A DNA stretch of 64,000 nucleotides, from assembly GCA_965208125.1 (NCBI GenBank), contig OZ242320.1:2144001-2208000 (forward strand), read 5' to 3'. The position numbers and the translations under genes are program-made. How positions within the stretch are numbered: the stretch's first letter is position 1; each line of letters opens with the position of its first letter. The notes beneath the pieces were generated by a model. It was not told the origin of the DNA, did no database searches, and was given only the letters and a program-made list of their open reading frames with translations. Source of the stretch: Candidatus Latescibacterota bacterium. Its GTDB lineage: Bacteria; Latescibacterota; UBA2968. Positions 1-64,000 of this stretch are shown here, piece by piece.

Positions 1-590
1 ATGGTGAGGCCGCGTTCTGTCGTCCATTTGGAGATGACGATTTCTTCGGCCTCGTTGTCGTTGGGTATGTAGCGTCCGTAATCGTAGTTGTGGATTTCGA
101 TGGGTTCGTCGGCCACCAGTGCAGGTGCTCCGGGCCAGTAATTGGCCGTGGTATTGCCCGTGAGGGGCGACCGGGTTTCAATGCCCAAATCGCGCTCTGG
201 TCCCGAAGCGGCATCGTAGATCATTTCAAAGATGTCGTCGGTATTGTAGCGCGGGTTGGAGGTCGATACATTGTATGACCCTCCTTCTTTGGTAAAAACC
301 CAAAAACCCTCGCCCTGGCTGGTGTGATAGCGGTGGTCGTTGTCCTGTCCTATGATCCAGTATTCCCTGAAGTCGCGTTCGCCAATGCCCCAGCCGGGAT
401 ACATCAAGCCAGCATCTGCGCCCAGGCGGCTGTCGTCGCGCAGGCCCTGGGTGCCGGTATTGCGAAAGGTGGCCCAGAGCTTGCCCCGGGTCAGGTGGCG
501 TTGAAGTTCGGGTTGCTGGGCACAGATTTCGGATGCAAATACCAGCACACATAGAACCCCAATCCATCCGATGTGTTTTAATGGATACAT
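1..590 (-). CDS. Secreted protein, runs off the window edge; downstream partner of the TonB receptor
   Basis: Not in the ORF track. Manual translation from ATG at 590 (GAGGAG RBS) gives MYPLKHIGWIGVLCVLVFASEICAQQPELQRHLTRGKLWATFRNTG..., with a signal peptide, open to the edge. Confidence 0.8.
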   Translation of the reverse strand, partial: MYPLKHIGWIGVLCVLVFASEICAQQPELQRHLTRGKLWATFRNTGTQGLRDDSRLGADAGLMYPGWGIGERDFREYWIIGQDNDHRYHTSQGEGFWVFTKEGGSYNVSTSNPRYNTDDIFEMIYDAASGPERDLGIETRSPLTGNTTANYWPGAPALVADEPIEIHNYDYGRYIPNDNEAEEIVISKWTTERGLT

Positions 591-614
591 GTTATTGCTC
601 CTCAGATAATGAAA

Positions 615-3600
615 TTAAAATCCGAGCTGGAGACCTATGCTGATCTCTCGGGGGCGACCAGCCCAGCGGTGGTATTCTTTGGTATCGCCGAAGTTGATAT
701 AATTCTTGTCCGTGGGTTTGGGCATGTCCATGCCGTAGAGATACCAGAGTTCGGCCTGTGGCCCCTGTCTGTGTCGATCAAACCAGGGGCCGCGCCAGAA
801 ATATTCGGTGGCCGGGTCGCGCTGGTTGAAGAAGTTGTACACGTTCATAAACAGGGTGGCTTCGGTTCGACCTGTGCGGAAGCGTTTTTCCAAAGACAGG
901 TTGGTCTTGGTTTCCATAGGTCCAAATCGCTCGACATTGCCCTGGGTGGGATGCGGAATGTTGATTCGGCGTCCCGTTTTCAGGGTGTTGATTACATTGA
1001 GTCTGAAGCCGCCGAGGGCTGGACCGTAATGCATTGGCGTTTCATACGTAAATGCGATTTTCATGGTGCCGCGCCGGTCGCCAAAACCAGCGGTTTCTGC
1101 GGCACCACCGCGCCCCGCACTTCGATCAGAAGTGGTGTTGCGAGTGAAGTAAAAGACACCCGGAAGATTTTCCACTTCTTGAATTTCGCTGTCGGTCAGC
1201 GGATTCCAGTCGGGATTGGTGCCTTCTCGAATGGTCTGGATATAGCGGTCTGCTTCGGCACCGATGTCCTGAATTTGCTGCGGTGTGAGCGGTACTTTTG
1301 CTTCTGAGCCGTCGTCGCTGGCATTGACTACGCCGTCGCCGTTGGTGTCCTTGGTGTGCTGGATGAAATAGAGATCGGACGCGATAAATTGCGCGTTGGG
1401 GAAGTAAATAATCCGGTTGATTCCCGCATTGCCTCCCGACTGCCACTGGTGGTTGTAGGCCACCTGGAAGGAGAAGTTCTGGCTGAAGTCTTTTCGCAGA
1501 CTCATTTCAAATCCCCGATTGTCTGTAAAAACATAACCCAGCGGTGTGTTGCGTCCCACCTGGCTTTTGCGACTGGGATCTCTCCACAGGGCATTGCCGA
1601 ATCGAACCTGACCATCTACGCTTTGCTGATAAGTCGTAAAGCTCAGAACATAGTCCTGATAGAAGTTCCAGTCTGTGCCTACCTCGAAATTGGTGGAGCG
1701 TTTGTAGTCGAGATGAGGATTGCCTGTGGTAGCTCGCTGGTTGTTTTTGTTCAGCCATTCGGTATCGTCGATTTGGCCATTGTTGTTGAAGTCTTCGGGG
1801 GGCGCAACGCCGCGCCATTCGTATGAATAGAGGTGCCAGAACCCGGGCATCTGGTGAAAGATGCCGTAGGAAAATCGAATGATGGCATTGGCCGTAATGG
1901 GGTGTGAAACGCCCAGGCGAGGACTCCAGGCCGATTTGGTCGATACGGAGGTGCGCGGCATAAATTTGCGTTGCCGGGACCACGAGTTGGTCATGGGTGC
2001 TCCGCCCCAGGCATTATTGGCAAGTGGGGAGTAAAAATCGCCATTGTGGTCGTGTCTGTCGTAGCGGATACCCAGGTTGACGATGATGCCTTCGAATTCC
2101 ATTTTGTCCTGGAGGTAGAATGCGGACTGTATGGGATGAATGGGTTGGCCCATTTCGTAGGGCACGCCCGCGAGTTGATACCGCGATTTGCCCGCTTGCG
2201 GCCAGTTGATCTGGTTCCACCAGTAGGTGTGTCGCGTCAAATCGATACCCGTTTTGATAAAGTGGTTCTTGTTGATCTGACTGGAATAATCGAGTTTGAA
2301 GTTGAGGCGGGCGCGATGGTCGTTGATCCAGATGGAGACCCGTCTGGGGCCAATGGTGAATACCCCGTCCTGATCTTTTCTCAGCGGTTCCGTAATGCCG
2401 CCGCCAAATTGGCTGGTGACACCCGGCACATTGGTCGTGTCTGTGGCGTCGCGGTAATAGGATAGGCGGGCTTCGTAAAAGGTTTTGTTGCTCAGGGTAT
2501 GCGTGAGGGATATGTATGCCAGGTCGTGTTTGACGTTGGCGATGCCTGCACCGGCTTCACCTGCGGGAAGAAAGATGTCGATACCCTGAAGTTCTCGACC
2601 AACGGTGCGTTTGACGCCCTGTACCCAGCTTTCGCCCTCGCCGACCTGATAGGCTTCGTGGCGCGCATAGACCCCGCCGACTTTAACTTTTACGTTGGAT
2701 TGCACATCCCAGGCCAGTTTGTAGGTGCCTTTGATGTTGTAGGGCGATTCGATCCAGCGGGCGGTTTGTGGAGATGTTGAGACGGCCTGATGGAAGATGC
2801 CGCGTTTGGTGGGAGAGGGAAAATGCGAGGCTTGTCCTTCGTGCTGTGCGGTGAGAAAAAAGGAGGCATTTCCCGGCAGTGGACCCGAGAGTGACCCATC
2901 GACTTCATAACCATGAATGCCCGTGTAGTCAGTGCGCTCGTGCGCCAGGCGGGTGATGTCGTCTCCTGTTCCCATCTGGCGGTCTGGACCGGGATCTGTG
3001 TATGTTTCATTTTCCCATGTCGCATCGCCCCATTTCATTCTGCCTTTGTGAATGGGGCTGTCATAGACATTGCCGCCCCAGTGTTTTTTGCCCGGTGGAA
3101 TATAGGTGAGGCGGCCTTTGCCGTGAAAGTCTTTGCCGCCTTCGCGGGTGATGATGTGAATGGCGCCAGATGTGGCATTGCCGTATTCGGCTTCCATCCC
3201 GCCGGTGATGACGGTAATTTCTTGCACGGCGTCGCTGTTGACCCCGACAAATTGAACATCGCCCCGGGCAGTGCCCGCATCCATTACAACGCCATCCAAA
3301 TAGACGAGTGTTTCCGTGGTACCGCGGTTGCCCTGGTAGCTGCCGCGAATGGCGGGTTCGTTATTGTCGAGAGAGACGCCGGCCTGAAGGCTCATGAGTT
3401 CTGAGGTGTTTGCCGCTGTAGATAGCCGATCAATCGCATCACTGCCCATGATGTATTTACTCGTGGTTTTATCTCTTTCTACGGGCGGGCGTTCGGCCAC
3501 GACCGTGAGTTCGGCCAATTCGACAGTGGTTTCTTTGAGTTGAAAGTTCAGTGGCGTGGTGAAATCCGTTTTGACCGATACATCGCTCTGGGTTTGATTG

Positions 3601-3836
3601 GTATATCCGATGAGCGAAGCTGTGAGCGCGTATCGCCCCGGTAGAATATTGATGATAAAATAGCTGCCATCGGCATCTGCCACAGCGCCGAGTCGCGTGC
3701 CTTCTACGATCACATTGGCGCCGGGAAGCGGATTGCCCTGATCGTCTTTGATGACACCGGCGATTTTGCCCGTGGTGCCCGCATAGAGATGAGAGGCAAA
3801 ACACAAAAGTACGCATATCATAGCTATTTGTTTCAT
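615..3836 (-). CDS. TonB-dependent receptor with N-terminal carboxypeptidase-regulatory-like domain
   Basis: Signal peptide, then GTTGKIAGVIKD...LPGANV; plug motif GGMEAEYGNATSGAI; C-terminal RPREISIGLQLGF. Confidence 0.92.
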   Translation of the reverse strand: MKQIAMICVLLCFASHLYAGTTGKIAGVIKDDQGNPLPGANVIVEGTRLGAVADADGSYFIINILPGRYALTASLIGYTNQTQSDVSVKTDFTTPLNFQLKETTVELAELTVVAERPPVERDKTTSKYIMGSDAIDRLSTAANTSELMSLQAGVSLDNNEPAIRGSYQGNRGTTETLVYLDGVVMDAGTARGDVQFVGVNSDAVQEITVITGGMEAEYGNATSGAIHIITREGGKDFHGKGRLTYIPPGKKHWGGNVYDSPIHKGRMKWGDATWENETYTDPGPDRQMGTGDDITRLAHERTDYTGIHGYEVDGSLSGPLPGNASFFLTAQHEGQASHFPSPTKRGIFHQAVSTSPQTARWIESPYNIKGTYKLAWDVQSNVKVKVGGVYARHEAYQVGEGESWVQGVKRTVGRELQGIDIFLPAGEAGAGIANVKHDLAYISLTHTLSNKTFYEARLSYYRDATDTTNVPGVTSQFGGGITEPLRKDQDGVFTIGPRRVSIWINDHRARLNFKLDYSSQINKNHFIKTGIDLTRHTYWWNQINWPQAGKSRYQLAGVPYEMGQPIHPIQSAFYLQDKMEFEGIIVNLGIRYDRHDHNGDFYSPLANNAWGGAPMTNSWSRQRKFMPRTSVSTKSAWSPRLGVSHPITANAIIRFSYGIFHQMPGFWHLYSYEWRGVAPPEDFNNNGQIDDTEWLNKNNQRATTGNPHLDYKRSTNFEVGTDWNFYQDYVLSFTTYQQSVDGQVRFGNALWRDPSRKSQVGRNTPLGYVFTDNRGFEMSLRKDFSQNFSFQVAYNHQWQSGGNAGINRIIYFPNAQFIASDLYFIQHTKDTNGDGVVNASDDGSEAKVPLTPQQIQDIGAEADRYIQTIREGTNPDWNPLTDSEIQEVENLPGVFYFTRNTTSDRSAGRGGAAETAGFGDRRGTMKIAFTYETPMHYGPALGGFRLNVINTLKTGRRINIPHPTQGNVERFGPMETKTNLSLEKRFRTGRTEATLFMNVYNFFNQRDPATEYFWRGPWFDRHRQGPQAELWYLYGMDMPKPTDKNYINFGDTKEYHRWAGRPREISIGLQLGF

Positions 3837-3851
3837 TTGCGGCTCTCCTTT

Positions 3852-4553
3852 TTAATTTAAGTTGAATTTGATACCGGCACCGATATCAATGAGGTTAAAG
3901 GGGTATGTTTTTTCTATACCCCATACGAGGAAGGGACGCAATTCTCCCATTACGATATTGTAGCGCGCGCGCACATCTAACGCGGCTTTGTCTCCCAGGC
4001 CGATTTGAACCCCGCCGCCAAAGCTGGCACTGAAAGCTGTGCGTGTGTCATTAACGGGTTCCAGGAGGATGTTTGGATCGGGAGGCGCACCGGCACCCGA
4101 AGGCGTCTGACCGGCAAAGATCAGACCGCTGACTTTGCTGGCGTAATCGTGCAGGCCCGCGCCAAATGTGAGATAGAGCGTTGTGCCCTGGCCGAATCCT
4201 TTTTCTTGCATTGCAAATAGCCAGTTGGCGTGGATGCTGTTGATGGTCATGTTGGCTTCGGCCTGCGGGCTGGTGTATTCTTTGCCGTCGCTGAAGCTGA
4301 AGGTGCGCGTTTCAAGGCTGCCGTCGTTGAAGCGGGCATGGTGAAATTCCACCTCGACCATCTTGCGCTTGTGATAGATATAATGCGCCGTACCCCCAAA
4401 CTTGGTGCCGCTGTCGTACATGTCTTTGAAGTTGAATAGAGGAATGTAGAAGTCAAAAAAGCCGCCAGCGCCGAAAGCACCTTCTCGTGCGGTTGCCTGC
4501 GCATTTGGCAACAGGGCCGCAACGCATAAAATCAAGAGTAATTTTTTCAACAA
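3852..4553 (-). CDS. Outer-membrane beta-barrel protein
   Basis: Signal peptide; amphipathic strands (FGGGVQIGL, DVRARYN, IGAGIKFN); TTG start with AGGAG RBS. Confidence 0.7.
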   Translation of the reverse strand: MLKKLLLILCVAALLPNAQATAREGAFGAGGFFDFYIPLFNFKDMYDSGTKFGGTAHYIYHKRKMVEVEFHHARFNDGSLETRTFSFSDGKEYTSPQAEANMTINSIHANWLFAMQEKGFGQGTTLYLTFGAGLHDYASKVSGLIFAGQTPSGAGAPPDPNILLEPVNDTRTAFSASFGGGVQIGLGDKAALDVRARYNIVMGELRPFLVWGIEKTYPFNLIDIGAGIKFNLN

Positions 4554-4657
4554 AAACTCCTTTCTCGACGATGTATTGTTGTGTTAAAGAGATTTTTCAA
4601 ACGCAATAGCATCAATCCCTGTGACCTCCTTTTGCAAAATAACGAAGCGTTGTATTG

Positions 4658-5191
4658 TCAATTGGACAATGCTTCAAAGGACAGTGTATCGGCCACTGAT
4701 TTTATTACGGTGGCAATGCGGGCGATGTCTGCGATTTGTTGTGCGTCAATGCCCAGTTTGTTCAATTGCGATGCGTGTGCGTTGACGCAGATACCACACG
4801 CGTTTACCACACTTGCCGAAAGGCTCCACGCTTCGAACAATGCGCGATCGACACCGCCGTGAGTCAGCACGGCGTTCATTCGCAATTTGGGCGGCTGTTT
4901 CTTTATTTCGTTGTCCCGAATGAGGTCGGTGAATTTATACCATACATTGGTCATGCTCATCATGGCAGCGGCAGATTTCACGGCTTTTATGTGTTGTTCG
5001 TCCATGACGACCTGTGCGTCTTCGGTGATGTTCTGAATCACCTGTGCATTTTTTGACACCAGTGCCGCTGTGAGTGCCGATCCCCAGGCCATTGCCGGGT
5101 CGAGACGCGACGCAGATATTACCGATCCCAGATTCAACCGAATATCCCGCGCATAGTCGGGCATTGCCGATCGCAGATTATCTATACCCAT
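4658..5191 (-). CDS. ahpD: Alkylhydroperoxidase AhpD (CMD family)
   Basis: PDYARDIRLNL N-terminus, MSMTNVWY, and E...SVVNACGICVNAH with CxxC. Confidence 0.88.
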   Translation of the reverse strand: MGIDNLRSAMPDYARDIRLNLGSVISASRLDPAMAWGSALTAALVSKNAQVIQNITEDAQVVMDEQHIKAVKSAAAMMSMTNVWYKFTDLIRDNEIKKQPPKLRMNAVLTHGGVDRALFEAWSLSASVVNACGICVNAHASQLNKLGIDAQQIADIARIATVIKSVADTLSFEALSN

Positions 5192-5209
5192 AAAATCTCC
5201 TGTGTGAAG

Positions 5210-5249
5210 TACAAAGCGCAGAGAACGGCATTGCTCTCTGCGCTTTGTA
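5210..5249 (-). terminator. Stem-loop after the membrane-protein triplet
   Basis: tacaaagcgcagaga...tctctgcgctttgta inverted repeat. Confidence 0.7.
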
Positions 5250-5276
5250 ATATAACCAAATTCTGTGCAACGTTAG

Positions 5277-5636
5277 CTATTCTTCACCGCCGCCATCACC
5301 ACCATCACCAGACGCTAAGACGCGATTATATACCCTCTTTGCGAATACGGTTATGACGCCGGCATAAAGAGCGATAGTGATCGGATCGACGATGGCGTCC
5401 AGTTTCTCGCCTGCCGCTGGGATGTTGCTCAACACATCCGCACCTGCAGCAGCACCGACCGCAAGCGCAACGACCAGGAAGGATGTCGCGTCTTCAGCGT
5501 CGAGCGCCATCCCTCCGTACACCAGGCCCAGAATCACCAGCGCGATCGACACAATATTTTCAGGAATTGCGCCGGCCGCCAGGCCCTGAATAATGGCCAG
5601 AGCGACGATCAGGCCAACAATAATTCTGACTACCAT
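5277..5636 (-). CDS. Small multi-pass membrane protein, paralog A (unknown function)
   Basis: 119 aa, ~4 hydrophobic segments, GGAGG RBS; shares ALVILGL, AVGAAAGAD and LDAIVDPI with its neighbours. Confidence 0.85.
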   Translation of the reverse strand: MVVRIIVGLIVALAIIQGLAAGAIPENIVSIALVILGLVYGGMALDAEDATSFLVVALAVGAAAGADVLSNIPAAGEKLDAIVDPITIALYAGVITVFAKRVYNRVLASGDGGDGGGEE

Positions 5637-5736
5637 TTCATCCTCCCAGAATAAGTTAGTTGTGTTATGACGTAGACGTAAAGGGCTACACGGTGTATCA
5701 CGAAATTTCCAATCTCAGGTGAGCCACCAGTCATAT

Positions 5737-6063
5737 TTAACCCGTGAAGTGATTTATTATTCTCTGTACGAGTATGGTTATGACGCCGGCATACAAAGCG
5801 GTGCTGATTGGATCGACGATGGCGTCCAGGTGGGCACCAAGCTGTGGGATGCCGCTCAACGCATCCGCACCTGCAGCAGCGCCGACCGCAATCGCAACGA
5901 TCAGGTAGGCTGTTTCGTCATCAGCGCCGACCGCTACCACCGCGTAGGCCAGGCCCAGAATCACCAGCGCGAGGGACACAAGTCCCGCAGGGATCGCGTC
6001 GGGCGTTAGGCCCTGAATAATCGCCAGAGCGGCGATCAGGCTAACAATAATCCTGCTTGCCAT
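5737..6063 (-). CDS. Small multi-pass membrane protein, paralog B
   Basis: 108 aa; same motifs and RBS. Confidence 0.85.
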   Translation of the reverse strand: MASRIIVSLIAALAIIQGLTPDAIPAGLVSLALVILGLAYAVVAVGADDETAYLIVAIAVGAAAGADALSGIPQLGAHLDAIVDPISTALYAGVITILVQRIINHFTG

Positions 6064-6133
6064 ATTTCTTCCTCCCAGAATGGGTTAGTGTGTCACGACC
6101 TGTGGCTACAGGTCGCTGATCCGCCAGTCATCT

Positions 6134-6460
6134 TTAACTCTTGATGCGGTTTAATCCCCTCTCCACGAGTATGGCTATGACACCGGCATACAGGGCGGTG
6201 GCGATCGGATCGACGATGGCGTCCAGGCTCTCGCCTATCCCCGGGATGTTGCTCAGCACATCCGCACCTGCAGCTGCGCCGACTGCAATCGCAACGACCA
6301 GGTAGGCCGTCGAGTCCTCAGCATCGACCGCCACTATCGCGTAGAGTAGTCCCAGTATCACCAGCGCGAGTGGCACAAGTCCCCCAGGGATTGCGTCGGG
6401 CGCCAGGGCCTGCACAATCGCGAGGATGATGACCAGGACAATAATATTTCTGCTTGCCAT
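6134..6460 (-). CDS. Small multi-pass membrane protein, paralog C
   Basis: Start reassigned to MASRNII (ATG at 6460 after GGGAGG), matching paralog B. Confidence 0.85.
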   Translation of the reverse strand: MASRNIIVLVIILAIVQALAPDAIPGGLVPLALVILGLLYAIVAVDAEDSTAYLVVAIAVGAAAGADVLSNIPGIGESLDAIVDPIATALYAGVIAILVERGLNRIKS

Positions 6461-6685
6461 TTCTACCTCCCAGAATGTGGTTGTGTCACGGTTTGCGCTA
6501 TCGCGCAGCCGCAACGGTTACCGACGGAATGCTACAAGATGCACCATCCCCGTCATGAAAAAGGTGAAAAACCTTTTTTTCTTTTCTTATTCTCAAATGT
6601 AGAATTTCTTATGTTATTGTGTTAAAAAATGTAAATAAAGAAGCAGTGTCAAGACAATTCCCCCTCGCTCAGTAAGAAAATTCGC

Positions 6686-6815
6686 TTATCTATCCATAAA
6701 ATTTCCCGTATAAATACAAAGCGCAGAGAACAATGCTGTTCTCTGCGCTTTATAAAGAATTGATTTTGTGTAGCGTTACATATTCTTCACCATCACCATT
6801 GACAGACAAAAGACA
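6686..6815 (-). repeat. Degenerate direct repeat of 5178-5321 (ahpD start, hairpin and paralog A 3' end)
   Basis: ttatctat-ccataaaat.tcc.gt...tacaaagcgcagagaac...tctctgcgcttt...cgtta..tattcttcacc aligns by eye. Confidence 0.8.
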
Positions 6816-6829
6816 ATGTATTTAATAGG

Positions 6830-6960
6830 ATTACCACTGCCTGTGCTTCCCGCTAAAAGCGCGCCAATGGCAACGGCCGGGTTGAGATGCCCTCCGCTGA
6901 TTGCACCTTACCATCACAATAATTGCAAACGTCTGGGCCAATGCCAGCCCAGCCCAGTCC
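6830..6960 (-). pseudogene. Aquaporin (MIP) fragment
   Basis: Minus strand reads GLALAQTFAIIVMV, then a frameshift, then GAISGGHLNPAVAIGALLAG (first NPA signature). Confidence 0.75.
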
Positions 6961-7146
6961 GCTCGTCACGAGCGTCCAACAGTGATAAACCCATAACATA
7001 ATTCATTTTTTTTTAAAATCAAGTTAAACTCATAGGGGTGATGAATGTTTTTACAGTGAGCCTATTCCAAAAATTGAAAGTCCTTGACATCGTCCATCTG
7101 TTGTGCGAATGTACGCACGACAGATAACTAACAACAGGCAATATTT

Positions 7147-8928
7147 ATGTTCTCTTTCTCTCCCAATGATTTTCTCGCCTGTAATGGCACGCGCATCGGT
7201 GCTGAGCATCTGCATGGGCGGATGCAAGTCCTGCGCGATGAGATCGAACCCGTCCTGACGAAACAGCATCCAGACCTCACGGCTGTTATTTCACCGGTTT
7301 ACACGACGACTAATTTTCGCTCCAATCCCGATCGGCCCCGGGATCATGCGTGTCTCTATTTTGTTGATCGCAAGCTGAAGAAGAGCGCGTTTCCCCGGTT
7401 GCCTCAGTTGGGTATTTATCTTCACCACAATGCCGTCGCTATAGGTTTTTACTCTGGCTGGTGGACTGCCGAGGCGATGCAAAAGGCGATTGCCGACCGC
7501 AAGAAGTTTCGCGGTTTGGTGCCGCGCAAGGGCTATCGCTGTTTGGCGGGTGATATTATCGTGGCGTCACCAGGTCGTTCCGTGCCCTGGTCGCCATCCA
7601 GGCTCGAGGGGGTTGATCGCTCGCTGTTTGTCGGTTCGATTCTCACGCCGGATGAAGCTGAGGTGCCGACTCTTGTTGAGGATATTAAGACGGTGATAGG
7701 GGATCTCTACGCGCTGTATGCGGTGTTTACAAGCGCGAGATACCAGACTTCTAAAAGCAGTATTGTGTACAATATGCCCGATCCCGCAGAAGCCGGTGTT
7801 GTGCGGGATGCACTTGTGCCTGTGGAGGCAGAGCTGTTGTGCGATCTTTACCGGTTTACGGCGCTGAAGAATTTCCATATTGAGGCGGGGATGTTGTTCA
7901 ATCTCTATCTGTGTTTGAAGACCAAACCTTTTCTTATTCTGGCGGGGATATCCGGGACGGGGAAGAGTACGGTGGTTCGGCTTTTGGCCGAGGCGATCAA
8001 TGGTCTCGATGAGGGGCGAGCGAGAGGATATCGCCTGATTCCCGTGCGCCCGGATTGGAATGATGTGCGCGATTTGCTCGGGTTTGAAAATTTGCTCACG
8101 GGGGTGTTTCGCCCGGGTGCGTTGCTTCAGGCGATGTGCGAAGCACAGGACGATCCGGATCGTCCCTATTTTGTGTGTTTGGACGAGATGAATCTCGCCC
8201 GTGTGGAACACTATTTTGCCGATTTTTTGAGTGTTATGGAGACGGCGAGGCGCACGCCCGATGGCGCGTGGACAACGGATCCTATTGAATTGGCGCAAGG
8301 GGGCGATGTTGTGTCAACTGATGAGATGGGAGAGTTGCCTGCGCGTTTGCCCATTCCGCCCAATTTGTTTGTGGCAGGTACGGTCAATATGGATGAGACG
8401 ACTTATGCGTTTAGCCCCAAGGTGCTGGACAGGGCGAATACGGTTGCTTTTGATCGCGTTGATCTGGGGTTGTCGGATTATGATCCCGAGGTGCAGATTG
8501 ATTCGACGGCTCTGCGCGCTCTGGGTGCAGCGCTTATTGACCGTCCCTATCGGCAGTTGGAAGATGTTCGTCACCGCGATGAGGTTGTTGCGTGGAATGA
8601 GCCGTTGGGGGAGATTAATGCGGTGCTCGCGGAGGAGGATTTGCATTTTGGCTATCGCATTCGCGATGAGGTTCTCATCTATATGGCGTATGCGCTCGAT
8701 TTGATTGAGGGGCTGCCGTCAAATGCGCCGGAGTTCGCGCCCCGAGATGCTTTTGATTATCAGATTTTACAAAAGATTCTCCCACGCCTGTCCGGCGCGG
8801 GTGATGAACTCGCAGGTTTGCTGGACGCACTTATCGCTTTTTGCGATTCCACATATCCCCGCTCAACACACAAACTCCAGCGCGTGAAACGTCGTCTTGA
8901 ACTCACGGGGTTTGTCAGTTTTTGGTAG
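7147..8928 (+). CDS. McrB-family AAA+ GTPase with divergent N-terminal domain
   Basis: Walker A GISGTGKS; VRPDW; LDEMNLARVEHYFADFLS; signature GTVNMDETT; KVLDRAN. Confidence 0.88.
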   Translation: MFSFSPNDFLACNGTRIGAEHLHGRMQVLRDEIEPVLTKQHPDLTAVISPVYTTTNFRSNPDRPRDHACLYFVDRKLKKSAFPRLPQLGIYLHHNAVAIGFYSGWWTAEAMQKAIADRKKFRGLVPRKGYRCLAGDIIVASPGRSVPWSPSRLEGVDRSLFVGSILTPDEAEVPTLVEDIKTVIGDLYALYAVFTSARYQTSKSSIVYNMPDPAEAGVVRDALVPVEAELLCDLYRFTALKNFHIEAGMLFNLYLCLKTKPFLILAGISGTGKSTVVRLLAEAINGLDEGRARGYRLIPVRPDWNDVRDLLGFENLLTGVFRPGALLQAMCEAQDDPDRPYFVCLDEMNLARVEHYFADFLSVMETARRTPDGAWTTDPIELAQGGDVVSTDEMGELPARLPIPPNLFVAGTVNMDETTYAFSPKVLDRANTVAFDRVDLGLSDYDPEVQIDSTALRALGAALIDRPYRQLEDVRHRDEVVAWNEPLGEINAVLAEEDLHFGYRIRDEVLIYMAYALDLIEGLPSNAPEFAPRDAFDYQILQKILPRLSGAGDELAGLLDALIAFCDSTYPRSTHKLQRVKRRLELTGFVSFW

Positions 8929-8931
8929 GTC

Positions 8932-9252
8932 CTATTGTATGACAGATCTCGGTGTTGCGTTGAGGCGCGTTACTACGATGCGCTCCCGGTCAATCAGTGC
9001 GCCTACTTGATCGCTCAGCGTGTCGGTCCAATACGGGTCTTCATAGACGGCTTTGTAGAGTTGCTCTCTTTGTTCCTCGCTCTCGAATCGACGGATCCAC
9101 ACGTAGAGATCGTCTTCTTCTTCGCCGACAAAGCTGCCGATAACTACCATGCCTTTTGATATTTGAAATGGGATAATTTCACTTTCCATAAATGCAACCC
9201 ATTCTTCGCGTTTTCCAGGTTGGGTGCGATATTGACGTAGTTCGAAGAACAT
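8932..9252 (-). CDS. NIPSNAP family protein
   Basis: MFFELRQY...YVWIRRFESE; start placed after AAGGAG. Confidence 0.85.
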   Translation of the reverse strand: MFFELRQYRTQPGKREEWVAFMESEIIPFQISKGMVVIGSFVGEEEDDLYVWIRRFESEEQREQLYKAVYEDPYWTDTLSDQVGALIDRERIVVTRLNATPRSVIQ

Positions 9253-9293
9253 GTTTTTCTCCTTTGTAAGTGTTGTGATGGGAATAATGAATC

Positions 9294-9521
9294 TCATGTC
9301 GAAGAAACAGACATAAGTCTGCGCTCTCGGTCTGCGGCAAATGCCAGGCAGGCACGAATGTCTTCTCGTGTAAGTTCGGGAAAGTCACTCAAAATTTCTT
9401 CAACAGACATGTCTGAAGCAAGATAGTCAAGCACGTCATAAACGGTGATCCGCATGCCGCGAATACACGGTTTCCCACTGCGTTTGCCCGGTTCAATGGT
9501 GATGATGTCCTGGTAGTCCAT
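9294..9521 (-). CDS. DUF433 antitoxin-like protein
   Basis: ITIEPGKRSGKPCIRGMRITVYDVL...DFPELTREDIRACLAFAA. Confidence 0.9.
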   Translation of the reverse strand: MDYQDIITIEPGKRSGKPCIRGMRITVYDVLDYLASDMSVEEILSDFPELTREDIRACLAFAADRERRLMSVSST

Positions 9522-9544
9522 TGTCTTCCTTTTTTAGAGACGAT

Positions 9545-10633
9545 TTAAATTTGTTCATACCACCGCACATTGCCCGTGGACATGCCGCTTGCGGCGATGT
9601 CCAATTTGCCGTTGCCGCTGAGGTCTTCGATTGCCATTTGCCCCATGCCAATGCGGTTGTCGATTTGTTCAATGCTCCATGTGCCCGCTTCCAGGTTCTC
9701 CGGGCGATAGATGTGGAGGGCTGTGCCGGGTCCGTTGTATCCGGCGATGACTTCCAGTGCGTTGTCTCTGTCTATGTCGCCACACCACAGGGAGTGTCCG
9801 CGGTTGAGTTTGTCGCTGATCAGGTGCCGTTCCCACGCGCCTGTTCGGATGTCGCCGGTGGCTTTGTACCAGACGAGTTCATTGCCGTGCCAGGGTTCGA
9901 TGGAGAGTATTTCATTGATGCCATCGCCATCCATATCTACGGCAAAGGTTTCGCTGCTTTCGCGGGAACTTATGGTCCATCGGTTCCATTTTTCCGCGAA
10001 TCCATCCCCTTTGGGCGGCTCAAACCAGATCAGGCCGTCGCGTGTGCCGAGTAGTAAGTCCATGCGGCCATCGCCATCTACGTCGCATACGCTCAGGCCG
10101 TGATTGAGTCTCAATTGTCCGTCGATTAATCGCTTTTCCCACGGTTCATTTACCGGGTCTTGTGGTACGCGATAACACCACAATTCACCCGGCGCATCAA
10201 AGTCGTTGATCTGGCTTCCCGGTCCTTGCAATGTTGCGACAAATAGCAGGGGTTGACCGTTGACTTCTACCATTGCAATGCGGTGTGAATAGGGTACCCA
10301 GTCGATGAAGTGTTGGGTCCATATATTGCTGTGTTCAGGTGTTTGAAACCAGTGTAGATACTCCGGCGGGATCCGCTGTCTTCGCCCAAATCCGCTGCTC
10401 GCAATCACGTCTTTTCGACCGTTGCCCGTGACGTCGAATACCGATAGTGCAATGGTGCCGGGGTGCGCTTCTGATATGATTTGTTTTTCAAAATGGGGTC
10501 CTTCGTACAGGGCGATCATCGAGGTTCCCATAGAACCGGCTACGATGTCCAGGTGTCCGTTGTCTGTGACATCGGCGACTGTCATGCCATAGGCGCTGCG
10601 GATATTGTCGTCAATTTCGTGAATTATGAACAT
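9545..10633 (-). CDS. FG-GAP/VCBS-repeat beta-propeller (aldos-2-ulose dehydratase-like)
   Basis: Repeated DxDGDG motifs, IEPWHGN, GHSLWCGD; start placed at MFIIHE after AGGA. Confidence 0.75.
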   Translation of the reverse strand: MFIIHEIDDNIRSAYGMTVADVTDNGHLDIVAGSMGTSMIALYEGPHFEKQIISEAHPGTIALSVFDVTGNGRKDVIASSGFGRRQRIPPEYLHWFQTPEHSNIWTQHFIDWVPYSHRIAMVEVNGQPLLFVATLQGPGSQINDFDAPGELWCYRVPQDPVNEPWEKRLIDGQLRLNHGLSVCDVDGDGRMDLLLGTRDGLIWFEPPKGDGFAEKWNRWTISSRESSETFAVDMDGDGINEILSIEPWHGNELVWYKATGDIRTGAWERHLISDKLNRGHSLWCGDIDRDNALEVIAGYNGPGTALHIYRPENLEAGTWSIEQIDNRIGMGQMAIEDLSGNGKLDIAASGMSTGNVRWYEQI

Positions 10634-10689
10634 TTGTTTTCCTATTTTGACTGTTCTCCTCATCGCTAATGGCTCAATATACCGCGTGT

Positions 10690-11799
10690 TCAGGGTAAAA
10701 TCAAATGTAGATCGCCGAATTCGTGCCACAAATAATTTTTGTTGAGTGCGGCTTCATAAGTCAGTTTCAGGTGATCTAATCCCGCCAATGCCTGGAGCAT
10801 GGATAGATGTGTGGCACTCGGTTCGTGCATTCCGGTGAGTAAACTATCTACGATCTGCATGGGGCGGTCGGGTGAGATTATCAGGGATGTCCATCCTTCG
10901 CCCTGAGAGACATGGCCGGTTTTATCGGCTACGGTCTCGAGTGCGCGCACGACTGTTGTGCCAACGGCGATGATCCGTCCGCCGTTTTTTCGCGCGTTGT
11001 TGATTACTTGCGCTGTTTCGGCTGGTACGCGGTAGTATTCTTCATAAGGCGGTTCATCGGCTTCCAGGCTCGCCACGCCGGTGTGTAAGATCAGGGGGGC
11101 AATTTGTATGCCTTTTGCGACCAGTTTTGTGATGATTTTGGGTGTGAATGCTCTGCCGGCTGATGGCATTTCAGCGCTGCCCACTTCTGTTGCATATACG
11201 GTTTGATAATAGTCAATGGGCCAGTCGTTTTGCACATAGCCATACCGGATGGGCATGCCGTATATGTCCAGGTAGGTGTCCAGGTCATAGGGTAGATTCA
11301 GGGTTGCAATCCACAGGCGAACAGGGGCGTCGGGGTTGTGCCGCAGTTCGGAGCGATAGGGGGCGTGTAGTTGTGCCGATCCACTGCCGGGTAATGTGAA
11401 GACTTCGCCTGCTTGTGCGCGGGAAAAAGGCTGTGTTGCTATACCATTGGGTTGACGTATTTCAACTGCCCACATGTTGGCGGGCAGTTGCGTTGATAGA
11501 TGTAGTCTGAGTTCTGTTCCATCGGGCCGAATGATGGGCAAAGATGCTTTGCGCGTGCCACTGGTGTTGATGACGACTACGTCGCCCGCATGGAGCACGT
11601 CGGGCAGGTCGCGAAATGCGATGTGTTCAATCGCATCATCACTTCGCCAGGAGACCATCAACCGAACCTGGTCCCGGCTGAGGCCACGCGCTTCGGGCGG
11701 TTCGCCCGCTTCCAGGTTGGATGGCAGATCAAATGTCAGGGAGTCCAGTCTGGAATCTACCATTGTGATGGGGAGTACTGTGTTGGGTATTATGGACAT
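10690..11799 (-). CDS. QueA-like protein (non-canonical subfamily)
   Basis: YQTVYA, GSAEMPSAGRAF, IAVGTTVVRALE, YLWHEFGDLHLI. Confidence 0.85.
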   Translation of the reverse strand: MSIIPNTVLPITMVDSRLDSLTFDLPSNLEAGEPPEARGLSRDQVRLMVSWRSDDAIEHIAFRDLPDVLHAGDVVVINTSGTRKASLPIIRPDGTELRLHLSTQLPANMWAVEIRQPNGIATQPFSRAQAGEVFTLPGSGSAQLHAPYRSELRHNPDAPVRLWIATLNLPYDLDTYLDIYGMPIRYGYVQNDWPIDYYQTVYATEVGSAEMPSAGRAFTPKIITKLVAKGIQIAPLILHTGVASLEADEPPYEEYYRVPAETAQVINNARKNGGRIIAVGTTVVRALETVADKTGHVSQGEGWTSLIISPDRPMQIVDSLLTGMHEPSATHLSMLQALAGLDHLKLTYEAALNKNYLWHEFGDLHLILP

Positions 11800-11813
11800 G
11801 AGATGTCTCCTTT

Positions 11814-12515
11814 CTATTTTGCGAGGGCGGTGAGTAGTTCGCGTGCGGCATAGCGTCCACTGGGATAATTGCTTTCTATGAGTTCGATAAATCCCGGTAC
11901 ACTGGTTTCCGGCAAGGGGCGGTCGCTGATGTCTTCAAAGGGGAATGCTTCTCGGTGCATTTGCGTTCGCATGTCGCCGGGATCTACCCAGTAGATGCGC
12001 CAGTCGGGGCGTTCTGTTGCGAGTACGTTGGAGAGTTGTTCAAGCGCGGCTTTAGAGGAGCCGTATCCGCCCCAGCCCGGGTACGCTTCGCGCGCGGCAT
12101 CGCTGGTGATGTTGATTACGCGAGCATCTGGCTTTAATGTGTGTTGTAGCGCCTGGAGCACGCCCAGGGGCGCGATTGCGTTGGCGCGATAGACGTCTGC
12201 CAAAGTATCGAGCGGGTAATCGAGCAGTTCGGGCTGGGGACTCGGTCCCAATATGCCCGCGTTGTTGATTACGGTGTCCAGGCCGCCTATTTCTTTTGCC
12301 GCGTGCGCCAGTGCTTTCCGGTGTTTGGCGTCTGTTACGTCTCCGGCGATGGCGATGACTTCGGTCCATTTGCTCAGTTCTTTGCGCGCGTGTTCGAGTG
12401 CGTCTGCGCCTCTTGCGTCGATGATCAGCCGCCAATTTTGCTGTGCGAGTTCGCGTGCGAGAGCCAGACCCAGGCCACGAGATGCGCCGGTGATGAGAGC
12501 TGTTCGTTCTGACAT
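11814..12515 (-). CDS. Short-chain dehydrogenase/reductase
   Basis: TGASRGLG, NNAG, YGSSK, DPGDMRT; start at MSERT after GGAGG. Confidence 0.9.
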   Translation of the reverse strand: MSERTALITGASRGLGLALARELAQQNWRLIIDARGADALEHARKELSKWTEVIAIAGDVTDAKHRKALAHAAKEIGGLDTVINNAGILGPSPQPELLDYPLDTLADVYRANAIAPLGVLQALQHTLKPDARVINITSDAAREAYPGWGGYGSSKAALEQLSNVLATERPDWRIYWVDPGDMRTQMHREAFPFEDISDRPLPETSVPGFIELIESNYPSGRYAARELLTALAK

Positions 12516-12573
12516 TTTGAATCCTCCTGTAAGGGTGAGAGCCTGTCTGTTTGTTGTGGTCAAAATTTATCAT

Positions 12574-12604
12574 AAAAAAAAGCCCTCTGCATCGCACAGA
12601 GGGC
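12574..12604 (-). terminator. Rho-independent terminator
   Basis: Minus strand gccctctgtgcgatgcagagggc followed by T8. Confidence 0.75.
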
Positions 12605-12674
12605 GTGTTTGATACCCGTTCTTTAGGACAGGAGAGGGCCTGTCTATTTTATCGAGAATTTAGTTATTGCAGGT

Positions 12675-13736
12675 CTATCCGAGTAGCGCACCACAATCCC
12701 AATCCTTATACGCTTTCATCGCATTTTGAACGGAGAATGCGCGCTTCCATAAGATCGGACAGAAGACACACGATAGCACGGATAGGCGATAATCGTACTC
12801 GAATTGGTCTCGGCTGTAATTTTCGATGTCTCCGGCCACGAGTTTTTTATAGTAAAAATCCATGAGTAGGCCTTCGAGTACTTTTCGTTCAGATGTCCCG
12901 TGGATCAGCATGTAGGCGAGGTCGTAAGCACCAAGTCCTCGTTTATAGGTTTCCCAATCGAAGAGAATGATCCGGTGCTTTGATGAGTCCTTCGGATAAA
13001 ACAGGTTCCACAGATGCGCGTCACCGTGTAGCATTGTGATGTTTTTTCCATTTGCGACACGCGCGAGGAATACATCTGGATATCCGTGAATCACGCGCTC
13101 CATTATTTCGATGTGAGAGGGATTGAGGTCGTCTCCCAGTTCTCGTGTCAGTGGTTTCAGGGCTTTTTCAAAGCTGGCGCAGCTATCGCGCACGTCTTTT
13201 TCCGATATCGCCTGAGCCATGCGAAGTGGACCACCGGCCTGCATCATGAATGGCCACTCGTCCAAACGTGGATCATTCCACCATCGGATGTGATATTTGA
13301 GCAGTTCTTCAATTACGGCTTTGTGAAGTTGTTCGGTGGCCTCCTTTGGCCCATCTTTATGTGTCACCGATAGGTCTGGCATGAGATAGTGGCAATTTTT
13401 CTCATTGTGATCGAATCCACAGTCAAAAACAGGACAGATAGACGCATCAGGCGTTTTTGGCGCGAGTTCATTGTAAAATGTCCATTCGACGACTCCGCCC
13501 CCGAACCATCCCTTTCGATAGACCTTTAACACGATCGCATTTGGAATATCACCCACGTAGTCTTCGCTGAATGTCAGCGAGAGCCTGTCCCATTCCGCGC
13601 ACGACGATCCGAATGAGTCCGTTTTTTCGATGGATGTGACCGAACCCGATTTCAGAAATCCGTTGCGACCAAATCGATCCGTTAGTAACGCAGGTGTCAG
13701 TTGTTCGGCATGGGTGATGGGTTCCGATAATTTCAT
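12675..13736 (-). CDS. APH/ecdysteroid-kinase-like phosphotransferase
   Basis: LHGDAHLWN, FDWE, DLAY. Confidence 0.8.
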   Translation of the reverse strand: MKLSEPITHAEQLTPALLTDRFGRNGFLKSGSVTSIEKTDSFGSSCAEWDRLSLTFSEDYVGDIPNAIVLKVYRKGWFGGGVVEWTFYNELAPKTPDASICPVFDCGFDHNEKNCHYLMPDLSVTHKDGPKEATEQLHKAVIEELLKYHIRWWNDPRLDEWPFMMQAGGPLRMAQAISEKDVRDSCASFEKALKPLTRELGDDLNPSHIEIMERVIHGYPDVFLARVANGKNITMLHGDAHLWNLFYPKDSSKHRIILFDWETYKRGLGAYDLAYMLIHGTSERKVLEGLLMDFYYKKLVAGDIENYSRDQFEYDYRLSVLSCVFCPILWKRAFSVQNAMKAYKDWDCGALLG

Positions 13737-13904
13737 TAGCTTTTTTTAATAAAGATGTACGGAAGGAATACAGATTGTTTTGTCTTCATACAAAGATCAT
13801 GCTATTATGCGTTCCATGCGAACCTGCATGATTGCGACAAAATCGTTGTTATTGAAAATAAAGCCAGAGTTTTGCGTGGCGTCAAGGGTGAAAAGGAGAA
13901 AATT

Positions 13905-15533
13905 ATGTCTGGTATAGATGTGGGACAGATTGGATGGAAGGCTGAGAGTAAGACGGGTGTTGTGGCAGCGGGTGGCGCAGGTGCTGTGGCAGCGGGTGTT
14001 GAGATTCTGGATAGGGGGGGCAATGCGGCCGATGCAGCCGCGGCGACTATTTTTGCGCTGAATGTTACGGATCACGGCGCGTGTTCGATTGGCGGGGAGG
14101 TTCCGCTTCTTATTTATGATGCTGGGACTTCGGAGGTTAAGGCATTGAGCGGGCAGGGACGGGCACCGCGGTCTCAGGAGGCGATTGACTGGTATATGAA
14201 GAATGGTATTCCGGGGGATGGGGATATGAAGATGGCGCCCGTGCCTTCGGTTGTGGATTTGTGTATTACGACGCTCAGGCGATACGGTACGATGTCGTTT
14301 GAAGAGATTATCGCGCCTGTGCTTGCTCTGCTCGATGCGGGGGAGGATGACTGGCATCCCAATCTTGCGAGGACGTTGCGAAAACTCGTTGAGGAGGAGC
14401 ATCTCGCGTCGGGGAGCCGGGAGGAGAAGTTGCAGGCTGCCGCGGATCGCTTTTACGGGCGGAATAAGTACCGCAATGATATTGCCGAGGAGCTTGAGGC
14501 TTTTTATGTCGCAAAGGGGGGCTTTTTGCGTCGGGAAGATCTGGCGACGCATATTACGACGATTGAAGATCCAGTTACGGTTTCTTATCGGGGGTACACG
14601 GTTTGCAAATGTGGACCGTGGACGCAGGGGCCTTATTTGTGTCAGGCACTGCGCTTGCTCGAGAAGTTCGATGTCAAAGCGATGGGCCATCTTTCGGCGG
14701 ATTATATTCACGTTGTTACGGAAGCGATCAAACTGGCGATGGCGGACCGCGATGCGTATTATGCCGATCCCGATTTTTCGGGTGTGCCTCTGGGGGGATT
14801 GCTTTCCGATGCGTACACGGATTTGCGCGTGCCACTTATCGATATGCAAGCGGCTTCTCTGGAGGCGCGTCCGGGTGATCCGTATCTGATGCAGCCGGTT
14901 AAAGAAGGCGGTGTGTTCCGTCCTGGCATTGGGGGGACGACGACCTGTGTGGTGGCGGATCGCTGGGGCAATGTGGTCGCGGCAACGCCGAGTGCCAATG
15001 TTCACCGTCCCACGATTGATGGGGGAAGTATGGGGGTTACTTATGGGAATCGTTTGCGGAGTCTGAATACGACGGCGGGGCATCCGAATTGTATCCAGCC
15101 GGGGAAGCGCCCGCGCATTACGCTGACGCCTACGCTGGTTCTGAAAGATGGGCGACCGATTCTCGGGATTAGCGTTGCGGGTGGGGATTTGCAAGATCAG
15201 ACGACGTTGAATTTGTTGCTGGATTTTGTCGAGTTTGGGATTATGCCGGAGGAGGCTGTTACTGCGCCCCGTTTTGCCACAGCGCATCACAACGATTCTT
15301 TTGATCCCAATCCCATCCGCGAGCAGACGTTCAAACAGGCGGGGTCGCTGACGCTGAATGATGCGATAGATCAGGATGTGCAGGACGATCTCGCCAGTCG
15401 GGGACATCAGGTTGAGGCGAAAGCATCTAATATTGCGACGCCTGTTATGGTTTATGTGGATCGGGAAGAGGGCGTATATTACGCCGCAGGCGATCCCAAA
15501 GCGGGGCGTCACGCCGCGGGGTTGGAGTTTTGA
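13905..15533 (+). CDS. Gamma-glutamyltransferase family protein
   Basis: GGNAADAA, EAIKLAMADRD, TT nucleophile (GTTTCVVADRWGN), PGKRPRITL; start after AAGGAG. Confidence 0.9.
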   Translation: MSGIDVGQIGWKAESKTGVVAAGGAGAVAAGVEILDRGGNAADAAAATIFALNVTDHGACSIGGEVPLLIYDAGTSEVKALSGQGRAPRSQEAIDWYMKNGIPGDGDMKMAPVPSVVDLCITTLRRYGTMSFEEIIAPVLALLDAGEDDWHPNLARTLRKLVEEEHLASGSREEKLQAAADRFYGRNKYRNDIAEELEAFYVAKGGFLRREDLATHITTIEDPVTVSYRGYTVCKCGPWTQGPYLCQALRLLEKFDVKAMGHLSADYIHVVTEAIKLAMADRDAYYADPDFSGVPLGGLLSDAYTDLRVPLIDMQAASLEARPGDPYLMQPVKEGGVFRPGIGGTTTCVVADRWGNVVAATPSANVHRPTIDGGSMGVTYGNRLRSLNTTAGHPNCIQPGKRPRITLTPTLVLKDGRPILGISVAGGDLQDQTTLNLLLDFVEFGIMPEEAVTAPRFATAHHNDSFDPNPIREQTFKQAGSLTLNDAIDQDVQDDLASRGHQVEAKASNIATPVMVYVDREEGVYYAAGDPKAGRHAAGLEF

Positions 15534-15628
15534 CTTTTTTATACCTCTTGATCATGGCATGGTTAAGGGCTATATTAAAATGGTGCTAATTTCCTGTTTT
15601 ATCAGAACAATTTGAGTGAAAAATTATA

Positions 15629-16057
15629 TTGAATACCGAAGCTGCAAAATCCCTATCTTATGCAAAGCAACATCTGGAACGCGTCCGCGCAGCATGGGAC
15701 GATCCTACTGATTGGGCAGACCTTACAATTTATGGGTTTTACTGTCTTGAAGCGGCTATTGTCGCGGCAGGCTTACATATAGGTCTGGATTTCCAAAGAT
15801 CCCATACAGATAAAGCTGAAATAGCGCGTAAGCTTTTTCAATCTCATGGATTGCCAGATGTTGCCGATTTTCTTTGGGATCTGAATACGGCTCGTAAAGC
15901 TTCGGCTTATGGCGATGTAGATTTTCCAGATTTGGATGCACAGGACGTGGCTGATAAACTTGAAGAATATGTGGAAGCAGTTTCTGCATTATTGGGAGAT
16001 GGATCAAATGATCAGGATGATCAGAAATCTGACGAGCAATCGTCCGAAGAACATTGA
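15629..16057 (+). CDS. HEPN-domain protein
   Basis: FYCLEAAIVA, SH, RKASAYGD (Rx4Y); lower-GC segment. Confidence 0.7.
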   Translation: MNTEAAKSLSYAKQHLERVRAAWDDPTDWADLTIYGFYCLEAAIVAAGLHIGLDFQRSHTDKAEIARKLFQSHGLPDVADFLWDLNTARKASAYGDVDFPDLDAQDVADKLEEYVEAVSALLGDGSNDQDDQKSDEQSSEEH

Positions 16058-16691
16058 TTCATTGCGCTTTCTCAAAACGATTGATAAATGGCCCAGTACC
16101 TATGCGAAAGAGTGGGTCGAAAATTTTGTACCCAGATTGTGCAGGCAACCCGATATCTGGGCGATTGTGATTTTTGGTTCTGTTATTCGCCAAAATGTCA
16201 AATACTGCCTGGATGTTGACTTGTTGATTATTTATCAGAATGATAGGCCAAATTTTGCGTCTCCCCCCCTTGATGTTGATATCAGGTCATATTGTCGAGA
16301 GGATGTAGAGTCTCTTATTACAGAGGGGCACGAGGTTTTGGGATGGACAATTCGTTTTGGAAAGGTTCTTTACGAGAAAGATAAGTATTGGTCAAACTTG
16401 TGTGACAAATGGAAAGATCATCTTCCTTCGCCCTCTGCAAAAGTGGCGGATAAACGTGCCGAAAGAGCGAAGCAGCTTTTTGAGGATATTAAAGTGATTG
16501 GTGACGAGGATGCAGCAGAGGAACAATTTATCGCGATGTTGACACAAATGGCGCGTGCATGTCTAATCAGGTCAGGTATTTATCCCGCATCCCGTCCTGA
16601 ACTACCAGATCAGTTAAAATCTGTTGGGAAATACTGTCTTGCCTCTCAATTGGAAGAGGTTTTACAGAAACGCCGTGAATTGAAAGTATGA
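16008..16691 (+). CDS. Minimal nucleotidyltransferase with C-terminal helical, HEPN-like domain
   Basis: IVIFGSVIR...DVDLLII (GS/DxD); start uncertain. Confidence 0.7.
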   Translation: MIRMIRNLTSNRPKNIDSLRFLKTIDKWPSTYAKEWVENFVPRLCRQPDIWAIVIFGSVIRQNVKYCLDVDLLIIYQNDRPNFASPPLDVDIRSYCREDVESLITEGHEVLGWTIRFGKVLYEKDKYWSNLCDKWKDHLPSPSAKVADKRAERAKQLFEDIKVIGDEDAAEEQFIAMLTQMARACLIRSGIYPASRPELPDQLKSVGKYCLASQLEEVLQKRRELKV

Positions 16692-16697
16692 TCTCAT

Positions 16698-19619
16698 GTG
16701 AGTAATCTTTCCAGAAAATCCTTCCCCATAACGCAGCATATCACCGCGTTGATATGTTTTTTTTTGTCGGGGTTTGCCGGGCTGGTTTACGAAGTTGCCT
16801 GGATACGGCAGGCCGCGCTTTTGTTTGGGTCAACGACCTTTGCGGTGAGCGCAGTTCTATCTGTTTTTTTTCTGGGTCTGGCTATTGGGGCGTATCTTTT
16901 TGGGCGCGTTGGGCAACGGACTTCCCGGCCGCTCATTCTTTTTGGATATGTCGAGATTGGTCTGGGTTTTCTGGCTCTGATCAGTCCTTATGCTTTTGAT
17001 TTTGCAGATTTTCTCTATGGCATCGCGTATAGAATGTTGAGCGATGCTCCCTTCCTGCGGTTCACTACCCGTCTTTTTCTGGTTGCGCTCGTCGTTCTGC
17101 CGCCCACTGTTCTGATGGGCGGTACGCTTCCCCTTTTTTGCCGTCAGTATTCGCGCAATAGCGGTAGAATTGCGCGGGCTGTTGGTCTGCTCTACGGTGT
17201 CAATACCCTGGGAGCTGCGTTGGGGTGCGCGGCTGCGGGGTTTGTTTTTTTGCCGGATCTGGGTTTGCGCGGTGCGATCTATATTGGTGTGGTATGCAAT
17301 ATTCTGAGTGGTGTTGTTGTTCGCGCGCTGTCTATTGCCCGGGAGGATGTGTTTTCCGATTCGACGCAGTCCCGCGGTGTGAGTGGCAAGCTCCCGCGGA
17401 GTGGGGTTGTATTTGTTCTGTTTTTTGCGATTGGTTTTGTGGCTCTGGGCGCCGAGGTGCTGTGGGTGCGGTATCTGGGGCTTCTGATCAATAATACGGT
17501 TTATACTTATACGCTGGCGTTGAGCGTTGTGCTGGTTGGGCTGGTTCTGGGGAGTTTTCTCGCTGCTCAGTTTTCGGATAAGACGGAGATGCGGGCGTAT
17601 TATTTGGGCGCGTTTCAGATTGCGACGGGTCTTGTTGTGCTGGCGCTTTTGATGTTTTCGCCGGAGACATGGCGAGGATTGGGCAGTGATTTGTATATTT
17701 ATTTTGCAGTGCTTTTGCCTCCTGCTGTGTTGGGTGGTGCGGCTTTTCCGCTTGCGATTCGTCTGGTGATTCGCAATGCGGAATATACGTCTGGGATGGC
17801 GGGTAATCTGATTGCGGTGAATACGCTTGGGGGTATTCTCGGGTCTCTTTTGATCGGTTTTTTGGGGATTCCCTTTTTTGGTCTTGAGAAGAGTCTGTTT
17901 TTTATTACGGGCGCGAATCTCGCTATTGGCATTTCTGCATGGTTTTTGCTGGATCGAAGATATCGCGTGTTCAAATATGCGGCTGCGCTGGTTGCCGTTC
18001 TGGTCTATTTGGGTATTCCGTATTTTTCGCAGACGCGAGTGCCTGCGGATTTTATCGGTGAGGGGCGGGATCTCGTGGCGTTCCGAGAGGGTTATGGCGC
18101 GAATATGGCGGTTGTGCGGCGGGAGGATGATCTGGAACTGGAGATTGACCGCTGGTGGCAGGGTGGGAGTAAGAAGAACCATCAGATTATGGCGGCGCAT
18201 GTGCCGATGCTTTTGCATCCGAATCCCAAACGGGTCGTTGTTGTGGGGGCTGGTACGGGGCAGACGATTAGCCGTTTTCTGATGTATCCCATTGATTATC
18301 TGGCGTGTGTGGATATCGAGCCTGCGCTTTTTCCTTTTGTTGAGGAATATTTTGAGACGGAGTGGATGGGGGATCCGCGCGTGGAGATTATCGCTGAAGA
18401 TGGGCGCAATTTTCTGCGCCATACTGCGGCGACTTATGATATTATTTCGCTTGAGCTTGGCGAGGTGTCCCGCCCGGGTGTGGCGTTTTTTTATACGGTT
18501 GATTTCTATGCGCGCGTTCGAGAACGCCTGACGTCAGGTGGGTATCTGGTGCAGTTTGTGCCGCTGCGCTTTCTGACGGAGGACCAGTTCCGCGGTGTTG
18601 TGCGCAGTTTTTTGACTGTTTTTCCGCAGAGTGTTTTGTGGTATAATACGTCTGAGCTTTTGCTTATTGGCTCGGGGGATGATGCGTTTAATATTGCTCA
18701 GGGGAAACTGTTGGGTGTGGATGAGGAGATTCATGCGGATCTTCAATATAGCCACTGGGGCGGGGTGGCGTATTATCTCAATCAGCCGCACGTTTTTTGG
18801 GGTGGTTATTTGATGGGGGCTGAGGGGCTGGCTTCTGCGACGGTTGAGGCGGATACGTATTGGGATGATCGACCGATTCTGGACTACGAGTCGGTTCAGA
18901 ATGCGGAGAGCGATGGGCTTGCGTTTGCAGAGTTGCTGTATAAATATCGGGATTCTATTGATGCGTTGATGCCGGGTGAGGTGGATGCGCGTATTGCGGC
19001 GGTTCAGAGTAAAAATTTAAGGGAGATTGCCGCGCGCGTTTTTGTCCGTGAGGCGTCGGATTTGATTCCCGCGCGAGAACACAGACGGATTGCTACGCTT
19101 TGTGCCGAGGCGATTCGCCGACTTCCCGAATATCTGGAGGCGCATCGCATGTTCGCCGATGCGATGATGCAACTGGGGCGTTTGCAGGATGCCGAAAGAC
19201 ACTATACGCGGGTTTTGGAACTCGATCCGGCAGATGCACGCGCGCTGAATGGACGGGCTGTGGCGTTTCACCGCGCGGGACGGCTTGAAGATGCGGTTCG
19301 CTGCTATGAGAATGCGATTCGCTACCATCCGAATAATGCGCTGTCGCAAAATGGTATCGCTATGGCGCTTCACAGGCTGGGACGTTTTGATGAAGCGATT
19401 CAGCACTACAAGGATGCGATTCGCTTGCATCCGGATAGGCCCGATACGTATGCCGACCTGGGCATGGCGCTGGCACAGGCGGGGAGGTTGCGAGAGGCTG
19501 TTCCCTATTTGGAGAAGGCGCTCGCACTGCGGTCGAATTTTACACGGGTGCAGCGGGTTCTCGCGCAGATACGAAGAGAAGTGGAGAGTGAGAATAGTGA
19601 AGGAGGAAGTGTGAAATGA
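16698..19619 (+). CDS. Fused membrane domain / spermidine synthase-like domain / TPR protein
   Basis: SGFAGLVYEVAW membrane domain; VVGAGTG and EDGRNFL SAM-fold motifs; C-terminal TPRs. Confidence 0.88.
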   Translation: MSNLSRKSFPITQHITALICFFLSGFAGLVYEVAWIRQAALLFGSTTFAVSAVLSVFFLGLAIGAYLFGRVGQRTSRPLILFGYVEIGLGFLALISPYAFDFADFLYGIAYRMLSDAPFLRFTTRLFLVALVVLPPTVLMGGTLPLFCRQYSRNSGRIARAVGLLYGVNTLGAALGCAAAGFVFLPDLGLRGAIYIGVVCNILSGVVVRALSIAREDVFSDSTQSRGVSGKLPRSGVVFVLFFAIGFVALGAEVLWVRYLGLLINNTVYTYTLALSVVLVGLVLGSFLAAQFSDKTEMRAYYLGAFQIATGLVVLALLMFSPETWRGLGSDLYIYFAVLLPPAVLGGAAFPLAIRLVIRNAEYTSGMAGNLIAVNTLGGILGSLLIGFLGIPFFGLEKSLFFITGANLAIGISAWFLLDRRYRVFKYAAALVAVLVYLGIPYFSQTRVPADFIGEGRDLVAFREGYGANMAVVRREDDLELEIDRWWQGGSKKNHQIMAAHVPMLLHPNPKRVVVVGAGTGQTISRFLMYPIDYLACVDIEPALFPFVEEYFETEWMGDPRVEIIAEDGRNFLRHTAATYDIISLELGEVSRPGVAFFYTVDFYARVRERLTSGGYLVQFVPLRFLTEDQFRGVVRSFLTVFPQSVLWYNTSELLLIGSGDDAFNIAQGKLLGVDEEIHADLQYSHWGGVAYYLNQPHVFWGGYLMGAEGLASATVEADTYWDDRPILDYESVQNAESDGLAFAELLYKYRDSIDALMPGEVDARIAAVQSKNLREIAARVFVREASDLIPAREHRRIATLCAEAIRRLPEYLEAHRMFADAMMQLGRLQDAERHYTRVLELDPADARALNGRAVAFHRAGRLEDAVRCYENAIRYHPNNALSQNGIAMALHRLGRFDEAIQHYKDAIRLHPDRPDTYADLGMALAQAGRLREAVPYLEKALALRSNFTRVQRVLAQIRREVESENSEGGSVK

Positions 19620-19706
19620 GAAGTGTGAAGGAGGAAGTGTGAAGTACCTGCCTTTGGGTGGTAGGGGTGGGCCTTCTTACTTCTACCTTTTCACTTCTAA
19701 ACTTCA
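19597..19706. repeat. Heptamer-armed palindromic element, copy A
   Basis: (gaagtgt/gaaggag)n left arm, G-rich core, (acttc)n right arm. Confidence 0.7.
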
Positions 19707-19720
19707 ACAAGGAGGGCTTT

Positions 19721-20674
19721 ATGTCCAAATTTATCTGTTTTCTGTTCGTTGTTTTGCTGTTTCAATCTGTTGATGCGCAACAACCACAACAGCCACAACA
19801 AAACCAACGCCGGCAAAACACAATCACCGTGGAGCGAATTATGGAACAGGTACCCGAAGGTGTGACTTTTATTCCCGATATTGCTTACCGCGAGGGCAAC
19901 GAGGCCTGGAAACTCGATCTCGCTATGCCGACAGAGCGCGGCGAGTCTCCCCGTCCAGCCCTTGTTTTTATCCACGGGGGGGGATGGAGAGGTGGGGATA
20001 AACGCCGGGGAGGTTTTCTTCGTCCTACTATCAGCTATGCCGCTAAGGGCTATGTTTGTGTGACGGTCAACTATCGGATGCTTGATGAAGCGCCTATTAC
20101 CGCGTGTGTTGAGGATGTGAAGAATGCGGTGCGCTGGCTGCGCGCCCATGCCGAGGAGTACAATATTGATCCGGAACGAATTGGCGCGAGTGGAAATTCC
20201 GCTGGCGCGCATCTGGCTGTTATGCTGGGTGTTTGTCCTCCTTCAGCCGGTCTGGAAGGCGATGGGCCTTACCAGGAGTATTCCAGTATGGTTCAGGCTG
20301 TTGTCGCGAGTGCTACACCTACCGACTTCCTGTCTGTTATGGGTGACCGCCAACGCAATCAGCAGCGAGCACGTCCTCCTCGCAAAAACGAGCTTAGACT
20401 GGAGTCCGAAGAGGTTCGCGCCAAAGCCTCTCCTGTGACTTATGCCTCGGCCGATGCGCCACCTATTTTGCTCATTCATGCAATATCTGATCGCACGGTT
20501 GGTGTCTATCATTCGGATAAGTTGGTCAGCGCGCTGCGAGAAGCCGGTGCCAAGAATGTCAGTTATATTCTCTTGGGCGACGAGAGTGGACACGGTGCTT
20601 TTCAGCGCAATATTGCGTTTACCGAGCCTGCCCGTGAAGCGTTTTTTAATCGTGTGTTGAAACCAGGAGAATAA
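19721..20674 (+). CDS. Secreted alpha/beta hydrolase (HSL-like esterase)
   Basis: Signal peptide; HGGGW; GNSAG; D and H of the triad; GGAGG RBS. Confidence 0.88.
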   Translation: MSKFICFLFVVLLFQSVDAQQPQQPQQNQRRQNTITVERIMEQVPEGVTFIPDIAYREGNEAWKLDLAMPTERGESPRPALVFIHGGGWRGGDKRRGGFLRPTISYAAKGYVCVTVNYRMLDEAPITACVEDVKNAVRWLRAHAEEYNIDPERIGASGNSAGAHLAVMLGVCPPSAGLEGDGPYQEYSSMVQAVVASATPTDFLSVMGDRQRNQQRARPPRKNELRLESEEVRAKASPVTYASADAPPILLIHAISDRTVGVYHSDKLVSALREAGAKNVSYILLGDESGHGAFQRNIAFTEPAREAFFNRVLKPGE

Positions 20675-20675
20675 G

Positions 20676-21992
20676 ATGAAGTCTCTTTCCGAACTTGAAG
20701 AGCGGGTGGCTGGTGCTCAGCCGGGTAATGTTATTACGCTGGCCGATGGCGTGTATGATGGTGAAAGGTGCAAGCTCGCGGCGAGGGGGACTGCGGATCA
20801 GCCGATTGTTATCCGGGCGGAGAATATGGGGCGGGCGGTTATAAAGGCGCCGTTGTTGTTGGTGGGGGATTATATCAATCTTGTGGGGTTTCACTTTGTG
20901 GCGAAGGGGAGTGTGGAGATTCGGGGACGGGGTTGTCGCATAAGTCGTTGTGTGATGACGGATGTTCAGGTTGGCAAGTGGATACGGGTGAGGGCAGAGA
21001 GCCGGGAGGTTGAGATTGATCGCTGTCGGTTTGAGAATAAGACCAATAATCTCGAGGAGACGCGCGGCTGTCAGTTGATGCAGATTTACGTTCGGAATCA
21101 GGGCGAGAGGCACCGTGTTCATCACAATTTTTTTGTGGATGTTCCGGATGGCAAGGAGAGCAATGGGTACGAGACGCTTCAGCTTATTACAGAGGGGAAT
21201 CCGTACGATCCGGAGCCGGGCGATTGTGAGACGGTGATTGAGTACAATCTTTTTGAGCGTTGTAGTGGGGAGGCGGAGATTATTTCTGTGAAGTCCAATG
21301 GCAATATTCTCCGCAGAAATACGTTTCGCGATTGCCGGGGGGCGCTGGTGCTTCGGCATGGGGATGGCAATGTGGTGTCTGAGAATTTCTTTTTTGGCGA
21401 GGGCGAACGCCGAGCGGGCGGTGTGCGCTTGCAGGGGACAGATCAGGTTGTTGTGAATAATTTGTTCCACTCGCTCAATGCGTTTGGCGTGGGTATGATG
21501 GATGGGGCATCGGATGATCTCTATGTGCGGGTGGAGCGTGCGCTGGTTGCGTTTAATACGTTTGTGGGATGTAGCCCGGCGATGGTTGTGGGGCTAAATC
21601 ACAGCAGGTATCCCAATGGTACGGCGCCTGAAGATTGCGTGATTGCGAATAATGCTTTTGTGAGATCCGATGGGACTGTGCGGCTGGTGCAGGACGATGA
21701 GCCAGTGGATTGGACATGGGAAGGGAATGTGACGGATGGGGATTTGGGTATGCCCGCTCGGGATGGGATAAAAACTGGGCGGGTCGATGTGGCGTATCTG
21801 CCCAATGGGGTTGTTGCGCCAGCAGAGTCCAGTGGTCTGATTGGTAATGCGGAGGGGCGTTATCCAGAGATTACGACAGATGTTCTGGGGCATTCACGAG
21901 GCGAGCGAAAGACGATTGGTTGCGTTGAGTTTCCAACGGGGATGGAGGACGGGGGTCCTTTAACCGCGGCAGATGTGGGGCCTGGGTGGTAG
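20676..21992 (+). CDS. Polysaccharide lyase family 6 (chondroitinase B / alginate lyase)
   Basis: NGYETLQ, GEAEIISVKS, LRHGDGN and GGVR beta-helix motifs. Confidence 0.85.
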   Translation: MKSLSELEERVAGAQPGNVITLADGVYDGERCKLAARGTADQPIVIRAENMGRAVIKAPLLLVGDYINLVGFHFVAKGSVEIRGRGCRISRCVMTDVQVGKWIRVRAESREVEIDRCRFENKTNNLEETRGCQLMQIYVRNQGERHRVHHNFFVDVPDGKESNGYETLQLITEGNPYDPEPGDCETVIEYNLFERCSGEAEIISVKSNGNILRRNTFRDCRGALVLRHGDGNVVSENFFFGEGERRAGGVRLQGTDQVVVNNLFHSLNAFGVGMMDGASDDLYVRVERALVAFNTFVGCSPAMVVGLNHSRYPNGTAPEDCVIANNAFVRSDGTVRLVQDDEPVDWTWEGNVTDGDLGMPARDGIKTGRVDVAYLPNGVVAPAESSGLIGNAEGRYPEITTDVLGHSRGERKTIGCVEFPTGMEDGGPLTAADVGPGW

Positions 21993-21997
21993 GGATG

Positions 21998-22300
21998 TTA
22001 ATCAATAGAGACGACGAGGTTCAAATTTTCTTTTCGCAACATATCTTGTAGTGCAAGTTGAACCCAAAAGCTTTCTGGCTCGCCGAGTTGTCTGGCAATT
22101 TTGGCTGCTCTGCTGGGGCTTGGGATTCTTCTTTCTTTTTCTATATCACAAAGACTTTGAGGCGAAATGCCCAAAAAATCAGCAAATGCTCTCTGGCTCT
22201 TTTCTTCTCCTGTTCGATAGCTGGCCAAGGCATTTCCAAATGTGAGACATCCAAAGTCTCTCTCCAGTTCAGAAGTTCCGTATTGTGCTTTAGTAATCAT
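21998..22300 (-). CDS. XRE/HigA-like HTH antitoxin
   Basis: LTFGNAL...SQRAFADFLGISPQSLCDIEKERR; GAGGAG RBS. Confidence 0.8.
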   Translation of the reverse strand: MITKAQYGTSELERDFGCLTFGNALASYRTGEEKSQRAFADFLGISPQSLCDIEKERRIPSPSRAAKIARQLGEPESFWVQLALQDMLRKENLNLVVSID

Positions 22301-22327
22301 GTTTATTGATCTCCTCAATTCCCAAAT

Positions 22328-22348
22328 CATACGTCAAAATGACGTATG
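22328..22348. promoter_or_regulatory. Perfect palindrome, probable HigA-like operator
   Basis: catacgtca-aaa-tgacgtatg just upstream of the HTH gene. Confidence 0.6.
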
Positions 22349-22371
22349 CATCAAGTTCAACCTGCCTTGAT

Positions 22372-22415
22372 ATGTTTTGAAATGCGGTTGACAATATCGC
22401 GGTTGTTGCTACATT
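22372..22415 (+). repeat. Promoter-like direct repeat, copy 1
   Basis: atgttttgaaatgcggTTGACAatatcgcggttgttgcTACATT. Confidence 0.85.
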
Positions 22416-22474
22416 TTTTGGCGGTCAGAAATCGTTTTTATACTGAATAGTATGGATATAGTAGGAGATAGCGC

Positions 22475-22687
22475 GTGGAAAAATTATCACGGATTACTTT
22501 CGATCCCGAGGTCATGGGTGGCAAGGCATGTATTCGGGGACTGCGGGTGACGGTTGGAACTGTCGTGGGGCTTCTGGCAGCCAGTCGGTCACATGAGGAA
22601 ATATTAAAAGCCTATCCTTATCTTGAACCAGAAGATATCGATCAAGCTCTGGCTTATGCGCGGGGCGAAGAAATACTTTCGAGATGA
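22475..22687 (+). CDS. DUF433 antitoxin-like protein
   Basis: RITFDPEVMGGKACIRGLRVTV...AYPYLEPEDI; GTG start after AGGAG. Confidence 0.85.
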   Translation: MEKLSRITFDPEVMGGKACIRGLRVTVGTVVGLLAASRSHEEILKAYPYLEPEDIDQALAYARGEEILSR

Positions 22688-22707
22688 GCGGGCTAAGGAG
22701 TCAAGCC

Positions 22708-22935
22708 ATGGTGTGCGATATATGTGGGAAGGCGGGGGTGCGCCAGCGTTACGTTTCACGTAGTTATGGGAAAGGCGCATCTCTTCTTGTTATCGAAGGT
22801 GTGCCTGTGATGCGTTGTCCCCATTGTGGCGAGAGCTATTTGACAGCACAAACCCTGCATGAAGTTGAGCGCATTAAGCGCGAGCGAGAAGGCATTGCGA
22901 CTAAACGCACCGTAGCGGTTGCTGCATTTGTATAA
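22708..22935 (+). CDS. YgiT-type zinc finger (MqsA-like antitoxin)
   Basis: CDIC...IEGVPVMRCPHCGESY; AAGGAG RBS. Confidence 0.85.
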   Translation: MVCDICGKAGVRQRYVSRSYGKGASLLVIEGVPVMRCPHCGESYLTAQTLHEVERIKREREGIATKRTVAVAAFV

Positions 22936-23047
22936 TTCGCAGTGAGCTACATTTCAACCTCTGGTAAGCACTGAGGTATGTTTTAAAATGTGAAGAATAC
23001 AAGCGTCAGTCCATCGCACCAACCTATTCTGGACTTGACCCGTTTTG

Positions 23048-23155
23048 GATGCTGTTGCCGAATTGGTCGAGAAGGATCTGTGGTTGTAAAAACGGCTGTT
23101 TGTAGCCTGAATACAAGCTCTTTATGGACAGAATTCGGAATTCGGCAACAGCATC
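23048..23155. mobile_element. 108-bp MITE nested in the IS3 left end
   Basis: Perfect 17-bp TIRs gatgctgttgccgaatt / aattcggcaacagcatc. Target duplication gttttg (or 8-bp cgttttgg if the ends are trimmed by 1 bp). Confidence 0.88.
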
Positions 23156-23198
23156 GTTTTGGTGGGTACCTTATCAGTAATCAGAAAGGAGCCCCACT

Positions 23199-23510
23199 AT
23201 GCCCCCAACACGTCCACCTTATCCAGCCGAGTTGAAGCGCCAAATCATCGAGCTTGTGCGCGCTGGCCGCTCTCCAGCCGAGTTGGCCAGAGAGTTCGAG
23301 CCAACCGCTCAGACGATCCAAAACTGGATTCGCCAAGCTGATCGAGATGAGGGACTTCGAGAAGACGGCCTGACCAGTGATGAACGAGAAGAGTTGCGTC
23401 GTCTTCGACGCGAGAACAAGCAGTTGCGCATCGAGCGCGAGATACTCTCAAAAGCAGCGGCCTGGTTCGCAGCGGAGACCGACGCGATCCCCAGCAAATC
23501 TTCGCGTTAA
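23199..23510 (+). CDS. IS3 transposase OrfA
   Basis: YPAELKRQIIELVRAGRS...ELRRLRRENKQLRIEREILSKAAAWFA. Confidence 0.9.
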   Translation: MPPTRPPYPAELKRQIIELVRAGRSPAELAREFEPTAQTIQNWIRQADRDEGLREDGLTSDEREELRRLRRENKQLRIEREILSKAAAWFAAETDAIPSKSSR

Positions 23511-24359
23511 TAAAAGCGCATCAGGCACTTTGGCCTATCGCCACGCAATGCCGAGTCCTGGGTGTCTCCCTCAGTGGGTATTATGCTTGGCGAGCACGTC
23601 CACCCTCTAAACGAGCAAAGGTTGATGTGGACCTGAAGAAGCATATCAAAGCCTTTCATACCCGATCAGATGGTACTTATGGTGCCCCTCGCATCTTTAA
23701 AGACCTGATGGATGTGGGCATCCTTGTAGGCAAGAAGCGCGTAGCACGCCTGATGCGTGAGATGGGCATTTGTGGCATCAGCCGCAGAAAGAGCACGCAA
23801 ACGACTCGTAAGGCGCAACAGTCTGATAAGGCTCCCGATCTGGTAAAGCGAGACTTTAATGTGCCAACGATCAATAAACTCTGGGTGGCTGACATCACCT
23901 ATGTACCTACCTGGTCTGGCTTCTTGTATCGAACGTGTTGTCATGGATGCCTTCTCTGGCCGCGTCGTGGGTTGGGCAATGGCGAGCCACTTGCAAAGTG
24001 AGTTAGTCTTATCGGCTTTAAATATGGCCCTTTACCAGCGTCGCCCACAAAGTGTGATCCACCATTCTGATCAGGGAGCGCAATATACCTCGATAGCATT
24101 TGGAAAGCGTTGCCGTGAAGCTGGCGTGCGTCCCTCAATGGGGGCTGCTGGCGACTGCTATGACAACGCCTTATGCGAGAGCTTCTTCGCCACCTTGGAG
24201 TGTGAACTGATCAATCGCCGGTCCTTCCGTACGCACAAGGAAGCGCGGTTAGCTATCTTCTCCTACATTGAAGGATGGTATAATCCGCATCGCAGGCATT
24301 CTTCCATTGCCTACCATGCCCCGATAGCTTATGAAAAACTGCATCTATCACAGGCTTGA
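23497..24359 (+). pseudogene. IS3 transposase OrfB (DDE) with a frameshift near 23930
   Basis: YGAPRI and WVADITY in one frame; VVMDAFS, HHSDQGAQY and DNALCESFF in another. Confidence 0.85.
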
Positions 24360-24400
24360 TACACAAGCCCTAAACTCTCCACCGAAGCGGGGTAACTCCA

Positions 24401-24600
24401 CTTCTTGGAGCCTCGCTGTCTCGTCTCGAATATTTTGGTTTTTCAACAAAAGGTCGGCTTCTGTTTTTTTCAGCCCCTGTACCTCTTTATCAAATCGCGC
24501 TACTTCGGATTCAATATCGATAATTGGCTGATATTTTTTCAGATCTTTTTTGGCTGCCAAAAGTGCCTTCAAAATCAGAACGCACAAATAATCAAATCTT
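24401..24600 (-). pseudogene. Coiled-coil gene fragment truncated by IS3 (possibly DUF4041-like N-terminus)
   Basis: KKYQPIIDIESEVARFDKEV...RLQE runs into the IRR; family assignment tentative. Confidence 0.35.
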
Positions 24601-24629
24601 TTCCGGGAGTTTCCATATTACGCGCCGGA

Positions 24630-24658
24630 ATGTTTTGAAATGCGGTTGACAATATCGC
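24630..24658 (+). repeat. Promoter-like direct repeat, copy 2
   Basis: 29 bp identical to 22372-22400. Confidence 0.85.
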
Positions 24659-25082
24659 CTCGTTGTGACACCTTTTGTTTTTTGGTGTAATAGATGTTGC
24701 GCAGTACTTCAGATAAGGCATTACAAAACGCACTCTCATAAAGTGCTATCAATTAAAGCCATTATGCACAGCGCGTGAGTCCGTCTCGCAGCGGATGTCC
24801 TTGTGGTACCCCAACAGTGAAGGCCATTGTATAGCGTATTATCACAGAAACGATTTGTGCTGTGCCAGCCCCTCGGCGTTTGAGAGCGGCATTTTTTGCC
24901 TACTTTTTGTTGCTGATGACAAAAAGTAGGTCGCCGAAGGCAGAACAAAGATAAAAGAGGTGGAATTATCACTAACGCTTTCGACAAGATTCCCAATCTT
25001 TTCACAAGCGTGCGTAACGTTATGATCAGGTACAATGCTCTGATGTGTATGTGCTGGCTCTCACCCGTACAAAGGCAATATC

Positions 25083-25673
25083 ATGACGACGGTTTTTATT
25101 GGTGGTTCTCGTGGCATCACACGCTTGAACGACACCATCAGGTACACAGCGGATAACATCATGCGTCAGCGTTTTGCTATTGTCATCGGCGATGCAAATG
25201 GTGCTGATAAGGCGGTACAGAGCTATTTCGCAGAAAAAGCATATCGGGATGTTATCGTCTATTGTATGGGTGACCACTGTCGGAACAATGTGGGAAGTTG
25301 GCCAGTAGAACAGATATATGCAGATAATCATATAAAGGACTTTGCATACTACACAACGAAGGATGCAAAGATGGCTCAAGTAGCGTCCTATGGCTTCATG
25401 ATCTGGGATGGAAAGAGCAAGGGAACCCTGAACAATATTCTCAACTTATTGCAGCTACAGAAGAAGATCCTGGTCTATTTTTCACCCGATAAATCTTGTT
25501 ATAAGCTCAAATCATCCAAAGATCTTACTGCACTCTTAAAAAAGTGCAGCATCGATATGAGAGAAATGTTCAAACTTCGGAACTTGCGAAACAGGAAGCA
25601 TGTGATTAAAGGCGATCCCGAGGATCTGGTTCATATCACCTGGGACAAGGCGGTGAATATTGATCTACCTTGA
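25083..25673 (+). CDS. SLOG-superfamily protein with a foreign, antitoxin-like C-terminal tail
   Basis: FIGGSR, GDANGAD, WDGKSKGT; tail VIKGDPEDLVHITW. Confidence 0.7.
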   Translation: MTTVFIGGSRGITRLNDTIRYTADNIMRQRFAIVIGDANGADKAVQSYFAEKAYRDVIVYCMGDHCRNNVGSWPVEQIYADNHIKDFAYYTTKDAKMAQVASYGFMIWDGKSKGTLNNILNLLQLQKKILVYFSPDKSCYKLKSSKDLTALLKKCSIDMREMFKLRNLRNRKHVIKGDPEDLVHITWDKAVNIDLP

Positions 25674-25695
25674 TGTTTTGAAATGCGGTTGACAA
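25673..25695 (+). repeat. Promoter-like direct repeat, copy 3
   Basis: atgttttgaaatgcggttgacaa, 23 bp identical, abutting the stop codon. Confidence 0.85.
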
Positions 25696-25737
25696 AAGCG
25701 TATGTGTTAAATTATTGACACGTACGCTTTTTTTTTA
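25694..25737 (+). terminator. Terminator-like hairpin
   Basis: aaaagcgtatgtgttaa-atta-ttgacacgtacgctttt followed by a T run. Confidence 0.6.
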
Positions 25738-25777
25738 AGTTGCGCATCCCTGAAATAAATATCCTCAACAACCGAAT

Positions 25778-25809
25778 TGCGGTTGACAATCTCGCTTTGT
25801 TGCTACATT
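25778..25809 (+). promoter_or_regulatory. Promoter-like repeat, copy 4; likely native promoter of the dehydratase operon
   Basis: tgcggTTGACAatctcgctttgttgcTACATT, matching the right half of copy 1. Confidence 0.7.
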
Positions 25810-25853
25810 GTTTGTTTTTGAGGATTATTCAAATACCAGACAAAGGACAACAC

Positions 25854-27062
25854 ATGAAAATCAAATCCGTCGAAGTCGTTCGCGTTGAACGGCCAGATGC
25901 AAGCCAGGTCTCAACGGGTTCTGGTACGACGCTGGCTGCTTCAACAGGTGCAGCTCCGAGGACAAAAGGGTATCGAAAGGCGTGGCCCTCGCAGATAGAG
26001 GTAGCAAACCCGATGTCTAAGTTCCCGCGGTTTAAGGCGCGGCGGCAGCTTTACGGTGCCAGACAGTGGCCCAGGTTCTCGGTTAAGGTGACTGCTGAAG
26101 ATGGGACATGGGGCCTCGGCACATCGGCGGGGCGCCCGGTTGCTATGGTGGTGGAAGATGCTTTCGCGCATATACTGGAAGGCGAGAGTTGTCTGGCAAT
26201 TGAAAAGTTGTGGGATATGATGTTTCGCGTGTCCAAATCTTTTGGGACTGTGGGGATTGCCTCGTTGGCGATTAGTGCTGTGGATCTGGCGCTTTGGGAT
26301 CTGGCGGGGAAATTGCAGGGCAAGCCCGTTTATGAGCTTCTGGGCGGTCCGGCGCGCGATCGTTTGTTTGTGTATGCGACGGGGGATGATGTGGATTGGT
26401 ACAAGGAGTTGGGGTTTCGGGCGTTTAAGTTGCCCTGTCAATACGGGCCGGTTGATGGGTTGTGGGGATTGGGGGAGAACGAGAGGCGAATAGCCGAGGT
26501 CCGCGAGTTGATCGGCGATGATTGCGATCTCATGCTCGATTGTTATATGGCTTTTGATGTGGAATATACCGCGCGTCTGGCCAATCGCCTGCGTCCTTAT
26601 AATCTGCGCTGGATGGAAGAGTGCCTGATTCCAGAAGATGTTGGGGGGCATATTGAACTCAAGAAACGCCTGCCGTGGTTGACGCTTGCCAGTGGCGAGC
26701 ATTTTTACACGCCGTATCCCTATCAGTTGATGATCGAAAATCGGTGTCTCGATATCCTCCAGCCCGATATTCAGTGGGTGGGGGGTTTGACTGCTTGTGT
26801 CAAAATTTGTAATATGGCTGCGGCGGCGGGTCTGGAGGTTTGTTTGCACGGTGGGGGACGCGATGCGTACGGTCAGCATTTGAGCTGGGCAATGCCCAAT
26901 ACGCCCTGGTGTGAGTATTTTATCGGTTCAGATCCGGGGGTACCGCTTGTAGAAGTGGCGCAACCCGGCGCGCGCGTGCCGCGCGATAGCTATCTGGAGT
27001 TTGCGCCGAGTGGTCCGGGTTTTGATCTGGGGATTGAAGAGGATTGGTTGGTGCCGTTTTAA
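25854..27062 (+). CDS. Mandelate racemase/enolase-superfamily dehydratase (L-rhamnonate dehydratase-like)
   Basis: [35 protein letters not shown]. Confidence 0.88.
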
Positions 27063-27085
27063 TTTTAGAGGACAAGAGGAATAAA

Positions 27086-27919
27086 ATGGATAAGACAATT
27101 ATTTCAGTGGCGGTTGTGGGTTCGGGTCCTACGAAGGATATGAATCCGGCTGTGCCTTATACGCCAAAGGAGATTGCAGAGGCAGCGATTGAATGCCATA
27201 AGGCGGGTGCGGCTATTACGCATATCCATGTGCGCGATCCCGAGACGGGTATTGTGTGTTCGCGGCTTGAGCTTTTTAAGGAGGTGGTGGATCGGATTCG
27301 GCAAGCTTGCGATATTGCCATTAATCTGACGACGAGTGGGGGAAATATTAAAGGGGAGAATATTATTGAAGAGCGGCTTGAGCCGGTTACGCTAAAACCT
27401 GAGATTTGCTCTCTGGATATCGGTTCGTTGAATTTTGGCACTCGGGTGTTTATGAATCCACCGGAATGGGGTGTTGCCGCGGCAAAGCGCATGCGCGAGC
27501 ATCGCGTTAAGCCGGAGATCGAGGTTTTTGATGCTGGTCATGTCCGTCAGGCGCGGTATATGATTGAGGAGGGGTTGTTCGAAGATCCCCCGTTTATCCA
27601 GTTGTGTATGGGTCCCGGATGGGGTATTGAAGCCACACCCGAAAATCTGGTTTTTATGAAGCGTCTTTTGCCGCCCGATGTGATCTGGTCCGCTCTGGGT
27701 GTGGGAAAAGCACAGTTGCCGATGATTACTATGGCTTTTCTCATGGGTGGGCATATACGGGTGGGTTTTGAAGATAATATTTATCTTCGGAGAGGTGTTT
27801 TGCTCAAGAGCAATGCACAGATGGTCGATCACGCGGCGAGTATTGTGGAAAAACTTCAGGGCGAGATTGCCACGCCAAATGATGCCCGGGAGATGCTGGG
27901 GCTTACGTATCCGGGATGA
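27086..27919 (+). CDS. Beta-keto acid cleavage enzyme (Kce/BKACE, DUF849)
   Basis: [35 protein letters not shown]. Confidence 0.9.
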
Positions 27920-28773
27920 GGGGTGAGATGGATATTCTGGCGAGTACAACTGAATATGACATTGATTGGCGGATGCTCAATATGAATGCCGAGTTGGTCG
28001 CATCCAGTTTGAGCCTCACGTTGCGGTCGGGTCTTCACATGCTGCGGCCCTACTGGCGATCCAATGTCAATGGCGGCGATGGTGTCGCGCCGATCAATCA
28101 TATTTTGAAATTTGAAACTTTTGGGCATCCCTGTTCTCTTCAGACAACACTGCGACAGGAATCTCAGATCCGTCTGGTTACAACGCGCAATGATGACGGA
28201 AGTCTCAAACGCGGGCATCTCGTTCTGACATGCAAACTTTTTAAGGCGGATGATCTGGTTGGTCGGTCGGAGTTCTGGCTGGCGCTCACGCGGCCGCTTG
28301 CACCGCCCGATGAACGCATGCCTTCCGATGTGCCGGAGGGGCTTAAATTTTTAAAGGAGTATGAATTAGGCGAAGGTGATTTGCTCAGCCGGGATATCGA
28401 ATCCTATCGCTGCGAGGGCAGTGGTGATATGCTGACTTATGACACGCAGCCGGTGGTTTTTCACATGGATCAGTCAGATCAGTATGGGCATATCAACACG
28501 GTTAAATACATGGACCGGGTGCTCGACCTCCTGTCGCTTCAATATCACAAAGTTGGAGGCGATGTCGGGCGCTTGCGGTTTCACGAAATTGTGATTTATT
28601 TTCGCAAGCCTTTTGTGCCCGGGCAAGTCGCAGAAGCAGAACTCGATTTTGTTCATCACGCAGACAGGTTTCACGGTGCGGTGCGTTTTTATCACTGCAA
28701 TGGTGATGGTACGCGCAGCGAGCGGATTTCTATGGCTATGGAAACGCGCGGTCCTCTGGTGGATGACCTGTGA
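27916..28773 (+). CDS. Acyl-ACP thioesterase-like double hotdog protein
   Basis: [12 protein letters not shown] in the C-terminal half; ATGA overlap with the kce-like gene. Confidence 0.6.
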
Positions 28774-28774
28774 A

Positions 28775-29404
28775 TTATTTGGGGAGGTCTGCGAGATGGG
28801 CAATATCGTTGAGGGCTATGAAGGTGGGTTCGCCTCCGGGGTTGAGTTGAAGGTGGTGGATGGCGGCTGTGCGACACGAGAATTGGGGTTTGTGCTCGTC
28901 TTCGGGTGTGTATCCCATGATCGCTTGTAGGCAAGCGACAATGGGGCGGACGTGTGTGATGCACGCAATTTGCTGATCGGGCGATTCGTTGACGAGTTGG
29001 CTCACGATGTTGGCAACGCGACTGTGCAGGTCGGCATAGGTTTCGCTGCCTGGAACGCGTGCATCTTCGAGGGATTGTCCTCCAAAAAAGCCGGGGTAAT
29101 ATTTTCGGACTTCTTCGCTGGAGAGTGTGGCGAGGTCGCCGCTTTCGAGTTCGCGCAGGTCATTTTCTACTTCGGGCACGATATGGAGCACATCGCCTAT
29201 CCATTCGGCTGTTTGGCGGGCGCATTTCTGGGGGCTGGTGTAGAGGGCGCGAATATCAAAGTCGGTTCTGAGGCGTTCGCCAAGGAGTAAGGCTTGTTGT
29301 TTGCCCCGATGCGAGAGGGGCATGTCGGCCCACCAGCCATAATGGTGTTCGCCAGCGCGTTTTCGGGCTTGTCCATGGCAGATTAGTATGAGGTCGGTTG
29401 GCAT
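28775..29404 (-). CDS. Histidine phosphatase family protein with degenerate motifs
   Basis: LICHGQ (vs RHG), SPQKCARQTA, LRE, ITHV, LND. Confidence 0.8.
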   Translation of the reverse strand: MPTDLILICHGQARKRAGEHHYGWWADMPLSHRGKQQALLLGERLRTDFDIRALYTSPQKCARQTAEWIGDVLHIVPEVENDLRELESGDLATLSSEEVRKYYPGFFGGQSLEDARVPGSETYADLHSRVANIVSQLVNESPDQQIACITHVRPIVACLQAIMGYTPEDEHKPQFSCRTAAIHHLQLNPGGEPTFIALNDIAHLADLPK

Positions 29405-29435
29405 GTGTGTTCCTTATTATTATTAGGAGGTGTGT

Positions 29436-30008
29436 ATGAAGTCAATGGTTGCGGTGTGTTTTTTTCTTGTAATCGCGATGTTCGGTCGTGCAGCTGCACA
29501 GGTGGATGTCAAGATAGGTGGGGGTATTCTTCTCGATCCCACGCGGGCGGGCGGGCACCTGTCCGTAGAGTTTCCCATTGGTGATTTGTATCCGACATAT
29601 TTGGCACCTTTTGTTGAATATTATCGAAGGACCATCACATTGGTAGCAACGGATAAGACTCTGGAGACGGAAATTCCTGCAGGTGTCAGTCTGGTTTATA
29701 AAGCCCCTTTGTCCGATCGCTATGGCACGGTGTTTTTTGGGGTTGCCGGCGGGGTGTTACACACACGAGGATCTCCTATAGTTGAAGTATTTGGCGGAAC
29801 AACGGTTTATGCCGTAGATACAGAGACCGGAGAAGTTGTGACAGAAACGTCAACCGAGGCGTTGATTGCCGTAGCAGGAGGTATGCGATTTGATGTTTCC
29901 GAGGGCATAGGCGCATTTGTGCAGGGTCGCTGGTTTCGCGCTTTTGCGTCCGGGACAACAAATAATTTTGGCATTCACGCAGGGCTGATGTTCTCTTTGG
30001 GTGAGTGA
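29436..30008 (+). CDS. Putative outer-membrane beta-barrel protein
   Basis: Signal peptide; alternating strands; C-terminal GIHAGLMFSL. Confidence 0.55.
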   Translation: MKSMVAVCFFLVIAMFGRAAAQVDVKIGGGILLDPTRAGGHLSVEFPIGDLYPTYLAPFVEYYRRTITLVATDKTLETEIPAGVSLVYKAPLSDRYGTVFFGVAGGVLHTRGSPIVEVFGGTTVYAVDTETGEVVTETSTEALIAVAGGMRFDVSEGIGAFVQGRWFRAFASGTTNNFGIHAGLMFSLGE

Positions 30009-30035
30009 TAGCGGACGAATCAGAAGTTTATATCC

Positions 30036-30063
30036 AGGCCGGGATTTATGTCCCGGCTTTTTT
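30036..30063. terminator. Terminator between convergent genes
   Basis: gccgggatttatgtcccggc followed by a T run. Confidence 0.7.
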
Positions 30064-31559
30064 TATGTAACCGGTTGATGGCGCAAGAAATCGATCAATA
30101 AACGCACGCCAATGCCCGTGGCTCCGATGGGGGTGTCGGGTTTGGCGGAACTTGTCGATGCGGTGCCGGCGATGTCGAGGTGTGCCCAGGGAAAGTTCTG
30201 GACATAGGCTTCGAGGAACGCGGCGGCGGTGAGTGCGCCCGCGGGCCGACCACCTGAGTTTTTGAGGTCGGCCACATTGCTTTTGATGAGGTTTCTGTGG
30301 CTGTCGAGAATGGGAAGATGCCAGGCAATTTCACCGGTGCGATTGCCCGCTTCGTGGATTTGAGCAATGAGGTCGTTGTCGTTGCCCATCAGGCCACTGG
30401 CTTCGTTGCCGAGTGCGGTGACGCAGGCCCCGGTTAGCGTGGCCAGGTCAATGACTGCTTTTGGCTCGTAGCGCGCGCTGTATGCAATGGCGTCGATGAG
30501 GGCGAGGCGGCCTTCGGCATCGGTGCTGTGAATTTCAACGGTTTTGGTGCCGAGGGGATGCAAGATGTCGCCGGGCCGATACGCGAGGCCATCGGGCATG
30601 TTTTCTGCGGCGGCAATCAGGCCAATGACGCGATGGGGCAGGTCGAGTTTTGCCACGGCTCGCATTGCGCCGATGACGGCTGCGGATCCACTCATGTCAA
30701 ATTTCATGTTCCACATGCCGTCGCTACCTTTGAGGGATATGCCGCCCGTGTCAAAGGTTATGCCTTTGCCAATGAAGATAATTGGCGCGGCATCGGGATC
30801 GGCACCCGCGTGTTCGAGGATGACAAAACGAGGTGGCCGAGCACTTCCCTGTCCCACAGCGCTCAAGGCACCCATGCCTTCATTTGAGATGCGCTGTTCA
30901 TCAAATATTTCACAGGAGAGACCTGTTTCACGGGCCATTTCTGAAGCCTGGTCGGCCAGTGTCGCCGGTGGCAAGTCGTTGCCGGGGGTGTTGCTCAGGT
31001 CTCGGGCGAAACACACGCTTTCGGCGATGATTTGTCCAGTATTCGCGCCTTTTTCTACATCGGTTTGTTTGGTTGTGTCAAATTCGACGAGGGTAAATGT
31101 GTCGAGATGTTTGGGATCGTTATTGTTTGTTTTGTAATTGGTGAATTTGTAGTTGCCGAGAATCGCGCCTTCAACAGTGGCTTGTGCGGCGTCTGAGACA
31201 TTGAGGCCGCCTATGCCGCCGCCGTGGATGATGGAGGCGAGGGTTTTTGCGCCGAGTTTGATGGCTTCTCTGGTTGCAGATGCGGATGCGAGACGCACTT
31301 GATTGGTTGTGAAGGCTTCTCGTTTGCCCAGGCCAACGAGAATGAGGCGCGGTGAAACTCGACGGGGATAGAGTACGGCGGTCTGGTTGCGTTTGCCGCT
31401 GAAGTCGCCGCCTGCGATGAGGTCGGCAATAAGCCCGTCCAGCGCGCGATTGGCTGCACCTGTTGCGCCGCCCGGTTCTGTGACGCCTTCAAAGAGGTTG
31501 AGCACGATGGCGTCTGTTGTACTTTCGAGGATGTTGCCGATGGTGATGGAGATGTTCAT
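30063..31559 (-). CDS. pepA: Leucyl aminopeptidase (M17)
   Basis: GKGITFDTGG, MKFDM, TDAEGRL, DLATLTG, HLDIAG. Confidence 0.95.
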   Translation of the reverse strand: MNISITIGNILESTTDAIVLNLFEGVTEPGGATGAANRALDGLIADLIAGGDFSGKRNQTAVLYPRRVSPRLILVGLGKREAFTTNQVRLASASATREAIKLGAKTLASIIHGGGIGGLNVSDAAQATVEGAILGNYKFTNYKTNNNDPKHLDTFTLVEFDTTKQTDVEKGANTGQIIAESVCFARDLSNTPGNDLPPATLADQASEMARETGLSCEIFDEQRISNEGMGALSAVGQGSARPPRFVILEHAGADPDAAPIIFIGKGITFDTGGISLKGSDGMWNMKFDMSGSAAVIGAMRAVAKLDLPHRVIGLIAAAENMPDGLAYRPGDILHPLGTKTVEIHSTDAEGRLALIDAIAYSARYEPKAVIDLATLTGACVTALGNEASGLMGNDNDLIAQIHEAGNRTGEIAWHLPILDSHRNLIKSNVADLKNSGGRPAGALTAAAFLEAYVQNFPWAHLDIAGTASTSSAKPDTPIGATGIGVRLLIDFLRHQPVT

Positions 31560-31572
31560 GTGAGAATTGGTC

Positions 31573-32193
31573 CTATAAGAGAAATGGATTGATGCGTTTT
31601 TCGCGGTCTATGGTTGTGTCTGGCCCGTGCCCGGGGTGAAGTATTGTGTCGTCGGGGAGGGTGAGGATTTTGGTGTGGATCGAGTCCATGAGCGTTTGCA
31701 GGTCTGCGCCTTCGAGATCGGTGCGGCCAATAGAGCCGGCGAATACAGTGTCGCCAATAATGGCGTGGCCCGGCCAGGTGAGCGCGATGTTGCCGGGCGC
31801 GTGGCCCGGTACATGGAGGATGTTCAGGGTTTTGCGGCCAAAGACTATGGTATCGCCTTCATCGATAAAGCGGTCAATTTTGGGCGATGGATCGGTTTGA
31901 AAGCCCAGGGGGGCAACAATGTCTGTAAGTGCCTCGACCATAAATACATCGGCTTTGTGGATGGCGAATGGCGCACCTGTTTTTTCTTTGAGCGATGCGA
32001 CGCGCCCAATGTGGTCAAAATGTCCGTGTGTGGCAATTATTTCGACGACTTTGATATTGTGGTCTTCAATGAGCTGAAGTATGGTGTCGGTATCGTCGCC
32101 GGGATCTATGACAATGCCTTCGCGCGTTTTTTCGCAGGCGAGGATGTAACAATTGACTTCGAGCGGACCGACGATGGTGGATATAAAGATCAC
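31573..32193 (-). CDS. MBL-fold metallo-hydrolase (glyoxalase II-like)
   Basis: THGHFDHIG, PGHAPG, PGHG; GTGA overlap start. Confidence 0.9.
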   Translation of the reverse strand: MIFISTIVGPLEVNCYILACEKTREGIVIDPGDDTDTILQLIEDHNIKVVEIIATHGHFDHIGRVASLKEKTGAPFAIHKADVFMVEALTDIVAPLGFQTDPSPKIDRFIDEGDTIVFGRKTLNILHVPGHAPGNIALTWPGHAIIGDTVFAGSIGRTDLEGADLQTLMDSIHTKILTLPDDTILHPGHGPDTTIDREKRINPFLL

Positions 32194-33257
32194 GATAGTT
32201 CCTGCGCGATTTTTACTTCTTCGCCCGTTTCCTGGCTGCGATAGATGCCGTCGAGGATTGCCATGACTTGCAGCGATTGCTCGGCGGGCACGGGTGATGG
32301 CTTGCCTTCGGCGATGGCCCGGGCAAATTCGACGCATTCTTGTGCGTGGGGTTCGAGCAGGTCGCGGGTATTTTGCAGGGTGCGGTTGTAGTGCTGTTGT
32401 ATATCGTTGTTGCTTTGATAGATTTCACAACTGGGCCAGTGGCTGCCCCCTCTGGTGCCGTAGAGCCACATTTGCATGTCTTCACCCTGCGTTTTGTGGT
32501 GGAGTAGCCAGCTGACCTCGAGCACGAGGGTTGCTCCATTTTCAAAGCGCACAAATGCTGCGGCGAAGTCCTCGACATCAAACTGCGCCGATGGGATGAG
32601 ACCCCAATTGCTGAAGGCACCTTTCTGGTGGGCGATTTCTGCGCGGGCGACACCAGTGACGGATACGGGTTTGGGGTTGTTCATGAACCAGAGTGTCAGG
32701 TCGAGGATGTGTACGCCAATGTCGATGCAGGGACCGCCGCCGCTGTGTTGTTTTTGTATAAAGCCCGGTGTGTTTGGCGCCCCTGAGCGGCGGAGCATCC
32801 AGCTGCGCGCGTGGTATATGTCTCCGAGTACGCCCGTATCGAGTTCGGCTCGCATGGCTTTTGATTTGCCCGAGAAACGAAAATGTTGCGCTGTCATCAG
32901 GGTTTTGCCGGATTTGTCGCGTGCGGCAATCATGTTTTTGATGAGTTCGGGATTGGGAGCGAGAGGTTTTTCGCAGATGACGTGTTTGCCCGCTTCAAGC
33001 GCGGCAATGGCCAATGGCGCGTGATAATTGTTGGGAGTACAGATGTCGATGATGTCGATATCGGGATTTTTGAACAGGTCTTCCGGGTCGGTGGATAGGA
33101 TGGATATATTGTTATTTTCGCCCCATTTGTTCAGTACCTCTGCACTGATATCACTGCCGGCAATCAGGTCGGCATGTTGGGAGGCGGCCCATCCAGGCAT
33201 GTGCGTGCGCGCGATGCCACCAACGCCGATGATGCCGACTTTGAGTTTGTCTGCCAT
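32190..33257 (-). CDS. Gfo/Idh/MocA oxidoreductase
   Basis: IIGVGGIA, CEKP, GGGPCIDIGVH. Confidence 0.92.
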   Translation of the reverse strand: MADKLKVGIIGVGGIARTHMPGWAASQHADLIAGSDISAEVLNKWGENNNISILSTDPEDLFKNPDIDIIDICTPNNYHAPLAIAALEAGKHVICEKPLAPNPELIKNMIAARDKSGKTLMTAQHFRFSGKSKAMRAELDTGVLGDIYHARSWMLRRSGAPNTPGFIQKQHSGGGPCIDIGVHILDLTLWFMNNPKPVSVTGVARAEIAHQKGAFSNWGLIPSAQFDVEDFAAAFVRFENGATLVLEVSWLLHHKTQGEDMQMWLYGTRGGSHWPSCEIYQSNNDIQQHYNRTLQNTRDLLEPHAQECVEFARAIAEGKPSPVPAEQSLQVMAILDGIYRSQETGEEVKIAQELS

Positions 33258-33361
33258 GATGCTCCTTTCAGGTTTCAGTTGGAATCTCTTAATGAGAGCA
33301 AAAGATAATATCACAGCGCATCAAGGGAAAGTTTTTTTTGTGAAATTGTGATATTTTACCC

Positions 33362-33390
33362 TTGACGCATATACAAATGTTCACTATATT
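33362..33390 (+). promoter_or_regulatory. Sigma70-type promoter
   Basis: TTGACG-N17-TATATT in an AT-rich divergent spacer. Confidence 0.55.
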
Positions 33391-33509
33391 TATAGCGGTT
33401 GGAAAATAGTATATAATATTTTGTAAAAATTGAATTTAGGAAAGTTTTTGTGATTATATACGACGATTTATGTCGGTATATTCACCTAACTTAGATAGGA
33501 GATGTTCCC

Positions 33510-33839
33510 ATGAAACGCATTGTTCCCATGTTGGGTATCGATTCAGGATCAAAGAAGGTACAACGGGCTACTTCCCGGTCCCGTTTTATCCCTCAGTTTC
33601 GTCGGGAAGTCTGCGAGGTGATTAATCGCGTTCGCGCTGCTTATGGCCCCATTCCCATGAAGACTGTGGCCGATTACCCCGAGGTCAAGGCCGCAGAAGC
33701 GACGATTGAACAGGCTGCGCGATTGGTGTGTAGTGGGCTTGAAAATGTCAAAGTATGGCGCGGTGCGCTGGTGGTTTACGAGTTGACCTGGATGTCTGCG
33801 CTGAAAAAGGTGCGTCCGTCGGATAAGTCAGCCGCTTAA
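33510..33839 (+). CDS. Hypothetical protein
   Basis: 109 aa, with AGGAG RBS and its own terminator; no recognised motif. Confidence 0.65.
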   Translation: MKRIVPMLGIDSGSKKVQRATSRSRFIPQFRREVCEVINRVRAAYGPIPMKTVADYPEVKAAEATIEQAARLVCSGLENVKVWRGALVVYELTWMSALKKVRPSDKSAA

Positions 33840-33860
33840 GTACATTTTTTAATATTCAAG

Positions 33861-33896
33861 AAAGCCGAGATTCTCTGTGGATCTCGGCTTTTTTTT
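33861..33896 (+). terminator. Rho-independent terminator
   Basis: aaagccgagat...atctcggcttt followed by a T run. Confidence 0.8.
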
Positions 33897-33984
33897 ATCA
33901 TTGACGGGATTGGACAATTTCAGGAACTTTTGGCGCTTTGCGAGATATAACTAAAGTTCAATCGCTATAATGGAGAAGTAGTGT

Positions 33985-35388
33985 ATGCAAAGATGGATAT
34001 GGATACTGGTTGCGGGATTTATGGTTTTGCAGGTTGAGGCAAAAATTGATCCCGAATTTCAGACAACGATCGCGCAAATGGAAAAGTTCAGCGAGGCTTT
34101 TGCTGCAGTGGCTTCCGAGGTCAATCCAGGTGTGGTCGCGGTGATTAAGAAAAGAGATGTGCTGGTTGGGGTGCGAAGATCAACGGGCAATCCTCTTTTC
34201 GATCATTTTTTTGGCGGTGGTCTGCAGTATCGAAGAGAACAGCGGCAGCAGGGTTTGGGTTCGGGGGTTATTGTTTCTCGAGATGGCTATATTTTGACCA
34301 ATAATCACGTTGTTGCAGAGGCCGATTCTATTGAAGTAGAACTCGACGATGGCAGAAAGTTCGGCGCAACGCTGGTGGGAACAGATCCGCAGAGCGATGT
34401 TGCGGTGTTGAAAATTGATGGGCGCGATTTGCCCGCGCTGAAGATGGGCGATTCGGACAAGTTGAAGGTCGGTTCATGGGTGCTGGCTATCGGCAATCCG
34501 TATGGTTTGCGACATACGGTGACGTACGGTATTGTGAGCGCGATTGGACGGGGCAATTTAGATATTGTGGATTACGAAGATTTTATTCAAACAGATGCGG
34601 CGATTAACCCGGGCAATAGCGGTGGGGCAATGGTAAATTTGCGCGGGGAACTGGTGGGTATCAATACGGCAATTTTGTCGCGCAGTGGGGGCAGTCAGGG
34701 TATTGGGTTGGCTGTGCCTATCAATATGGCGCGCAATATTATGCAGCAAATTATAGAAGGTGGAGAGGTTAAACGCGGGTATCTGGATGTGGTGGTTCAA
34801 GATCTTACGCCGGAGCTTTCCGAAGCACTGGGATTATCTGTGAATCGGGGTGCGTTGATTCAGGAGGTGGGGGAATTTGCCGAGCAGACGGGTTTGCAGC
34901 CAGGCGATGTGATTGTGGGGTTAAACGACCGCGAGATTTCCAATGCAGATGAATTTCTGACGCGTATTGCGCGAACCCCTCCGGGCGCACAGGTGATAGT
35001 TGAGGTGGTCCGAAGTGGGGCAAATAGAAAGTTGCGCATAACGGTAGATGCGTTTAATCCCTTTCGCGGTCTGAAGGAGATTGAGCGGCAACGCGTCCTG
35101 GGGCTGAATGTTCAGGAGATGACGCCCGCTATTGCCCGTCAGTTTGGTTATAATTCACAATGGGGCATGCTCATTACCGATGTGAGAGCGGGAAGCGCGG
35201 CCGATGCGGCGCGTTTGCAGCGGGGAGATGTGATTCGCGAGATGAATCGCAGAGCCATGCGTTCGATGGAAGATTATGAAGATGTATTGGCGGAGTTGAA
35301 ACCCGGTGACGAAGTCGGGATGATCATTCGCAGAGAGACCCGCAGGCAATATGCCAATTTTTACGCCGTGCTCAAGGTGCCGAAGTAG
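33985..35388 (+). CDS. degP: Do/DegQ (HtrA) serine protease with 2 PDZ domains
   Basis: TNNHV, SDVAVLK, INPGNSGG triad motifs; signal peptide. Confidence 0.9.
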   Translation: MQRWIWILVAGFMVLQVEAKIDPEFQTTIAQMEKFSEAFAAVASEVNPGVVAVIKKRDVLVGVRRSTGNPLFDHFFGGGLQYRREQRQQGLGSGVIVSRDGYILTNNHVVAEADSIEVELDDGRKFGATLVGTDPQSDVAVLKIDGRDLPALKMGDSDKLKVGSWVLAIGNPYGLRHTVTYGIVSAIGRGNLDIVDYEDFIQTDAAINPGNSGGAMVNLRGELVGINTAILSRSGGSQGIGLAVPINMARNIMQQIIEGGEVKRGYLDVVVQDLTPELSEALGLSVNRGALIQEVGEFAEQTGLQPGDVIVGLNDREISNADEFLTRIARTPPGAQVIVEVVRSGANRKLRITVDAFNPFRGLKEIERQRVLGLNVQEMTPAIARQFGYNSQWGMLITDVRAGSAADAARLQRGDVIREMNRRAMRSMEDYEDVLAELKPGDEVGMIIRRETRRQYANFYAVLKVPK

Positions 35389-35490
35389 AAGTGTGAAGTG
35401 AGAAGTAAGAAGTGAGAAGGCCCCGCCCAACCCCCATACAGGCAGGTGGCTCATCCCCTTTCACACTTCACACTTCATCCTTCATCCTTT
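35382..35490. repeat. Heptamer-armed palindromic element, copy B (inverted relative to copy A)
   Basis: (gaagtgN)n, core, (cacttca/ccttcat)n; the core reverse complement matches copy A. Confidence 0.7.
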
Positions 35491-36884
35491 ACATACCGTT
35501 CGTCTTTTACTTTTTCCTGAAGGCGGTAGAGTTCGTCTTTGAGTTCGCGCACGATATCGGCGTATTCGGGATCGTCGTACACGTTGTTGAGTTCATAGGG
35601 GTCTTTTTCGAGGTCGAAGAGTTCCCATTCGGGTTCTTTGGTGTCTTCGATTGATCCTTTTTGATTGAGGCCGTCGGCGTAGTAATAGATGAGTTTGTAC
35701 TGGTGGGTTCGCACGCCGTAATGGGCGTAAACATGGTGGTGCGTCAGGTGCATCCAGTAGCGATAATACATCGATGTTTGCCATCCTTCTGGGGTTTCGC
35801 CGTTGAGCAAGGGGCGAATGCTCGATCCCTGGAAGGTTTCGGGAATGTCAATGCCCGCGTAGTCGAGAAAGGTGGGGGCAAAGTCGGTGTTGAGGATCAT
35901 GTCGGTGTTGATACTGCCGGGTTTGATTTCTTTGGGATAGCGGATGATGAAGGGCATGCGCAGCGACTCTTCGTACATGAAGCGCTTGTCATACCAGCCG
36001 TGATCGCCCAGGAAAAAGCCCTGGTCAGATGTGTAAATGACGATGGTGTTGTCGGTGAGGCCTTCTGCGTCGAGATAGTCGAGCATGCGTCCGACATTGT
36101 CGTCGATAGAGGACACACAGCGCAGGTAGTCTTTTATGTAGCGCTGGTATTTCCATTTTTTATCTTCTTCAGGTGAGAGGCCTTCAGGGGGTAATCCCTT
36201 GAGGTCATTTTTGTTCATGTCGCGGTCAACGCGCATTTTGGCGGCTTCGGCAGCACTGGCGCGATTGCTGTAGTCGTCCCAGAAGGTTTCGGGTTCGGGT
36301 ATGTCTTCGTTTTCATACATGTGGGCGTGTTTTTCGTCGGGTTCCCAAGCGCGGTGGGGCGCTTTGTGGTGGTACATGAGCATGAAGGGGCGATTTGTGT
36401 CCCGCGCTTTGAGCCAGTCGAGGCATAAGTCTGTGATGATGTCGGTGACATAGCCTTGATAGACTTTTTCTTCGCCCATTTCTATCATTTCGGGGTTGTG
36501 GTATAATCCCTGTCCGGGTAGCACATTCCAGTAGTCAAAGCCGGTGGGGTCGTGGATGCCGCCGTGCCCGAGATGCCATTTGCCGATCATGGCGGTTTGA
36601 TATCCCGCCTGTTGGAATAATTTGGGAAATGTGAGTTGCCTGCCGTCGAGATGGGTCGCAAGCGTGGTTACGCCGTTGATGTGGTTGTACGTGCCGGTGA
36701 GGATTACCGCCCGGCTGGGGGCACAGATTGAGTTGGTGCAAAAGCAGTTGTCAAAGCGCATGCCTTCATTTGCTATGCGGTCGAGGTTGGGGGTCTGGTT
36801 GATGCGGCTGTTGTAGCAACTCATGGCATGCGATGCGTGATCGTCGGACATGATAAAGAGGATGTTGGGACGGTCTGTAGGCAA
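35475..36884 (-). CDS. Sulfatase (S1, formylglycine-dependent)
   Basis: PNILFIMSDDH, CAPSRA, GKWHLG, SDQG; TTG start after AAGGAG. Confidence 0.92.
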   Translation of the reverse strand: MPTDRPNILFIMSDDHASHAMSCYNSRINQTPNLDRIANEGMRFDNCFCTNSICAPSRAVILTGTYNHINGVTTLATHLDGRQLTFPKLFQQAGYQTAMIGKWHLGHGGIHDPTGFDYWNVLPGQGLYHNPEMIEMGEEKVYQGYVTDIITDLCLDWLKARDTNRPFMLMYHHKAPHRAWEPDEKHAHMYENEDIPEPETFWDDYSNRASAAEAAKMRVDRDMNKNDLKGLPPEGLSPEEDKKWKYQRYIKDYLRCVSSIDDNVGRMLDYLDAEGLTDNTIVIYTSDQGFFLGDHGWYDKRFMYEESLRMPFIIRYPKEIKPGSINTDMILNTDFAPTFLDYAGIDIPETFQGSSIRPLLNGETPEGWQTSMYYRYWMHLTHHHVYAHYGVRTHQYKLIYYYADGLNQKGSIEDTKEPEWELFDLEKDPYELNNVYDDPEYADIVRELKDELYRLQEKVKDERYVKDEG

Positions 36885-36909
36885 GAGAGACTCCTTGGTG
36901 AAGAAGGTG

Positions 36910-37056
36910 ATCCGCAGATGAACGCAGATGAAACAACCGTAGGGGCGAGGCATGCTTAAAGCCGCGATCCAGGTGAGAAGGGTGGAACGGTGTGCAACTG
37001 ATAGCGGTCAAAGTTCTGTGAATCCGATTTGTAGGGGCGACCCCCTGTGGTCGCCC
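36910..37056. repeat. Intergenic repeat cluster: decamer repeat, hybrid REP and GTAG-type REP
   Basis: cgcagatgaa x2; gtaggggcgaggcatgcttaaagccgcgatccag (36939-36972); gtaggggcgaccccctgtggtcgccc (37031-37056). Confidence 0.7.
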
Positions 37057-37192
37057 GTGTATCAACATAAGGCAGGATGTGCGCGATATCAAGTGGGACA
37101 AAAGGTGGGCACAGGCGTTTATTCTTTGTGGGGGATGCAATGATTGGTATTATATACAGACGACGCGATGTGACTATGAAGGAGTGAAGTAA

Positions 37193-40100
37193 ATGGGCGG
37201 TCAAAAAGTTTTGTTTTTTATGTGGATGCTCATTCTTTGCCTGAATGCCGAGGTTTTTGCGGGCGAGGCCAGGCATGTGTGGACGTCCTTTCGGCAAGAA
37301 GATGGACTGGCGCACAATGTGGTGACGGCTGTGGTGCAGACGCCTGATGGGGCGATGTGGTTTGCCACGCTGGGTGGGGTGTCGCGCTATGATGGGCGTT
37401 CCTGGGAGAAGTTTGGGGTTGAAGATGGGTTGCCGGGAAATGCTATTCAGGATCTGGTTGCCGCGCCCGATGGGGCATTGTGGGCTGCTGTGGGACGGGG
37501 TTTTGGTCGTGAAGCACGACAGGGACTGGCTTATTTTTTTGGCGAGGAATGGAGGGGGATTGATCTGCCAGAAGAATTGAGGGGTCGAGGGGGCTTGCGC
37601 CAGATTTTGGGGCTGGATGGTGGTCGCTCCTGTCTGGTGACCGATGCAGGTCACTTGTTGCGCTTTGATGGCGCAGATCTTTATTTGGTGATGTTAGATG
37701 GTCAGCCGCTTCAAGGTGTTCAGAGCTTGATGGCCGATGCAAATGGCAAAGTGTGGGTCGCTTATGGGGGGCGAGGGGGCAATGTTTTGTTTGGTCCTGG
37801 AATGGGACGGGGTGGACGCGGTGAACCGGGTGGCAGAGGCAGGCGCGGCGGTTTTAGAGGGGCAGACGGTCCTGATGGTCGTGGAGGGCGAGGTGAACCC
37901 GGTGGCCGGGGCGGGCGTGGTGGTTTGAGGGATATGGACGGTCCTGATGGTCGTGGAGGGCGAGGTGGAAGACCTGACGAGTTTGAGCAGGGTATGGGGT
38001 TATTGGATGTGGATACGGGGGAATGGACGACGATAGCAGATATGGATAGTTTGAGCAATGTATCTGTGTGGGCGATGGCGCAAAGTGACGATGGCGCGCT
38101 CTGGTTTGGTACCGATGATGGCGGGCTTAAGCGGTATTATTCGGGACAATGGGAAACATTTACAACTGAGGACGGGTTGCCTTCTAATCGGGTGCAGGTG
38201 ATCCGCTTTGCACAGGATGGAACGGTGTGGATTGGTACGCCGGCTGGCGCGGCTTTTCGAGATGCGGGCGGACAATGGCGAATTTTTACAGAGCGCGAAG
38301 GATTGCCCAATAGCTATGTGGTCGATATCTGTATTGCTGCGGATGGGGCAATTTGGGTGGGTACGCGTGGGGGGGTTGCGCGTTTGGGGCTTTCGGGGTG
38401 GTTGCACCACAGGAACTGGCCAGGGATGAATGATCGCGGTGCTTCGATTTTCGCGCTTGGTGAAAGTGGTCAGCTCTGGGTTGGCAATGATGCGATTTAC
38501 AAATTTGAGCGGGATTCCTGGCATGTGGCACATGGGTTAGAAGATGTGCGCGGGCGTTTGATCGATTTGTTTGTCGATGGAAAAGGACACCTCTGGACTG
38601 TAACGCCGTTTCAATTGTTGCGTTATGATGGCGAGGTATGGGAGGTGATAAGGCCCGATCGTCGAATGGGATTGGGATTTCGAGCCGTGTGCCCTGCACA
38701 AGATGGCGGCGTGTGGGCAATTACGCGCTCAGGTGTTCAGCGATTCGATGGGCAGGTATGGACGGCTCTGTTTTCCTCACAGGGAGAGAGCAATCCCGAA
38801 AGGTTCAGCATTTCGATTTGCGAGGCGAGCGATGGCAGTTTGTGGCTGGGACAGGTGGATGGCGTGATGCATCTGATGGATGGGAAGCAGCGGAAATACA
38901 CTGCTGCTGATGGGATACCCGGTGGGCCGATTACTGTGGTTGCCGAAGATATTGGTGGACAGATATGGATTAGTTCACTGCTCGAGGGTGTAGCGCATTT
39001 TAATGGGCAGCGATGGCGACGGGTTCCGGGCGCAGATCAGGCGCAGTTTAATGGGGTGAATCGGATATTTCCCGCCAATGATGGCAAGGTGTGGTTGGCT
39101 TCGCCGATTGATGGCGCGATTCACACCGATGGATTTGCCTGGGTGCGCTATACGATTCAAGAGGGGTTGCCGAGTACACAGGTTTGGGATGTGGCGCAAG
39201 ATGCCGATGGTTTGTTGTGGTTTGCGACGTCTGATGGGTTGGGCTGTTATGATCCCGATGGCGATGCGCCCGAGACACTTCTTTTGGCTCCGCCAGTTCA
39301 AATTGCGCCGTATCAAAATGCGTTGTTTGAATTTTCGGGGCAGGATGTGTGGAAGCAGACGCCAGATGGGTCATTGCAATATTCATGGCGGCTTGATGGG
39401 GGAGCGTGGTCCTCTTTTTCGCGCAATAACCGGGTTTTGCTGGAGGATCTGGATGCCGGCGATCACACATTTGAAGTGCGCGCTATGGATCTGGCTTTTA
39501 ATGTGGATAAGACGTCTGCTGTGCAGGTGTTTGAGGTGTTGGCACCTGTGTGGCAACGGCCCTGGTTTGTGGGGTTGAGTGGTGTTTCGTTGCTCATTGT
39601 GCTGGTCACGACGGGATATGCATTTCAAAAGCACAAGCGCTGGCGCATAGCACAGACGCAGTTGATCGATGAGTTGGAGACGGAACTTCAGGAAGCCCAC
39701 GATATGCAGATGGGTCTGTTGCCCCGAGATCCCGTGCGCGAGAGAGGGTTTGAGGTGGTGGGCAGGTGTTTGCCAGCCAATCACGTCGGTGGTGATTATT
39801 TTACGTATTTCTGGCTGGATGACGATCGGAAAATACTGGGGTTTGGAGCCGCAGATGTGTCGGGCAAGGCGATGCAGGGTGCTGTGCGGGCTATGCAATT
39901 GAGCGGGATGTTGCACTATGAGGTTCGCGCGGCACAGACGCCGATAGATGTGTTGCGGAATTTGAATCTCGTTTTGCAAGAGCAATTTGATGCGGCGAGT
40001 TTTGTGACGTGCTGTTTGGGGACGTTGGATTTAGAGACGGGAGAGATTGTTCTGGCCAATTCCGGGCATCCCTATCCCTATCGGGTGTCTGTGGGTGGTG

Positions 40101-40414
40101 ATTTGCAGATGATAGAATTGATGTCTGTGCCTTTGGGTATGACATTGCCGCCCGAGGTCGATACCGAGCCTAGAGAGGCGCGTGCGTTTTTGGATTTTGG
40201 CGATATGCTGGTGCTCTACAGCGATGGGGTGACGGATATGCAAAATGCCGCGGGAGAGTTTTACGAAGAAGCGCGGCTGGAGGCTTTGCTGAAAGAACAC
40301 GCGAGCGCAAGTGCCGATGGTTTGATCGATACGGTGATCGATGATCTGGTTCGGTTTCGCGCGTCGGCGGCACAGACAGATGATGTGACGCTTCTGGTTA
40401 TTAAGAGGCGTTAA
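37193..40414 (+). CDS. Beta-propeller sensor / Y_Y_Y / TM / SpoIIE (PP2C) phosphatase
   Basis: Repeated DGLPxN.V...DG.lW.gT; YSWRLDG; TM helix; VGGDYF, DVSGK, YSDG, DDVT. Confidence 0.9.
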   Translation: MGGQKVLFFMWMLILCLNAEVFAGEARHVWTSFRQEDGLAHNVVTAVVQTPDGAMWFATLGGVSRYDGRSWEKFGVEDGLPGNAIQDLVAAPDGALWAAVGRGFGREARQGLAYFFGEEWRGIDLPEELRGRGGLRQILGLDGGRSCLVTDAGHLLRFDGADLYLVMLDGQPLQGVQSLMADANGKVWVAYGGRGGNVLFGPGMGRGGRGEPGGRGRRGGFRGADGPDGRGGRGEPGGRGGRGGLRDMDGPDGRGGRGGRPDEFEQGMGLLDVDTGEWTTIADMDSLSNVSVWAMAQSDDGALWFGTDDGGLKRYYSGQWETFTTEDGLPSNRVQVIRFAQDGTVWIGTPAGAAFRDAGGQWRIFTEREGLPNSYVVDICIAADGAIWVGTRGGVARLGLSGWLHHRNWPGMNDRGASIFALGESGQLWVGNDAIYKFERDSWHVAHGLEDVRGRLIDLFVDGKGHLWTVTPFQLLRYDGEVWEVIRPDRRMGLGFRAVCPAQDGGVWAITRSGVQRFDGQVWTALFSSQGESNPERFSISICEASDGSLWLGQVDGVMHLMDGKQRKYTAADGIPGGPITVVAEDIGGQIWISSLLEGVAHFNGQRWRRVPGADQAQFNGVNRIFPANDGKVWLASPIDGAIHTDGFAWVRYTIQEGLPSTQVWDVAQDADGLLWFATSDGLGCYDPDGDAPETLLLAPPVQIAPYQNALFEFSGQDVWKQTPDGSLQYSWRLDGGAWSSFSRNNRVLLEDLDAGDHTFEVRAMDLAFNVDKTSAVQVFEVLAPVWQRPWFVGLSGVSLLIVLVTTGYAFQKHKRWRIAQTQLIDELETELQEAHDMQMGLLPRDPVRERGFEVVGRCLPANHVGGDYFTYFWLDDDRKILGFGAADVSGKAMQGAVRAMQLSGMLHYEVRAAQTPIDVLRNLNLVLQEQFDAASFVTCCLGTLDLETGEIVLANSGHPYPYRVSVGGDLQMIELMSVPLGMTLPPEVDTEPREARAFLDFGDMLVLYSDGVTDMQNAAGEFYEEARLEALLKEHASASADGLIDTVIDDLVRFRASAAQTDDVTLLVIKRR

Positions 40415-40415
40415 T

Positions 40416-40497
40416 GAAGTGTGAAGGGAGAAGTGTGAAGTAGGAAGAGCCAGAGAATAGCGATTGTCATCGCGGCATGCTTAAAGCCGCGATCCAG
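40416..40497. repeat. Heptamer arm plus CGTC-type REP
   Basis: gaagtgtgaagggagaagtgtgaagt; gtcatcgcggcatgcttaaagccgcgatccag (40466-40497). Confidence 0.65.
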
Positions 40498-40527
40498 GAG
40501 GTTTTTAGCTTTTGCGAGGGGGTCGGT

Positions 40528-42411
40528 ATGCGGATTTTTGTCGCGGTATGTGTTTTGATGGTGCTTCAGAGCAGTGTCGCATTGGCTCAGAATGAGGCTT
40601 CGTTTGGTGTGATGGTGGAGCCAAAGGCGGCGCGTGTTGGAGAGGCTGTTGCGGTGTGGATTGATGTGGATCTTTCCGATGATTGGCATATTTATTCGGC
40701 GACCACGCCGCCGGGTGGTCCCTATCCCACGGAGATTGTGCTGTCGGGCGAGGGGTTTCGGCAAGTGGGGGCGGTGATTCAGCCCGACCCTATTGTGGAG
40801 TACGATCCAAATTTTGAGATGAATGTGGAATATTACCATCCCAAAGTGCGATTTGAGGTGCGGGCAGAGGTGGGTGAGGGAATGCCGGGCGAGCGGGTGC
40901 TGTCGGGTGAAGTGATCTATATGCTTTGCAATGCGACGCAGTGTTTGCCGCCCAATACGTACGCATTTGAGATTCCCGTGATGGTGGAGGCGGGACCTGC
41001 GCGGGCTGAGTATGTGTTTTCTGCTGTTGAAGCGCCCGCTGTACCTCTGGATGGCACGGGCAGCGTGGCCGATGTTGAGCGTGCGATTACAGAGGGTTTG
41101 AGCGCGTTTTTGTACCTGTCTTTGTGGATGGGTTTTCTGGCTTTGCTCACGCCGTGTGTGTTTCCGATGATTCCCATTACGGTGTCATTTTTTACCAAGC
41201 AGGAAACGCAGAGCCGGAGGGAGTCTGTTACCAAGTCGCTGGCTTATTGCGGGGGTATTATTTTTACGTTTACCGGTCTGGGTATGGTGTTGGCGGCAAC
41301 CCTGGGCGCGTCTGGTGCGGCTCTGTTTGCGGCCAATCCCTGGGTCAATTTGTTGATTACTGCGATTTTTGTGGCTTTTGCGCTGGCGTTGTTTGGGTTG
41401 TTTGAAATTCGATTGCCCTACGGTTTGCTCAATAAGTTGAACCAGGTTCAGGGGGGAAGTTATGGCGCGATTCTAATTATGGGGTTCACGTTTTCTCTTA
41501 CGTCGTTTACGTGTACTGCGCCTTTTGTCGGCACATTGCTGGTGCTGACGGCTCAGGGAACGTGGGCGTGGCCCATTTTGGGCATGCTGGTATTTTCGGC
41601 TGCTTTTGCCTCTCCGTTTTTCTTTTTGGCACTTTTTCCACAGTCGCTTGCTGCTTTGCCCCAAAGCGGTGGTTGGTTAAATTCTGTGAAGGTGGTGATG
41701 GGGTTTTTGGAATTGGCCGCTGCGTTGAAATTTTTGAGTAATGTCGATCTGGTGTGGCAGTGGGGGATTATTTCGCGCGAGGTCTTTATCGCGGGGTGGA
41801 TCGCGATCTTTTTGCTGTGTGGTTTTTATTTGTTGGGAAAAATCCGGTTGCCGCACGATTCTGTGCTCGATACGGTTGGTCCGTTGCGTTTGCTGGCGAG
41901 TAGTGGATGTTTGGCTTTTGGGCTGTATTTGATGACGGGTCTTTTTGGCGCACCTCTGGGCGAATGGGACGCATTTTTCCCGCCTTATGGAAGTTATGGG
42001 GAAATTGCCAAGATAAGGAGCGGCGAACCCGAACTGACCTGGCGCGATGATTATGAAGCGGGTTTGGCAGAAGCAAAGACGACGGGCAAACCGGTATTTA
42101 TCGATTTTACGGGCTATGCGTGTACGAATTGCCGCTGGATGGAGGCGAATATTTTTCCAGAAAAGGAGGTACACGCGCTATTAAAGCAGTTTGTACGGGT
42201 TCAGTTGTACACGGATGGGCGAGGGGAAAAATACAAGCGCAATCGCGATTTGCAAGAGGCTCATTTTGGTACGGTTGCTCTGCCTTTGTACGCGCTTATG
42301 ACACCCGAGGGAAAAGAGATTACACATTTTCCGGGGATGACGCGCGATGTGGATGTTTTTGTCCGCTTTTTGAAACAGGGGATCAGTCCGACAGTGGCGA
42401 GTGTGGAGTAA
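40528..42411 (+). CDS. dsbD: Thiol:disulfide interchange protein DsbD
   Basis: WHIY, C....CLPP, LTPCVFPMIP, SFTCTAP, CTNC thioredoxin domain. Confidence 0.9.
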   Translation: MRIFVAVCVLMVLQSSVALAQNEASFGVMVEPKAARVGEAVAVWIDVDLSDDWHIYSATTPPGGPYPTEIVLSGEGFRQVGAVIQPDPIVEYDPNFEMNVEYYHPKVRFEVRAEVGEGMPGERVLSGEVIYMLCNATQCLPPNTYAFEIPVMVEAGPARAEYVFSAVEAPAVPLDGTGSVADVERAITEGLSAFLYLSLWMGFLALLTPCVFPMIPITVSFFTKQETQSRRESVTKSLAYCGGIIFTFTGLGMVLAATLGASGAALFAANPWVNLLITAIFVAFALALFGLFEIRLPYGLLNKLNQVQGGSYGAILIMGFTFSLTSFTCTAPFVGTLLVLTAQGTWAWPILGMLVFSAAFASPFFFLALFPQSLAALPQSGGWLNSVKVVMGFLELAAALKFLSNVDLVWQWGIISREVFIAGWIAIFLLCGFYLLGKIRLPHDSVLDTVGPLRLLASSGCLAFGLYLMTGLFGAPLGEWDAFFPPYGSYGEIAKIRSGEPELTWRDDYEAGLAEAKTTGKPVFIDFTGYACTNCRWMEANIFPEKEVHALLKQFVRVQLYTDGRGEKYKRNRDLQEAHFGTVALPLYALMTPEGKEITHFPGMTRDVDVFVRFLKQGISPTVASVE

Positions 42412-43674
42412 CTATCGTGCCAGGCCGATAAAAGTGCCCAGGGCGAGGGCAACGACGCCGAGTAGTGCGAGTAGAAGGGCACCAATGGCGATTTGAAGCA
42501 TTTGGGGTTCAAGGCGATTGAGATAGTTTTCGAGTGTTTCGATGCCCGAGCGCATAGCGCGTTCGATGGGGTCGGGGAGGTGCTTGACGAAGGGGATTTT
42601 TCGCCGAGAGATTTCGTCGATGTATTGAATATTTTTGATGTTGTGACGGGCGTTGAAGGTGTGTTCGACAAATTTGCGGATTGCAAAACGCTGTACCGGG
42701 TCGTGAATTTCGGATAGGCGAAGGGTTTGTGGATCAATGGTGTTGGATAGTTTGAAGCAGTGTGTGGTTTTGTCGGGGTCGTCCGGGTCGGGTTCGAGTT
42801 TGCCTTTGACGACGCGCCCCAATATGGTGAGGTCGTGATAGTTGAGGTAGTGATAGTGTCCGCCTTTTTCGCGGCCCAATAGGCTTTCAATGCGCTGGCG
42901 CAAGATATCGGGGTCGTCTTTGCTCTGGCGAAGATGTTCGGAAATTTTGATGTTGAAGCATTGTGCATAAAATTTGAGAAAGTCCCGGACAATGGGCGAG
43001 GTATAACTGCCTTTGGCGTTGATGAGACGACGCACAAAGCCGAGGTAACGGGGGTTTGTGTATAGTCGCGCGGCGATGTCGAATGAACCTCTGGTGAGTG
43101 CAGTTGATTCGCGTATATGTGTTTTGATGGCGGCGTCGATTTGCACGCTCATCTGGATCAGTGCGGCGTCTTCGTCGTCTTCCCGCACGATGGACCGGGG
43201 TGGGTCCTCGGGTTCGTCGCGGGCGAGAAAAGGTGCGGTTTCTCCCGAGGCAAAGCTGCCAAGCCCGCCTTCTATGCCCTGTCTGATCATGATTCGAGAA
43301 GCGGCTTCCTCTATTTCCGCTTCTGTTTTTTTTATGAGTTCTTCGGGAAGTTCTGTGTTCTGTTCAGGGACAAGGGCAGAGATGTTGTCTGCAAAGATTT
43401 GAACTTGAGATTTGTTGTTGAATACATTGAGATAGGGTTGTTGTATTGCTTCGGGCAACAGATGCTGTGTGAGGGTGTTGCCCTGCTGTCCTTTGAAGGC
43501 GGTGTAGAGCGCTTCGTGCAGTGAGGTGAAGGGAACCACGCGCGTTGCGACGAGTATGCGGTCTGCGCCATAGGTAAAGAGATAGAGATTTTCCCAATAG
43601 CACTTGCGGTAGTATGGCCGGTCGGTTCTGAAGGAGAAAGCGAAGCGGTATTTTGGATCGACAATGCGTTCCAT
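42412..43674 (-). CDS. Hypothetical protein with C-terminal TM anchor
   Basis: About 420-aa ORF with a hydrophobic C-terminus; start at MERIVD after AGGA. Confidence 0.7.
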   Translation of the reverse strand: MERIVDPKYRFAFSFRTDRPYYRKCYWENLYLFTYGADRILVATRVVPFTSLHEALYTAFKGQQGNTLTQHLLPEAIQQPYLNVFNNKSQVQIFADNISALVPEQNTELPEELIKKTEAEIEEAASRIMIRQGIEGGLGSFASGETAPFLARDEPEDPPRSIVREDDEDAALIQMSVQIDAAIKTHIRESTALTRGSFDIAARLYTNPRYLGFVRRLINAKGSYTSPIVRDFLKFYAQCFNIKISEHLRQSKDDPDILRQRIESLLGREKGGHYHYLNYHDLTILGRVVKGKLEPDPDDPDKTTHCFKLSNTIDPQTLRLSEIHDPVQRFAIRKFVEHTFNARHNIKNIQYIDEISRRKIPFVKHLPDPIERAMRSGIETLENYLNRLEPQMLQIAIGALLLALLGVVALALGTFIGLAR

Positions 43675-43733
43675 CGGTTCTTCCTGGAGAAACGGTTTCG
43701 GTACAACATAATACGTTATTTCGGAAGGTAACA

Positions 43734-45809
43734 ATGAACTATTTTCGGAGCAATCGGTTTCTCAATACACTGCCCGATTGGGAGATGGGTGAGCCGATAG
43801 AGGGTGCACTGGAGAGTTATTTGCCGCGCGTGCGCGCGCTGCTGCACCGCCTGGATAATCCCCAGGCGCGGTTCGATTCTGTTATTGTGGGGGGTACAAA
43901 TGGCAAGGGTACGGTGAGTTATTTGCTGGCGGAGTTGCTGCGGGCAGCGGGTTTTCGCGTGGGGCTTTATACGTCGCCGCATTTGCACACGGTGCGCGAG
44001 CGGATATGCGTTGATGGCGAGGTGCTCGCGCGCGATGTGTGGGCAGAAGGTGTGGCGCATTTTTACGAAAAGAGCCGCGATTTTGAGCGCGAAGGCTGGG
44101 GCGCGTTTAGCAAGTTTGAGGTGCTCACGGTTTTGGCGGCTCATCATTTTGCGCGGGCCAATGTGGATTGGGCTGTTTTTGAAGTGGGGCTGGGTGGGCA
44201 ATTTGACGCGACCAATGCATGGGATTCAAAAGTTGCTGTGTTGACGTCTGTTCATCTGGATCATGTGGATGTGTTGGGCGATACGCTGTGTGAGATTGCG
44301 GCGGATAAGGTACATATTGCGCGTTCGGGAAGGCCGCTGTTTACGGGGTCAGGGCAGGCAGCCGAGGTTTTGAAGTTGCTGGAAAGAGAATGTGTGCATC
44401 GGGGTGCGGCGTTGCATGTGGTCGATGCGGAGATGGGCGATATTGCGGATCGACCGGTTGCGTTTCGGGAAAATGCCGCGCTGTCGGTTGCTGTGGCGCA
44501 GCATATTGTAGATGGGTGCGGGATGGTGTTGCCAGATGAACGGGTGCGGAAAGTGATTTTGAATGGTTCGTTGCCCGGGCGATTTGAGGTGGTTCGGAAG
44601 ACGCCGCCTTTGATTTTAGATGGTGCCCACAATCCGGATGCGGTTCGCGCTTTGGTGCGCGATTTGCAAGTTCTATCGGATAAGTGGCGTTTTGTGGTGG
44701 GGGTTAATAAAGGGCACGACGCACGGGGTATTTTGCAGGCACTTTCGCCTCTGGCCGCCGAGGTTGTTTTGACGCAGTCGGCGCATCCCAAAGCCATTTC
44801 TGTGGCGCGTTTGAGATCGCTGGTTCCAGAGGGGCTGTGTGTGCGGTGTGAGACAGGAGGGTTGGATTTTTTGGCGGAGGTGTCCCGACAGCCTACGTGT
44901 GTACTCGGGTCGCTGCATCTGGTGGCGTTGGCGCGCGAGGTGTTGGATTTGCCCGGGGAGGTAGATAGTTTTGGCGAGGATGTGATTTTAGAGAGTTTGC
45001 GGTGTCTTGAGATCGCGTGTCGGCAGTTGGGCGTGGGGTATGAGGCGGTGTCCGCAGATGGCAATGTGATTCGGGTGGAGAGAGAGGGAAAACCGCTGTA
45101 TTTTTTGCGAAATAAACATCCGTTTAACGATTATGTTTCCGGGAAGTTGGCTGAAGATAAAGGGTATCAATACGAGCTGTTTGATCGGGCGAATATCGCT
45201 GTGCCCAGAACGATGACGGTGTTCAATCCCCTATCTGACCGGCGGTTTGATCGGTATAAGACGCATGCTTCTGTCGCAGATATTGTGAGCGATGTGGTGC
45301 AACACATGTCTTTTCCGGTTGTGGTGAAACGCAATCACGGCTCTATGGCACAGGGCGTGTATTTGGAGGCGAATGCAGAGGATTTGCAATCGCGTTTGCA
45401 AGCGTTGTGTGAAGAAAGTAGCCGATTTGACAATGTGTTGTTGATCCAGGCTTATGTTGAGGGACCTGAGTATCGCATTGTGGGCAGCGAAGATGAGTTG
45501 TTGCTCGCATACGAAAAGCAAAATGATTCAGATATTGAAGGAGAGGATATCAATCCGCTGCATCGGGCAGGGGGCAGGGCAGTTGCGGTCGTGGATGACG
45601 GATTGTTGGAGGATTTTCGCACTTTGACCCAGGCGTTAAATCGGGTGTTGGATTTGGGTTTTTACGCGATTGATTTGATCGCCGGTTCCAATGGGTATTT
45701 TGTTTTGGAAGTGAATCCCAATCCCATATGTTATTTTTATAACGCGGATAATGGGCGAGGCGATTTTGTGCAAATTTATCAGTATCTGGTGCAGAAATAT
45801 TTGCTGTAG
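43734..45809 (+). CDS. FolC-like Mur ligase fused to a C-terminal ATP-grasp domain
   Basis: GTNGKGTV, YTSPHL, FEVGLGG..DATN, PGRFE, DGAHN; then DK, FPVVVK...GS.AQGV, EYRI, LEVNPNP. Confidence 0.85.
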   Translation: MNYFRSNRFLNTLPDWEMGEPIEGALESYLPRVRALLHRLDNPQARFDSVIVGGTNGKGTVSYLLAELLRAAGFRVGLYTSPHLHTVRERICVDGEVLARDVWAEGVAHFYEKSRDFEREGWGAFSKFEVLTVLAAHHFARANVDWAVFEVGLGGQFDATNAWDSKVAVLTSVHLDHVDVLGDTLCEIAADKVHIARSGRPLFTGSGQAAEVLKLLERECVHRGAALHVVDAEMGDIADRPVAFRENAALSVAVAQHIVDGCGMVLPDERVRKVILNGSLPGRFEVVRKTPPLILDGAHNPDAVRALVRDLQVLSDKWRFVVGVNKGHDARGILQALSPLAAEVVLTQSAHPKAISVARLRSLVPEGLCVRCETGGLDFLAEVSRQPTCVLGSLHLVALAREVLDLPGEVDSFGEDVILESLRCLEIACRQLGVGYEAVSADGNVIRVEREGKPLYFLRNKHPFNDYVSGKLAEDKGYQYELFDRANIAVPRTMTVFNPLSDRRFDRYKTHASVADIVSDVVQHMSFPVVVKRNHGSMAQGVYLEANAEDLQSRLQALCEESSRFDNVLLIQAYVEGPEYRIVGSEDELLLAYEKQNDSDIEGEDINPLHRAGGRAVAVVDDGLLEDFRTLTQALNRVLDLGFYAIDLIAGSNGYFVLEVNPNPICYFYNADNGRGDFVQIYQYLVQKYLL

Positions 45810-45815
45810 GTGATT

Positions 45816-48800
45816 TCAGATCTCTACTGGAACCATTTTGCGCGTTTTCGGCTGGTATGTCATGCCGGTGAGCAATTTTTCGAGTGTGTTGGTGACGCGG
45901 AAGACAACGCGATTTTTGCCCTGTTTGAGATAGGCTGTTTTGCCAGTCCAGCAATAAGGTGCCCAGGCGCGTACGCCCAGAGACTGGCCGTTGATGGTTA
46001 TTTCGACGATGTCGGAGAGGTTTTTTACGGTGTGTTCGAGGTCAATTTTGAAACGCGCGGTCATGGGCAGGGTTTTGATATCGATGTCTCGGGTGTATGA
46101 CACGGTGCCAGCATAGAAGGGCAGTCCCTGCGCTTTGAAGTCAAAAACTGGGCCGCTATCTTGAGAGGATGCGAGCCTGGGATAGATGTTTCGCCAGGAT
46201 TTGAGCTGAAAACGTCCAAAGAGATACATGGCATCGGCGAGGCCGTCGCCCGAGCTGTTGACTTCTACGCGGATGGCGATCACATTTTTGCCTTTGTTTA
46301 TGTGTTGTCCTACGGAGCATGTGGCATTGGCGTGATCGAACCGGAAGGTGGGGCGAAAGGCATTGCTCGGTAATTTGGAACCGTTGATGTAGATTTGATG
46401 CTCTCCCTGAATAGCACTTCGGTCCATGACCAGAGAGAGTTTACTGGGGACAATGTCTGCGATAAAGGTTGTTCGGTACCAACAAATCGTTTTTTCTGAC
46501 AGGTCGTCAAAAGGTTGTGGGCGTGTTTCGAGCCACCTGCTGTCGCTATAAGTCGGTTGATGCCAGCTCTGGCGTACGCCTGTGTTAGACGGGTCGAATT
46601 TCGTTTTGAATTTGTCCAGGCGCAGTGCGTTATCTTCTTCTGGATCGACTTTCCAGTTACCTGTTAAATTGAGTTTGAGAGTTTCTACCAGAGGCTTTTC
46701 TTTTTTTGTTTTTGCAGAGCCTGTTACGATCATGTGTGATTGCAGCCGATCAAAGGAGAGGTTGATGCGGCTCATTTCTCCAGTGGATTGGGCCACAAGG
46801 GGTGTGCGTTTGCCCGTTTCTAAATCCCATTTTTCTATCTGTCCACTGGAGGGGGGTATATAAATTTGCGCCGTAACGGGCGAATTTCCCCGATTGGCAA
46901 AAAAGAATATGTGATGCTTTTCATCTGTTCGGTGGTGATATTGTATTGCGTCGGCGTTTTTCCCGTCTGACATGATGCGTACTCGCCGGGGCAGATTTTC
47001 GTCGAGCAGGCGTTCCAGCATGAATGTCGCCTGATTTTTTTCTACAGTACCCCCCGTGCGGATAAACATGAAGTTGTCTCGACTCAGCAGGTGGACGCCC
47101 GATTCATGACCGGTGTAATCGCGAATCATTCGCCCCGGTTCCATGTCGGTCAACCGCGAGAATCCCTCGACGATTGATGCGCCCTCTTGAATATCCTCAA
47201 TGGGCAATAATCCCAGGGCGATGACGAGACCGCCTGCATTGATAAATGCGCGTAGCTTATCAAAAGCTGCGCGTTCCAGATTGGTGATGGGGGGGATGAT
47301 CAGGACCGTGTAGCGCATTTTGCCGACCCGCAATTGGCGGTTGGTGATTTCCGCCTGGGCGAAGAGGGCCGGGTCAAGGCTTTGAAAGGGCCGCTGCATC
47401 TGATACAGAGAGCGGGCAATACAAGCCCAGTCGGCAACAAGGTTATTGGTCAGTGTTTCTTCATCGGGATCATAGCCGACATAAGACCAGTTGTGAAACG
47501 GGTGTGCGAGGTGTGCCCACAGGCTGGTGACAGGATCGAGGAGTGCAATATCGGCTACTTGCTGACCCTGGCACAAGAGATGGGCAAGTCGCCCCGCGTA
47601 GTCAGACAGCAGGTGGAAGTGTTTCCAGTAGGGATTTTGATGGAACAGAGATGTGGCGTGTTTGCGCAATCCGTCGAGTGTGTAGTAGAGGGCGTGGGGC
47701 GCATAGAAGTTGGTTCCGTGGGTGCCGAGGGTATCGAGCTGTGCTTTCATATCTTGCAGCGTGGTTGCCCAGCCCGTGTTTTGAAAACAGGTATTGAGTA
47801 CGCGGGAAGTGTTTGTTTGCGCGGCGAGTGCTGTTGCAAATTCCGGGCTGTGGCGATATGATACGGCGTCTTCTTTGGCGCGTTCAACGCCGAGACCACT
47901 GCTTGTACCAGGTATGGGTACGGAAGAGCGATGTGCATTGCGAAGCGGGGTTATATCGCTCGCATAGTTGAGGACGTGCTCTTTGCACCAGTCGGCACTG
48001 CGCGCGCTGTCGTGTCGCTGTTGCAGTTCGCCCAGGGTTTGAAAATAATCGTAGCGAATGCGGCTCGTGTTGGGACCAAAGTAGGTTATGAGGGCAGGCA
48101 AGCAAGAGAGGAGATCGTAGCCATTGCGCGTTTTGAAGTATTCGGGCAATACGGGTGACCAGGGCAGGCGATCGTTTGGGAAATGCGTTTCTGCGGTTAA
48201 AATACCCTTTAAGGTTTTGCCCTGATAAGCGGAAAATCGCTCGATATAGGGTTGCTGAACGGTCTGGTGCAGGGTGCGGACAGATTCTGGATTGAACCGA
48301 TCGAGGTGTGAGCCGGGACAGTCACTATTTGCCGAGGGTTCTTGCAAAAACACGAGCACGCGCCAACGTCCGGCAGGTGCTTTCCAATACAGTCGGCGGG
48401 TGGGATTAAAAGATACATAAGTGTGGGGACGGTAGGCGGGCACAGCGTTGTTGTCGCGCAGTGCGTGGTGTTGATGATTGACGCCCAGATAAGCGCTGAT
48501 ATCTTGTTTGTCTTCCCACAGACAGCGATCTCTTCGCAAGGGAACGGCAAGTGTATGTAACACGGGTGCCCAGGGCAATGTGAGATCAACTTGTTGCCCG
48601 CCCTGTACAACGGTTTCGCGAAAGGTGAGTTGTTGTGCGATGAATTGGGGATGATTTAAGGTGATTTGGGTTGATCCAATACCACCTGGATAGCGGTATT
48701 CATCGTGAATCCAGACATGGAGGCCACATTCTTCTGCTGTTTCAAGTGCCAATTTTACGCGATCGAACCAGATGTGCGACAAATAAGGCGTTTTTAGCCC

Positions 48801-48971
48801 AGGACCCGTTGATAGACAAAATCCACCAAGTCCTTTTTCGCTCATTTCGCGGATTTGACGGACGAGTTCGTTTTCTTCTATTATGCCGTTCCATATCCAA
48901 AATGGAACGAGGCGGTCAGCAGCAGGGGGATTGATGAAATTTTTAGGGTTCATATTAGTTTGCGTCAGCAC
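45816..48971 (-). CDS. Glycoside hydrolase (GH106 / alpha-L-rhamnosidase-like) with C-terminal beta-sandwich domains
   Basis: PFWIWNG, GLGGF, WIHDEYRYPGG, HALYYT, GLPFYAG, LGVRAWAPY. Confidence 0.75.
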   Translation of the reverse strand: MLTQTNMNPKNFINPPAADRLVPFWIWNGIIEENELVRQIREMSEKGLGGFCLSTGPGLKTPYLSHIWFDRVKLALETAEECGLHVWIHDEYRYPGGIGSTQITLNHPQFIAQQLTFRETVVQGGQQVDLTLPWAPVLHTLAVPLRRDRCLWEDKQDISAYLGVNHQHHALRDNNAVPAYRPHTYVSFNPTRRLYWKAPAGRWRVLVFLQEPSANSDCPGSHLDRFNPESVRTLHQTVQQPYIERFSAYQGKTLKGILTAETHFPNDRLPWSPVLPEYFKTRNGYDLLSCLPALITYFGPNTSRIRYDYFQTLGELQQRHDSARSADWCKEHVLNYASDITPLRNAHRSSVPIPGTSSGLGVERAKEDAVSYRHSPEFATALAAQTNTSRVLNTCFQNTGWATTLQDMKAQLDTLGTHGTNFYAPHALYYTLDGLRKHATSLFHQNPYWKHFHLLSDYAGRLAHLLCQGQQVADIALLDPVTSLWAHLAHPFHNWSYVGYDPDEETLTNNLVADWACIARSLYQMQRPFQSLDPALFAQAEITNRQLRVGKMRYTVLIIPPITNLERAAFDKLRAFINAGGLVIALGLLPIEDIQEGASIVEGFSRLTDMEPGRMIRDYTGHESGVHLLSRDNFMFIRTGGTVEKNQATFMLERLLDENLPRRVRIMSDGKNADAIQYHHRTDEKHHIFFFANRGNSPVTAQIYIPPSSGQIEKWDLETGKRTPLVAQSTGEMSRINLSFDRLQSHMIVTGSAKTKKEKPLVETLKLNLTGNWKVDPEEDNALRLDKFKTKFDPSNTGVRQSWHQPTYSDSRWLETRPQPFDDLSEKTICWYRTTFIADIVPSKLSLVMDRSAIQGEHQIYINGSKLPSNAFRPTFRFDHANATCSVGQHINKGKNVIAIRVEVNSSGDGLADAMYLFGRFQLKSWRNIYPRLASSQDSGPVFDFKAQGLPFYAGTVSYTRDIDIKTLPMTARFKIDLEHTVKNLSDIVEITINGQSLGVRAWAPYCWTGKTAYLKQGKNRVVFRVTNTLEKLLTGMTYQPKTRKMVPVEI

Positions 48972-49188
48972 AGGCTTGACATATATATGTAACTACCCGG
49001 CCATGCGGGCGAATACGGGTGAGTTTAATCTCGCCTTCTCGCTGTTTGCACTGCGCGCACGGACGGTCTAATTTGGGGGAAGTAAGGGTCGCGCAGGTAT
49101 CACAGCGATAAAGGACGCGCTTTATGCCGTTTTCGATATGCGTTTGTGCTTTTGTAGCCGGAACTTTGCCACATTGTTCGCAGATCAA
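48955..49188 (-). CDS. Small double zinc-ribbon protein (duplicated McsA N-terminus-like module)
   Basis: Four CxxC motifs; TTG start after GAGG. Confidence 0.65.
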   Translation of the reverse strand: MICEQCGKVPATKAQTHIENGIKRVLYRCDTCATLTSPKLDRPCAQCKQREGEIKLTRIRPHGRVVTYICQACADAN

Positions 49189-49379
49189 TGGTGTGACCTC
49201 GCGTTTTGAGATGCCCGCGCTCCGTTTGTTTATAACCCCGAAAAATTTAATGTCTGTGTAGAAAAAGTCAAGTTATTTTAATAAAATGTTGTTTTATTAT
49301 AAGTTTATGAAATGATATATGAGCTGTTAAAATACGTACTTGTCAATAGTAAGCTTTATCACTATAATGCCGGGGTGTT

Positions 49380-49991
49380 ATGAACGAGCAAATTTACGGT
49401 CTTGTGCTGGCTGCGGGTATGGCGCAGCGCATGGGGTCAACCAAACAGTTGTTGCCTTTTGGCGATAGAACGATTCTTCAAACAGTAGTTGATACGCTGT
49501 CAGGTGCTGATCTGGCTGGCATTGTGGTGGTTTTGGGGCACGATGCAGATGCTGTGCGCGAGAGTTTGCGCGGTCGGCCCGTGCTGTGTTGTGTGAATGA
49601 TGCCTACCGCGAGGGGATGTTTTCCAGTGTGCTTTGCGGTCTCCGTCATTTGCCTGCAGATGCAGATGCTGTGCTTATCGCTCTTGGCGATCAGCCTCAG
49701 ATTGAGTTGCATGTTGTTCAGGCTGTGGTGCAGGCATACCGCGAAGGCGACCGGGGTATTGTGATTCCCCTTTCGGGTGGCAAGCGCGGGCATCCAGTGC
49801 TGATCAATTTGTCGCGTTACCAGAGCGAGATTCTGGTGCTCTCAGGGGATGAAGGTCTCAAGCCGGTTATGCGCGGACACCCGCAAGACACGAGGGAGGT
49901 GTCGGTAGATGATGAGGGTATTTTGCGGGATCTGGATACGCCAGAAGATTATCGGGCGGAGTTGGAGAGGCGGGGAACAAATGGAGAATAG
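49380..49991 (+). CDS. MocA-like NTP transferase
   Basis: LAAGMAQRMG, GMFSS, LGDQP, RGHPV, DLDTPEDY. Confidence 0.85.
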   Translation: MNEQIYGLVLAAGMAQRMGSTKQLLPFGDRTILQTVVDTLSGADLAGIVVVLGHDADAVRESLRGRPVLCCVNDAYREGMFSSVLCGLRHLPADADAVLIALGDQPQIELHVVQAVVQAYREGDRGIVIPLSGGKRGHPVLINLSRYQSEILVLSGDEGLKPVMRGHPQDTREVSVDDEGILRDLDTPEDYRAELERRGTNGE

Positions 49992-49994
49992 CAG

Positions 49995-51044
49995 ATGCTG
50001 GCAAAAGATGTCGAGATTGCATTGAAGAAAGGGCAGGTGATTCCCGCACATCCGCTGGCACTGACCGCAGAGCGGAAGCTGGACGCGCGGCGGCAACAGG
50101 CGTTGTCGCGCTATTATATTGCTGCTGGTGCGGGGGGATTGGCCGTGGGGGTGCATACGACACAATTTGAGATTCGCGATCCCAAATGGGATTTGTATCG
50201 GCCCGTTTTGGAACTGGCAGCGTGTGTGATAGATGCCGATGCACCGGCTGATTTTATCCGCGTGGCTGGTATTGTGGGCAATACGCGACAGGCGGTGTCA
50301 GAGGCAGAAATAGCGCGTGATTGCGGCTATGAGATCGGGTTGGTGAGCTTGCGCGCTTTTGCCAATGCGAGTGTCGATGCTATGGTTGCACACTGCCGCG
50401 CTGTAGCCGATGTGATTCCGGTGATGGGATTTTATCTGCAGCCGGCTGTGGGAGGATGTGTGTTGCCGTTTGATTTTTGGCGGCGTTTTGCAGAGATTGA
50501 GTCTGTGGTGGGGATTAAGATCGCGCCTTTTGATCGGTACCAGACGCTGGATGTGATTCGAGGGGTTGTGGCTGCGGGACGGGTAGAGGATATTGCGCTT
50601 TATACGGGGAATGACGACAATATTGTGATGGATTTGTTGACGACGCACCGGTTTGTGTGCGATGGCGCGTGTGTGGATGTGCGTATTGTGGGCGGGCTTT
50701 TGGGGCATTGGGCGGTGTGGACAAAGAAGGCGGTGGAAATTCTGAGGGCGTGTCACAAGAGCGCGCAGCTGGATGCTGTGCCGAGGGAGATGCTGACGCG
50801 GGCGATTGAGGTGACGGATTGCAATGCGGCGTTTTTTGATGTGCCCAATGCTTTTCACGGGTGTATTGCCGGCGTTCACGAGGTGTTGCGAAGGCAGGGG
50901 CTTCTCGAGGGTGTCTGGTGTCTAAATCCAGAAGAGGGTCTGTCGTCGGGACAAGCGGAGGAGATCGATCGCGTGTATGCTGCTTATCCGCATTTGAACG
51001 ATGACGATTTTGTGGCGGAGCATTTGGATGCGTGGTTGGGGTGA
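49995..51044 (+). CDS. DHDPS/NAL-family aldolase
   Basis: AVGVHTTQF, FYLQPAVGG, GIKIAPF (Schiff-base Lys). Confidence 0.85.
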   Translation: MLAKDVEIALKKGQVIPAHPLALTAERKLDARRQQALSRYYIAAGAGGLAVGVHTTQFEIRDPKWDLYRPVLELAACVIDADAPADFIRVAGIVGNTRQAVSEAEIARDCGYEIGLVSLRAFANASVDAMVAHCRAVADVIPVMGFYLQPAVGGCVLPFDFWRRFAEIESVVGIKIAPFDRYQTLDVIRGVVAAGRVEDIALYTGNDDNIVMDLLTTHRFVCDGACVDVRIVGGLLGHWAVWTKKAVEILRACHKSAQLDAVPREMLTRAIEVTDCNAAFFDVPNAFHGCIAGVHEVLRRQGLLEGVWCLNPEEGLSSGQAEEIDRVYAAYPHLNDDDFVAEHLDAWLG

Positions 51045-51124
51045 GGTAAATTTTGTTGACTTGCAAGGTATCGCTGTGCATGTTGCTTTTGTTCACATTT
51101 TTAACTGATTGAAGGAGGTTTGTC

Positions 51125-52534
51125 GTGAAAATGCATATTGGTGGTCAATGGGTGGATAAGGCTGAGAAGATCAATGTGATCAATCCATTTGATAATTCGG
51201 TGGTGGATACGGTGCCCAAAGGCGATGCAGCAGATGCGGAGGTGGCGATTGCGACAGCCGTGCGCGGTGCCAAAGCGATGGCGGCTTTGACGGCTTATGA
51301 GCGGTATGAAATTTTGCATCGGGCTGTGAATTTGATGCGTGAACGGGTCGAGGATTTGGGGCGGACGATTACGCTGGAAGAGGGCAAGGTTCTGGCCGAG
51401 GGCATCGGCGAGGCCGGGCGGGCGATTGAGACGATGACGCTGTCTGCAGAGGAGGCCAAGCGGTTGTACGGCGAGACCATTCCGCTGGATGGCGGTTCGG
51501 GGGTGCGCGATCAGTTTGGTTTTACGTTGCGCGTGCCGTGTGGGGTGGTGCTGGCGATTACGCCGTTTAATTTTCCCCTGAATCTGGTGTGTCACAAGGT
51601 GGGCCCCGCGCTGGCTGCGGGCAATGCGGTGATTGTGAAGCCAGCGACAGATACGCCGCTTTCGGCGCTGAAGCTGGTGGAGATTCTGGTCGAGGCCGGT
51701 GTGCCTGCCGAGGCTGTGCAGTGTATTACGGGTCCGGGGAATGAATTGGGCCATGCGCTTTGTTCGGATAGCCGCGTGCGCAAGATCAGTTTTACGGGTA
51801 GCCGCGATGTGGGTGAAGAGATTTGCAATATGGCCGGGTTGAAGAAGGTGACGATGGAACTCGGGTCCAATGCGCCTTTGATTGTGATGCCGGATGCGGA
51901 TCTGGATCAGGTGGCGGCTGCGACGGCGACGACGGGTTTTGCCAATGCCGGGCAGGTGTGTATTTCAGCGCAGCGGGTGATTGTCAATGATGCGGTTTAC
52001 GGCGATTTTATCGATGCGTTGACGCCAAAGGTCGAGGCGCTGGCGACGGGCAATCCCATTGATGATGGCGTGATGATGGGTCCGATGGTACGGGAGCGCG
52101 ATGCCGAGCGCGTGCAGGCGTGGATTCAGGATGCGGTGGGTGCTGGTGCGCGTCTGGTGACGGGCGGCGAGCGCGATGGTGCGATTTATCAACCGACGAT
52201 TCTCGCCGATGTGGATCCGAGTATGAAAATTTCGTGCGATGAGTTGTTTGGACCCGCGGTGGGTATTACGCGGTTTGACGATATTGACGCTGCGATTGCT
52301 ATGGCCAATGATACGAATTACGGTTTGAGTGCGGCACTGTTTACAGAGAATATCCACTGGGCGATGCGGTTTGCACGAGAGGTGCATTCGGGCAATATTC
52401 ACGTCAACTGGGGTACGCAGTGGCGTGCGGATTTGATGCCCTACGGCGGGCTGAAGGATAGTGGGATGGGCAAGGAGGGTCCGAAGTACGCGGTGGAGGA
52501 GATGACGGAGACGAAGATGGTGGTGTTTCATTAA
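51125..52534 (+). CDS. Aldehyde dehydrogenase
   Basis: PFNFP, FTGS, MELG, GQVC, ELFGP. Confidence 0.95.
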   Translation: MKMHIGGQWVDKAEKINVINPFDNSVVDTVPKGDAADAEVAIATAVRGAKAMAALTAYERYEILHRAVNLMRERVEDLGRTITLEEGKVLAEGIGEAGRAIETMTLSAEEAKRLYGETIPLDGGSGVRDQFGFTLRVPCGVVLAITPFNFPLNLVCHKVGPALAAGNAVIVKPATDTPLSALKLVEILVEAGVPAEAVQCITGPGNELGHALCSDSRVRKISFTGSRDVGEEICNMAGLKKVTMELGSNAPLIVMPDADLDQVAAATATTGFANAGQVCISAQRVIVNDAVYGDFIDALTPKVEALATGNPIDDGVMMGPMVRERDAERVQAWIQDAVGAGARLVTGGERDGAIYQPTILADVDPSMKISCDELFGPAVGITRFDDIDAAIAMANDTNYGLSAALFTENIHWAMRFAREVHSGNIHVNWGTQWRADLMPYGGLKDSGMGKEGPKYAVEEMTETKMVVFH

Positions 52535-52550
52535 GTTGTTTGTAAGATGC

Positions 52551-52588
52551 GAAAAAACGGCTCCTCAATCGAGGAGCCGTTTTTTTTT
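52551..52588. terminator. Bidirectional terminator
   Basis: aaaaaacggctcctc-aatc-gaggagccgttttt. Confidence 0.85.
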
Positions 52589-54128
52589 ACCAATTCTCTA
52601 CGGGTCCGGCATAAGGCGCGTGTTCGAATCGGCAGGGCGATTCGACGAGGCGCGGGTCGTTTTGTTCGCGCAGGGTTTGCATGAGTGCGGTGGAGAGTTC
52701 TTTGCGGATGGGATCGTATTCGGGGTCGTCGGCGATGTTGTTCAGGTAGTGCGGGTCAACGCGCAGGTTGTAGAGTTCTTCCTGGGGACGTTTGCCAAAG
52801 CCGATTTCGAATAGTTCCTGTATGTCTTGTTCTGCGCGGTGGAGGATCATATAGGATTTTGTGGGGCTGGCGTCCATGTCGGGATAGGCGATGAAGGTTT
52901 TCCCTGTCAGGTCTTCGGCAGAAGGGGCTTCTGCATGGAGGTCATCGAGTCCCTGGGGATCGCCCATGGGCCAGCGGTCGGGTGCAAAGTTGTGGATGTA
53001 GAGAAAGTCAGCCGTGCGGATGGCGCGTTGCGGATAGGGCAACTGGCCTTCTCTTGCGGTGCCAACGTGTCGTTCTCGTCCGGTGATGACAAAGGTGCGG
53101 TCGGGATCGATTAGGCCGCTCTGGTCGCTTTTGAGTACGGGGAGCAGGCTTTTGCCGGTCATGGTATTGGGGATGTCTGCGCCTGCGGCTTCGAGGAATG
53201 TGGGGGCGAGGTCCATGAGGTTGACAAAGTCTTCAACGGTGCGTCCCGCGGGGATGTTGTTGGGCCAGCGCGCGGCGAGGGTGACTTCGCAGCCGATGTC
53301 GTAGAGGTTGCATTTGCCGCGGGGAAAGCCCGGTATGCCGTGGTCGCCGCTGACGACGATGAGGGTGTTGTCGAGTTCGCCGATTTCTTCGAGGCGCTGG
53401 ATCAAGACGCCGAGGCCCGCGTCAACGGCCTGACATTCGCCCAGGTAGTCGGCTACGTCTTCGCGGATGTCGTGTACATCGGGTAGGAAGCCGGGTAAGC
53501 GGCCTTTGAGGTCGTCGGGCTCCAGACCCCATAAGGCTTTGCCAGAGCCGCGTTCCCAGGAGCGGTGGGTGTTGGTGGGTCCCCACCAGTAGCAGAAGGG
53601 GGTGTTCTCTGGACGGGCGTCGAGGAATGAATTGAAGTTGTCGCGGGTTTCGCTTAGCAGGGCTTGTTTGGCGCCTTCAACGCCCAGTTCATCGGCGTTT
53701 TTGGTTACCCAGTGGGAGAATCTCCGGTAGTTGTTGCCAGCGGATTCATAGCGGGTTCGGTCGGCGCCATAAGGGGCGTTGGCGGCTTTTCCGGGGGACC
53801 AGACTTTGTAGGTGTAGCCGATGTGGTATCCGGCTTTTTCGAGTTCGAGGGGGTAGGTGGGGATGCTTTCGTCCCATATTGCACCTTGTAAGATCGCGCC
53901 GAGGCCGGTTTGCCAGAAGTATTGTCCAGAGAGGATGGAACTTCGGCAGGGGGTACAACTCGGCGCGGGTACAAAGGCGTTGGTGAATAGTGCGCCTTCG
54001 CTGGCGATGCGGTCAAAGTTGGGGGTGTCGATGAGTTGATTGAGGGAGTTGGGGCCTTCTATGCGCTGATAAGCGCTGGCATAACGCCCCCAGTCGTCGG
54101 CAAAAGCAAAGAGGATGTTGGGTTGCAT
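52587..54128 (-). CDS. Sulfatase (sulfamidase-like S1)
   Basis: PNILFAFADDW, CTPCR, GDHG, RERH. Confidence 0.9.
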   Translation of the reverse strand: MQPNILFAFADDWGRYASAYQRIEGPNSLNQLIDTPNFDRIASEGALFTNAFVPAPSCTPCRSSILSGQYFWQTGLGAILQGAIWDESIPTYPLELEKAGYHIGYTYKVWSPGKAANAPYGADRTRYESAGNNYRRFSHWVTKNADELGVEGAKQALLSETRDNFNSFLDARPENTPFCYWWGPTNTHRSWERGSGKALWGLEPDDLKGRLPGFLPDVHDIREDVADYLGECQAVDAGLGVLIQRLEEIGELDNTLIVVSGDHGIPGFPRGKCNLYDIGCEVTLAARWPNNIPAGRTVEDFVNLMDLAPTFLEAAGADIPNTMTGKSLLPVLKSDQSGLIDPDRTFVITGRERHVGTAREGQLPYPQRAIRTADFLYIHNFAPDRWPMGDPQGLDDLHAEAPSAEDLTGKTFIAYPDMDASPTKSYMILHRAEQDIQELFEIGFGKRPQEELYNLRVDPHYLNNIADDPEYDPIRKELSTALMQTLREQNDPRLVESPCRFEHAPYAGPVENW

Positions 54129-54161
54129 GGGTTCTCCATTTTTGGTGTGGATGTTGAAAGC

Positions 54162-55511
54162 CTATTTCGGTGCCGTGTATTTGGCCGCGCCTTCGCCTGC
54201 GATGAGGCCATAGGCGAGGCCCATGCACAGGCCGCCCGTGTAGCCCCGGGTGTAGATGCCGCCACAGTCGGCTCCGGCCGCGTAGAGGCCCGGGATGGGC
54301 TGGTCGTTTTTGTCTATGACTTGTGCCTGGGCGTTGACTTTGGCACCGCCGTAGGTGAAGGTGATGCCGGGCAAGGTGCGGATGGCGTAATAGGGCGGTG
54401 TGTTGAGGGGGATGAGGCCGCCGGTTTTTGGTATTGAGAGGGTTTGGCCGTTGCCTGTGGCGCAGGCGGTGGCGTATTCGGCCATTGTTTTTTCAAAGGT
54501 GTGGGCGGGGATGTGCCAGAGGTTGTTCAGTGCGCGGGTGAGTTCGGGCAAGGAGGATGTTTCGATGACTTCGCCGCCTGCTTCGCGGATGTTTTTGACG
54601 CGGTCGTTGTCCGGGGTAGGCCACTGGGAGAGTGCGTTCTGGTTGTCGCGGATGTGCTGGTCAAAGATGAGGATGGCCGTGGCCCGGGGTTGTTGGACGA
54701 GGGTGTGGCAGGTGACTTCGTCGCCGAGATATTCGTCGTCGTATCGCTCGCCTTTGAGGTTGATTAAGATGGCGTATTCGCTGAAGTCGGGTTTGACTTT
54801 GAGGAAGTTGTGGAGGCCGACTCGTGCGGGGGGTGCGGGAAGGAGGTGGCCGTAGAAGCGGTTGAGGGGTCCTGTGGGTTGCGCGCCTGCTTCAAGTGCG
54901 CTTTGAAAGCCGCCGCCGGTGTTTTGGGGTACGCCGCGGACGATCATGTGATCGGATTCTGTGCCGAAATACTGCGCGCGCAATTCGGGGCTGGCCTGAT
55001 ATCCGCCGGTTGATAGGATGACGGATTGGGTTTTCAATTCTGAGTGTGTGGTTTTGATGCCTGTGATGGGTTTGCCGTTGCCGCCGATGAGGCCGGTCAG
55101 GCCGGTGTGTGTGAGGATGGTGCCGCCCCTGTGTTGGAACTGATAGCCGAGGATTTCCAGTGCGGTGCGGGCGTCGGGGGTGAACTGGTAGATGGTGCGT
55201 TGAAATTTGTACGGTTTGTCTTCGCGCGCTTGTAGGGATACGCCCTGTTTGCGAAGCCATTCGATGCCTGTGTAGAAGCGGTCGATGAGCGCGGTGCCGA
55301 GTGCTGTGTCACCATTGGGCTGCACTTTGAGCCATTCGTCGATGTTTTTTGCACACCAGATGGTGCCGCCCGATGCGGCTGCAGATCCGCCGATTGTTTC
55401 GGCTTTTTCGACGATGGCTACGGATGCGCCTTTTTCCCGAGCGCGCAACGCCGCACACAATCCACCTATGCCCGCGCCCGCTACTATGACGTCGTAATGG
55501 TCAGACATCAT
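54162..55511 (-). CDS. FAD-dependent oxidoreductase (TcuA / flavocytochrome c-like)
   Basis: GAGIGG, STGGY, ITFTYGG, PGLYAAG. Confidence 0.85.
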   Translation of the reverse strand: MMSDHYDVIVAGAGIGGLCAALRAREKGASVAIVEKAETIGGSAAASGGTIWCAKNIDEWLKVQPNGDTALGTALIDRFYTGIEWLRKQGVSLQAREDKPYKFQRTIYQFTPDARTALEILGYQFQHRGGTILTHTGLTGLIGGNGKPITGIKTTHSELKTQSVILSTGGYQASPELRAQYFGTESDHMIVRGVPQNTGGGFQSALEAGAQPTGPLNRFYGHLLPAPPARVGLHNFLKVKPDFSEYAILINLKGERYDDEYLGDEVTCHTLVQQPRATAILIFDQHIRDNQNALSQWPTPDNDRVKNIREAGGEVIETSSLPELTRALNNLWHIPAHTFEKTMAEYATACATGNGQTLSIPKTGGLIPLNTPPYYAIRTLPGITFTYGGAKVNAQAQVIDKNDQPIPGLYAAGADCGGIYTRGYTGGLCMGLAYGLIAGEGAAKYTAPK

Positions 55512-55882
55512 ATTTCTCCTGTGAATATCGGGACGCATCCTAATACAGTTTGTTCCCGCTGTCAAGGTAAAGAGAAAAGGAGGTGAGATAATCACACCTC
55601 CTCAGAGCGGTACATATCTTTCAACTGATCTCTCATTCATCGCTCAAAATGTACCCTCTCGCCTTTCATCTGTGCCCATCTGCGTCCATCTGCGGATTAA
55701 ATTCAGGTTGTAAACAAGGGCGCAATACAGCATATTTAAAGCAAAATGCGGTGTTTAGATGTCTGCCAATACAAATTCTCGCTCAATTCTGTGATAATTA
55801 CATTTTTGGCCTGATATTTGCTTTGTGTCTGAGTGTTGCGCGTGTCCCACGCACTTACCCCATCAGACACGAGGCATTTCAC

Positions 55883-64000: not shown

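Follow-up and report, generated by a model that had tools for sequence, protein, structure and literature searches.

Correia elements, ERIC and REPIN are short dispersed repeats that are able to provide neighbouring genes with promoters. All three are named among promoter-bearing miniature repeats in work on putative mobile promoters (PMPs; Nijveen, Matus-Garcia & van Passel 2012, PMC3575422), which are recognised by an identity of 80% or more across 50 nt or more in front of non-paralogous genes within one genome, have no known mobile element attached and move by means that are unknown. Here we describe a block from Latescibacterota that resembles PMPs, in that very similar upstream regions of at least ~50 nt stand before non-homologous genes both within a genome and between related genomes, but differs from them in serving one cargo class (TA-type mini-cassettes), in having a matching terminator module and in clustering in tandem in a hotspot (PMC3575422). 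Set against the PMP criterion (PMC3575422), pairs of copies in the window (the whole stretch of 64 kb analysed here) have the identity but are 1-8 nt short on length, and their downstream genes are non-homologous. Unlike Correia elements, ERIC and REPIN, the block has no terminal inverted repeats, target-site duplication or palindromic fold and is present in low copy number.

The array in which the block recurs also invites comparison with sedentary chromosomal integrons, which likewise hold small unrelated, often TA-type cassettes in tandem, with a recurring short sequence and variable content among relatives. However, IntI, attI and attC palindromes are all missing here, each cassette has the recurring sequence at its 5' end and its own promoter rather than Pc, and junctions fall at several positions. 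The interval itself is like the core defence hotspots of Johnson et al. (2023, PMC10250203), where two core genes bound a site that is always occupied by differing defence, TA and mobile genes, and like the ANME-1 variable hotspots, whose bounds are core genes and whose occupants differ by genome (PMC13385816). It is much smaller than these (about 2 to over 10 kb) and holds mostly one- or two-gene TA-type units, and the repeated promoter block between units is a feature absent from the abstracts of both studies (PMC10250203, PMC13385816).

A repeated promoter-like block

The features of the interval and its flanks are given below (relatives are denoted by locus numbers, L).

20676..21992, plus strand: PL6/chondroitinase-B-like lyase, left flank of the hotspot (Pfam Chondroitinas_B, E 8.8e-50)
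21998..22330, minus strand: XRE/HigA-like HTH protein, apparently an orphan of antitoxin type (HTH_3, E 1.1e-09; TIGR02607 (HigA) weak, E 1.1e-4, below cut-off)
22369..22421, plus strand: block copy 1, with TTGACA, 16 nt and TACATT (profile 49.6 bits), heading DUF433-YgiT
22475..22687, plus strand: DUF433 protein, 70 aa (PF04255, E 1.3e-24)
22684..22935, plus strand: YgiT/MqsA-type zinc-finger protein, 83 aa (TIGR03831, E 1.4e-13, above cut-off; MqsA_antitoxin, E 4.4e-5, below cut-off)
22973..23030, plus strand: T-module (terminator-type), whose start resembles the block's first ~18 nt and whose hairpin terminator is severed by the IS3 insertion
23031..24400, plus strand: degenerate IS3-family insertion sequence (orfA 23199-23510; orfB split into 23627-24001 and 23859-24359)
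23048..23155, no strand: MITE-like insert with perfect 17-nt terminal inverted repeats (pair I1), inside the left end of the IS3 copy
24583..24625, no strand: upstream context of copy 2, also in L002 and L004, its first bases in L010 and L014
24626..24683, plus strand: block copy 2, promoter-like (profile 54.1 bits), heading the 196-aa ORF
24694..24989, no strand: insert of ~296 nt between copy 2 and the 196-aa ORF, missing in L002, present in L012, with 190 nt of it in L013
25083..25673, plus strand: 196-aa protein, no family assigned (DprA/SLOG-like as a lead only)
25669..25740, plus strand: copy 3, the block's first ~31 nt fused to a hairpin terminator (stem 25694-25731, then a T-run; z -3.73)
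25764..25824, plus strand: block copy 4, putative resident promoter of the dehydratase operon, with its own left flank
25854..27062, plus strand: enolase-superfamily sugar-acid dehydratase, right flank (MR_MLE_N and MR_MLE_C; closest to L-rhamnonate dehydratase)

The initial annotation of this DNA had reported a direct repeat at 22372, 24630 (29 bp) and 25673 (23 bp), with a variant at 25778 that shares a half with copy 1 and precedes the dehydratase operon. Indeed, a repeat search of the 64-kb window found 22372-22400 and 24630-24658 to be 100% identical over 29 nt (repeat family D1), with a further member at 25673-25701 (90% identity, first 23 nt identical) and a variant at 25767-25795 (72% identity) that has the core TGCGGTTGACAA at 25778 in common with the other copies. 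With at most one mismatch the 12-nt core occurs five times in 64 kb, four of them inside the array (chance mean 0.37; 0/100 shuffles reach 5), while the 23-mer with up to three mismatches occurs three times against 0.00 expected, again attained by none of 100 shuffles. Copy 1 and the variant have the downstream half in common (22403-22420 versus 25797-25814, 94%; D6), and copy 2 and the variant are alike at 80% over 46 nt (D2).

A profile search placed the repeat within a longer block of ~55-60 nt (22369-22421, 24626-24683, 25764-25824), with 42/49 aligned positions identical between copies 1 and 2, 37/42 between copies 1 and 4 and 37/46 between copies 2 and 4. The block consists of an A/T-rich upstream part, TTGACA, 15-16 nt and TACA(C/T)T. 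The spacing between -35 and -10 is 16 nt in copy 1 and 15 nt in the variant (copy 4), which is short, as had been cautioned, and a simple sigma-70 scan gave a good site score for copy 1 only. Judging by its sequence, we regard the block as a putative lineage-specific promoter that would fire as such. In a pattern scan of 185,579 species genomes (species representatives; the DNA examined lay no more than 10 kb from an exact match to the 21-mer) there were 19 loci, of which 14 lie in 9 Latescibacterota MAGs and 5 are single matches in unrelated taxa, our own estimate being ~4 chance matches for the pattern. Exact-pattern matches in this species-representative scan number 1-3 per genome. At 30 bits or more, an nhmmer profile matched 30 block copies in the window and 12 distinct loci (9 Latescibacterota MAGs) taken together, with no additional copy in the other ~60 kb of the window (E up to 1). 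Between genomes there are matches of 52-60 nt at 87-94%.

Variable cassettes between conserved genes

The interval between PL6 lyase and dehydratase is a true variable hotspot between conserved core genes. As had been predicted for a comparison across relatives, its content differs in all eight syntenic loci (the window and 7 Latescibacterota genomes; for L013 the retrieved locus stops short of the PL6 side), with flanks that are 87-96% identical: the lyase is syntenic at 87-93% in L004, L006, L010, L011, L012 and L014, and the dehydratase (NF011968, E 1.3e-87, below that model's cut-off) at 89-96%. The interval varies from about 2 to over 10 kb and, besides cassettes, contains IS3, IS4/5, an IS with DDE_Tnp_1_4, TnpB (3 intact and 1 remnant), a DEAD-helicase with MZB domain, a WD40 protein and HTH+DUF4258; the GC content of the island is 46.9% versus 52.8% for the window.

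Each cassette begins with its own promoter-like block and most finish in a terminator module. All 27 promoter-type block copies have a same-strand ORF downstream. In 22 of them the first or second ORF is a Pfam-recognised gene (DUF433, UPF0175, Phd, PIN, DUF2442, MqsA-like or MR_MLE), three head the 196-aa ORF and two stand before unknown or remnant sequence. The block-headed units are, as had been proposed, unrelated small cassettes tied to the repeat, namely DUF433-YgiT, UPF0175, Phd-PIN, the 196-aa protein and DUF2442, together with the resident dehydratase. By Pfam/NCBIfam domain the cargo appears to be of TA type. The block also heads TA pairs at no fewer than three further genomic places (L002, L009/L019 and L015/L016), with a Phd-PIN cassette in L009, L019 and L016, an X-PIN cassette in L015 that reads into a PALP enzyme gene and a UPF0175 remnant in L016. 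The proposal of cassettes at a single locus had named a dispersed repeat or generic promoter as its refutation; the block does occur at these other places, but it is low-copy and tied to cassette heads, and is therefore no generic promoter.

TA/defence-type cargo had been reported between the copies, but the IS3 element, which is no such cargo, takes up 1.37 kb between copies 1 and 2, and the 196-aa protein has no family. The latter has no Pfam or NCBIfam match and, in the PDB, a single weak match at chance level (E 0.15); in the Atlas, 27/30 feature matches are clusters without a common family (top score 0.97), with a DprA-family set at rank 24 (score 0.91). Copies at 90-91% identity are present in L002, L004 and L012, and in L002 the copy-2 block and the 196-aa ORF stand together at an unrelated genomic place. 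No anti-phage defence system was established among the cargo by PADLOC, which gave weak HTH-type matches for the XRE protein and one weak match (E 1.6e-4) for the 196-aa ORF. RNA folds of the ~296-nt insert were not significant. Upstream of the XRE gene, L006 has a 117-aa ORF on the same strand, of which the window keeps a remnant at 22315-22356 only. The IS3 element (HTH_Tnp_1, HTH_21 and rve domains; NF033516 transpos_IS3, E 1.4e-51) has terminal inverted repeats that can be read from the sequence. A copy at 89% identity lies in a different place and in opposite orientation in L012 and is without the MITE-like insert, the match beginning at window 23155.

Copy 3 meets a stop codon, as had been noticed, overlapping the TGA (25671-25673) of the 196-aa ORF (25083-25673); it is a block fragment plus terminator and no free-standing promoter, and its hairpin occurs without the block part in L010 and L014. 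Copy 4 bears a 12-nt inverted repeat (25761-25772 / 25814-25825) and a 6-5-6 palindrome (25769-25785), with z -4.3 and -5.6. The dehydratase is preceded by a block copy in 8/8 syntenic loci, and in the window, L006, L012 and L013 copy 4 retains its own upstream ~40 nt and terminator. The cassettes lie upstream of this resident promoter, each with its own block and terminator module, which speaks against the suggestion that insertion recurred at a single site, a promoter being regenerated on each occasion.

Junctions and the origin of the array

Homology breaks at no fewer than five distinct positions within the block or at its borders. Copies 1 and 2 part from their orthologues at the left edge, alpha-type and beta-type left flanks diverge after ~10 nt, the T-module leaves the block after 18 nt and copy 3 after ~31 nt, and at the right edge one block stands on DUF433 or on 196-aa cargo. 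Two joins show microhomology, namely that of block to hairpin terminator in copy 3, at a 9-nt common stretch, and that of a 196-aa gene fragment to a T-module in L016, at an 8-nt common stretch. Such a spread of positions, two with microhomology, is at odds with one fixed crossover by a dedicated recombinase, and neither a single crossover point nor the integron-like mechanism initially inferred is supported. The copy-1 orthologue in L011 has the same flanks as in the window, and the upstream context of copy 2 has, in L010 and L014, a divergent DUF433 gene (opposite strand) on its 5' side. Copies of the UPF0175 cargo at different loci share 90-93% identity, yet they are headed by four clearly different block variants. 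Seven intact T-modules (L004, L006, L011, L012, L013 and two in L016) have a 13-pair hairpin and a T-run, and homology of the window copy ends at 23030.

The reading we prefer, with a probability of roughly 0.55, is that TA mini-cassettes in a hotspot flanked by core genes carry a putative mobile promoter, with shuffling through IS activity and through recombination among the block copies. The four repeats would be copies of one block that is reused in Latescibacterota before unrelated small operons, mostly of TA type, and before the dehydratase operon. A mini-cassette would comprise block, cargo and terminator module, the last itself beginning with a block-derived stretch, and cassettes would accumulate with IS and TnpB elements between PL6 lyase and dehydratase. 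The array may have been built by ordinary recombination, through exchange and gene conversion between block copies, with homology-anchored or microhomology joins, IS-associated rearrangement and swapping via the conserved flanks as further routes. Going by the sequences compared, the cargo was probably moved by recombination between blocks and not by a dedicated enzyme, and the array has the look of a mobile promoter that is reused and reshuffled rather than of a novel machine of integron type. As substrates for RecA-type recombination, blocks of 30-60 nt are short, which counts against this explanation.

A shared regulatory region offers another, less probable account, which we nevertheless place ahead of the remaining ones. 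The blocks would be similar since the operons need the same promoter or regulator, without any role in DNA movement, and cargo would turn over through IS/TnpB elements and through allelic replacement via the PL6 and dehydratase flanks after DNA uptake. The most conserved block columns are indeed the -35 hexamer with its surroundings and the -10-like hexamer, the extra palindrome and flanking inverted repeat of the resident copy look operator-like, IS3, IS4/5, DDE_Tnp_1_4 and TnpB are frequent in the interval, and the similarity of the flanks is ample homology for replacement. However, one operator is not expected across different TA families. Similarity covers the whole block, spacer included, and ends sharply at the edges against unrelated sequence, which argues for copying rather than convergence; the ends of the TnpB element do not coincide with blocks, and hybrid blocks and block-derived cassette ends indicate that breaks do occur inside the block.

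We also searched for signs of known element classes. Neither a tyrosine/serine recombinase nor an integrase was found in the 55 window ORFs (Pfam), in 116 ORFs of the 7 syntenic loci or in 57 further locus ORFs, the only mobility genes in the window and syntenic-locus ORFs being transposases (IS3, IS4/5, DDE_Tnp_1_4) and TnpB. Inverted-repeat search and single-strand folding gave no attC-like palindromes or inverted repeats at the boundaries, so that the initial annotation was right to see neither local integrase nor attC. The core consensus of attC is GTTRRRY, and attC sites are imperfect palindromes of about 60-140 nt at cassette 3' ends. The GTTGACA of the block does not match this consensus, and an integron was rejected for want of an adjacent intI and of attC, with cassettes that carry their own promoter-like block rather than a common Pc. 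A MITE or insertion sequence was set aside, since terminal inverted repeats were not found around cassettes or block and all 30 block copies are direct, none with an inverted partner. Nor does the block coincide with IS200/IS605-TnpB ends, as TnpB ends adjoin other sequence (the element of ~1.2 kb at L011 2794-3995 equals L012 14471-15672) and the window is without TnpB. An integrase island at a tRNA gene was likewise discarded, the sole window tRNA genes lying at 57954 and 61388.

A site-specific recombinase encoded elsewhere, acting on the block or its first ~18 nt, would make the array integron-like, and this we think rather improbable. Circles consisting of the right block part, cargo and the left block part would enter any block, the promoter being re-formed on both sides; put differently, the block would be an attachment site cut in trans after its first ~18 nt, and TA/defence circles that keep their promoter would integrate at other blocks. 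If so doubtful a scheme were true, Latescibacterota would possess an undescribed cassette system, an inside-out integron whose site is the promoter itself, in which newcomer cassette and resident operon both remain expressed. It would account for the recurrence of the block's left part as a direct repeat on both sides of cassettes (copy 1 and the T-module at 22973; copy 2 and copy 3), for a T-module break after block base 18 that is identical in all eight copies (7 intact and the truncated window copy), for hybrid blocks directly before the dehydratase in L011 and L014, alpha (cassette) on the left and resident on the right, and for identical cassette types at unrelated loci, which no local mobility gene explains. 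The constant T-module junction and the flanking direct repeats, being also an outcome of Campbell-type integration at a fixed core, are a second point that sits awkwardly with recombination between block copies. Against a dedicated recombinase stand the scattered, partly microhomologous breaks described above, and the T-module may be a decayed block, as its next ~13 nt are still like copy 3. Copies 1 and 2 have neither the dyad symmetry nor the fold of recombinase core or attC sites, folding no better than shuffles as single-stranded DNA (z +0.65, +0.38). No recombinase was found across ~300 kb of window and loci, and among the loci compared there was no empty site and no genome pair differing by exactly one cassette.

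Mis-assembly of strain variants at a common k-mer, or chance recurrence of a promoter consensus, is very improbable: identity extends over a short stretch (29 nt) and the source is apparently a metagenome-derived genome, but the shuffles never attain the observed counts, and each half of the array is collinear with an independent chromosome-level MAG, the part with XRE, copy 1, DUF433, YgiT and T-module with L011 (91%) and the part from copy 2 up to and including the dehydratase with L012 (94%).

A promoter-like repeat block and its relatives in Latescibacterota

A repeat search of the window recovered the repeat as described in the initial annotation: the copies at 22372-22400 and 24630-24658 are identical over 29 bases, a further one at 25673 is identical to these over its first 23 bases, and a variant copy at 25767-25795 has a 12-nt core at 25778 in common with the others. 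The 23-mer occurs three times against 0.00 expected. The window (64 kb) contains the 12-nt core, with at most one mismatch, five times, and four of these occurrences lie in this array; the chance mean is 0.37, and none of 100 shuffles reached five. The downstream halves of copy 1 and variant copy 4 match over 18 nt at 94%, and copy 2 matches copy 4 over 46 nt at 80%. Copy 3, noted initially as abutting a stop codon, indeed overlaps that of the ORF at 25083-25673.

Features of the interval between the lyase and the dehydratase in the window
20676-21992, PL6/chondroitinase-B-like lyase, left flank
21998-22330, minus strand, XRE/HigA-like HTH gene (family search)
22369-22421, block copy 1
22475-22687, DUF433 gene behind copy 1 (family search)
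22684-22935, YgiT/MqsA-type zinc-finger gene after the DUF433 gene (family search)
22973-23030, terminator-type module (T-module), cut by the IS3 insertion
23031-24400, IS3-family element with broken orfB (family search)
23048-23155, MITE-like element of 108 nt with perfect 17-nt terminal inverted repeats, in the left end of the IS3 copy
24626-24683, block copy 2
24694-24989, insert of ~296 nt (core 24886-24945) between copy 2 and the 196-aa ORF
25083-25673, 196-aa ORF without family, DprA/SLOG-like lead only
from 25669, copy 3 (partial), running into a strong hairpin terminator
25764-25824, block copy 4
from 25854, enolase-superfamily sugar-acid dehydratase, then BKACE enzyme

Relatives were found by one scan of species-representative genomes with a degenerate 21-position pattern covering all four copies. 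This returned 19 loci, 14 of which (12 distinct stretches) belong to nine Latescibacterota MAGs, mostly at chromosome level. The other five, single matches in Lactobacillus, Bacteroidales, Prevotella and two Chloroflexota, have nothing in common with the block beyond the search pattern, and by our own estimate a pattern with this much information should give about four matches by chance. In Latescibacterota the block spans ~55-60 nt: its left part is A/T-rich and is followed by TTGACA, a spacer of 15-16 nt, the hexamer TACA(C/T)T and a T-rich stretch; judged by sequence and position only, it is a putative promoter. A profile search recovered 30 copies scoring 30 bits or more from the window and the 12 loci, and no further copy in the rest of the window at E up to 1. 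The exact search pattern is met by 19 of the 30, and copy numbers per genome are therefore lower bounds, since non-pattern copies are visible only within 10 kb of a matching one.

The block had no match in plasmid and phage collections, where matches were limited to weak similarity to DUF433 coding sequence and to 60 nt of the ~296-nt insert, and Rfam gave none for 21500-26500 at E up to 1. Single-strand folds of copies 1 and 2 were no better than those of shuffled sequence. The titles and abstract openings of the papers listed on mobile promoters, toxin-antitoxin (TA) cassette arrays and hotspots, and Latescibacterota TA systems contained no description of the block.

Genes behind the blocks and the anatomy of the cassettes

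Three of the 30 block copies are of the terminator-fused, copy-3 type. Each of the remaining 27 lies 5' of a same-strand ORF, the search having covered the same strand only, with the strand of Pfam-supported genes taken from family searches. The first or second ORF is recognised by Pfam behind 22 of these copies (DUF433, UPF0175, Phd/YefM, PIN, DUF2442, MqsA-like finger, MR_MLE dehydratase); three head the 196-aa ORF and two an unknown ORF or remnant. All eight syntenic loci have a block copy before the dehydratase. Blocks in two loci outside the hotspot (L009, L019) head Phd-PIN genes adjoining an aldo-keto reductase, those of L015 and L016 head TA pairs upstream of a PALP enzyme gene, and in L002 a block heads the 196-aa ORF followed by a DUF2442 gene. 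These cargo functions are domain-level assignments; we take the DUF433, UPF0175-DUF3368 and DUF2442 families to be TA-associated, as comparative-genomic predictions have it. In L015 (9991-12249) the block-headed TA pair ends 13 nt before the PALP gene with no block between them, and the resident PALP gene may be read from the cassette's promoter; L016, which is syntenic with L015, has a second block before this gene.

Several cargoes are followed by the T-module, of which there are seven intact copies besides the window copy cut by IS3. It opens with ~18 nt similar to the block's left end, after which ~45 nt of its own lead to a 13-pair hairpin with a T-run. By our reading of the alignments the ~13 nt directly behind the opening ~18 nt still resemble copy 3, and the T-module may for this reason be a decayed block with a destroyed -35 hexamer. 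As a structured RNA it was rejected: only the terminator hairpin is well supported, with compensatory change in 2 of 24 predicted pairs. Copy 3 itself comprises the first ~31 nt of the block joined to its hairpin terminator at a common 9-nt stretch, and the same terminator stands behind other genes, without any block, in L010 and L014. The structures of the T-module and copy 3 thus indicate that the typical unit is an active block, its cargo, a block-derived stretch and a terminator, so that direct repeats of the left part of the block lie on both sides of the cargo.

The variable hotspot, its junctions and how the array may have formed

When positions 15-33 kb of the window were compared with the loci by blastn, the same flanks were found at 87-96% identity in seven relatives (L004/5, L006, L010, L011, L012, L013 and L014). 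The lyase-dehydratase interval ranges from ~2 kb (L014) to more than 10 kb (L013, whose locus ends before the PL6 side is reached). All eight loci differ from one another in content, and none of the genome pairs at hand differs by a single cassette. The initial annotation had named identical content in relatives as grounds for refutation, and this is not what the loci show. This is the pattern of the core-gene-flanked hotspots described in PMC10250203 and PMC13385816. Besides TA-type units the interval contains mobile elements and other genes. The IS3 copies of the window and L012 differ in place and orientation, an IS4/5 element truncates the lyase of L010, L013 has a DDE_Tnp_1_4 element, TnpB elements occur in L004, L011 and L012 with a remnant in L006, HTH+DUF4258 pairs occur in L004 and L013, and a DEAD-helicase with an MZB domain (L011) and a WD40 protein (L013) also belong to the interval. 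The island has 46.9% GC compared to 52.8% for the window, and no tRNA gene lies within 30 kb of it.

The initial annotation proposed integron-like cassette accretion, with the promoter regenerated by each insertion at one site. This regeneration is not supported at the resident sugar-acid dehydratase operon: the left flank of copy 4 is its own in the window, L006, L012 and L013, where ~40 conserved bases precede it, back to a terminator, and L004 and L010 have a variant of this flank. Therefore, cassettes mostly sit upstream of an intact resident promoter rather than splitting it at every insertion. L011 and L014 have a left flank of cassette type instead, joined inside the block to the resident right half. 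Copy 4 is also surrounded by a 12-nt inverted repeat (25761-25772 / 25814-25825), and a 6-5-6 palindrome (25769-25785) overlaps its -35 region; its folds have z values of -4.3 and -5.6. These elements look like a candidate operator of the operon, because the outer arms are kept in L006, L012 and L013.

Junctions were read from copies with orthology on one side only. The homology stops at no fewer than five places: the left edge of the block, ~10 nt in, after 18 nt, after ~31 nt and the right edge. Microhomology is found at two junctions, copy 3 and an L016 join of a 196-aa gene fragment to a T-module at a common 8-nt stretch. UPF0175 cargo is 90-93% identical between loci yet carries four distinct block variants, and blocks and cargo have therefore been exchanged independently. 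We rank first, at a probability of roughly 55%, a reading in which the array would have been shaped by block copies recombining with each other, by joins that are homology-anchored or use microhomology, by rearrangement linked to IS elements and by allelic replacement via the conserved flanks. The data on the block agree with what Nijveen et al. (PMC3575422) call a putative mobile promoter, with the difference that the block here is linked to mini-cassettes of TA type and builds up in a hotspot.

That the block is purely regulatory, with no part in DNA movement, we regard as a tentative second choice. Less probable still is the integron-like system with a recombinase acting in trans. The direct repeats flanking the cassettes, the constant break in the T-module and the hybrid blocks of L011 and L014 speak for it, and it would represent a new type of site-specific gene-capture system; however, the junctions are scattered, the block lacks site-like symmetry, and no recombinase was found in the ~300 kb examined (window and loci). 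The initial annotation was right that the window has neither a local integrase nor attC: Pfam detects no tyrosine or serine recombinase among its 55 ORFs, and the boundaries have no attC-like palindromes, only the terminator hairpin, MITE-like terminal inverted repeats and the inverted repeat around copy 4. A link between the block and TnpB/IS605 ends was rejected, as the elements end at other places and TnpB is absent from the window. Artefact or chance is highly improbable, as each half of the array is collinear with an independent chromosome-level assembly (L011 at 91%, L012 at 94%).

If shaping by recombination and joins is correct, the array would be a clean natural example of promoter reuse, in which one portable promoter and a matching terminator module package unrelated TA genes as self-sufficient units, and the same promoter has also become that of a housekeeping catabolic operon. 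It would further provide a concrete candidate promoter for Latescibacterota, an uncultured phylum for which we know of no genetics, and a sequence marker by which accessory mini-cassettes could be located in genomes of the phylum.

Further accessory content of the loci

Upstream of the XRE/HigA-like gene of L006, and on its strand, lies a partner ORF of 117 aa (L006 3860-4213). Since only ~40 nt of this partner are left in the window (22315-22356), the HTH gene there looks like an orphaned antitoxin. The 108-nt MITE-like element is missing from the 89%-identical IS3 copy of L012. The L002 version of the cassette lacks the ~296-nt insert, and L013 has 190 nt of it; 60 of the insert's bases, with a perfect 12-bp hairpin, are 83-85% identical to three unannotated phage records. 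As a structured RNA the insert was rejected (fold z -1.36 and -0.87, not significant). A PDB sequence search with the 196-aa protein gave nothing meaningful, and PADLOC assigned no defence system.

Compact TnpB-only elements of ~1.2 kb, none of them in the window, occupy the hotspot in four of the eight genomes in both orientations (L011 2794-3995; L012 14471-15672; L006 5137-5496; L004 8586-9737), with only the last 120 codons left of one. In relatives, block copies also have larger accessory genes nearby: a DEAD-helicase, whose zinc-binding (MZB) domain is MrfA-type, and its unknown neighbours (L011 4409-9206), a 908-aa WD40 protein (L013 13855-16581), and DUF5069, Smr, Sir2 and DUF790 genes (L002 11754-14909). 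It is possible that these represent putative defence systems. At a second variable spot, 15528-16730, the window and L011 have ~1.2 kb with a Polbeta-type nucleotidyltransferase ORF (15936-16691), for which L004 has ~80 nt and L014 ~3.7 kb instead.
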